A stretch of DNA of 64,000 nt from Eledone cirrhosa (lineage: Eukaryota). Below, piece after piece: positions 1-64,000 of this stretch (positions are counted from its first letter, which is position 1; every line of letters begins with the position of its first letter). A model generated the notes under the pieces. That model searched no databases. It saw only the letters and a program-made list of their open reading frames with translations, and was not told the DNA's origin. A program made the translations under genes and the position numbers. The DNA lies in contig OZ024751.1 in the NCBI GenBank assembly GCA_964016885.1, positions 8,122,001-8,186,000 of the forward strand, written 5' to 3'.

Positions 1-68
1 AGTTTCAGAAGATCCCGTTAAGGGTGAAAGCAGCGATTCTTTGCTTAAACTTTAATCTGTTATTTTAA

Positions 69-70
<2 letters not shown>
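1..70 (+). mobile_element. PLE 3' terminus with HHR-like core, ending in (TA)n
   Basis: Matches 9505-9574, the 3' end of the Naiad PLE, at 69 of 70 positions. Contains CAGAAGA-tccc/ggg-GAAA and is followed by (TA)n. Confidence 0.85.
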
Positions 71-156
<86 letters not shown>

Positions 157-195
157 CACACACACACATACACACACACATACACAGAAGCACAT

Positions 196-229
<34 letters not shown>

Positions 230-238
230 GTGTGTGTG

Positions 239-288
<50 letters not shown>

Positions 289-297
289 TTGAGAGAG

Positions 298-690
298 ATG
301 GCAACGTAAATGGACCTGTTGTTTTTCTCTAAAAACATGTTCTAATTCCACCCCGCCTGTCCCTTTATTCTATCTAATTTATCATTCTTTCTTCTGATGA
401 ATAACTACCGTCGGAAACGTTAAGACCAGTATACAATATATTGACATATGATAATATTATACATACAATATTCTCAGTATGAGAGGAGTAAGAGCGATAT
501 TGCCAGAACTACCTTGGCGGCCTTGTGAAAACACCATAGAGGCGTCTTTCATATTCCCGGACACCTTCAGTAACGTTTATTCACTCGAATAAGAGACAGG
601 TATACACATCCGCTTATACATATATATTGTCTATGAAATAACTGCTTGACAATCTGGTAGTAATTAGCTACGTAATTACATACATACATA
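298..690 (+). mobile_element. Probable PLE 3' terminal stub between microsatellites
   Basis: Unique sequence bounded by simple repeats, with an HHR-like core at 390-425. Confidence 0.45.
390..425 (+). ncRNA. Minimal type I hammerhead ribozyme-like motif (weak stem II)
   Basis: tctt-CTGATGA-N13-GAAA-cgtt-aaga: stem I tctt/aaga and palindromic aacgtt stem III, typical of PLE HHRs. Confidence 0.55.
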
Positions 691-1023
691 CATACATTAC
701 ACATATATATATATATACCTATACATACGGTCGAGAGCTTATTCGATTTGTGGTATTTATGCAAATTTGTTGCATGGATTTACACATACTCAATTCATTT
801 GCCAACATCTGGGGTTTTTCACCTGTGAGTTACACATTTGATTTTACAAAACACTGTGTCATCCACAACACTGGCGCAGAACAAAATACCTGTTGATAAC
901 GTGATATTTCTCGTTCGATCATTATACCAAAAGTTTACTGTTTTAAGCAGACAGTATTATTGATTTAGGTGTCGCAGAAACACTGTACTGGATGATACTA
1001 TCAATTCCAAGGGTCCAGGTTTG

Positions 1024-3033
<2,010 letters not shown>

Positions 3034-3039
3034 TATATA

Positions 3040-3142
<103 letters not shown>

Positions 3143-3197
3143 TTATATATATATATATTTATATATATATATATATATACTTATATATATATATATT

Positions 3198-3276
<79 letters not shown>

Positions 3277-3329
3277 ATAACTCACTTGATAGTCGGAAGC
3301 CACCACGGATTTGTTCAATATGTTTCAAA

Positions 3330-4130
3330 GGAATATAAATTGAATATTTTATATGTATAATACAATTGTACATATTCAATTCAAGACAGATGTCATGTGA
3401 AATAGTTTCGATTGATAACGAAGAATTATTTATGATGTCCGAATTTAGTTCACACTTCTTTTCTCATATATTCCTTTTTTTATTTCATTTTGACTCAATT
3501 CACAGTGTTATTCTTATAATTTATTGTTCCAAATTCATGTACCTCTGTGACAGTTCCAAATAATTTCAGCTATAGAAATTAGGCACTATATGATTTACTA
3601 ATACTTCTACTATCTGTGGGTTATTAATGATTTAGACAATGCTATATGTTATATCAGATTCATTTATAACACATATCATAAGAGTTATCACATTATTAAA
3701 TATATTGCGATCCGCTCTGATATACATATTCTATGATTTTGAGGTATTTTGTTGATTGTTGTTTTTATATTGGCTTAGATATTTGAAATAACATTGACAG
3801 GAGAGTAGAATAGTTCGGAAGATACATGATCAATTACTCTGTCGTGGCTTGTATAATGCAGTATTATTTCTGAATGTTTCTCTAATCTTATTGATTTCAG
3901 TCAATTAATGTTTGCTTATTTTCCGGGAAAAGTCAGTAGAAAAGAGTGAGGCCTTATGAGTAACATGTGCTACTTATCAGATGTATGTTTGTTTTAAAAG
4001 TTTTCATCTAGAAACACAAACCTAAATTTGGTCGAATTAATACATCTGGGAATAAAAGTGCATTAGAGTATCTCTGTAGCTAGTATATATTATGTATAAT
4101 AATATATTTCATCAGGTTCTACCGTCTATA
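3330..4130 (-). mobile_element. Possible very old CR1/L2-like endonuclease remnant
   Basis: Only faint minus-strand motifs (ALYKP, IINNPQIV), with many stops. Confidence 0.2.
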
Positions 4131-5441
4131 ATATTTGTTAGAACATATTGGGAGGAATGTACATATTTATATGTAATGTGGACCTAAAGGTGTCAGTGAG
4201 CTTTTCTTAATAGTGATATCATTATAAAACAATTCTAGAAAACATAACATATAAAGGAAATGTAAAGGGAGAAAACACACTTTTAAGGCAATGTATCAAA
4301 ATTGATAAGAATGTTACGTTTTAGCCATTTATTATAGCGCAACTACGAACCACGGCCAATTAAAATCATATTAAATTTTGTTTATTCAGTAAGGCAAATA
4401 GAAAATGCCATGGTGATATAAGGTTTACATTGACGAACAGATTAAAATGACACGCATTTTCCCTTACGAAATGTAAAGTAAATTGAATCTAGAATGATGT
4501 GAAAAATATAATCCCTCGCCGCCAAACAACAATGATAATTGAAATATTAATAGTGAAGGTAATATAAACGTACCTAAGGTAGACATATGTCTACGTTCTT
4601 TATACACAAACATTACTAATATTAGCAATATAATTGAACGGAGGTTGTCTGGATATACGCCAACTCAATTATAGAAATATAGCGTTTAAATAATAAGTTA
4701 AGCCACATATGAGGTATGTATTGGTTTCTAATGCAAATCCTTCAAGAGTCTTTACGTCTGTATAAAATATGCACTCAAAATAACGATAGAATTACGACTC
4801 AATTAATAAGCCATAGACTATTCAGCAATCACTCTGTTTATAATTTTGATTTTCAACTCTAATCCTATCATAATTGAGTGGCTGACATTTTTGGAAACTG
4901 TGTCTGTCAATATGTCATAGAAAGAGAGTTACCATTAACGTTTAGTTTATAAATATACATTGCTCTAATAAACATATTAATGTGTATTAGAAATAGAAAT
5001 ATGAATATAAATCGATTTGCGTTATAAGGAAGAAAAAGTTCTCGATTCAAGCAACGTGTATTTTAAAGTAAGAAGTACTACTTGGCATGGCTTTAATTCA
5101 TTTTTAAGTATAGTATACTCATAAGGGAAAAGATATAGAACCCATGTTGTCCATCAGCGATTCTGCAAAGTGTGGTATGAGGGAATGTTTTTAGTAGGGA
5201 ATTTGAGAGATGAAAGAATTCAAATGTAACGTAAGGAATTAGCATGGATATGTATGAATATGGCTGCATGTCATACAGATATATAGTTTAAGTAACTTCA
5301 CATATCCGTGTATGTTTATCTGTATAGGTCTATGTGTATATGTACAATATATATTCACACACCCACTCACACGCACACAAACACACACAGACACACTACA
5401 CCCACACAAACGCATATATATATATATATGTGTGTGTGTGT

Positions 5442-6196
5442 ATAGTGGTGGAACACTGGAAGGTAATATCCGTAGTGGTAGAGCACTCAGTCCAAGGGAC
5501 GAGTTAGGTAGGAGTGGTTAAACAACAGTTAGTTGAGAACAATTGTGTCACCTTCGCGGATCTTCTGCTCGGGATGTGTATGGTTATAGGAACAGGAAGG
5601 ACAACCGTACGAAAGTGCATGCGCACAAACTCGGTCACACAGGCAATACTAGACTGCGTGCGGGAGGTGTAAGGGAGATAACTGCGAAAGTCCGGAAAGT
5701 TTTTAGGTTGAAAATAAAATTTAAAAAAATTAAAAATAAAATTACAAAGAATCAATCCCGAGCATTGTAGTTATGCAATAGATGTTTGGTGACGTGTGGA
5801 CAACGTATGAAAAATTAACTTCTCGTGTTTAGGCAATCACTATTGCGTAATCTCTTCAAAATAGTTATTCGTTCGTCAATACATAAGCCACACGTCGGAT
5901 TCCCCCTTTCATATGGTTTGGACTTAGTGATGGCTTTCCATTGAATGGAGTAGCCTATACTTGAGTCCTTGAGGGACCATACGTGGCTCGCGATTCTCGT
6001 GGATGAACGTCTGTCCGGTAGACTGGTGGTTCAGGAAACGCTCCTTGAATCGGCCCTCCGCCATGCCCACATAGGATTTGACCTCCTGTGGTTCGTTTGG
6101 TCGGTTGGAAGTGACCACAGTTTCATAGATTACAGCTGGTCTGTTTCATTGCTGTTGAAGGGGGCAAGTTTCAGGCTTACGGCAAGTGCACCCTGA
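5442..6196 (-). mobile_element. Naiad-type PLE 3' fragment (Zn knuckle, GIY-YIG, 3' UTR, HHR)
   Basis: Translates as CTCRKPETCPLQQQ*NRPAVIY...SYVGMAEGRFKERFLNH...CGLCIDE...LNTRS*FFIRCPH. Degenerate HHR at 5535-5570. Same terminus occurs at 43438. Confidence 0.9.
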
Positions 6197-6201
6197 TATA
6201 T

Positions 6202-6279
<78 letters not shown>

Positions 6280-6282
6280 GAG

Positions 6283-6480
6283 AATGTGTAACCCCGACGG
6301 CAGAGTTCAACCCGTTTCGACGGCTATTTCTGGACACTGAGTCCAGAAATTGCTGTCAAAACGGCTTAAGCTCTACCGTCGGAGTTAAACATTTTCCTAT
6401 TACCAACTGTTCTATACTAAGTATTGAGTACTCTGGTGCATTATGGTCCATCTGGTTCCTTACCACACTTCCTGCGTTAT
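6283..6480 (+). mobile_element. Hairpin PLE-terminal stub, family H copy 1
   Basis: Palindrome 6283-6393 plus a tail of about 90 bp shared with copies at 37345, 44956 and 55759. (TA)n on both sides. Confidence 0.8.
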
Positions 6481-6511
6481 ATATATATATATAGTACTCA
6501 ATATTTCACCC

Positions 6512-6598
6512 CGACTTCGGTGAAATCGGATCGAGGAAACAATGTTTCCATTGGTCTTTCCAGTTGGTAATACTATCTATCGGTCGCAACTCCAGGTA

Positions 6599-6678
<80 letters not shown>

Positions 6679-6762
6679 TAGATAGTATTACCGATAGATA
6701 GTATTACCAACTGGAAAGACCAATGGAAACATTGTTTCCTCGATCCGATTTCACCAAAGTCG
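6512..6762. repeat. Inverted repeat (about 72-bp arms) around a (TA)n tract
   Basis: 6512-6583 is the reverse complement of 6690-6762 with 1 mismatch. Confidence 0.95.
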
Positions 6763-6784
6763 TTCTATTAAGGATTCTAATGCC

Positions 6785-8582
6785 TTGCACGTCCATTCCG
6801 ACAAAACTGGCAACGTATATCAAGTGGAGCGCAGTACTTACCATCAACTACTACATAATGCTGTAACTAAGGATTACCGTAAAACTAATCGGTGCGTCAT
6901 CAATGAAATCAACGATGCTGGGTTTAAAATCACATCTGATCTCAACATCCTGGACCGGACCGAACCTCTGGACCCTATTTCTCCCCACTTTACCCTGAAG
7001 GATCACACATCCAATTTTCCGAACAACCCCTCTATTCGGCTTATTAACCCTACGAAGTCCGATTTAGGTAGACTTAGTAAAACGACTCTTGATAGAATTA
7101 TACCTGAAATTAGAAGTTTGGCCCCTCTTGCACTGTGGAACAATTCTTTCGCGGTGATTGATTGGTTCAACGGCATATGGAACAAGGAACATTGCCGTTT
7201 TATCCAATTCGACATCAACAATTACTACTCCTCCATCACTTTACCACTTCTCCTTAGAGCTATCAATTTCGCTAAAACACTCACAGTGGTTAAGGATTTC
7301 GAAGTTGATGTCATCCTCAATGCCCGAAAGTCAGTGATTAATTTCGACGACTCTATTTGGATTAAAAAATCCAATAGTACCCCATTCGACGTGAGTATGG
7401 ACGCCAGTGATTCTGCGGAGGTTACTGATCTTATTGGCCTTTTCCTTCTTTTCTCTATCAAGGACGAATTCCCCAACGCGGGAGGTGGTTTGTACCGTGA
7501 CGATGGTCTTTTGACCATGACTAAGTGCGGACCTCGTGGTTGCGACAGGTTCAGAAAAGAACTCACAGCCTTCTTTAAAGGCTTCAACCTCTCTATACAG
7601 GTTGAGGCCAATCTCTCGGTCGTTAATTACCTCGACGTTACCCTCAATTTATTGAATGGGTTGTATTATCCGTATAGAAAGCCGAATGATACGCTAAATT
7701 ACATAAGTAAGCATTCCAACCATGCTGCCAGCATAACCAAGAACCTGGTAAGAAACGTTTCGTTGAGGCTTTCCCGTCTTTCCACCAACGGGCGTATTTT
7801 CGGCGACCATTCCACTTATTACAACGAAGCTCTTGCTCGAAGTGGATTTGTCGATAAGGTAGCATATACAGAGTACGAAAATAGACTTAGAAGTAATAGA
7901 CCCCGTCGCATTTGTTGGTATAACCCACCATATAATATGGAGGTGGCCACACCATTAGCTAAGATCTTTCTTTCCCTTATTACGAAGCATTTTACCCTAC
8001 ACATAAACATAGTAACATTTTTAATAGAAATACTATTAAAATTTCTTACTCTACGACTACCTTGCACATAACATCACAGCTTCAAATTTAGCTAAACTAC
8101 CTAACCGTAGGAACACGTGCAATCTTGTAGTTAGTACTAACTGTAATTGTAGGAATCAGGCTGATTGCCCCCTATCCGGGAAATGCCTCTCTAGTAACAT
8201 TCTCTACAAATGTAAGGCTGTAACACCCAAATCCCATAGGGCCTACATAGGGTTAACCGCCAATAGTTTCAAGCAGCGGCTTTACTTGGATACCCATTCT
8301 TATCGTTACCCTCTAAGAAGGAATATGACATCACTTTCAGCTTATATCTGGAGTCTAAAAGACAACCACACCCAATATAAGTTACACTGGGAGATCCTAG
8401 CTAGGGCTAGATCGTATAACGGGAATAAAAGACCATGTGACCTCTGCGCCGCTGATGCCCTGGAAATACTCTACGCCACAGACCACATCTTAAACGAAAG
8501 ATCTGAGGCAATTTCGGCTTGTAAACATAAATTGCACAAGACCTTCCTGTATTACAGACCCACGTTATACCCTAACGGTTAG
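6785..8582 (+). pseudogene. PLE reverse transcriptase / GIY-YIG endonuclease ORF, frameshifted near 8000-8070
   Basis: Motifs DKTGN, TLKDH..NFPNNP..RLINP, FIQFDI, GLYRDDGL, NYLDV, WYNPPY, then CNCRNQADCPLSGKC, AYIGLT, CDLC, LNERSE..SACKH. Confidence 0.92.
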
Positions 8583-9157
8583 TACTATCTATACGTGGAT
8601 ATTTTACGTCTTGATGTGGGATCTAAGTATATGTTTTGTTTATACATTTACTTATTTGCATAGGCAAGTATATTTTACCCGTATGTTTTGTGAAGGTACG
8701 TATACCTTCTCGTACGTATATTTGATTGTTTTGGCTTATAATTTTATATATTCTGGTACATATGGTTTGGCTATGTGTATACGGGAGTTTTGCGTCTGTG
8801 TGAGTATGCAGGTTCGTACGTATGGGGGGTGTGTGCATATGTGTACTTCATGTTTTGGTTGACTTACGTCTCCGAACATTCGTGTATTTATATGTAGGTA
8901 TCTGTGTGCGCTTGTTATATACGTATTTATTTATTTATATACGTTTATATAATTATTTATTTATTTGTATATACGCATACACACACATATTTATATGTGC
9001 GGGGTTTTGTATACCTATGGTAAGTTTTTGCGTATGCTTGTGTATGTACGTATTTGTTTGCGTGTATGTATTTATTTATTTCTATTACTTCTGTATTGTA
9101 TTTTACTTTGTTCTTAACTCTGTAGCTGAGATTCATTTGGTCTCCTAGTTATAATCT

Positions 9158-9430
9158 TAGTCTACGACTTCTGCTATACCCTTTACGTGGTTTTGTCTTT
9201 GCGTGCTATTGTTCTCCACGCTCCACATATAACGTATTATCTTCGTTTTTTCGTTCATTGCCAGAGAACGTCTCTATGCACCACCTAAGAGAACATTAGT
9301 CTACGACCTCTTTTATACCATAAACGTGGTTCTGTCTTTGCGTGTAATTGTTTTTCACCGCTCCTATTAATGACGTATTATATTCGTTTTTTCCCGTTCT
9401 TTGCCAGCGAACGTTTCCACGAACCAAAGT
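9158..9430 (+). repeat. Two-copy tandem duplication (about 139 bp) in the PLE 3' UTR
   Basis: Units begin tagtctacgac at 9158 and 9297. Confidence 0.85.
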
Positions 9431-9566
9431 ATCATCTTCCTGTCTTCCTCCGGTTGCAACGTTTTTTTAAACATCCAGTTCTGCGTTTACAGATTGACTT
9501 TGTTAGTTTCAGAAGATCCCGTTAAGGGTGAAAGCAGCGATTCCTTGCTTAAACTTTAATCTGTTA

Positions 9567-9637
<71 letters not shown>

Positions 9638-9717
9638 CTATGTATGTATATTCACACACATATATATATATACACACACATATACATACTTACATATCTA
9701 ATTCTAATGTGTGTCTT

Positions 9718-9980
9718 AAGCCATAAGGCTCCTTTGGCCGGAGCTTAACCCGGTTTCCTGGGCTGAAGCGACTGAGAGTACAAGACTCCCCTCTGGACAG
9801 GACACCAGTCTATCGCAAGGTTAAACTCCCACGTATTGCTGGTACTCATTTTCACCTGAGTATACTGGAGCAACGTGAAATAAAGTGTTTTGCTCAAGCA
9901 CACAACACGCGACACAAGAATCGAGCCCACGACCTAATGATCGTAATTCCAACGCCCTTAACACTAGATCCCGTGCCCCC
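9718..9980 (-). mobile_element. tRNA-derived SINE with V-domain-like core
   Basis: A/B box-like head followed by gatagactggtgtcctgtccagagggg. Confidence 0.8.
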
Positions 9981-10519
9981 ACTGCTATGTAAAGAAGCAC
10001 TGTAATTCTTGAGTGTAAAACTCATAGGCATCAATCATTGTTATATTTCGACCTTCAAAACCATCACACTATACGGGACGCACGGAACAAACATGATCAT
10101 TTGTAAGATGATTATAAAAGTGATAATATCATAATGTTTGTTATGAAGTAGCTATAGATGTAGTTAGGGCAATGTGTGTTTTAAAATGTTACAACATATT
10201 GTATAACCATTCTATGCAATTTCATTTAGACATTTTTATTTTAAGCAACATTTAATTTACTCAAAACAGTGAAATCTACTCGTCTTTACTTTCCTTGGCT
10301 CTTAAACAATAACAATTTAATATTTAGTAAAATAGAAAGCATAATATTCCACTCTTATGCTTTACTCGAATGTTATTCGAACATCAAATATCGGAAGGTT
10401 TCCTAACTGGTAACCTTCATTTCAAAGAACTTTATTGCCTTTTCGTTTTAGATATCTGTACATATAAACTATCAATCACCATGGGAAAAGATATTAGATT
10501 TTAAAGAACAGTGTGCATA

Positions 10520-10579
<60 letters not shown>

Positions 10580-10589
10580 ATGTATAAAT

Positions 10590-10795
<206 letters not shown>

Positions 10796-10820
10796 ATATA
10801 TATATACATACGTATGTATG

Positions 10821-10852
<32 letters not shown>

Positions 10853-13800
10853 TATGAGTGTGTATGTGTGCGTGTGTGGGGGGAATAAATAGCTAAAATA
10901 TACATTACAATATACACAGTTATGTATTGCGTTCTAAAAGGTATTATGTACCAACTTGCCAGTATTTTCGTATAATTTTATCAAGATCAATAGTTACAGA
11001 AGTTGCAGTAGTATTAGTATAAGAGAGGGAAATCAATGCTTGCAAGAATGCTTCCAATCACCGAGAAATCAATATTATCGATTCTAGCCGGGGCGTATTG
11101 ATTTTTCTATCGCATCACAGTGAATAGATATATATATAAATGTACAACCCTTCTTTTACTCTTTTATTTCCATAAAGAATTATGTGAATGAGAATGCAGC
11201 AATTATTTACGAAGATGGAAACTGTTGCTTTGACAACGCGTATCTAACAACTAAGTATTCTAAATATATGTTGTAAGGCTATCTTGGTAACACACAGAAT
11301 TGAATGCAAAAATCAACCTTGAATGGGGAAATCTGCAACGGAGCAGCTATTCATCTTGGGTATTGCCATTCGTCTAGGTTAAGAGGATTTCAAACATGAC
11401 TTACACGAATCATTTATTAAAGATCGATACTATCATGCAATCCCTTTTCACTCTAAATGCCACCCGTGTTTTCCAAATGTATGTGATTGTCTTTTAATCA
11501 ATATGCGTCTATGTCTAAAAACGAAAGATACATAATTACGATGTGAAAAAATAGTTAATTCGTTTGTAGACAGCAATCCAATAACCATCAAGTGATTGCC
11601 CCATTGATTTATTTTGTTATCCAGAATTCAGATTAATTAAAATATGATGGAAAGTTCTAAGTATAAATCTAGCGTTCTGCTAGAGATGTATATGAAAGCA
11701 TATACGATACTTTTATGTATAAATCTAACCTTGCGCTCTTCATATTACTTTGAACATAGTCTACATTTATCCAATCAAATATGCAATGTATGTTTGTTTC
11801 AAATTCCTAGTGAAATGTTGCTGAAAATAGCTGAAATGAACAAATTTATTTCATCGATTTTACTCATCAAAAGAAAAATGATTTCCTAATTATTTATTAT
11901 CTGTACACTGCTGTAAGCATTCTGTTTATTATTTGTGTAAGAAAAGTAAGACAAAACCGAACAAATATCCCCTCTAGTTAAATCACTCAAATTACTTCAG
12001 TTGATATATGCAATCTCTCAGTCAGTCACATTGTCAAGATTTGTCATTAGTAACAAACACAATAATTGTTACTATTTCACAATCAATCCGCCATTTTATC
12101 TAATTCCAAAGTTAAATTTAATGAGTTATTGCAAATTGAACATTTGTATTTTATTTTCGTTTTCGTTTTTTTTCCTAGTGTGTTCTATATTTATATAATC
12201 TCAGTAAAATGAGTAATTTTAATGAAATATTTCAGATTTCACAGGGATTACTATAAAATCTATATTACTACGTTTTCGAAAAAAATCAATGATTTTCGGT
12301 GGTAGTATCGTAGATCATAGGCAATGAAGCTACTGCCTGTACGATATTACCATCTTCTATCCATGTTTTGATTTGAATATGTAGGATATTGTTAATCCCT
12401 CTTTACAATCTGAAATACCGACAGTAAATTTTACTTCACTAACCACTGACGGATGGGGAATGTTATAGGAAAGTTTATACTATCGGCTCGGCTACCCCGA
12501 ATATTTATTGTCCGTCTCAACTATAGAATAAAGAGGTTTTCACTGAAATTCAGTCATATATATATATATACTAATGTATCATTTCATATATATATATATA
12601 TAAACATATATATATATATATTTCGATGTGTTCCTCGGTGTCGTTGTAAGCAACAGCTAATCATCTGAACATATCACATTCCTGAATGTTTCTAATCATT
12701 GTCAGTGAGAAAATATACGTTTGAAGTAAGAAAAATCGAATACGATATGAGATACTTAAAGAGATTTCATTCTTTGAACCTATCATGCTTCAAGTACGAT
12801 TAATTGATACACCGGGAAGAGATAATTGATATATTGAACCAGGGATTTCCTCTATATCTTCTATACGATTAGAAATATATTTCTTATAGAATTCATATGC
12901 GATATGTGTAAATCAGTATATATTTCCATAGAGACAGGACCAGGGATATATATATCTAAATAGTTTCCGAAACGTAAATATATTAGTTATAATCGTTATG
13001 GCATTACAGAGAACAAAGAGAGAACCCACCCTTACATCATTTGATGTGATACCAACTCAATGATAACGATTATTTGTATGTTATCATTTTTTATTCGATT
13101 TCTCGACAAAAGAACACAACTGCATCAACAAAATATCACCTACGTAATACATCTGACAGCTAGAAATAGCAGTCCAATCTCTTCCTTGGGCATAATCAAG
13201 TTCTATATACATAAACGAATGGTTAGTAATCACAGCTATATTTACCTTGTGCAGCGGATAGATGATTCTGGGATAGCATGAATGCAAACATATCTCGGTT
13301 TTCAACGACCTATCTACGAATTAAGCGGTATATCTATGTTTTTCTTATATATATATATAGTTTATAATGATATAGAATTCTGAAATTTATATCTAAGTAA
13401 TTCCATTATGTACCACTATTCAGACAGTGAGAGGACAGAAAATATAAACAATAACATTCTTTACCTCATAAAATAAGAAAGACAAAAACAACAACAATCT
13501 AATATATCATATTAACGAATGTAAGTATATATTTAGTATATCAATAAGCATTGTTCTTTTTACTGCTAAACTTTATTTTCTATTGCAAATTATATTACTC
13601 ACAGAGTGTCATTATAACTATTTCAAATGACTGAATATTATTGATTATCATAGAAACTAATACAAGAGGAGTGAATGAGATATTATCATTAATACATTTT
13701 TTTCAGTTATAGATGATACATGCAGTTGCTGCTCTTATTATTGCAGAATAATTATTGTAGGCATTTGCTACACCTCTTTCCAAACGTATACTTAATTTCA

Positions 13801-13971
13801 GAATATGTTATATCTGTTGATCTATATACCGAATTCTTTAAAAAATTCGTATTTGCTAAATCGTGTCTGTTGATTGCAATTTGCTAGAATTAACTATTTC
13901 TTGAACCTAGCTGCAAAAACCTACATTATTACAAAACATTCATTTATCCTCATCGTTTTTGTTTCCTGCAG

Positions 13972-14001
13972 ATTGTTTGCTCTATAGGAAGGAAACTGTT
14001 G
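13972..14001 (+). other. Possible 30-nt microexon
   Basis: Good acceptor tttttgtttcctgcag; weak donor GTAAAA; length is a multiple of 3. Confidence 0.15.
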
Positions 14002-14059
14002 GTAAAAATGCGAGGTTTCTTTTTCTGAGAGAGTATTCCAGTCACGCTTTTCCATGGAA

Positions 14060-14364
14060 GATTTCAGTAGGCACTAGGCCTGTAATTTGCAGGTACAACC
14101 ATTCGTAGGCTCCTATATTATAATATCTGATTCAGGCAACTAACTAACCAATCTTGGGGAGGGGAAAGTCGATTACATCGCCGCCAGTATGTTACAGGTA
14201 CTTTACTTTAACGACCCCGTTAAAAAGCCAATCCTAACACCAATCCTAACACCGTAGGATTTGAAAGCCAATACTAACACCGTTAGGATTTGAACTCAGA
14301 AAGTAAAGGGAAGTAACGCTATGTGACAAAGCATGTTGTCTTCACATTGCTAATATATCGCCTT
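14060..14364 (-). mobile_element. Octopus-type tRNA SINE with small internal duplications
   Basis: ggatttgaactcaga (reverse-complement B box) and the conserved SINE core. Confidence 0.7.
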
Positions 14365-14640
14365 ATGTAATACATATGATTTAACGACCATTATTCCATC
14401 TTGGCAGCTCACTCTCTAAAACAACATCAGTAAATCGGATACAAATAATGTTATGCTCTGCGTTAAAAAATTTAAGTGAGTGGTTCTGACTGGATGATAT
14501 CTGGTCCTAAATGTTCAACTTAACCAATACATTAGCCTGACTATTGATGTCAGCGTTATTGATGGTAGATATGGTCCTGTTTTGGTACCTCTTCCAGCTG
14601 TTTTCTGATATTACTTATCCACTCAGCGTTGTGGTTCACA

Positions 14641-17600
14641 ATCTTGGTTGTCCATCGTGAACGATGATGACTTCTTCTTTAATTTAATTCCCGTCTACCG
14701 TGGGCACGAAAGTGGCTGAGAGGCCGATCCTTGAGAGGCCGATCCTTGAGAGGCCGATCCTTGAGAGGCCGATCCTTGCAGGCCCGGGGACAGTGGGGGC
14801 AGGGGAAAAGACCGGAGTCGCTTGGGGCAGCTGTTGATGCCTTTCTCCTCTTTTCACGGGCCTCAGAGACCTCTGCCAGTCTCTTTTTTTCAAAAGAGTC
14901 CTTGGCGCGTCTGGTAAGGGCTCGCCACTCAGCCCTGTCCTGAGCATGGGACTCGAGTTGTTTTGGGGCGATTCCAGTGTTGTTGTTACTGGACTTCACG
15001 CAGTATTTGAACCTCTTGAGAGGCCTGCCCTGTTTTCGTTTCCTCGAACAGAGTTCGTCATACATCAGTTGTGATCATCCATCCGGATGATAGGTCCCAC
15101 CCATCGAAGTCGGCGCTTCAGTATCATAGCTTCGACACTGGTTGTCTCAGCCATGTCAAGAATATCGAGGTTGGAGAGCTTGTCCTGTCATTTGCTGTTC
15201 ATGATTGACCGCAGACTGCGCACGTGGAACCGTTCCAGCTGCTTCACGTGCCTTCTGTACAGGGTCCATGCCTCACATCTGTAGAGGATGCTGGTGAGAA
15301 CAACGGCCCTGTACACCTTGAGCTTCGTGGACTGCCTGGTGTTGTGCTGGTTCAGGACGCGTGTCATCCGGCGGCCAAGGGCTTGACTGGCCTTGCAGAT
15401 CCTGGCGTTTATCTCCTTGTCGAGGCTTCCATCGCTGCTGAATGCACTGCCGAGGTACTTCAAGTCGTCCACCGTCTTTAGCTGGGTGCCTCCGATAGAG
15501 ATGGGAGGAGGGTGGGCGATGGTGGCAGGTGCAGGCTGGAACAGGACCTCAGACTTGCCAAGGCTAATTGTGAGACCGAAGAGGCAGGAGGCCTCCGCGA
15601 ACTTGTTGACGATGACTTGGCGATCAGATTCCCTGTGGGCCATGAGGGCACAGTCGTCAGCAAAAAAGTGCCTCCAGGACAATCCTCTTCACGCTCCTTG
15701 TCTTGGCCGTAAGGCGCCGCAGGTCAAACAGGGAGCTGTACAATCTGTATCGCAGATACACTCCGTGCTCGAGGTGCCTGATGGAATGATTGAGAACACA
15801 GGTGAAGAACAGGTTGAAGAGAAAGGGAGCTAGCACGCATCCTTGCTTGACGCCGTTGGTGATTCCGAACGGCTCCGAGACCTCTCCGCCCGAGCGCACC
15901 TGTTCGGTCATGTCATCATGGAATTGCCGTATCAGGTTCACGAACTTTGTCGGGCATCCAAACTTCGACAGGATCGTCCAGAGGGCCTCCCTGTTGACAG
16001 TGTAGAAGGCCTTCGTCAAATCTATGAAGACGGCAAAGAGGTGCATGTTCTGCTCGACGCACTACTCCTGCACCGAGCGTACAGAGAAGATCATGTCGAT
16101 CGTGCTGCGGTTTGGGCGGAACCCACACTGGACCTCGTGGGGCTTGTTCTCCGAGATCTTGGCGATGAGGCAGGTTGAGCATGACCCGAGTCAGGAATTC
16201 CCAGCGATGAACAGGAGAGAGATGCCAAGGTCAGCTTTGCTGTCTTTGTTCTTAACAAGCAAGATAACTGTTTTATCCTGAAGTCTTTGGGCACCTCTTC
16301 CTCCTCCCATATGCTGAAATGGAGGATCTGGAAGGCCCCCAGGGCACATGGACCAACCTAGTTGAAGATCTCGGCAGGAATCCCGTCCTTCCCAGGGGTC
16401 TTTCCTGAGCTGGTCTGGTTGATTGCCTTCGTGACTTCATCCAACATGGGGGGTGGGGTCGACGCTGCCGACTACGGGCTTCTGTGGGACCTGGTCGAGG
16501 GAGGCAGTGTCGACAGTGGATCACCCGTTGAGCAGGTTGGTGTAGTTGTATCTCCACCACGAGTTGTGTTCTCATCTCCTTCAGCAGGATCAAGCCGTCA
16601 GCAGACAGCAGCGGTGTGGTGACGGGCTTGGGGGGTCCGTAAACATCCCCAATGGCGCTGAAGAACATCTTGGAGTTCTTTGTGTCAGCGTATCTCTCGA
16701 CTTCTTTGGCCTTCTTTTGCCACCACTTTTCCGGCATTCTGCGTAGCGCTGCTTGGGTTTGCATCTGGAGGTGATTGAAGCAGTCGTGCTTCGAGATGGA
16801 GGAGCTGCAATTCTGCCACTCAATGAGAGCCCTCCACTTCTCGTCCAGGAGTTGTCTGATGCGCTCATCGTTTTCATCAAATCAGTCCTGGTGGACTCTC
16901 TTCCTCGGCCCGATGGTTGGCTTGGCTGACTCTGTCACCAGCGACCTGAACTGGTCCCACTGTTGAGTTGGAGGTCCGGTCAGTGATCCATGGTCAGTCA
17001 GCCGGCCGTCCAGGTCTTCTGCGAACGCATCACGATGCTCTGGCTGCTTGAAAAGCGTGACGTTGAATGTTGGCCTATAGACTTTTGGTGTCATGCGATG
17101 CGTCGGGGTGATGTGCAGTGACAGGATGATCCTGACAAGGCGATGGTCGTCCAACCCTCTGCACCACGCATGGCCCTGGTGATTCTGACGCACGGATATC
17201 CCTCCTGCGGCATATGGCAAAAAAATCAGATGCCACTGTTTGGATCTGGGGTGTATCCATGTCGTCTTCAACTTGTCTGCCTGGCGGAACAGTGTGCTGG
17301 TGATCGTGAGGTCGTACTTGGCGCAGAAACTCAACAGTATCTTAGAGTTCATCTTCCCTGTGTCATTAGATCCCAACACGCCTCTGCAGTTGCTGCTATC
17401 AGACCTGACTCTTCATTGAAGTCCACCAGTAGGGTGAGTTTATCCCTGGGGAGGAATCCCTTCACGAGTTCGTTGAGTTCCCCGTAGAAAGCGTCCTTTG
17501 CGTCATCGCTGCTGGTGAGAGTGATACGCACTGGTGACTGTGACATGCCGAGATTGGTTGAGGGGGAAAGCGGAGCTTTATTAGCCGATCACTTACAGGT

Positions 17601-18700
17601 GTTGGGAGGTCTGGTAGCTGCTTGCAGAGAGAATTCATGATGGCCAGTCCTAGCCCGTGGATTCTGTCCTCGTCCTTCACATTGCCCTTCCAGAAGAAGG
17701 TGTAACCTCCTTTATGTTTTGCTACTGATCCATCTTCGGCGAGTATAGTCTCGCTGAGAGCGGTTATGTCGATCCGGTAGCGAGCTAATTCCCTCACTAT
17801 GAGGGCAGTTCTTCTCTCTGGCCTCAAGGAGGTTTCCCTATCCATGAGGGTGCGCACATTCCTGCGCCAAGAATGGAGTTCTTCTTTCTATTATGTTGTT
17901 TTCGACCGTTTGGAAGGGTAAAAAAGCCAGCCGCGGTAGACTGGTCGGCTTTGTGTGGGACGAACATTTGGTTACGGCTCCTTTTATCACCCCTCCCCTC
18001 GTGCGAGGGTGAGCAGTGCTCCCCTGAAAAGGGTTGCTCAGTCGCCCGGTGGAACGCCTGATCTCCTCTGTCATCCCAGGATCAGGGAGAGAACGCCTTG
18101 CGCAACCAGGCCGCCCACGTGTGGGTTTGAGACTGGCAACTCCCAGAGGTTACATCGACCTGTTACCTCTGCCTCTCGCCCATCACAGCAGGGCTTTGGG
18201 AGTACACGCTAAAGAAGAAACCTGTGCGGGAAACGTTTATAATCGGAGGGCCAGTGCATAGTGACGGTGACATTCACTCGGCCACGGAAGCCATAATCCG
18301 GTGGTACGAAGTACCGTCACGACCGGGGACTTCCTACGCTGCAGTGGATGGCCACGACATCTGTAGTGCCTTGCCGTGCCCTGTCGCCGCCTTCGTGACC
18401 GTTGTGACGATATTGTCCTCCTGCACTCACTCCACCGGGTCCAGTCTTCGCATGCAGAGGCAGGCATCCCCTATCTAACTCACCGGGGGGTTTCAGACCC
18501 GTCCGGCTACCCTGAACCTGGTTCGGCCCGCCAGCCAAGGCGGTTTAACAGGGTGTGGCCGCTGTCACATGTTACAGCTTTTTGGGGCCACAGGTGAGAG
18601 TTGAGTATCAGATGGGACCCAATGCAGGTGGACCTGTCCTGAAAAGGGCATGGCTATCCCGCACCCTACAGAGATACATGCCCCTCCCTGACACCCTAGG
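14641..18700 (-). mobile_element. RTE-BovB LINE, near full length, frameshifted
   Basis: APE (RRTALIVRELARYRIDITALSET, TWIHPRSKQWHL), RT (FIDLTKAF, GVKQGCVLAP, FADDCAL, KYLGS), C-terminal CPHC..H finger, long 5' UTR. Confidence 0.95.
14718..14777. repeat. Four perfect copies of a 15-bp unit gagaggccgatcctt
   Basis: Directly visible within the RTE C-terminal finger. Confidence 0.95.
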
Positions 18701-18736
18701 CATATACACACGTATATACATACACATACATATGTA

Positions 18737-18957
18737 CATGTGTATATACATATTTACACATTTTTGGATGGCCGTTGACTCTTATGAGTTCTTCCGCCGT
18801 TTGTCAGGTTTTGTTTTCTGTCCTGCAGAGTGTCACAAATCACCCTCCTCACCAAGTAAACTTGGTGAGGTTGCCGCGTTAGTCGCCAACGACCCGACCA
18901 TGCGACAGATTGTACTGGTTTACATGTTACCAGAAGCACTCAAGAGTGACCTGACAA
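18737..18957 (-). mobile_element. 5' fragment of an RTE-5'UTR-like repeat
   Basis: Homologous to 50620-50817. Confidence 0.75.
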
Positions 18958-19203
18958 CACTAGCTCTCTAAACCGGTATTTTCGGTCCAACTCTATAGGA
19001 ACAAGGAATTCTATTGAAGTCTTTACGCATTTTGTTCCTCGTTTTTACTACACTTCCATAAGTTTGTTCTTTTTACTTATGCAGGTTTTTTATCGCTATT
19101 CCTTCTACGATGACGGCTTTTGCTGCATGAAGAAATTGCCTTGCTTCCGTTGTTATATATTTATATTATATCAAGCAGACTATTATTATTATTACTATTT
19201 TTC

Positions 19204-19397
19204 AGGGCGGTGGATTGGCAGTACCAGTAGAGAGTCGGGCGCCATGCTTTGCCACATAGAGTTACGCCCCTTTCCATTCTGAGTTCAAATCCCGCCGAGG
19301 TTAACTTTGCCTTTCATCCATACGGGGTCGATAAAATAAAGTACCAGTAATGCACTGGGTAATTGCTTGCCTTGTGCCAAAAGTAGAAACAATTATT
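19204..19397 (+). mobile_element. Octopus-type tRNA SINE
   Basis: tggcagta..gg A box, gagttcaaatccc B box, gcctttcatcc..ggggtcgataaaataaagtaccag core. Confidence 0.88.
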
Positions 19398-19419
19398 ACT
19401 ATATTTCGTTTGATATCAA

Positions 19420-20740
19420 ATATATTTCATCTTCCTACCGGGTATCTAACAGAGATATAATGCACGTATATAATGGAGAGATACGCCCTGAGAAGGTGAG
19501 CAGTTGAAGCAAACACATTACTTTGAAGCTCATATATTGTTGGTGTCCCTAGGATCTGATCAGTGAATTTGTCGATACATTTCTTCCTCCCTTCCAGTGC
19601 ATCCATAACAACATGGATGAATTTGGCATTTTAATTGCCACATCGTAGATATTTAATCTCCAGGTGTTTGTATTGAAATATATTTTCAAATGTGTTGCTT
19701 AGATGTTGCTATCAGTAGGTATAGTCATATCAATTAAGAGACATGTATGTTACCTCAGGCCTTTGAGGAATATATCTGGCCTGTTAACATTGTATTGCCT
19801 GTCTCTATGTATCCCGCAATCCCATAGGATAGTAAAATTGTCTCCTTGGTTGACTGTGGATGGATTTCATACCAGTTCTTACGGTGCAGGATAATATAGC
19901 GACTGTATAATCTGAAGGTTTGGCCCACTCAATCATGCCTAGTTTTATATTCTGTCAGTGTAAGGGCTCTTAGGTTTTTCACCGTTAGTCCACATTGTGT
20001 GTCTTCCTAATTGCACTAAGAAGTAGGAGATAGTTTCAGGTGACGTGACTTAGATCAAGAGACGCTATGATAATTGCTTCAGTTTTCGCTATCAAATCAG
20101 TGCTGTGCATCCATTAATAGGTTACTTTCATATCTAGATGAGATTCCCCACTTCGTTTAGCGTTATGTCCAAGCAATAGTTTTTTTTTTCTTGCCACAGT
20201 CTCTACATTTGCTTCCAGCTTTCTAGTTTTACATTTGCTTTAACATTTTTTGCGTCATCGGTGGGAGGCATCCCCTTATTATTATTATCGCGACCAGGGT
20301 GATTAAGTTCTCGTCTGTGTGTATATGCCACCTTTGAGACGTTGTCCATTTTAGAAGACGTTTCAGATTGGATTAGGCCTCTATTGCCCTCCTTTCGCGA
20401 GAGATGGAGGCTATGGATGTCTGCGTTTGGGTGATGCAACATGTTTAATCTCAACAATTTCTTATTCTTTATATCTATAAGTTGGAAGTCACTCAAAGTC
20501 CAATCGATGACATTAAGGGTATACTGGACAAGAGTCAACACTAGCGAGTTTTATAGCTTCAGTTATATTGTGGGAATTAAGCTCAGTATTCAGGAACATC
20601 CTAACACGTCTATAATATTCTTTCATGGGTTTCTCTTTCATTTACTCGTGCTGCAACACATCCCCTTCGTTTACCCCCAAGATATTTATAAAATATTTCT
20701 TCATCCAAATCCTTGATAGTTTTATCATTATCATGTCCGG
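19420..20740 (-). mobile_element. Decayed R4/Dong LINE 3' half with restriction-like endonuclease
   Basis: FYKYLG, HHPNADI..L.LSRKEG.RGL, ILWD...NRPDI...CLLIDMTIP, STAHLLR. Confidence 0.82.
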
Positions 20741-20957
20741 TCGTGGTAGTAGCTGTCAAGTGGTTGCTTTTAAATGTTATTATCATTATTATTTGAAACT
20801 CCCTTTGAATTATACTTCTTTCATATATCATGCTGTGCGTCGAACTAACACCCGAGGCAAAACTTTGCAATACAAACATTTTATAAGCAATTGTCATATG
20901 AATGATGCCAGAAGGGCATGAACAACAATAAATGTATTGCAAAGTATTTAAATATAT

Positions 20958-21145
20958 AATTGTTTCTACTTTTGGCACAAGGCCAACAATTAACCAGTGT
21001 ATTACTGCTACTTTATTTTATCGACCCCGTAAGGATGAAAGGCAAATTTAACCTCGGCGGGATTTGAACGCAGAATGGCAAGGGCCGTAACTCTACGAGT
21101 CAAAGCATGGCGTCCGACCCTCTACCAATACTGCCAATCGCCCTT
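20958..21145 (-). mobile_element. Octopus-type tRNA SINE
   Basis: Reverse complement of the 19204 family. Confidence 0.85.
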
Positions 21146-21235
21146 TAAATATATAATGAACTTCTCAGAACATGGAGGGTCAAGATTTATTTCAGAGATG
21201 GCTTTCTATAATCTTCTACTTCTTCTGCTTCTTCT

Positions 21236-21668
21236 AAATTTGAAAGGATTGAAGACGTACACTTTCTTCTCTGGCGGCTCCCCGATTAACTTTATCAACT
21301 TTCACTTGGAAGAGGAAAATCAAGGTGGCAAGTGCTGTCTTCTTGTACGTTTGTTGAAAGGTTGGTGAAAGTGGAGAGTCTGGTTCGAGTATGCGTATGT
21401 CGACTGACTGAGGAGTGGGTGAACTGAGAGAGGGCGCTTACTCTGGTAGTCAGGGAGGCCGTGATCTTCTGTGTGGTTTTCACCACGAATGACCCTCGGA
21501 GTCCCCCCCATTTGGCGAATTTCTGTTTGAATTTTAAAATTTGTTCTTCAACATTTCAATTTTCTTTTTATAATCTTTTTACACGGCCAAAACCCACTTG
21601 GTATCGTCCATTCTGTGCCGTCTGTTATATTTTTCTTCATGTTAGCCGTCCTGGCCAATAAATAAACC

Positions 21669-21670
<2 letters not shown>
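21236..21670 (+). mobile_element. Tx1 LINE 3' remnant
   Basis: LKGLKTYTFFSG..INF.NFHL is homologous to the C-termini near 27100 and 62900. AATAAA followed by (ATT)n. Confidence 0.75.
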
Positions 21671-21797
<127 letters not shown>

Positions 21798-21922
21798 AGG
21801 GCGGTGAATTGGCAGTATTGGTAGAGGGTCAGACAGGCTTTCCAGCGTAGTTACGTCCCTTTACGATCTGAGTTCAAATCTCGCCGAAGTTAACTTTGCC
21901 TTTCATCCTTACGGGGTCGATA
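21798..21922 (+). mobile_element. 3'-truncated Octopus-type SINE
   Basis: Head and core run to ggggtcgataa, then join Dong sequence directly. Confidence 0.8.
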
Positions 21923-24900
21923 ATGTGGTAAATTGTTTACTTTGCATAGGTGCCAGTGGATCACCCTGCCCATCACATCATGTCTCGAGCCTTTATAGTG
22001 AGTCTGGGCTAGGTGTTTACACTCGGATACAATGTGAGCCACAGTCTCCTCTCTCTCTCCACAGATCCTGCACAGTGGGCTAGCCTCCTCCTTGTAAATA
22101 TGGTGTTTCAGCCACTTCGTTTTGAGGGCCTGCTCTTGTGCAGCCATTAACATTCCTTCTGTAGCCTGTTTAAGGTCTCCTCTTTTCAACTAGTTCCATG
22201 TCTGTGGATCTCTGAATTCAGTTTTCTCAAAGAAGGTACTATGAAGGGATATTTCATGAAGGCTGCTCTTTCTCATTGTTGTTATTTCCTCCTTGGACAT
22301 CCCCTCGTCTATTGTCCTCTTCTTCAGTACAATTCAGAGCATTGGCTCCTCACTATCAGTCACGTATTTGTGTAGGTTGTTTTTGTCCATCTGAACACAG
22401 TCCTCTATGCTGATAAGACCTCTTCCACCTTTAGATCTTCTTCAGTAGAGTCTATCGACATCACTCCTCTTGTGGAACATGTTGTAGATAGTCAATAGCT
22501 TCCTAGTCTTCCTATCCATTTCTTTTTGTTCAGCAACATTCCATCTCAGTATTCCCGCACTGTACCTAATAATAGACACAGCTCGGGAATTTACTGCACT
22601 TATGGCATTCCTAATGTTCAGATGTGACTTTAATGCGCTCCTTATTCTCCGAATGTATTCAGATCTTATCAATTCCTTCATTTTTTTGTTCTTGTTGTCA
22701 TCAGTCTCCAGAACACCCAATTACTTGTATCCTTCTTCAGTGTCAATTTCCTTTATCATCTCACCTGTTGGTACCTGGATTCCGTTGCTTCTTCTCAATT
22801 TACCCCTCTTCATCACAAGGAATCACACTTACTAATACCAAATTGCATACATATATCATTGCTGAAAATACGGACAGTGTCAACAAGCACACCCAACTCC
22901 TTCCCACTCTTCCCGAAGAGCTTAAGATCGTCCATGAAGAGGAGGTGATGGATGGTAAGCTCTTCCTTTCCCAACTTGTATCCTGCTCTCACCTTTCGCA
23001 GTATGATGGTCAGGGGCAACAGAGGGGACAGACTATCTCCCTGGAAAATACCTCTCTCGATCTTCACGCCTTCCAAGGATTCTCCAGCTGATGTTAACTC
23101 TGTTTTCCAGGACTTCATACATTTACCCAACGACTGCCTGATGTTATCTGCCACCTTGAACATCTCTATGCTTTTGGTGTTCGATCCAAGAATGAGGCAC
23201 CATGTCAAATGCGTTTTTGTAGTCTATCGATCCCATGGCAAGACTAGTGTGTCTCCTCTTGTAATTCCTCATTACCATCTTATCAATAAGTAACTGGTCC
23301 TTTGAACCACGGGACTTCTCTCGGCATCCTTTCTGTTTGTCCGGTAACAAGTTGTTTGTGTGGAGGTCATCGTAGATTTCCTCAGACATAATGCTTGTCA
23401 ACAGTTTCCACATTACGGACAGACATGTGATAGGTCTATAATTGGTAACATCATTACCCTTGATTCGGTCTTTCATTACCAGAACTCTGGTACCTTTTGT
23501 CAACCACTCAGGTACCTCACCTGACATAAAGCAGTCATTGAACATGGTTGTCAGTTTCGGGTGGAGGGATGTTATATGTTTAATCCAATACCCCTGCACA
23601 CCATCTGGGACTGGTGATTTCCAGTTGGTTAGTTTTTTGGCCTGCCCCTTAAAAGTTTCAACTGTGATACTCAAATCAGTTTGTTGGTGTGCCTGTTCAC
23701 TAATCTCCTTTTGTACTGTCTCAATCCACACTGTCTCATCATTATGTTTAACATCCTGCTCCCATATTCCTCTCCAGAATAACTTAGTTTGTTCCGCCTC
23801 AGGGACCACGCCGTCCTGTTTCTTTCCTTTCAAGCTGTCCAAACAGCATCTTCTGGTTGTTGTCAAACATGCGGTTCTGTCTATACTGACTGACTCTGCT
23901 CTCGTATCGCCTAATTTTTGCACTCTTTGCTACAATGCGTTGCTTCAGTTCCTCTATGATAATATTTAGCTTTTTCCTCCTAGTTTAGTACTTTATATCC
24001 AGTCTATTTTTAGTGTCAATGTTTTTTAGTGTCCCATTCAGTAGGGACTCAATCTTTTCAATGTCATTTCTCATTTCCCTGATTTGAACATTCAGTCGTT
24101 TTTTTCCACCAAGGTTCTGATCTTTCTTGTTTGTTGTTCCCTCTCGCTTTTATGCCAAGTAATTTCCTCACCGCATTTGCTGTTGCTTTGAGGATATTGT
24201 TGCACTGTTGAAGCCCGCTCGCGTCAAGGTATGGGGTGACTTTGTTTACCTTAGCTGTTGTTTCTTTTAACTTTTTCCTGTCTACAAATCTTAGGTTCAT
24301 AGGTTTCCCACTATCATTGTTCAATTCATCTACCACTAAGTTAAGGATATCAACCAAATCTTGTCCTAGCCCGTCAGCATTCATCTCCTCAGTGGCCGTA
24401 TCTCTGTTCCAGGTATTATTTATCTCAGTATTCAGATCAATGTCTGCTTCGGATGGTTCCTCCGTTCTCTCAACCTCTTCACCTTCATTTCCCACTGGCT
24501 CGTTTGCCTGGCATACTCCACTCTCCATTTCCAACCTAATCTCTCTGCTCAGTTCCTCCAGTTCCAGCTCTCAAATCCACCTATTAGTTCTTATTACACG
24601 AGCCTGCCCGGCCAATTTTTGTTCATCTAATTTATATAGACCAAACTCGTTCCAGATGTTATAACCTTTCTCCTTGGGGTTACTATTCAGGTAACATTGC
24701 ATAACAGTTATATTCAATAATGTCGTCCAGTTGGTTCTGGTCCCTTTCCTTTTTCTTCTTCCTACGACACCAGCACTATTTGGTTGACAGCCAGGTCCCT
24801 GCTGCTGTGCCAGGGAGCACCTGCTGGGTGAGAGTCTGTCACATGACATTCTAGTCTCCACTTCACCGTTATTCGAACTGTTTAGGTTCGACATTTAAAC

Positions 24901-24960
24901 ACTCATATCGAGGATTGGTGAATGTATGGTTACATAACCATCGGTGATTTCATCACCCCC
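21923..24960 (-). mobile_element. R4/Dong LINE with its 5' end, lacking the 3' endonuclease end
   Basis: N-terminal NWT..N..VMQCY, YRPITCLSVMWKLLT, QKGC..SRGSKDQLLIDK, GIFQGDSLSPL, LLFMDDLKL, CRICG..ETVAHIVSEC..RHD. Confidence 0.95.
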
Positions 24961-25384
24961 GGTGATTTTTAGTGTGGCACTATCATGCTGTAGACGAGCA
25001 TAAATAAACAAACAAACAAATGGGTAACCCCCCCGCCAAAAAAAAAAAAGAGAATAAGCATAAATTTCATTGTAATGTAATGTTTGAATGTCTGACTTAG
25101 TTTTTTTTTTTCCTTCTCTGTCTGTGTGTTTTTCTTTTCATTTTTCTTTTCTTTACGTTTTTCGTTGCTGCTGTGCTGTTTTGATTTTGATTTTTGTTTT
25201 TTTGATTTTTTGACCGGGTCATCAAATCAGTCTATTTATATCTTTTGATGCCTTCCTCTTTTAATGGGGGTACTACGATGTATGTCTTAGCAGGAGGTAG
25301 TGGGAGATTATAGCGACGGTAGCGATAATGAGGCAGTGGTGGTGGTGGTGCTGTGCTAGTAGTATTTAGCAGGAGGTAGTGGGA

Positions 25385-27540
25385 GAAATTGGCCCATGAC
25401 CAATTCTTCAATGCAAAGCACGAAGGCTGCGTTTTCAGAGCTAGGGTGCGTGCTCTCAGACACGAGGGGACGAAAGCCGTTCAATGGGCCCGAGTGGCGG
25501 ACGCGTCGTGGCAACAAAGCCACGATCCGGTCTTTGGTGGACCACAAAGGGCGCATGCTACTCGATCCCGGGCAAATGTGTGAAGCTTTTCAGCGACACT
25601 TCGCCCAGCTGTTCGGGGGAACCGGTGGGCCGGGTCGAGGGATGGACTTTAGTGTCTTCCTCGACGGACTGCCGCGGCTCTCGGCCACTGAGGCGGAGTG
25701 TTGCGAAAAGCCGATAACAGCCGCTGAAGGACGGGAGGCAATGACTGGAGTAAATCGCCTGGTTTGGATGGTCTTCCCTATGAACTTTACGTACGGATGC
25801 CAGACTTGTTCGGAGTCCTCTTGGAGGACGTCTACTGCAACTTGCAACAGAACGGGAGAATTCCCAGCTCTGTGAGCCGAGGAGCGGTGGCACTGCTGAG
25901 AAAGGATCCGAACAAGGGGGATAACATAGATAATTGCAGGCCCATAATTCTGCTAAACACAGAGTTCAAGAGTTTGGCCAAGGTGCTAGCAAAGAGGTTG
26001 GCGCTTGTCGTTGTTGGTCTGGTGGGAGAGGCGCAGACATGCGCCATTCCCGACAGATCCATCCACGACAAGTAGAGAGGGTAGCTAGGGATCTAGCTTG
26101 GATCTTTGATCAATCTAGATCAGTCGAATGCTTTCGATAGGGTCGACCATCGTTACCTAGAGGCAGTCCTGAAGGTGGCTGGCTTTGGGCCCGTCTTCAG
26201 AGGCTGGATCGCTGCCATGCACAGCGACAACTGCTCTGTGGTGAGAGTGAACGGCCACCTTTTGGAACCGTTCAACATCATGCGCTCGGTCCGCCAAGGA
26301 TGTCCTCTCTCGTCCCTCTTGTACGTATTGACTCTCGAGCCATTACTGCACAAACTGGAGACGTTGAGGGGCATCCCGCGCGTGCTAGGATGCGGAAGAT
26401 CCGTGTCAGCATATGCGGACGATGTCACCGTAGTGGTGTCGAACGCCAAACACATCGAGGCGATCGGCACCACACTAAGAGAATACGAAGTGGTGACAGG
26501 AGCAATGATCAACCAGGAAAAGTCAGTGGACTTGCAGCTCGGCACCTGGAGAGGAAGGTACATGCCGTCCAACAACATCGTCGGACGCTGGACGGACCGA
26601 CCGATTAAATTGCTAGGGGTCTGGGTCGGTCCAGACCTCCAGACGAACAAAAACTGGGACGAGGTGACGAGCAGGGTGGCTTCTCTCACCCAGAAATGAG
26701 CGGAGAGGAAGCTATCCCCGAAAGGTCGAGCGGAGGTAGCTAACGCGTACATCGCGTCTGTCATCTGCTACCGCCTGACAACTTCCAGAAATCTCTGGCC
26801 TGGCAGTGCTACCGAGGAGCCTTGCCAGTTCGAGATAAACTCTACAGGCATGGAGGTGCCATCAGCCGCACATGTCCGAGATGCGCGCAGGGCGACGAAA
26901 CCGTCCTGCATGCACTCGTCCAGTGTCCGAAAATTGCTGACTTGTGGGTTTATGTCGAACACCTGCTGTCGCCTGCAGGACGGATCCGGCTATCATCTGA
27001 GTCCATCGTGAGGATTGCCCCGCCCTCTTCCTTTAGCCGGGAAGGGCAGGCGGTTGTTATGTCTGTTGGCCATGGCGAAAGAGATAGTATGGTGGACACG
27101 TTTCAAAGGGTTGAAGAGGAGCACTTACCTCTTCGGTGATGCCCTTATTGACTTTTTCAAATTTCATTTGAAAAGGAAAATCAGAGTAGAGAGGGAAGTG
27201 CTCTCTTCCCAGCATCTTGTTGAAAGATGGGTGAGAGAAGCAAGAATGACCCGAGTGAATGGGCCTACTCTGAGTATGTATCTGTAAATTAAAGGTGGAA
27301 AACTGGGAGAGGGCACTTGCCTTGGTGGTCAGGGTCACTGTGGCCTTTTACTGGGCTTTCTCCACAAATGTTCCTCTGAAGTCTCCCCCCTATTGGGGAA
27401 TTTTTTATTGTTATTTTTTTGTTACATACTATGTTTTTGTTTTTTACACGCAGAAATGCCCATTTGTACCGTCCTGTATTGTCCTGCACTGTCCGTATTG
27501 TCTACTTTATGTAAACCCTTGTGGTTAATAAAGAAATGAT
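25385..27540 (+). mobile_element. Tx1 (L1-group) LINE, 5'-truncated, with an internal deletion
   Basis: RPIILLNTEFK, NLDQSNAFDRVDH, RQGCPLS, SAYADDVTV, CPRC..ETVLHALVQC. AATAAA followed by an (ATT)n tail. Confidence 0.94.
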
Positions 27541-27631
27541 TATTATTATTATTATTATTATTATTGTTATTATTATTATTATTAATTATGTTAATATGTA
27601 ATATGTATATAATATAATCATCAATGAGATA

Positions 27632-27669
27632 TACTAACCAGTATCACTTGTTTCTTTTTACAGGTAAGT
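27632..27669 (+). promoter_or_regulatory. Strong 3' splice site immediately followed by a 5' splice-site consensus
   Basis: TACTAAC at 27632-27638, cttgtttcttttta polypyrimidine tract, CAG|GTAAGT. Confidence 0.6.
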
Positions 27670-27899
27670 TCCTGCTTCCGGTGGAATCTCTATGTGGTCC
27701 AGAAATACTATGGACATTTTCCTCGCTGTGGGAGATAATTTGGATAATGTCGATCTAGTAAAGGAACTGCAGACAAAGGCGTGATTGTCACAGTGAGAAT
27801 TTATTTGATCTTATTACGGCTCCATCTGAGCTGACCGGGAGATCTAACAGACGCCAACAACGTGAGCTTCTTGTTTAATATTCCTTCATTAGCTTTTCT

Positions 27900-28315
27900 A
27901 ACGAATACCTTTTCAGTGGTTATCTTTACGTGGAGTAACCTTTCTAGTGTAAACATTTCCTAGAGAATAGCTTTTCTGCAAGATAATTTCTACAGTGTAA
28001 CACATTTATAAGACAATTCTTTTTTACAGTATCGTTTTCGCAAACGAAATATTACTAAAGGGAATATTTTCTGAAAGGTAGCTTTTCAAGATGTTACGTC
28101 TGCTGCAGGATAATTTACTACAGCGTAACATTTTTAGAAGATTCATTACATTTTATTTTACAGTATCATTTTCTAAAGGGAATATTTTCTAAAAGGTAAC
28201 TTTTCAAGATGTTAAGTTTTCTGAAGGATAAATTTTCTACAGAGTATATTTTTCATGGGTAACCTTTGATACAATATACCTATTTTTCTCCGGTATCTTT
28301 TCTGCATGGTACCTG
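27900..28315. repeat. Degenerate 16-bp minisatellite with a higher-order duplication of about 118 bp
   Basis: Units such as ttttctaaagggaata, ttttctaaaaggtaac, ttttcaagatgttaag; 28055-28135 resembles 28173-28250. Confidence 0.75.
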
Positions 28316-29542
28316 TTATTTATCGTTCATTAATCGAAGCTGCCCTGTGCGTAGTCAAGATTAAAGTAAAAGAAAGTTATATTGTGGTCCATCTTTTCTT
28401 CCTACGTCGCTTATATTGCAAGGCATTACATCACCCATCCAGTTTAGCTAGATTAAGGAGTTAAAATGAACAAATTGTCTCTCAGAAAATAATTGTTCAT
28501 GAAGTTGTTGTCGTTTTGCAAGACAGTTATTTAGAATTGAACACGGAAATGAAAAGGAGGAAATGTATGTGAATGTGTGTGCGTGCACATATACACACAA
28601 ATCCACACACTCATATTCACACAACAAACGCATACACAAATACACTTATATATATATGTATCTATGTAGGTATCTGTGTGTGTTGTGTGTGTGTACGTGT
28701 GTGTGTTGTAGCTGTGTATCGAAATAGATGGACAAATGCAAATTTAACCATATCTAATTAAACGAGACATTGACACATACCGAAAAGCAAAAATTGCAGT
28801 TTTCAATTTTTAGCAAAATTCGTGTCAAAAGAATTGTTCAAATTTAAATCAATATTTTACCTCTTTTCTTATTTTCTTTATGATTTTACTTTAGATTTCT
28901 TCACTATTTAAAGCAACCGTTTTGTTGATTGAGATATGAAGTCTATGCATTGATTTGCTTTCTTTCGCCATATATCTTTGTAGTTATTTTATTTGTTTTT
29001 CGTATTTGGTTCTTTTTTTCTATCATGGTAAATGTAGTAAAATACGAAGTTTTATCGAGAATCATGTTGACGTGTATATATATTTCGCTTTTCAGAAGCA
29101 CCGAAGCATTTTAAACATCAAAATTGATTAAGCTGCCATTAATATTTGGTGATAATGTATAGTGACATTTGAGAATTCATTGAAGAAAAGGAACATTTCA
29201 ACCATCAGTTTTACTCTCTTTCTATTAGATTAGCTTCTTTCTAGTAGATATTTTCTGTTCGTTTTCTTTTGTTTCTCATATATTCTCATTAAACGTCATC
29301 CTTAACTAGACTATTTAACGGAATTTATCAGAAAAAAAGTATTTGTGCGCAGACATTTATGCAAGACGCAATTTCATCGTTACAATCAATATCTGAAACA
29401 CGAATTAATCCGGCTTCTATTTAAACATTTATTTATTTGATGTATCCAGGTTGTAATATTTAACTGCAATATTATTTACACTGACCAAACTAACTTTATT
29501 TTAGTGTTAACAGTCATATTGCTTTTTATTATATCAAACTAG

Positions 29543-29752
29543 AGGGGGTACTTTGGTAGTATCGGTAGAGTGTTGGACACCATGCTTTAAGCAAATAGTT
29601 ACATCCCTTTACGGTATGAGTTCAAATCCCGCCGAGGTTAGCTTTGCTTCTCATATTTACGGGATCGATAAAATAAAGAAGTAATAATGCACTGGATCAT
29701 ATGTTCCCTACCCAAAAAATTGCTGGCCTTCCGCCTATCGTAGAACTCGTTA
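29543..29752 (+). mobile_element. Octopus-type tRNA SINE
   Basis: gagttcaaatcccgccgagg and SINE core. Confidence 0.82.
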
Positions 29753-30254
29753 TATTAAACTAATATGCTTAAATCTCAATAACTTAGATATACTAAGCTT
29801 GTTAAATAAAACAACTAGCCCAGCATATTATTTTGCAAACGGCATAGAACCATTGTTGACATTGGCCAATATGTCATATGATCAAATGCATGCGTCGCTT
29901 ATGATTTAGATAACTTAGTCTACATAATTCATTGTGCACGCCATGGTTTCACTATGGTAGATTGTCACGTAATTGTCATTCTACTGACGATTTCAGCAGT
30001 CTAGCAAATACATATATGTGCATTCAATTGCCTATATACAAATACATTAAATATGAATCCATAAATATTCCAGGTCTCTCTCATCAGAACTCAGCTACTT
30101 AGAATTCCCTTCCTAAACATTTGAACATTCCTGAAAGAATAGGGTTTGACCTATTCAAAGCGAAATCCAAACAGTCCCACGTCATAGGTTCCGAATGCTA
30201 TGAATACAATCCCTGATTGCGCAACAACTATAACTAAAGAACTAGTTGATATAA

Positions 30255-30562
30255 TCCTCCCCAACATCATCATTATCATCAGCATTCTCCTCATCCCCAG
30301 CATCAACATTCTCGTCATGATGATGATGATGATCATCATCATTACCATCAACATTCTCGTGGTCATTATCATATATCATCATCAACACCACCACCATCAT
30401 CATTTTTATCATCATCGACCATCATCATCATCATAAACATCATTCTCATCATCATTATCATCACCCTCATCATCATCATTATCATCATCATCATCGTCAT
30501 CATCATCAACATCATTCTCATCATCATCATCAACACCACCAGCACCACCTTGTGTATCATCG
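30255..30562. repeat. (CAT)n-rich low-complexity tract
   Basis: Directly visible. Confidence 0.9.
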
Positions 30563-32159
30563 TGCTATATATAGTTACAAACGATCGAAAGGTTTAGCTG
30601 TATGACTCGTGCAGAGAACAAATAGATCTGCCTTCCCCTACTCCTAACATTCAAATAGCCTGAACATCCCATAAACTTTGTCCATTCTTAATAATATATT
30701 TTATGAAATGTTTATATCGTTCTTCAACAGAAACATACATTTGAACCCCGCCTCACACACACACTACAAAAAGCTCAGACGCATACACATGCACACACAT
30801 AACATATATGTAAACATATATAGACGCTCATACACATAAACACACACATATACGCACATACACATAAACATATGCACATATATATACACACACATACACA
30901 TACTCACACATACGCATACACACACAATACACACATACACATACACACTTACACATAACAATATACACATACACATACTCACACATACATACACACACAT
31001 ACATACTATCCAGTCCAGAACAAATATATTATGTGCGTTCTATTCAAGAATGACTGTTCAGACATGTTTATACACCTTGCCATGAAAGTGTTGAGGGAAT
31101 AATGATTTTAGATTACTAAATAAATTAAGTGCTCTCAATGTTTTTCCTTCTTTCTCATATTAAAGTGTTTTTGTTTGTTCATGTTTGGAGGGTTTTTTCT
31201 GCTTTCATTTCCTGCACGTCTACAAGTTTCTTTGTAACACAATACAATAAGCAGCAACATTGAAGTCTTATTTTAGGAGTAGGGTCTACGTTAACAGTAA
31301 ATGTAGTTAATGGTTTTATGTTGTTCTTTCCATGTTGATGGAGAAATAAGCTTTAATTACACAGAATCTTTTTTACGAGTAATTGCAAGAATATAATTCT
31401 GATCTACACGTAAATTTATTTATTATATATATTGTTGTTGTTTTGTTGTTAACATATCAACAATGATATCCATTGAAAACGCCATTTCTTTCTCCTTTGC
31501 TATATTGAACCTTATCAGATATAAATATACGAAAATAGAGAAATGTTTGAAAGGAAAACCTATAATAAAGCATTAGTGCTACTCTACTGTGTATACATGT
31601 CTGTTTGCTGTACAATATTTCATGAAACTACATTTACGTCAATGCTTTGTCGTAGTTTAAGGTGACGTGATTACAACTATCAAAAGTTAATGTATTTTCT
31701 ACAAGATACACGAGTAATTTGCTTGGGTTATAACAATATGTTCGATCGTCTGTATTATACAGACTAGTAATTATTTTATCGCTCATGCAGCTATAATCGT
31801 GTGTTGCATGTAAAATACGAAATTGAAGTTGTAGTATGATTTCTTTTCGTCAAATGTGTTACGTCTGGGAACGATGAATGTAAAACAAGAGAAATACAAA
31901 CATGTAAATAAAAAACCTGTCCTTATATTACAATATTTCTCCATTAATAATTACACAGTTTGGTATTATTACTTGTTATTATTTTTTAATCCACTCTCTG
32001 TCTGGGTTCTTCGGTCCACATAACGTCCAAATGATTATGATGAAAAATATTTAACGTGATGTATATTCAGCATCTATTTCTTGCACGTCAAATGGCGCTG
32101 TCAAATATCTATCGCTGTCAATTTTATTGAACGAGACGTGTATTTCTGTTAAGAAAATA

Positions 32160-32340
32160 TAATTGTTTCTACTTTTGGCACAGGGCCAGCAATTATTCCA
32201 ATGCATTACTGGTGCTATATTTTATCGAGCCGTAAGTATGAAAGGCAAAGTTAATCTCGGCGGGATTTTAACTTAAGCCGTAAAGAGCCATATCTCTATG
32301 CTGCAAACATGTTGTCTGACGTTCTACCGATACTGCCAAA
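32160..32340 (-). mobile_element. Octopus-type tRNA SINE
   Basis: Reverse complement of the SINE consensus. Confidence 0.82.
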
Positions 32341-32399
32341 TAAAAACAGTATGTAGTTATACTTACTGGTCTTTGTCTAGATAAATGTCAGTGTACCAT

Positions 32400-33030
32400 T
32401 TAATAACAAGAACTTGGTTTATTTAATAAAATTGTTTTAAAAAGTTCAGGTCAGATAAGTGTGGTCTCATATATCGATTTGTACACGCCTTATTGATAAC
32501 TGTGTATGAATATCGATTTGTTCTGAATGGTTTTCGGAACATGCTCTGTCCCTGTCTTGCTTAATACAATTCTGCAACTACATTTTTGCATCCTAATTAT
32601 TCAATGTTATAGATAACAATGCACCTAATGCCAATTTATCGATTTTCTATTTCCGATAAGTCTATTACTCTCTGCATTATCATTCACGCCTGATGACCCA
32701 AAGTTTTTGATAAGGCTTTCTGAAGTTCAATATTTCGAAGCAATAAAAGATCACGGATTGATGTGAGGTAGACAACGAGAGGGAGTTAACGTGAAATGAG
32801 TGCATAATACATTTTCTTTGAACACTCGTATGATATACACCAAGGGGGGCATATCAATAGATATTATAGCTAAAGCTATGTGTAAAACTGATGATAGAGC
32901 TATAATGAGTTAACCTATCAAACCACTCGACTTTAGAAGTTATCAAATCGGTGGATATGCTGATTTGAATATTCTTCTCAACTCATCTTTGATCAGGTTT
33001 GCTGAATAACATTGTATGATAAGTCTTATG
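32400..33030 (-). mobile_element. Possible old CR1/L2-like RT remnant
   Basis: Faint motifs ELQKAL..GSSGVND and GDRACSEN in the expected order, with many stops. Confidence 0.3.
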
Positions 33031-33084
33031 TAAATTAATCTGAGCGTAGTTTTAATGTGGCTATCAACATCCTCGCTGCATCTG

Positions 33085-33237
33085 TGACTACTACTACCAT
33101 TACTGCTGCTGCTGCTGCTACTACTACTACTACTACTAATAATACTACTAATAATACTAATAATAATGATACTGCTTCTGTTGTTGCTCCTGCCACGACT
33201 ACTACTAATGTTGCTGCTGCTCCTGCTGCTACTGCTG

Positions 33238-33291
<54 letters not shown>

Positions 33292-33445
33292 TTATTACTA
33301 CTACTACTACTACTACTACCACTGCTGCTGATGTACTACTGCTGCTCATACTACTACTACTAGTAGTACTATTATTGCTGCTACTACTACTACTCCAGCT
33401 GCTGCGTGCTACTATTATTACTACTGATGTTGCTACTACTACAAC
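33085..33445. repeat. (CTA)n/(CTG)n microsatellite
   Basis: Directly visible. Confidence 0.92.
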
Positions 33446-34814
33446 CAGGATAAATGAAATAGTTTAGTACTAATTCTGAATAAATAAATAAAACAAACCT
33501 GAAGGTGTAGAACAGCTGACTATTACATATTCCTAGTAATATAAACTTCTATATACTTTTTTGCGATTAAGAAAAAAACAACAAATTGTATATTGTTATA
33601 TTTGGAGACGGCGATATTACTTCCTAATATTCTCAAAAATTACCAAAACACACTCACTGTTTGGTTTGGTTTTCGCTTACGTATATTGTTACATTTTTAT
33701 ATTTCTATAACTATCAAAAACCTTGCAAAACAAATACATCACCGCAATAAATTATATATCTTGGCTGAAGTGTAGCGATGTAATTTCTCGTTGATAACAT
33801 TGGGAAAGAGCCGGTGGGTATATGTGTCTGTGTCAATAGCTTATAGTTAAGAATTCTATAATATTTCTAAACGTTTGGTGCAATGGAAAAGACGGTTACC
33901 TTGTTTAATATAAGATGTAAGTAGTTATATATATATTTTTCTCTCGCTCCTTTTTCCTTCCTCAATACTTACAATAGTTATTGACACAATGGGGATAGAT
34001 AGGTTGTCTTTAATGCGTTGAAATGTCAGAGATCCCCAGCAGACAACTGAAGAGGGTACCTGTCCTTTGTTTATGCTTTTATTTTATTTCTAAATACATG
34101 TGTGTGTGTGTGCGTGTGTGTGTATACGTGTTTGTGTGTGTGTTTGCATGTGTGTGTGTGTGCGTGTGTTGCAGTATATCTTTCATATATTTAATGGATC
34201 ACAGACATTAAGTATACTTCTTCTGTTAAGAATCAATGATACTTCTTTAATCAGCATATCACAAATTGAAGATAAACAAATTTATAATCGACTCGACTTC
34301 TGTTATTATGTATAGAAATTGTGTCTGTTAAATTACTTTCGCAGAAAAAATATATGTACATTTATCATTTTTCAGTTGAAAGCACGTCATATCTTTAATG
34401 TATGCTAATTGTTTTAGAAGAAGGCCTGAGACTTCTAAGTGAGTGCTGTAAGAAATATAGATTTTGGTAATGTGAAATTATATTTAATGCTGCTTGGAAT
34501 TGAATTCACTATAAAATATTGCAGTCGGTCGAGCAATTTACATATTAGTGCCAATTAAGAAATTGATTCTGTCAGTTGTGTGTGTGTCCTCGAAGAGGAA
34601 ATGCAAGTGACAAGAATTTTAATTAAATCCTGTGTGTAAACCACTGAATTCGAAGATAAATTTGAACTGTAACTAATGCAATATCTCAATTAAATATTGT
34701 AGTAATAAAAATACGAGTTATTGAGGGAGTCAAGTCCGGTTTCAATTCCCATTGTCGGTTTACTTCTTTACTAAACTATTTTATTATCTATCCTAGTAGT
34801 AGTAGTAGTAGTAT

Positions 34815-34850
<36 letters not shown>

Positions 34851-36569
34851 TTCTAATATGTTCTGTATTGTTTTAGATTAGAATAGACCCACCCCGGGCA
34901 AGTATCATACTTTTTTGAGTCTGGGTAATATGTAAACACACATACACGTGCGCGCGCGCGCACACACACATATATATATATATATATATGTGTGTGGGTA
35001 GTTGCGTTTGGAACCCTCTAAGAAATGTACGTCAATACTCATCTTTTTCCATTTCTACTATTTCTATTTGCAAAACTCGCTCGCTGTTTCAATACATAAT
35101 TATATATATATTTTTGTTTTACTCCAAAAATTTGTTGAGTGCTTTATATCAGTTATAAAAATAAAAAAATATGTGCTTGTTGTATCCCAACAAATTAAAT
35201 ATAACTTCTACACACACACATATATATATAGTTATCTGTTTTACATGTATTACGCAATCTCTAGGTGTGGTATGCATTTTCTGGTGTAGTGTTTGTTGTT
35301 TATTTCGGAAATAAATATACATAAAGTATTTTCTCCGAGGGGCTGTGTCACTAGTAATAAACATTATTGTTAAAGCAACGGTATCTTTAAATTCGCGAAG
35401 AGTTTAATGATTTACAATGCAAAATGCCTGGGTTAACAGCATTGTTAATTATGTTCCTTTCATATAAATATATTTACATACTTCTGTTCATTCATACGTA
35501 ATTACCGATGTTTCTCTCGACTATAAAGTCTCCTTAAACTCAGCACTTGAAAGTGGTTACATATTAGTTTAAATGTGAGATAATTTATAAACAGATATAG
35601 ACGAAAAGAGCTGTTTCAAAACAAACGTGTTGGTGGTAATCTTAAATCTAATTATATGTTCTCCATGAATGATTGAAGAGCGGTTTTATTCATGCGAAAA
35701 ACATTGATGGTACAAGATAGTGAATACGGTAATGAATAAGTAAAGATAGCTGGTGTGCTCTATAACAAAAGTAATGATGGGGAAATAGCAATGGAAATAT
35801 CACAGAAGACTTTAAATACCGGAGTAAATTTCATAAAATATTTAATTTCCTTTCACTAACCACCGATTTCATGTCAAATCAGAGTAGGCCTTGCTTATAT
35901 TCCTTCTATAATCGATTACATATTTATAGAGTTGATTCAATTAAGGATAACCTCTACTCGCTATTGCGATCAACTATTTAGTGGATTACCACTCTGTTTG
36001 CGTTGTTGCTGTTGTCATTGTTCACCTCTAAGTCACACCTGATTCAACAGATCCCTGATAAAACTTTCCAATCATGATTATCTTGACTATTACTCAGGAA
36101 TACTGTTATTATATTCTGGAATATAGTACCCGCTGTCTCATCGTTTTGCCAATAGTATGGTTATTTTCAGGGAAATGTTGCTTCTATTTATTCCAGAACC
36201 CGAGAATACATACATGTTTGCCCGAGAGAAACTGTACACGCTCTAGCAAAACAAATCATCCGGTGATAGTTAGAAATGGTGAATGTATAAATAACTATAT
36301 AAATATAAATACAAGTTTTATAAAAAGTGGTTATACTTTATATTCAGACATGTATTTTACAAGTTACCATATTAATGTTTGCAATATAGCCTTTTTAATA
36401 AACCCATGATATGTGATAAATGCATTTAAGGCTAAATGCCATAACATTACATTGTGTATGTCTCTACGGCAGTGAGGTGGATCACCTCAACATCTAGTTA
36501 GTGTCTACCTATGTTACACTAAAATGAAGTTGTATTAATCTCGTTTGACAAGTAAAGGGTGATATACTG

Positions 36570-36753
36570 ACGTGATGGATTGGCTGTATCGGTAGAAGTT
36601 CGGAGGCCATGCTTTGCAGCATAGGCCATTTGCGTTCTGATTTCAAATCCCACCGAGGTTAACTTTATTTTCATCATTACGTGGTCGATGAAATAAAACA
36701 CTAGTAATGCATCGGGATAATTGCTGGCCTTGTGCCAAAAGTAGAAACAAATA
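36570..36753 (+). mobile_element. Octopus-type tRNA SINE
   Basis: Head, core and tail tgccaaaagtagaaac. Confidence 0.8.
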
Positions 36754-37276
36754 TTTTGGGTGAAGAGGTTTTCCCGATACATTTAGTGATGCAGTCGTTA
36801 TAAATAAGCATCGGTCTAGGTGACCTATGATGAGAGCAAATCTTTAAAACTAGTGTTCCACTCCATCTATACCATGCTATATACTTGTTGTATGTTTATT
36901 TTACCTTCCCTATTTCTTTGTAGGAGTGCGTATTGTTTATGTAAGTGTCTGTATATATAATTCAATGTAACTGAATTCTGATTATCTAGCTTCGTCTTGA
37001 TTGCTAGATAGATAGTCTTTAGACAAATGTCGCACATATTGATGTGAGGGACATTATGAATATGGCGTGGATTGTTCTGATTTCGATTTTTTTTTGCATT
37101 AAGGACGTGTAGTGCTCACGTGTAGTGTTCATGGAATTATATATATATATAAATACATATATATATACACAGGTAGTTTTAGTGTCCTGACATTTGTTTG
37201 TGGCTGACGCGAAGGTTGTCTTGCAATGTATATACGTACACATATATTCATATTTATTTATTTAACACACACACAA

Positions 37277-37344
<68 letters not shown>

Positions 37345-37348
<4 letters not shown>

Positions 37349-37545
37349 AAAAAAGAGGGTGTGGTAAGGTACCAGATGGACCATAATACACCAGAGTACA
37401 CAATACTTAGGGTAGTAGAGTGGGTAATAGGAAAAGAGTCAGGAACCCGGCAGCTGAACTCCTTACGTTTCGACAGCTAGATCCAAAGAGTTGGGATCTA
37501 GCTGTCGAAATGGCTGGAGTCAGCCGTTGGGCTCCTGACGCTTTT

Positions 37546-37550
<5 letters not shown>
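37345..37550 (-). mobile_element. Hairpin PLE-terminal stub, family H copy 2 (divergent)
   Basis: Hairpin 37427-37550 plus the shared tail; (TA)n on both sides. Confidence 0.78.
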
Positions 37551-37588
<38 letters not shown>

Positions 37589-37649
37589 AATTAATATATC
37601 TACCGACATATGTATACAGATGCATACCTACGCTAGCAGATATATATGT

Positions 37650-38099
37650 TTTGTCTTAGTAACTTTGTAGTTCTATGCAGGGGAATGCAGAACAATTATA
37701 TGAAAGACGTAAATAAGAAAGTTATGAAAATTGACTTACTTACTAAAATTTCACTCCAACTAATTAGTTTCTGTAAGGGGATAAATACAGTTATGTAATA
37801 CCTGTAGAGAAGCCTTACGTCATCAGGGAGTCTATTCTCAGCTAAGCCACCAGGCAATGTGGGGACACTGGAAGCTTATATAACAATAATTCACGGGATG
37901 GAAAAAAGCGAAAAAAATCGAGCGAGGCTAGATTCTAAGCACTGAAAAATTCGCTGCCTCCTTGGTCAAGTAGCAAATTCAGAAGAATTAATCACGTGAC
38001 ACTGAGTTTAACCAGCTTGGAGTGGGGGTGCTATTAACTAATTAGTTGGAGTGAAATTTTAGTAAGTAAGTCAATTTTCATAACTTTCTTATTTACGTC

Positions 38100-38108
<9 letters not shown>
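37650..38108 (-). mobile_element. PLE terminal stub with an inverted 5' arm
   Basis: Arms 37697-37769 and 38036-38108 are reverse complements. HHR lies inside. Confidence 0.8.
37753..37831 (-). ncRNA. Canonical type I hammerhead ribozyme
   Basis: actcc-CTGATGA-c gtaagg...ccttac a-GAAA-ctaattag-TT-ggagt. Intact core, palindromic stem III, GUU triplet. Confidence 0.85.
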
Positions 38109-38174
<66 letters not shown>

Positions 38175-38389
38175 CGTGCATGTGTGTGTGTGTGCGCGTG
38201 TGTGCATGTGTGTGTGTGTACATGTGTGTGTGTGTGCGTGCGCGTGTGTATATACACGTGTCTGTGTTTGTGTGTGTATATGCAGTAGCTCAGGTGTAAG
38301 TACTGCAGCATTGTATATATATTTTGGTTTATTTCACTTCCATTTCAATTACGCACTATAGGCATTACCTCACTCTTCGCAAGTGATGA

Positions 38390-39800
38390 TATTTAAATTA
38401 GCTTTTGAAAATCCTCTAACGTATGTGCAAGATATAAATTCATAGCAGATCGAATACGCATGCCAAAATAATAATCTTTAGAATTCTCGACAATATCATT
38501 AATATCAGATACACATTTTATACTTGCATATTTATCCAAAAATATTTGAGTTGTGAAAAACAAATATTGTGTAGGTGTATATAAGAGTGATATCTGACAC
38601 ATAACGCGTGATTCTAATTTGAAGGAATTAATATATGAAAAATGTTGGATTGCATTACTTTCCTGAATCTATTGGACACGCTAATTGAGTTATAAAACCT
38701 GTAATTGAGACTCTTAAATGTCACAAACGTGGAGCAATATAATTGACTCGACAAATACCTACGCTGTCGAAAAAGACACGATTTCAGCAAAATAATTATA
38801 GGTGTTCGACATATCTGGAAATAACCATCTATTTCTTTCCGGAGAAAATTCCATTCACGTGATGTAGAACGCAAGAGGGAAGCGGATAACAATCGCATTA
38901 TACTACCGTCAATCCAATATTAAAGCCTTACGTTGCAAGTAATGTGTAAGCGAAAGCTATCAAAGGAATTTGATGGATATTTGTATAATACGATAGAATA
39001 TTTTTCAATTTGCATATTTCGCGGGTACAGTATAAAATAAAACATACTCTACACACAATATTACTATTTTTTTTATAGTGTATACATTTGTACATAATTT
39101 ATTACATTTTGTTTTTGAAATCATAAACATAACGTATGAAGCTAAAAGGAATGTAACAAAATATTACAATATCCAGAAAAGAACCCAAATTTGATTAAAC
39201 ATCATAAATAATGTTTTCCGTCATTTACTCTTGTGGATGGTTCACGATGATATAAATTTCCCATATTTTCTTGAAAGGAAAAAAATACTAAATCTATGGG
39301 GAATGCTGCTTTCGAATTCTTTGAACTACTACGATTAACAATAAATAAATATGTACAAATTTGTTAGCTTCTAAGTTAAGGATAAATACGAGTAGCATAA
39401 ACAGTAAAATATACAATTTTGTATAAATAAATCAACGTAGCTTTATATTGAATCTCCCATTAGAATTCAAAGAATGCTTAAATTCAAGAACAGGAAATAT
39501 TTTATTCAAATGCTGAAGGAGATACGCGATCTCTCTATACATATCACTGACAAGTATCATTATGTTTTATTTTATTGTCTTCATAATTTAAAGTGTAAAT
39601 CAATCATAGTAAACTCTAATCTGAGAAAAGATTTACGAAAAGTTCTCTTCATAGTTGATCAAAATTAGAAATTATATTCATTGGATAACACAGGAACTAT
39701 CATTATCACACATTGTTATTCAGAAAGCATCACCAACCAATAATAATATTGTTTTCAACACACATTAAGTTTTATCTAAAGAATAAATCTAATTAACTCA
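38390..39800 (-). mobile_element. Highly decayed CR1-like LINE RT/3' region
   Basis: LES R.YVSDITLIY and DYYFGMRIRSAMNL..AHTLEDFQKLI resemble CR1 C-terminal motifs. Confidence 0.5.
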
Positions 39801-39913
39801 ACACCTGAAAAATTAGTTTTCACTCAGAACACAATGACATTTTCTGCTGAAAATGTTGCTGCTGTGTTTTGCAGTTTCCTCTAATGTATATATTAAATCT
39901 TCTCGTAACATTC

Positions 39914-39981
<68 letters not shown>

Positions 39982-40085
39982 GTGTGTATGGGTGTACGAT
40001 TATGTATTTATGTATGTATATGTGTGTATGTAATATGTGCATAATATATATATATATAAATTATATATATATATATATATATATC

Positions 40086-40858
40086 TAGGGCGGGTAAAAT
40101 TCACGAGATCCATGGACGAGTTCTCTCCAGCGGTCTCTGTCCCTCATTATTGCTGCCATGTCCTGCCTCTCTAACAGACCAGTGTCTGTCCCTAGGGCAT
40201 CAACATACGTTAATCTTGGTCTTCCTCTTCCAGTGTGTCCATGTAAGGGCTCCTAAAGGAGCACTGAGTGCAATGTCAACTCTGGATGTCGGTGAGCATG
40301 TCCAGCTGACCTCACTCCTCTGTGTCACTTTTGAGCTGACTTTTGGGAGGCTCCCATACAGCTCTGAGTTTTTCATCCTCAGTGTATACTGATGAATGTT
40401 CAGAGCCATCCTCAGCATTCTCGTGTAGCACCCATCCACCATCTGAGTGAGTTTCCTGGTCAGTGTCCAAGTCTCAGACCCGTATAGCAGCACAAACACC
40501 ACTACAACAATGAAGAGGCGGATTTTCAGGTATTTACGAAGGTCCGGCTCCCACACCGATCTCAAGCTGTGGCACACCGCCCAGGCTTTACTCTTCCTCT
40601 CAACCACATCATCTGCCGTATTCCAAATCTTTGCTTCCAAATACAGGAAGTCCTCAACCAATTCTAGCAGCTTCCCGCCTACATTAGTGATCCCCTCTGG
40701 CTTCTCAACATTCTCTACCAGATATTTTGTTTTAGTCTCATTCATTCTAAGCCACACACTCATCACACAGTCTCAACCTCCTGCATCAAATCCACTGCCT
40801 CCTTCACTGTCTTTGTCACCAAAACTATGTCGTCGGTGAATTCAGCATCTGATACATT
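40086..40858 (-). mobile_element. RTE-X-like LINE 3' fragment
   Basis: DAEFTDDI, VEDFLYL, LKIRLF..VLLYGSETWTLT..VDGCYTRMLRMALN. Confidence 0.88.
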
Positions 40859-40859
40859 T

Positions 40860-42721
<1,862 letters not shown>

Positions 42722-42735
42722 ATATATATATATAT

Positions 42736-43413
42736 AATAAATGTTATTTGAGTTTTTCAAATACTAATAATAATATTCGATTCGTTTTTAATTGTGCCCA
42801 CAAGCCTCATTTTTAAAGCCATGTCATTCTTGCTCTTGTGTTGCCACGTAAGCAGAGCTGCAGACACTAATCTTTCTGGGTATCATCCTTCATCAGTACA
42901 GTTCACTGTTCCCCTGCCAACTGTTAGAGCTAGAGAAAATATATAATATTTTCTAAAATATATAGTGACTGATCGGCCTAATTTTCATATTAGCAGACTG
43001 GCTGAACCGTCAGATCTGTATATTAGAAGATCCACTGTTCACCTGTTAATCTTCACTGGCCAGTGGGCTGATATGCAAATCTGGCTAATCAATGGATCTC
43101 CTAATATGCTGATCTGACTGATCAGAGAGTCTGCTAATATGCAAATCAGGCCGATCAGTCACTGTATATTTTAGAAAATATCATATATTTTCACTCGCTC
43201 TGACAGTTGGCATGTGAACAGTGAACTGTACCCAGACACATTAGTGTCTGTAGTTCTGTTTACAAGCCAACACAAGAGAAAGACCGTGTGGCTCATTCTA
43301 CTGACATGGCTTTAAAAGTAAGGCTAGTTTGCATAGTTGCAAACGAATCGAATATTATTATTAATATTTCAAAAGCTCACATTACATTTATTGTATTCAG
43401 CCATGTAGGGTGA
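42736..43413 (+). mobile_element. Fold-back PLE terminal stub, palindrome of about 650 bp
   Basis: Arms 42736-43037 and 43090-43392. HHR at 42858-42901 on the minus strand; its core is deleted in the right arm. Confidence 0.75.
42858..42901 (-). ncRNA. Hammerhead ribozyme motif
   Basis: ctgta-CTGATGA-agg..cca-GAAA-gattagtg-TC-tgcag. Confidence 0.7.
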
Positions 43414-43437
43414 ATATATATATATATATATATATAT

Positions 43438-43686
43438 ATAGCGGTAGAACACTGGAAGGTAATATCCGTAGTGGCATAGCACTCAATCCATGGGACGAGC
43501 TAGGTAAAAGTGGTTACACAACAGTTAGTTCACCATACCGAGAACAATTGTTTCACCTTAGCGGATGCTCAGCTTGGAATATAGACAATGTGTTGGTCCC
43601 ATTCCTCCAAGATACATATAGTAGGATCCGCTAAGGTGAAACAATTGTTCTCGGTATGGTGAACTAACTGTTGTGTAACCACTTCT
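43438..43686 (-). mobile_element. Terminal stub of the 5442 Naiad family with an inverted arm
   Basis: Homologous to 5442-5570. Arms 43509-43566 and 43626-43683. Degenerate HHR at 43540-43575. Confidence 0.85.
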
Positions 43687-43699
43687 ATATATATATATA

Positions 43700-44925
43700 C
43701 AGTTTTAATATTGATGAGATTCTACCGGACTAAAATTTACAGTACATACACATTGCTGGAAACTCCCTTTTTCAGCTGTTAATGGATATCTGAAGGATTT
43801 TGCCAGTTTTTGTTCTCTATGTTGAGCAGTAGAGATAACCTACCAGACATGCTTATATCTGAATCTACTGTATTCTGACTTAAATCTTGTATGTACGGAT
43901 TTATGTGCTAACAACGTGTGTTGGGTTATCCAATATACAATTTGCATATATTACAGAATGCCAAACGAAGTCCATGCTGAAAGAATGCAGTAGTTAGATA
44001 GAATTCCACTATTTATCTCTATAAATCATTCAAGTGATCTCAGAGAGGTTTATTATAAATTATCTCTGACAAGAGTGAAAAATAATATTTGCAATGGATT
44101 TGTGGAGCTGTTCCTATATCTTCCAGTCTTCTAATCTTGACATAATAAATAATATTTTACAGACTACTCTATATTCCACTGTACTACTAACCTACCAATT
44201 TATTGGCTCTGTTCCTACACACATGAAATCAATATTCTAAAGTTGTTCTACAAATTTGAAAAATGTTAATTTATCAAATTCTCTAATTTTATGATTTCTT
44301 TTCTTTTTCTTCAACGGACCATTATAATGTTCTTTCTCCCACCATTTTCACCTGTTATCACCGTCTTGAACTATTTTTCCTGTTCTGTATACATTATTTA
44401 AATATTCACCTCTGTGGAACTGTTTCCTAAACACACAACTATTAATCACATTTAATGGCACTTAAGAAGGAGCTAGTTTGACGAATGGTTCAAATGTTAT
44501 CAGCAAGCCATAACAAATTGCAATTCTTGTCTAACTTCTACGCATTCTCTGCTGATTGTTATACAGAGCTAAAATCTATAAGACATTAGCTTAGCTGGGA
44601 CGTGGAATATATGACGGCAGCAAGGTCAAAGATGTATCCAAATAGCGTTTTACATAAAGACGCAGAAACTCCTTTTGACTATTCTAGTATTGTTTCTAAA
44701 GCAAGTGAGGAAACTTTATGGTGTAGTCAAGAGAATCGGTTGCTTCATTGTATCTATATTTGGATGTTATAAAAATGAGGGCCTTCACGTTGCAATCACT
44801 GATATTCATTATAACAACATGCCATAACATTTCTAAGTGTAATAGCTTCTAATACAAACTTTACGACCGGAATGCTCAATAAAAACATATTTTCCATTGA
44901 GTGATCTGCTCATTCCGGCCTTTCC
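43700..44925 (+). mobile_element. Highly decayed CR1-like LINE endonuclease region
   Basis: TICIYYRMPN, NGFVELF, NNIL..TNLP, DAETPFDYSSIV in APE-to-linker order. Confidence 0.5.
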
Positions 44926-44955
44926 TTCCATATATATATATATATATATATATAA

Positions 44956-45264
<309 letters not shown>

Positions 45265-45313
45265 TGTGTGTTTGTATTTGTGTGGTTGCATGTGTATGTA
45301 GGTCGATATACAT

Positions 45314-45349
<36 letters not shown>

Positions 45350-45356
<7 letters not shown>

Positions 45357-45877
45357 TAATGAAATGACAGGAGGCTGGATTTGTGTAAATCCTTGAAAGG
45401 TTTATTATACTATGATAATTTCTATGACCGGGTTCCGTATGAATCCGGTGATATCATCAGGTATTCGAAATATAATACGTGAATGTAATAGGTAAAATCC
45501 ATGGGGCTGAAAAACGAGACCCGGGCGACCGGCTGAGGTTGAAGGAACAGAATAGCGGTCGCCCTCGGGTCTCGTTTTTCAGCCCCATGATTTTACCTAT
45601 TACATTCACGTATTATATTTCGAATACCTGATGATATCACCGGATTCATACGGAACCCGGTCATTGAAATGATCATAGTATAATAAACCTTTCAAGGATT
45701 TACACAAATCCAGCCTCCTGTCATTTCATTATAATATTTAACTCCGTAATAGCACCACCAACTACAAAAACAAAGACGGTTGAACTGCTTTACGTTGAGT
45801 ACTCTCTATATTATTGCATTACGATTGACCATACGGAATAGACCAGCTCTATACAGTGGTGAACCTCAAACCTGAAT
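45350..45877 (+). mobile_element. PLE terminal stub with a near-perfect palindrome of about 390 bp
   Basis: 45350-45738 is self-complementary with a spacer of about 25 nt. HHR-like CTGATGA..GGAAcccggTC at 45617-45670. Confidence 0.8.
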
Positions 45878-45894
45878 ATATATATATATATATA

Positions 45895-47680
45895 TAAGCA
45901 AAATGGATATTCAATTTGTTGGTAATTCAACAAATAATGATTATTACTGATTCAGAGCACTCGAGAGTTTTTCTGGAGTATAATATTCAATGATATTAAA
46001 TAAATGGAAACAATATTTATAAAACAGTATTTATTATATTATATATATTTCAAGGCTACCAAAAATTTGGTACGCTTTCATTAGATAAAATACAAAGTTT
46101 GTTTTATAAATTTTGACATAATTAAGGAAAAGTACCTTAACGGTTCAAGTTTTCCTTGGATAGTGAAGGGAAAATAGAGGAAAAGTCAGATATTTCAAAT
46201 TATTAAGATGGGTATGCAAATGAGGTTGAGGTATGGGGCTGAAAAAAACCCGCTATTTTAGACGCTATGCAGAATTTAAATAATTAGGATATATGTATGT
46301 ATGAGGAGGAAGAAGAAAAAAGAAAGAAGAGCTTGTATTTACGTTAATTCAAAAGGAATTAGCAATTTGGGGGAAATGGTGGAATATGATTCCAGAATTT
46401 AAATTTATTTAGCTATATTATGAGTTATAATATTGTATATATCATCAATTAGATTATATGAAGAATTATGGTTGTAAGTATATTTTCAACTTATTACTTT
46501 AGCATAGGTAATAAGTATGTAAATATGTATATATATTAATAATTATGCCTGAAAAAGGATTATAGAAATAGAAATAATTTACAATTATTAGTTGTATATA
46601 GTTCTATTATGAGTTACGAAGAAAGTTTATTTGGCATTTTACATTAAATAAAACGTTCAATTTTGCTGTTCAAAAGTTTGTTTGCCGACGTTAAAATGCA
46701 GTATATCTCCAAATTGCATAACTTACAGAATCGATGATTTTGCTAATATGCAGGCGCAGCTGCAATAATTTGCCAATCAAGGGAGAATGCTTGATTGTTC
46801 CTCCGGAGCTGCCAGGCTTTATCGGCGAGGGTTGTTACGGAGCACATTTTATCGTGCCTGATCGAAGATCGATGTTGGTATAGGCGAGCCTTGAAAGAAG
46901 CTGCGGTACATCCGACGTAATACCATTTGTTGGTTCCGGAATTTATTGTACATCGGTAGACAATATTGCGTGCTAGGCACTGGTTATTCAGTGGGCACGT
47001 ACCTCGTTTGGTGCAGTTACAATTATTTTTATGTTTTGCAGTAGAATCCTAGATAGTTTTGTGGGGTTGTAGTTGCGTGTTAGTGCGTTGTATGTTGCTA
47101 TGCTGGTGCGCTGAGTCATTAGGGATGTACTTATTTAGTATTGCTGAGTTGAGTTTTTTAATTAGTTGTTCTATGTTAGGTGCAGTGGAGTATGAGAGTC
47201 TAATGGTGCGCGAGTTAAAGATTTTATAGTATTTATGTGAAGTTGTAAAGTGTTTGTTGATTAGTGTATAGAATTGTGAGATAATCTTAGTGCTAATAGA
47301 AGAATTGTACACGGGGTTATACCATATGTACTCTCTACGTCTGACTCTATTTGCTGGTTTGCACCTATTATTATGCCTATTGATGTGTGTGTGTGGTGCA
47401 ATACTAGTTCGACTTAGATGTGCTTTATTCATAGTACTTATGTGGTTATCGTCTAGATATTTTATTTTCTCGCAGTAACCAGCTTTTCTAAGTGCGTCAT
47501 TATAATATTCAGCATGCTCGTTGAAGGTCTGCAAATTAGCAAAATAGACGACAGTCGGGAGATCCTTATGGATATATTTTTAGGGATAGATTTAATAAGG
47601 GAATGGGGATGGTTCGATTTTACATTAACGTACTTGAGATTTTAATTAAGTTTGTGAAATGGCTCTATATTGTGAAATGG

Positions 47681-47682
<2 letters not shown>
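45895..47682 (-). mobile_element. Naiad-type PLE, 5'-truncated (RT thumb, GIY-YIG, 3' UTR)
   Basis: KYVNVKSNHP, YYNDALRKAGY, WYNPVY, IFNSRTIRLSYS, CNCTKRGTCPLNNQC, YYVGCT, FCKLC. Mutated HHR (CTAATGA) near 46033-46093. Confidence 0.92.
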
Positions 47683-47721
<39 letters not shown>

Positions 47722-47725
<4 letters not shown>

Positions 47726-47811
47726 TATTATATATTAAATTTAGCTGTGTAACTTACATAGAGCACTCTTCAATCCTATGACTTTTTCAATTGTCAACGG
47801 AAACTTCAATA

Positions 47812-47814
<3 letters not shown>
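47722..47814 (+). mobile_element. PLE terminal stub of the 1081-3033 family
   Basis: Homologous to 2941-3033; lies inside (TA)n. Confidence 0.8.
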
Positions 47815-47889
<75 letters not shown>

Positions 47890-48460
47890 ATACAATAACA
47901 GAGAAAGCTTTAAGCTAAACTCTGACTGGTAACCATCTCACTCAACAAACATTAGGGTATACGTCAGTATAATCCCAATTTTGTGTTTGTGGTGCTAACT
48001 ATATGTATTTTGTGGAAAGCCAGTTGTATTATTTTATATGAGATATAATTAAAATTAAAATATATCTCTCTTTCCAAACAATTGTTTCATTATAAGTTTT
48101 CTACAAGTTGGGAGAATGTTTCCATTTCATGTAGAAACCTGACATATTTTTCTGTAAGAATATATGTAGGTGGGCACTTATAAATCATCAGTGGATGCCC
48201 ATTAAACTTTGATATAAGAAAAGATTTCTTACCGCAGTTATTTTTCGTGTCCGCTAAGTCATCTCTTCACGCATCAAATGACCGCCACATTTGAAATTCC
48301 AGCAGTCTTTAGACCGAGGAAGTATCATAGCGTCACGAAGTGGAAAAGGGAGACAATCGCGAGTCAGAAGAAAAGTAAAATAATATACACTTGGGTTAAT
48401 TAGTTTTTTCAAAAACATATCATTTCAAAAACATATATATATATATATATATATATATAG

Positions 48461-48750
48461 GAACGAGTAGGACCCCACACTTGTGACAATTATTGACACA
48501 TAATGCTGGGCCCATGGTACCACGTGACGACAAGTTCAGAGAGATCTCCAGATATAAAGCAATGCCTGTGCCGTGAAGCTTTTATAGTGAGCAAAGGCAC
48601 TGAACAAAGCCAGTCCCTCTCTCTTAACCAAGATGATATTTACCAAAAAGAAGAACAAGTATCAGTGGATACCATCAGGGTTGCAGGTGTTATATCAGAG
48701 TTTTCCTTCTCCTAGAATTCTGCCTTGACAAAGGCTAAGGGGTCATCTCT
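48461..48750 (-). mobile_element. Internal fragment of the RTE-5'UTR-like repeat
   Basis: Close match to 50336-50615. Confidence 0.8.
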
Positions 48751-48803
48751 CACAAACACACACGCACGCATACACACACATACACACACACACGCCCCCC
48801 CCC

Positions 48804-48857
<54 letters not shown>

Positions 48858-49529
48858 GCAGTGAATTAGTTGATAGCTAGACAGAAAGAGAGCTACATAG
48901 ATAGACAGGCTGATAGATGTATTGATAGCTAGTATGTTGTGCGAGATCAAAGCTGTTAAACGCAGACTTGTTTTTACAAGCTGATGACTAGAAGCAATTA
49001 TCTACCAATTGAATGAGTGACACCTGCTAATTATGACGTCATATAATTACACGCCCGATTCCAAAGAATTAAATTAAATAATAGAAAGAAACCTTCACGG
49101 AAAATCACACAAAACTAGACATTACATATAGGCTGACACACATCTATTTCTAGAAATGTTTACTCATCAATTTATAAATAAAATTAATTTCTTCTAATTT
49201 TTTTTCATATATTTCTTCATTGAAATGTTTTTGAAATTTCATTTCCTCCTCTAATTAAAAACCAACCTATTATATTGTTTGTAGATTCTCTGATGTTTTT
49301 AATTTTTGCGGAGTTTGTTTTTAAACATGTCAGATTTTTATAACGTTTTCTTATATTCACCACTGAATAATTATTTAATGTCACAAACACATGTACGCCA
49401 TTCTTGGACATTTCTAGCTTATTAAGAGGTATGGTATGGCCCCCTAACTCCTGTTAGAGTCGTAGTGGCGCCATCTTGACATATGGTGGAGCCAATCACT
49501 CTGCAGACCTGAGTACATCAGATTTCTTC

Positions 49530-49702
49530 CTAAGAGAGGAATAATCGACCACACTACTAGACTGGTACTGTTTTTGTTGACCTTGAATGGATGAAAGACA
49601 AAGTTGACTTCGGCGGGATTTGAACTTACAGATCAAAGAGCCGGATCGAATACCATAAAGTATTTTATTCGACGTTCTAACGACTCTGCCAATCCACTGC
49701 CT
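49530..49702 (-). mobile_element. Octopus-type tRNA SINE
   Basis: cggcgggatttgaact and reverse-complement core. Confidence 0.75.
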
Positions 49703-49842
49703 GTTATTAAAGAGGACATTGCAAAATTTTGAAGAAAAAAGAAAAGAATGTATAAATGTATACGGTTGTAGAGAGACATTCTTACTTCATAACAAAACTA
49801 AATGATTTTAGCATTGGCTTTGCTATAGTGAGGAGTTAAAGC

Positions 49843-49995
49843 GTTGAACTGGCAGAGTCGTTAGGACGACCGATAGAATGCATTATGGTTTTCGTTCCGG
49901 CTCTCTGCTCTCAGAGTTCAAATCCCGCCGATGTCATATTTTCCTTTCATAATGTCGTGGTCGATAAGAACATAACTGTATAGTACTGGGCTCGC
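49843..49995 (+). mobile_element. Octopus-type tRNA SINE
   Basis: tggcagagtcgttagg, gagttcaaatcccgccga. Confidence 0.75.
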
Positions 49996-50207
49996 TTTTT
50001 CTTCTATATCTCTTTAACATTTCCTCTATCACTATCTATCTTCCTCTAGAAGAAATCTGCTTTAATCAGGCCTAGAGAGGGATGGGCTCTGGCACGATTA
50101 AAATGCCCCCAAAATGCCGTTTGGGGCAGAAGTTGCGGGACTATACATACATACGAACGTACATACATACATACATACATACATACATACATACATACAT
50201 ACATACA

Positions 50208-50817
50208 TGGTGGCTGCCAACTCGTTTTCGAGTACGGCCACTACTTTATATCCATGTAGGAGAACCCCTACCGAAGCGCTGAACGAGTGTGACTTTTTAG
50301 TCCAGCCAGCGACTTGAAAACTCTGGTACAAACACTACACTTGTGACAATTATTGACACATAGTGCTGGGCCCATGGTACCATGTGAGGACAAGTGCAGA
50401 GAGATCTCCAGATACAAAGCAATGCCTGTGCCGTGAAGCTTTTATAGTGAGCAAAGGCACTGCACAAAGCCAGTCCCACTCTCTTAACCAAGATGATATT
50501 TACCAAAAAGAAGAACAAGTCAACATCATTGGATACCATCAGGGTTGCAGGTGTTATATCAGAGTTTTCCTTCTCCTAGAATTCTGCCTTGACAAAGGCT
50601 AAGGGGTCATCTCTCCCGGTGATTTTGGATGGCCATTGACTCTTAAGAGCTCCTTTGCCCTTTGACAGGTTTTGTTTTTAGTCCTGCAGGATGTCCAAAG
50701 TCACCCTCCTCACCAAGAAACCTTGGTGGGGTTGCCAGTTTAGTCGCCAACGATCCGACCATGAGACAGGTTGTACTGGGATACATGTTACCAGTAGCAC
50801 CAACTGGTGACCTGACA
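50208..50817 (-). mobile_element. Non-autonomous RTE-related element (about 610 bp) inside (ATGT)n
   Basis: RTE-5'UTR-like motif caaggcagaattctaggagaaggaaaactc, no ORF, (CATA)n on both sides, and two partial copies elsewhere in the window. Confidence 0.65.
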
Positions 50818-51366
50818 TACATACATACATACATACATACATACATACATACATACATACATACATACATACATACATACATAGTGAGGAGTTACAGGAA
50901 ACATTTCTATGTTAATAGTCATAAAGTGGATATTTCTATATTTTGGTTATTAATATTTTGAAAATATAACCAATGTCAATAAAACCTAATACAAAATTAT
51001 TATGATTTCTACTAACTCTATGTAAAAGAATAATTGTAATTTACAAACCGCATCGAACCGCTTGGTAGATATAAGTTACACAACACTCACGTTTTCTGAT
51101 TTGCTCTCTCTCTCAATCTCTCTCTCTATATATATATACACTTTTATATTCTCTCACTCACACATACACATACAAACACACATATATATAGATGTACACA
51201 CGCACATGCATATGAGCACACCACATACTCATATACACATATGAATATATTCACGCATTCACACACACATACGCACATACACCTACACACACATAAACAA
51301 ATTACGCATGCACACACATATATATATATATACATATTAACCAACAGTAACTTGACGTTACAATCC

Positions 51367-51410
<44 letters not shown>

Positions 51411-51449
51411 TATATATAGATATAGATATAGATATATATAGATATATAA

Positions 51450-52624
51450 TATTAATAATACTATTGATAGTTATGTATATTTAAAACTTTTTATAGTTAT
51501 GCATATGTTAAACTATAAACAGGGAAGGTCAGTAATTTATTACTACCTTATTACCAGTAAGATAAATAGCTCAATGTAATAACATCAGTTGTTCTACAGT
51601 GCAGTTATATAGAATTCACCAGAATCAAAGCTATATTCAAAGCATTTATTCACTTACAATTGTTTCATCCAAACCTAGGCTTGGAATCTTCGGAGCATTT
51701 TTCAATGCTTGTATAAATAATTGACCTCCTATCCAACGCAGGAGACATACAGATCCGTATATATATATATTGATGTACAGTGGAGTGACACATATTATAC
51801 TATACTATATTTGTACAGCAATTCAAATTTAAAATCAGAATCAAAATTAAAATTAAAATACATGCGGCAGATAACACAGATAATGTAAGAGGATAGTTTG
51901 ATAATCAGATCTAGTAGATAGTGTATGCGTTAGTCACACATGCAGCATGCAAGTGTGTCTCATTTATATACGATTATTGTGTGGCAAGGTGTTACATGTA
52001 ATGCAAGCACTTTAAGCGGGTAAGCAAGAGTATTATAGTGATTGTAGTGGTAGGGTATTGTTTGTATAGATCAAAAAAGTATGTGTGCAGAAAAAGAAAC
52101 AGAAAGTTATTATTTTCGCATCCACCACCATTTTCACATTCAGTAAAAGGAAGATATAGTTTTTACATCCATCACATAAGATACGATGATTTCGTATTGA
52201 ATGTTTGATGCATTAAATTATTGTAGCGTATTAAGGCTCAGTGTTATTTAATCCATATTTATAGAATAGGTTCTTTTGGCTGCGAGAATTTGCAGTGGTT
52301 TATTACCCGGAAGTAGGTGTGTATTTAAGGGGAGTTAATGCGTAAGGGGAGGTAACTAGTTTATTCTCATAATTAAATTCATTGTTCTAACATACATTAT
52401 ATGGTGCCTCAATTGAGTCCCTTATATTAAAGGTTCTATATGTATATCTAATTTTAAATTTTAAATACAGTCTACTCTATCATAATGTATGTCTCCTGCG
52501 TAGGAGGTCAATTATATGAGCAAGCATTGACAAATGCTACGAAGACTCCAAGCCTAGGTTTGGATGAAACAATTGTAAGTGAATACATGCTTTGAACATA
52601 GCTTTGATTCTTGTGAATGCTATA
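51450..52624 (-). mobile_element. Decayed PLE with an inverted 5' arm
   Basis: Arms 51607-51750 and 52487-52624, each holding an HHR motif (CCGAAGA-tccaa/ttgga-GAAA-caattg-TA at 51652-51696 on the minus strand). Confidence 0.7.
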
Positions 52625-53421
52625 TATATGTATATATATGTGTGTATGTATGTACCTATGTATGGATGGATAGATGTATACATATATATTTGTGTGTGTG
52701 CCTGTGCGTATGTATGGATCAAATAAATAATTCTATACTGAGGCATTCAATATATACATTACAACAGTTATTTTCAGTCCTTTCATATGTCAGTTTATAT
52801 CCACCATTTGTGTGATTTTACGATATTATTTTACAAATGCATTATGAAACATAAACACAAAATTAAAAGAAAAGAGTTATGTAAATTCGCCACCAACGAC
52901 AACAGTTTCGTATTCAGAGAAAACAAAACGTAATATCATTAGTGTAACAGTAAAAAAAAATATATATATACTTTTCTCGAAACAGGATTCAAAATCTGAA
53001 ATGCTATTGGGTTGTAGAGAGAATATATTCAAAAATGTATATAAAGCATCAGTTGAAATTCTGCATATATTAATAATTATGAAATAAAATGTAACAAATA
53101 TTTTAGGATGAAACAACCAATGCAGTGCGGAATGAACCGAATTGAATATATCAAACTTAGTTGCATCAATTGATTTAACCTTAACATTTTATAAGAAAAA
53201 TAATATGTACTATATTTAGGGAAATAGCAAGAATTGGAAATTTAAAGTAAAAATAAATGCAATTGAAAGAAAAAAAAAACTTAAAAGAGAAATGTGATGT
53301 AAAGATGTACATATGAATACCCGATTATAGATACATAATATTTAACACGAACACATAGAAACGTACACACTCACTTAGAAGACATTTATGTACATTTATA
53401 GGTATTTCGATACGCATATAA

Positions 53422-53536
<115 letters not shown>

Positions 53537-53774
53537 TATATATATGAAAATATTCAGGACCCCGGCGGCTGAGCACCGACGGATTCGGAAGTTTGATCCG
53601 AACTGAAGTGCCAGTATTCGAACGGCGGGAATATATCTGAATTTATCAAGGGGTCCAATCCATATATGAGCAGACAATCAAAGCAAACACATCTTAAAAG
53701 TCCACTTGTTTGCTTTTTTTTCTTCGGGAGTTGTCAGTGGGTCGGTGGTTTTTTTTTTTACCTTAGATCAAAAT

Positions 53775-53913
53775 GGCTGGGACCCCTTACGGTCTCAATT
53801 CCAATCCGCGCCGAGGCTAGCTTTGCTTTTCATCCCTATGGATTCGCTAAAATAAAGTACCAGTAATACACTAGAATAACTGTTGGCCCTGTGTCAAAAG
53901 TAGAAACAATTAT
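53775..53913 (+). mobile_element. 5'-truncated Octopus-type SINE
   Basis: Core and tail present. Confidence 0.7.
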
Positions 53914-54199
53914 ATTTATTACACTCTTGGCCGCAAGGGGCTAGACAGGCCAACATGTAAGAGTAAATTAGTGAGTAGACTTATTGACCTGAAATTACTA
54001 AGCCAGTCAGTCACGCACACACGCTATTCAGAGAGAAGTTTTCTTTATAAACTATTTCTAATCTGTAGAAATGTTATTGTCCTTCACTGCATTAGATTCA
54101 AGAGGAAAAAACCAACGAGAGAAAATATAATTTCGGCGTATTTAAGTAAAAGAAAATGGCATATTATATTTGTGATTGTTAATTTGGTTTTTCTTTACA

Positions 54200-55395
54200 G
54201 TTTGCTAAAAAGCTAAGCTTTTACAATTTACTACTATTTACTACTATTTCTCCTCCTCATAGTGAAATCTAGTTATCAATTGCGATATGGCCCGTGAAAA
54301 ACCGCTCATTCACTAATTTACTTGTTTTCAAACACCAATAAATCTAGCATTAATCTTAAATTTATTACTAATTATTTCGGTTCTCGTGCTGTTGTAAGTT
54401 AGCTAAGGTTCTGTAGTAAAGTAGATTCCTATTTTATATAAGTGCCTCAAAGTGTAATGTTAACATGTATATCAAAGCCATCGCAATACAGTTGCAAAAG
54501 GATTTAATAGAATTGTAGGTTGGCTAATAGCTTTCTTTAACAATTCTAACGCTCTAGTTTTTGATGATGGTTACACATTTACTCTATACACTAGGCGTGC
54601 CAATGCGGCAGTACAGGAATGGCTGCGAGCAAGCTTGTGCATCGTGCTTAAACTACCGCTAATAGGTCTAGTAATATGTCATAGCTGTCTATTCGGCTCG
54701 TCCTATAGGGCAATATATATATTTTTGCAAAAATGGAAATATTCTATTTCTACCTAAGGATGTTTAGGGTTTCTTCTATATTAGTGTGTAAGTGAGAAAG
54801 ATATTAAAGCCAAGATCTACCCATCGGGGGTGTGAGGGGGTTTGAATGTAAGATATGTCCTATATATTCTGTGTTTACACGACGTAACGAGCTAATTATT
54901 TTTGTTTAATAATTGGTGCTTTACAAACAACATCTGGATCGTATCCTCCGATCATAAATTGCACGGACGACGTCATTCCGTGTATTATTTTGCCTTGGAA
55001 AGTAGGCTTCAGTTTCGATGATAGGGAATAATATTGACTTGGAGGTCACAAATATGACCAGAAAGTGCTGTAGCATATCATCGAGCCGGGTTTCAAGATT
55101 AATGTTGGTGTTGGTAGTACCGTGTCTTAAACTCGCACGATGTTAACCCGATGTAGGACTTCTTGGAATGTCCCGTCCTCATGTTGCACTGCAAGGCCAC
55201 GTTTCGTTCTTATCATCTATTGTTGAGGGGGCACGATGATCTATCCAGACATTTACAACTCCTAATTTGCTCACCAATAATATTGTTATTTCTGTTAGAG
55301 AGTAGTTTGTGTTGTTAGATGATGCGATATTTCGTGCAAAGTTGGGTGTAGTGCTGTACGAAAGTTTAACAGTGTTTCTATTGATGATATTGGCA
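54200..55395 (-). mobile_element. Decayed Naiad-type PLE 3' fragment
   Basis: IINRNTVKLSYSTTPN, CKCLDRSSCPLNNR*, SYIGLTSCEFKTRY, RPCNL*, LVTSCKHR, ending PDG*. Left boundary uncertain. Confidence 0.85.
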
Positions 55396-55710
55396 AATTA
55401 CAGGTAGTTAAATCTCCCCCATGGCCGATGATGTGGGATTTAATATCTGTGACCTGCCTATTAATTATGAAATATCTTTCTTTAATGAAATATAGACAAA
55501 GGAGATTAATCTTTATTGCAAAATATCTATATTTGAGGTTCTCATTAATTTTTAATATCTTATCTCCATAACTATGTGTGTTTACACTCTTTACAAATTA
55601 TCCCGTGTAAATCTTTGATGTTTTATTTTATGTGGATATATGTCAATCGATTTTTAATTTAATGCTCTCTCTCTCTGTCCCTCTCTCTCTCTTCCTCTCT
55701 CTCTCTCTTC

Positions 55711-55758
<48 letters not shown>

Positions 55759-55760
<2 letters not shown>

Positions 55761-55956
55761 CGAAGGAAATGTGGTAAGGAACCAGGTGGACCATAACGCA
55801 CCAAAGTACTCAATACTTGAGGTAGTAGAGTGGGTAATAGGAACCAGTAAGACCCCGACAGCTGAGCTCAAGCCGTTTCGACGGCTAATTCTGGACCGGG
55901 TCCAGAATTAGCCGTCGAAACGGCTTGAGCTCAGCTGTCGGGGTCTTAGTGGTTCC

Positions 55957-55959
<3 letters not shown>
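55759..55959 (-). mobile_element. Hairpin PLE-terminal stub, family H copy 4
   Basis: Hairpin 55837-55959 with arms of about 60 bp and 1 mismatch; (TA)n on both sides. Confidence 0.85.
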
Positions 55960-55994
<35 letters not shown>

Positions 55995-56399
55995 TATATA
56001 TACACTTTTACCATATTTACTATAGTAGAGACCGATGATATTTAGTATCAATTCAGAACCGTAATATTGTAGAGTTTGGCTTGTTAATCTTATTGGGTGT
56101 CCTTTTGATTGCACAGTAAAGCTCCAGCGAAAAGTATTTATAGATACACATGTTTAGATATTTATTAACTTTATGTTTCATCATGCTGTTCGGTGGAAAC
56201 AAATACCATGTATACTCAAAGACTGTTGCATATATATATATAGTCATTGTATATCTAGTTTCTCCTGCTTGTTATCTATCATATTTATATATTTTGTTTG
56301 TATACCTATAATTATATATTGAAAAACATTTATTTTTACTTGACAAAAATACACTATGATATATTGTAAAGGTAATGTCCCCCTTCGATCACGATTGAC

Positions 56400-56610
56400 A
56401 ATTCTGGTTAATGTTGGTTGTGGAAGACGAGCAATCCTTGATAAATGTTGGTACATGTAGCGTCGTATCTCATTCCTAAAGCTGAGCAAACTGGAGCCAC
56501 CTAAAATAAAGTGCCTGTTTGAAGGACACAATGAATCAACCAGCTCGGGAATCGAACTCACAACTTCATGATTGGAAACCCAGAACTCTTATCACTAAGC
56601 TCTGTGGCGC
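56400..56610 (-). mobile_element. tRNA-derived SINE, decayed
   Basis: gggaatcgaactc (reverse-complement B box), aaataaagtg..aaggacacaa. Confidence 0.65.
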
Positions 56611-57267
56611 ATTCACATAATATATTGTCTTCGCCCTTTAGCATTTACATTATTCTATATTTAATATTGTATTTTCATGGTAAAGGTTTTATTTCAATAA
56701 TTATCTCACATAATATCGAATCTATGAGATTTTGATATATATTTTCAGAAAAATAACATAGCATCGGTATGAGTGGCCGGTCATAGCCACTTTGAACAGA
56801 AAGATGTGACATATTCGTGGCCGGATAGAGCTGGTTTAATATATATATGCGCGCGCGCGAGCGCGAGCGCGCGTGTGTGTGTGTGTGTGTGTGTGTGTGT
56901 CTGTGTCTGTGTGTGTGTGTGTAAATGTGGCAAACCTGCCACCTCTAAAACACCAAATGGGGAGTACCATGCAAAAAAGTGCTCCAAAATGAGGAGAAAT
57001 GAGTCAAAATGGGAAGATTTTGAAAGCTATAGCCCTTTTCACAAAATATAGCATATCTCCCACACCCTAAAGGGGTTGGTATATCTCCACGTCGACCGGG
57101 GCGAATTGGCAGGTCTAAATTGGTAATAATAAATAAAGGTACTACACCTCACCTATAATATATCATTACTAATGCGGTATGGCATATTCTCTTATGATTC
57201 ACCCAGCACTGTTCTGACTGCCGTGGATCTGGATTTCAGGCTTTTATTTCAGGATATGGATGAGCCT

Positions 57268-57487
57268 GGATTGGCAGTATTGGTAGAGCATCGTACACCA
57301 TCGGACACTATGCTTTGCTGCATAGACTTAGGGCCCTTTACGTTCTGAGTTCAAATCCCCACAAGGTTAGCTTTGCCTTTCATCATATCAGGTTCGATAA
57401 AATAAACTACCAATAAGCAGTGGCGTCGGTTTCATCGACTTTGCCCTCCCAAATGTTGTGGCCATGCACCTAAATCAGAGACCGTTT
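57268..57487 (+). mobile_element. Octopus-type tRNA SINE
   Basis: Head, gagttcaaatccc and core. Confidence 0.8.
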
Positions 57488-57494
57488 CACGATC

Positions 57495-57750
57495 TTAAAG
57501 TCGTTATTTCGGATCCCGGGGGCGGGCTGTTCTCTTCAGCAAACACCTCATTTCATATTGCATCAGTTCTATCGGCTGGCAAAATTAAGTTTTATCTGTA
57601 ATTTTAAGTGCCAGCCTTGTCACATTATATGCCTTTATTAGGTTATGGGTACGTGGAACGCTCAGGCTTGCGTGATAATCACATAAGCAGGCTGTTCCGT
57701 TGGTCGTATTGACAGGGGTAATCGTCGTCATGACCGACGGAATGCCACTA
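57495..57750 (+). mobile_element. SINE with an RTE-like 3' tail, decayed
   Basis: Body resembles the 9718 family; ends tcgtcgtcatgaccgacggaatgcca. Confidence 0.55.
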
Positions 57751-58469
57751 TTACAGGATACCCGACACAGTGACCTGCCAACAGCAATAATATGCTATTT
57801 TATGTCAGGAGATTAATCGATTGTTAACCAGGTTTATAAGCGTTTGACATTTATCACATGTAGTATTTAAAGCAACATTGAATGATAACCATTTGTTATC
57901 CGACTTATAATTAATGAAGGTCAAAACATAGAGGTACATTGTGCATATTTGTGTAGAAAAACAACAAATATTTGTCGTGTTCCTGAACATAATATTTGTT
58001 GTTACAATAATTCCGATGTAGATCGTTTAAATGGGAGTTTTATGCAAATCTGCATACATAATAAGTACACTGGCTTCGGGCCATATTTAAAACAAAGAAA
58101 ATTACATGTGTGCTTAGGGTCAGCGTATTATTTCATTTTAATAGTATACTTAATATTCTAGCCAAGTAGTAAGTACTTAGGAAAATCGTTTAAGGGGCGA
58201 TGTTTCTCTTCATGACACTACAGAATTGTTTATGTTGTATACAAATATTCTGGCAGGGCTCCATGTACAATTTACGTAAGAAGAAACAAATATTATAAAT
58301 AAATGTATCTTTGTCTACAATGGCCGTGGTACATATATATATATATATACTTATATAAACAAATGTTATACATAAATGTAAAACTCTGTCTACAATTATC
58401 GTATATATATATATATGTGTGTGTGTATATATGGATGTACGCATACATACATAAACGTGTATACATACA

Positions 58470-58500
<31 letters not shown>

Positions 58501-58823
58501 GCGTATGTGTGGGTGTATATGTACGCACGTGTGTGTTGTCTGAATATGCATGCGTGGGTGTACGATAATTTAAATGCTGGTATTCATTTATGTATTCATT
58601 TTTTATAAACTTCAAATTACATTAAATCCTTCCACGCTATTTCTCACTATCACGTCAATAACTTTAACTGCATACAAACTGTTCACACACACACACACCT
58701 TTCGTTCATTCTCTCTCTCTCTCTCCCTCTCAATGTCTCTCTCTCCGTCTATCATTCTCTCTCTCTATCCCTCTCAGTGTCTCTCTCTCTCTGTCTCTCT
58801 CTCTCTATCTCTCTCTCTCTCTC

Positions 58824-58878
<55 letters not shown>

Positions 58879-58884
<6 letters not shown>

Positions 58885-59112
58885 ATACTTTGGGAGGGTC
58901 ATGTTGCCAATAAGAAACACACGCACCAGATGTTTTCACTTCAATTTATTATATATTTATAAATTTATAAATTTATAAATATATAATAAATTGAAGTGAA
59001 AGCAACTGGTGCGTGTGTTTCTTATTGGCAACATGACCCTCCCAAAGTATAACAATATCGATTTCAACACACGATTTCAGATAAAGAATCTTGCTAAACA
59101 AATTCAGAAACG

Positions 59113-59115
<3 letters not shown>
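58879..59115 (+). mobile_element. Palindromic terminal stub of the Nematis-like family
   Basis: Palindrome 58879-59056 centred on atttataaat. Right arm and tail match 41860-42008. Confidence 0.88.
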
Positions 59116-59182
<67 letters not shown>

Positions 59183-59334
59183 GTGGGTAGAATGTATACA
59201 TGTATAACAGTCAGGGATGTCTATATGGACTGAGATATCATTAAAATAGTATTCCGTATGGGGTTTCATTGTGCACCGTAAACTTTTAATATATGTCATT
59301 GACACTAATTAAGATTTTCGATTGACATACATAG

Positions 59335-59710
59335 AATAATTGTTTCTACTTTTGGCACAAGGCCAGCAATTAATCATTACATTAATGGTACTTTATTTTA
59401 TCGAGCCCCATAAGGATGAACTCAAACCGTAAAGGGGCGTAACTATGCTAGAAAGCATGGCGTCCGATCCCTTACCGATTCTGTCAATTCACCGCATATA
59501 TAGAATAATGGTTTCTTCTTTTAGCACAAGGCCAGCAATTACCCGGTACCTTACTGGTACTTTATTTTATCGACCCCGTAAGGATGAAAGGCAAAGTTAA
59601 CCCGGCGGGATTTGAACTCAGAATGGCAAGAATAATTGTTTCTACATTTGTCACAAGGCCTTCAATAACCCAGTACTTTACTGGTACTTTATTGTATCGA
59701 CCCCGTAATG
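59335..59710 (-). mobile_element. Three head-to-tail Octopus-type SINE segments
   Basis: Units start agaataat(t/g)gtttct near 59335, 59504 and 59631. Confidence 0.8.
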
Positions 59711-60601
59711 ACGTACACTATGCATTCTCTTAACATGAAATTATTCCATTTATTTTCCATTTGATCTGAAAAACCTATAGACAATTTGAATAACCAATTC
59801 ATGAAAAGAACGTGAATTTGCTGACCTTGTGTATTATTGCTTTGGTTTCTAAATGTTTCAAGCTATTTGAAGACGCAACTGCTGTTAACACATCTCCATC
59901 ATGAATAATATTTGATTTAGATCCAAATATATTATTGACTTCCATCAGGAGCCTACGTGGTGGTTCACACTTTCTAGGCGTTCATGGTGAAGTTTTGAGA
60001 AAAGATAAAATAGATGTAAAATACAGATGTCAAAAGAATTTGGAAATAATTTTATTGGATATAAGACGAAAATAAAGTCGAAATAAAGAAGCAAAGACAA
60101 TCCTTAATAATAATCATTATTTAAACAAGTGTTCAGGTAACAATCAAAGTAATAGAAACAATGAATATGAGAGAAGTTACACACAAAATATGCACTGGAA
60201 ATTGTAATGATCATGCTATAATAGAAGAGCGATTTTATTAAAACATACATTCTCTGTATTCATAATTGTCATTATTTTACTATGAATGTAAATACAAAAA
60301 ATTCCCAAGATGTGTGTATGTGTTAGTTCTTATATATGAGATGTCCGATTTGTTCATACACTTTCAAATTGTAAACAGACATTTCATAATCAAAGACCTA
60401 AGGAAACCAGTAGTCAATCAGTAAGAGAGCTGATAAATTATTTATTTCTCTTCGTATACAGAACAAAAGCGCTAAGTTTGCAACACATGTAAGCGCTTGA
60501 AGAATAGGCTACAACTGGGATGCACCCTATATTCAGGACATATGGTCAATATTGGGCTTTAAAACGTTTGCTAGCACAGTGTTCCATGTATGATAGTAAA
60601 A

Positions 60602-60785
60602 AATAATTGTTTCTACTGTTGGCACAAGGCCAGCAATTATCCCAGTGTATTGCTGGTACTTTATTTGATCGATCCCGTAAGGATGAAAGGCAAAGTTAAC
60701 TTCGGCGGGATTTGAACTCAGTCCATAAAGGGACGTAACTGTGCTGCAAATCATGGCGTCCGTCCCTCTACCGATACTGCTAATC
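60602..60785 (-). mobile_element. Octopus-type tRNA SINE
   Basis: Reverse complement of the SINE consensus. Confidence 0.85.
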
Positions 60786-60807
60786 CCAAAAATAATAAAA
60801 TATATAT

Positions 60808-61140
60808 AGTATCATCAGCTTCATTTGACGGCCGCTTTCCTATGAGCAAGATATATATATATGTATATATATATGTGTATGTATGTATGTATGTATGTAT
60901 GTATATATATGCGTATGCCCAGTGCGATATCAGGACCACTGGACTGGTACTGATACCTGTTTCCTCGGCAGTAAGCAACGGTGAGTGTAACTACAGCCCA
61001 TCACAAGAATAACTCCCATTTCCTGTTGGAGCTAACTTCAAATAAGTGCTCTGGGACAAGGCAAATGTAAGTGTTTCTCTCAAATACACAACGTGTCTCA
61101 CATCACTCGGATCGACCAAACGATAGTCACTAGTCCATGC
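60808..61140 (-). mobile_element. Decayed SINE interrupted by a microsatellite
   Basis: Faint head and core similarity to the 9718 family. Confidence 0.4.
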
Positions 61141-61143
61141 ACA

Positions 61144-61503
<360 letters not shown>

Positions 61504-61689
61504 GAGAGAGAGAGATATGACGCGCGTATACCAATTGAAGATGCACACACATATCTATTCCTGTATAGCTAAGAATTATGGGTGTGAATGTACAGGCTTA
61601 CACATGCAGCTTTTGATTGCAGATATACATAATTTAACAGCCATAAATGCAGAAACGTAAATCCTATATATTTATATATATATATATAC

Positions 61690-62490
61690 TAAAATTGTTT
61701 AATTAATAACACAAGGAGTGTATAGCAATAAATAAAAAAATCACTTATGCTTTGTATGTATACATTATGTGCGGGAGTAGATATACTGTGTATATTCTGA
61801 GTGAGTGAGTATATATATAGTTATGTACCTTTGCCTATGTATATGTGATATACGATAGATAATCTCTCTAGCAATATATATATTTTATAATGTTTAAATT
61901 CCAATTTTTTAATATATTGATCTCAATTTTTAAACTAAATATGTAATCATAATTAAACAATGTGTAATTTCTCATATTATATATCTATATTCCATTCACG
62001 AATATTAATATTTCTAATTTTATTTATTCATTTCATCTCAATTGTTAACTCAACTTAATATAACATAACTTAAGGTTTTCGGTCTCTCCCCCCTATCTCA
62101 ATCTCTGCATATCTCTCTCTTGAGTTCTTTCTCTGTCTGATGTTTTGATATCTCCCCGTTAATTTTCCTCTGTTCTCTTTTCTTTTTGCTTTCTTCTTTT
62201 TCTTTATCTATCATTCCCTTTCTTTTCTCCACGTTTCTCTCTCTCTCTCTCCATCTTTTTACTTACTCTTAATACTATGACTTACTAAAGTAAACAAACC
62301 ACTATCCGGATGGCCTCCAAAAACAACGGTCACCTTTTTGAAAGGGTACGTCAATATCTATTTGTAAAACTGTTATATATAGTATTTTGTCTGATGAAGG
62401 CATACCATGATTTAACTTGGTATCCTTGAAATATATATAATGAAATAAGTATGGTTTTATAAATATAGTTTCCATTTATTAATATTGTAT
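61690..62490 (+). mobile_element. PLE 3' UTR/terminus related to the 45895 Naiad
   Basis: 62382-62487 aligns to the reverse complement of about 45990-46093; ends in (TA)n. Confidence 0.7.
62383..62447 (+). ncRNA. Canonical type I hammerhead ribozyme
   Basis: tattttgt-CTGATGA-aggcatacca..tggtatcctt-GAAA-tatata-TA-atgaaata. Confidence 0.82.
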
Positions 62491-62504
62491 ATATATATAG
62501 ATAG

Positions 62505-64000
62505 ATTTCTTTATTTACCATAAAGGCATAAAAAGAAGGGACAAATACAAAGGGGGAGTTTACATATAATCGAGTAAAAAGGGTGTAACATGAAAATAAT
62601 CGAAAATAACCTCAAAAGGGAGGGGACGTGATGGGGGTTGCACACACCCCCGAAAAAGTGTGCAATCCTTTGCCCGGGGAGCACATGGAGAAGGTGTTCC
62701 CCTCTCCTTTACTTCTTTACCTACAGGATGGTATACAGAGAAGGCCCATTTACACGAGCCATTCTCGCCACTATCACCCACCTTTCATAAAACTGCCTGT
62801 GGCCAAGCACCTCTCTCTCCATTCTTATCCTTCTTCCGAAGTGATATCGGAAGAAGTAGACCAGACTATGGCCAGAGAGGAAGTTGCCTGACCTCAGACC
62901 TTTCAATCGTGTCCACCAAACAACCTCTTTCAACATGGCTATTACGCACAGAAAAACCGCCTTTGCTTCCTTTGTGAAGAGGGGAGGCGGTTTGATTGTC
63001 ATCACGGACTCGGCGGTCAATTTAATCGGCGCCACCCGCGACAGCAGTTGTTCGGCGTAGCCCCACAGATCAGCCACGCCCGGACATTGCACCAATGCGT
63101 GCGCCACGGTTTCTTCGTGACGCACGCATCTAGGGCAAATCTTTTTTGAGGGATCCCTGCCCGGGCGCCCGTGTCTGTAGAGCCTCTCTCGAACGGGTAG
63201 AGCCCCTCGGTAGCACTGCCAGGCCAGTGACTTCTGGAAGTTGTCCATTGGTCCTGGGCCGAAAGTCCTACCGAACAGGCTGGCCAGTTCGTCTTCTTCC
63301 ATGTCCAGCGACTCTCCAAGGGTGTCATCGCCCCTGCTAGCCACCAGCCCTCTATAGAATGATGAGGTGGATTCTCCACCGATGGCCCGGCCCGCTTGCC
63401 AGAGAGCCCTGAGCGCCTGAGCACACTCAGTGTGCCAGTCTCCCAGTTTTCCGGATCTTTGCTTGACCCAGGACTGTAGCTCGGTGAGTGAGACGAGTCT
63501 CGGAAAGGCTCGTTTCACGAACGGAGCCCACACCGGTTGACCAGTGAGGAATACCTGTAGGTGCCGTAGCCTTAATGCGTGCCTACGCATCATCAACCAC
63601 GGCATCCCCAGCCCTCCTTTCGAAGGTTGTTGGCAGCAGATGGATCTTCTCACCATAGGAGGACGCTTCTTCCAAAGAAATTGGAAGAGCATGCGTTCCA
63701 TGGTGGTGAGTGTTTCCTTAGGGCAAGGCACGACAGTCAGGCGGTAGTAAGTGACGGACGCTATGTAAATGTTCGCCACCTCCGCCCGGCCTTTTAGGGA
63801 CAGCTTACACTTGGCCCATTTCTGGGTTAGTGCAAACACCTTGTTCGTAACCTCGTTCCAGTTCTTTTCCACCTGGAGGTCCGGTCCAAACCAGACCCCA
63901 AGCAACTTTACCGGGCCCTCCGTCCAGTGTCCGACGACACCGTCAGGAGGCATCGGTTTGCCTCTCCACGTTCCGAGTTGCAGCCCGATGGATTTTTCCC
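62505..64000 (-). mobile_element. Tx1 LINE 3' part with an open frame (62721-63953), running off the window
   Basis: VKLLGVWFG, LSLKGRA, FQFLWK, GGLGMP, CPRC..ETVAHALVQC. AATAAA then tctatct/(TA)n. Confidence 0.94.

Follow-up and report, generated by a model that had tools for sequence, protein, structure and literature searches.

Palindromic stubs in (TA)n tracts of Eledone cirrhosa probably consist of two separately primed cDNAs of a Penelope-like element

An inverted arm beside a tail on one side only is a known structure of Penelope-like elements (PLEs) (PMC8557442, PMC3846280). In the available parts of the literature, PLE transcription starts in the pseudo-LTR (pLTR) (PMC2377424, PMC8557442), and pLTR promoters with initiators are on record (PMC2377424, PMC3846280, PMC8557442). 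The same sources state the origin of PLE pLTRs, tandems, and inverted ends as open (PMC2377424, PMC3846280, PMC8557442). According to the available text of PMC11167929, a PLE protein cuts and extends both target strands in vitro and starts at both tail borders. For PLE hammerhead elements, circular RNA was proposed, and a U3-A8 core was reported for those of Schistosoma, i.e., Cercyon (PMC4209133, available part).

The window, i.e., the whole analysed stretch of 64,000 nucleotides (contig OZ024751.1, positions 8,122,001 to 8,186,000), holds in its (TA)n tracts four related elements of approximately 200 bp, each composed of a long hairpin and a common tail of approximately 80 nt (Table 1). These elements had been described in an earlier note made from the letters alone, and they are real and related far beyond chance, i.e., pairwise blastn gave E-values of 1e-20 to 1e-47 for most pairs. 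The hairpin precedes the tail on the plus strand in the stubs at 6278 and 44956, and on the minus strand in those at 37345 and 55758. Element positions are counted from the G of GAAA as 0, with minus for upstream and plus for downstream. The focal hairpin (55837-55959) has a single mismatch across its outer 52 nt. Its tail-bearing arm contains the end of loop II, the 3' strand of stem II, GAAA, stem III, the cleavage triplet, and the 3' strand of stem I. In full elements, the tail segment continues into the 5' UTR and the ORF. A G stands immediately before an arm start in all four stubs; at 44956, the G preceding the tail arm is also explainable by the partner arm.

Table 1. Coordinates of the stubs and their parts in the window.
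Feature	Position	Strand	Remark
Focal stub insertion, subfamily B2, in (TA)n	55758..55958	-	tail-bearing arm head to head with tail-less arm
Focal tail, ~80 nt, +42 to +121	55758..55837	-	between two fixed outer insertion ends
Focal tail-bearing arm, hairpin part, -17 to +41	55838..55896	-	
Focal apex, 3 non-templated bases	55897..55899	.	read as extra G before each arm
Focal tail-less inverted arm, -17 to +41	55900..55958	+	ends on TA of TTCCTA
Focal tail-less arm, sites	55917; 55939	+	G of GAAA; predicted cleavage C
Stub, subfamily A/D	6278..6479	+	inverted arm end at -17 (6335); GAAA mutated to AAAA
Tail arm of the 6278 stub, start at A-18	6340	+	extra G before (6339)
Stub, subfamily C	37345..37550	-	tail-less arm begins at A-18 (37489, + strand), extra G at 37488
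Stub, subfamily A/D	44956..45144	+	tail arm begins at A-18 (45014); short deletion at tail border

As the earlier note had read it, the place expected for a hammerhead core is indeed taken by the downstream sequence in reverse complement. Several of its details were corrected. The hairpin, said to be always followed by GAAAcgg, reads AAAAcgg in the tail arm of the 6283 element and GAAAtgg in the tail-less arm at 37427. The left half of the "inner hairpin" belongs to the inverted duplication, as its innermost part, and the hairpin is not a stem in its own right. What had been taken as copy-specific variants, mirrored in both arms, are in the focal copy variants of its subfamily, and 5,991 exact arm matches carry them. 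A count over 101 palindromes gave 38 mirrored variants, of which 18 were private, and 296 differences confined to one arm.

Other inverted repeats were also seen in the window. A second, unrelated palindrome in (TA)n at 45350-45738 has 150-bp arms and a nested hairpin in the middle. Each of its arms carries a canonical, outward-pointing CTGATGA-stem-GAAA, i.e., another hammerhead family that keeps its core. Four further long inverted repeats from other repeat families (6512-6762, 42896-43231, 43508-43684, and 58877-59058) lie mostly beside or around TA runs. At 62391-62431, CTGATGA-stem-GAAA runs straight into a TA run and is possibly a truncated hammerhead of another family.

The tail was searched in the species' own genome (3.0 Gb), and the best 40 of 520 candidates were scored. 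The tail-search loci (30) were mostly similar stubs, and two of them, L013 and L014, extend into coding sequence, so the search proposed in the earlier note did recover longer copies with a PLE ORF. Searching with the ORF start gave the full layout, i.e., pLTR(hammerhead)-tail-5'UTR-ORF(RT, GIY-YIG)-3'UTR-pLTR. In the translations of three loci (L251, L090, and L031), FDIESYY, YxDD, and VIY...YIG follow one another in that order. Pfam scans of ORF pieces gave no match, and the RT and GIY-YIG domains were assigned by motif. The ORF has 1,375 relatives at E<=1e-20; those among the matches listed are mostly of approximately 700 aa, and hardly any has a name. The PLE origin suggested earlier is confirmed by these RT and GIY-YIG ORFs in the long copies, and the stubs are 5'-truncated insertions of a Penelope-like element.

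The element has the features of EN+ PLEs, i.e., RT and C-terminal GIY-YIG in a single ORF, a pLTR tandem, an inverted 5'-truncated copy, and a one-sided tail. Its sequence motifs match those of the Hydra clade, in which it is placed on this basis. The ORF contains SDKTG (DKT), CNCPDRSMC (CxCX5C linker), CNLC (CxxC), and CKH (CxH); it reads RWR where the Hydra clade has RWK. A "Neptune-like" label was dropped on the Hydra-clade definition, as given in the available part of PMC8557442. Of 145 scored arm ends, 126 adjoin TA repeats, with 34 further ends left unscored. The family is abundant: a 19-base arm motif has 48,288 or more exact matches genome-wide (arms counted), and 464 kb contain 24 clusters. 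Directly behind the TA run of L013, at L032 (joined coordinates 10702-12654), lies a long RT-GIY-YIG ORF of another PLE family, which is diverged.

The long copies fall into four subfamilies, A, B, C, and D. The earlier note had expected CTGANGA upstream of the stem in longer copies. The literal motif occurs in none of 95 long copies, which reflects the known U3-A8 variant, and the hammerhead itself is present as a predicted fold. The cores were TTGATAA in 46, CTGAGAA in 26, TTGAAAA in 15, CTGAAAA in two, and others in six, so that 61 of the 95 have a U3-A8 core (TTGATAA or TTGAAAA); for these counts, similarity to core-bearing queries was used to fetch A, B, and D, and a pattern that leaves positions 3 and 8 free was used for C. 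The features of the U3-A8 variant were found together, i.e., a three-helix junction, U3-A8, G10.1-C11.1, GAAA, and a UH site. Over 32 aligned copies, 93.7% of 620 cells in the three helices are paired. In stem II, three pairs change on both sides between subfamilies, a count among related sequences that is not above shuffles (460/500). In free folds, the junction was formed by L067 and L199, and not by L037 (subfamily B). In Rfam scans, neither the window nor any of four long loci had a hammerhead match at the site. Helix pairing and folds support a hammerhead-type fold at the place claimed in the earlier note, and the element carries a predicted U3-A8 variant, i.e., a putative ribozyme.

The long copies place the true stem II at -56 to -45 with -11 to -1, around a loop of 33 nt, and not at the inner hairpin to which the earlier note had assigned it. 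The stubs retain the 3' strand of stem II and 6-7 loop bases, whereas the 5' strand and most of the loop are missing. The loss of the ribozyme in the stubs is therefore real, its 5' half being gone. A tandem non-LTR retrozyme, with head-to-tail monomers and complete hammerheads, was rejected, because the stubs are head to head and lack the core. A cleavage-site hotspot at +23 was also dropped, since ends at +23/+24 showed a weak excess (4/188 tail arms), too small to count. Two further points were seen in long copies. In L067 and others (-75 to +41), stem I is extended, and its base coincides with the +41 end. In subfamily B (L014, L037, and others), the CUGAGAA of the 26 copies has either a C3-A8 mismatch or a deletion of N7 with an extra base before stem II.

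The outer ends of the insertions are fixed, i.e., at +121 with the tail or at +41 without it, each on a TA. Among 114 paired palindromes, 101 join a tail arm to a tail-less arm, 10 are tail-less on both sides, and three are tailed on both sides. In 77 of the 101 tail-less arms, TTCCTA runs straight into TATA. Solo long copies also terminate at +41, as read from element-coordinate segments only, with flanking repeats included in some references. These two ends fit the known biochemistry, because the PLE protein starts at both tail borders in vitro (PMC11167929, available text).

Bulged hairpins of similar shape (4 bp, 2-nt bulge, 4 bp) were noticed at L236:1296-1345 and L250:1727-1776 (minus strand), beginning 4-6 nt beyond +41 and beyond +121; the shape formed in two of five folds, with no significant z-score. 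The 5' UTR alone contains the hairpin past +121, and priming at +121 would accordingly lie at the 5' end of the RNA. L227 has, approximately 20 nt before its last direct segment, an inverted arm with an outer end approximately 55 nt beyond +121 in the 5' UTR, which suggests a rarer third start site.

The inner ends were mapped in 179 arms unselected for length. Most ends of stub arms, tailed or tail-less, lie at -12 to -18, where the distribution breaks off sharply at -17/-18, and 11 of the 179 arms extend past -60. The stop rate among arms at risk was 22/108 at -17, 31/86 at -18, 10/55 at -19, and 2/45 at -20. The peak recurs in unselected stretches (9/36 and 8/27) and in all four subfamilies, and the position of the edge is identical across subfamilies and both arm types. 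Many arms stop at -12 to -16, as trimming would yield. Secondary peaks at -25 (10/28) and -30 (5/18) are probably microhomology artefacts. Loop II has diverged between subfamilies except for short runs, of which the longest, TTAGT with its A at -18, is common to all four; we take it to resemble an initiator. An open frame beginning at -16 was dropped on account of a 2-nt indel there between subfamilies. A stub-only, non-autonomous B2 lineage was rejected as well, because 30 of 100 B2 arms among the matches listed continue natively past -24 (by eye).

The pLTRs linked to an ORF behave differently. None of 17 ends at -12 to -20, against 121 of 164 unselected arms (p=4e-9), after 11 of 28 loci that ended before the anchor were left out. 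This argues against a structural block at the edge, and long copies likely use another template. Arm partners are coupled, with 105 short-short, 19 long-long, and 11 mixed pairs in a sample enriched for long loci.

An extra G marks the copying of the cap in L1 (PMC11702581, available part). In the stubs, the non-templated next base was G at 26 of 51 ends at -18, compared with 16 of 74 ends elsewhere (Fisher p=0.001). The excess comes mainly from loci selected for non-T at -19 (22/35), and in unselected groups only four of 13 "free" bases were G. In the young subfamily B2, G was found in 16 of 19 non-T cases among the matches listed (by eye), in several cases against a bare TA repeat or on both arms. 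The tail-selected group had seven C at the free position, most of which look like partner-arm bases missed by the k-mer rule. The commonest single apex (6/56) has C, not G, at -19, and two search patterns with a leading D, including that of the B2 listing, left out apices with C at -19. A recurrent arm start in B2, GCGTCC, with C replacing A-18 and G before it, was noticed in approximately four of 100 matches listed. No common sequence, i.e., exon or leader, was found upstream of the arms beyond the extra G, and splicing to a common upstream exon was thereby rejected.

In the best explanation, each stub arose from two cDNAs, primed separately, which both reached the 5' end of an RNA of the element, probably a capped end, and were joined head to head. 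From the sequence evidence, we give this reading a probability of roughly 0.6. Within it, priming from two sides is very probable, and a capped transcript start at A-18 is somewhat favoured. The endonuclease would cut both strands of (TA)n, and each 3' end would prime reverse transcription at +41 or +121, as internal start sites near the 5' end of the RNA. The cDNAs of about 59 and 139 nt would run off a transcript starting at the initiator-like A-18, the cap often being copied into an additional G. Both cDNAs would then be fused by end joining, accompanied by small losses, microhomology, and templated inserts. The stubs would lack the ribozyme core because an RNA starting at A-18 does not contain it.

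In its simple version, this run-off reading is contradicted by the ORF-linked copies, since full-length copies should also end at -18 and none of the 17 does. It would thus need a second template class for the long insertions, which may be a read-through tandem or a ribozyme-made circular RNA without an end at -18. A wider scheme is offered tentatively from the same sequences, at a little less than even odds. A promoter inside loop II of the hammerhead would yield a capped half-ribozyme mRNA, and two-site strong-stop cDNAs of this mRNA would give tens of thousands of dead-end palindromic stubs. Productive long or tandem copies would come from a separate ribozyme-processed circular RNA or from read-through RNA.

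Several other origins were weighed against the two run-off cDNAs. The two cDNAs may also have been primed separately with the -17/-18 edge formed at an uncapped RNA end or a pause, i.e., through breakage of loop II by a nuclease or in connection with splicing, or through stem II refolding behind the enzyme, and with the extra G added by terminal-transferase activity. This is unlikely, although it accounts equally for the symmetry and coupling of the arms. Together with the conserved YTAA before it, TTAG also has the look of a 3' splice site, and the short partner lies at -11 to -18 in four of the 11 mixed pairs. Yet a pause should act on ORF-linked copies too, where none of 17 stops was seen, and the edge stays in place although subfamilies A and C have different inner helices in loop II. 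The lack of any common upstream exon or leader beyond the extra G also speaks against this origin. Amplification of the palindrome as a unit, MITE-like or via hairpin RNA from few masters, has a very small probability. Some apices do recur (six, three, and two of 56), but 48 of the 56 are distinct. Per 38 nt, tail-less arms differ from one another by 3.45, from the tail arms of other copies by 3.25, and from their own partner by 2.93, so the partner is closest and tail-less arms do not cluster across copies. The fixed junction and clustering left arms of a MITE-like palindrome were not found. In 55 of 88 palindromes, both arms carry the same subfamily tag (shuffled mean 7, maximum 16), and the insertions are independent, as the earlier note had held. 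No strand-biased A>G excess was detected in 101 palindromes, with at most two per copy, which speaks against a hairpin-RNA route, and RNA editing in the stubs was rejected. Unit amplification is largely refuted for the bulk, and a minority of unit copies is possible.

Self-priming was considered in two forms. In the general form, one cDNA would snap back near its 3' end and be copied back to +41, with central deletions shuffling the apex. It was already proposed for head-to-head PLE palindromes in the available part of PMC3846280. The two arms of a copy do match and stop at comparable positions, and the 10 of 114 palindromes tail-less on both sides are what snap-back from +41 would yield. Nevertheless, this form is improbable here. 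A tail-primed snap-back needs a tail arm at least as long as its partner and cannot lengthen the tail-less arm, whereas among 101 palindromes the tail arm was longer in 38, the tail-less arm in 37, and neither in 26. In L054, a tail-less arm of 385 bp has a tail-only partner, and in L014, a tail-less arm of 3.4 kb faces a tail arm of 480 bp. Later central deletions could mimic unequal arms. The general form is also opposed by the extra G on both arms of single copies (L280, L392, and B2 pairs), by +41 as an independent end in solo copies, and by the two tail borders being in vitro start sites (PMC11167929, available text). The more specific form, in which self-priming follows a fold-back of the nascent cDNA on hammerhead stem II, was the route of the earlier note. 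Stem II is a real helix in long copies, and the apex lies at most 7 nt from its 3' strand. The map of fold-back centres refutes it as the main route, and we regard it as having almost no chance. The native loop was kept in one of 114 apices, one of 179 arms ends in the zone of the stem II 5' strand (-45 to -56), and the tail-less arm exceeds its partner in more than a third of palindromes (37/101). ORF-linked copies pass stem II in 17 of 17 cases, one by internal deletion. The two run-off cDNAs are therefore preferred to both forms of snap-back. Clear differences in subfamily tag between two partner arms are rare (1-2/94), so the use of two RNA molecules is seldom shown.

The layout of the stubs is itself ordinary for PLEs. 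No account of cap-marked run-off PLE stubs or of a ribozyme-internal start was found in the literature covered, with most subscription journals outside its scope. With tens of thousands of stubs, single-base statistics can separate the published self-priming from two-sided priming, and the run-off reading makes one sharp prediction, namely that capped transcripts start at A-18, within the ribozyme. If it is true, many MITE-looking hairpins in (TA)n-rich animal genomes would be by-products of retrotransposons. If the promoter in loop II is also true, the stubs would preserve, across the genome, a fossil record of where transcription starts and of two classes of template.

Twin priming in L1 is known as the use of two primers on one insertion. 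The stubs resemble it in having two primers per insertion, and they share with L1 an extra G at the RNA 5' end (PMC11702581, available part); here, however, both cDNAs copy the same segment, which gives an inverted duplication and not an inversion. With Poseidon-Ac, the family shares two RT start sites that bracket the tail near the pLTR-ORF junction and the cutting and extension of both strands. In the available text of PMC11167929, the cDNA ends are unmapped, the inverted arm is unexplained, and the target is described as non-homologous, whereas here both ends lie on TA.

The predicted ribozyme shares with the Cercyon hammerheads of Schistosoma (PMC4209133, available part) type I topology, U3-A8 covariation, a long helix II, a 5-bp helix I, G10.1-C11.1, a palindromic loop III, and opposite-strand pairs. 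It differs in a real 5-bp helix III and the 33-nt loop II. Subfamily B has CUGAGAA (C3 with A8, or N7 deleted) in its predicted ribozyme. Rfam gave no hammerhead match at the site. Compared with the Hydra clade in the available part of PMC8557442, the order RT then C-terminal GIY-YIG, DKT, CxCX5C, CxxC/CxH near the C-terminus, and (TA)n targets are the same. RWR in place of RWK and the non-canonical core, U3-A8 or CUGAGAA with a long stem II, are different. As in the EN+ PLE insertions of the available literature (PMC8557442, PMC3846280, PMC2377424), a direct arm with a tail adjoins an inverted arm without one, with a head-to-head palindromic joint, a tandem pLTR-ORF-pLTR, and AT-rich targets. 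The tail is approximately 80 nt here and 30-40 nt in those reports, and here 121 of 164 arms stop within -12 to -20, yielding stubs of approximately 200 bp. The joint data of this family argue against the self-priming proposed in the available text of PMC3846280.
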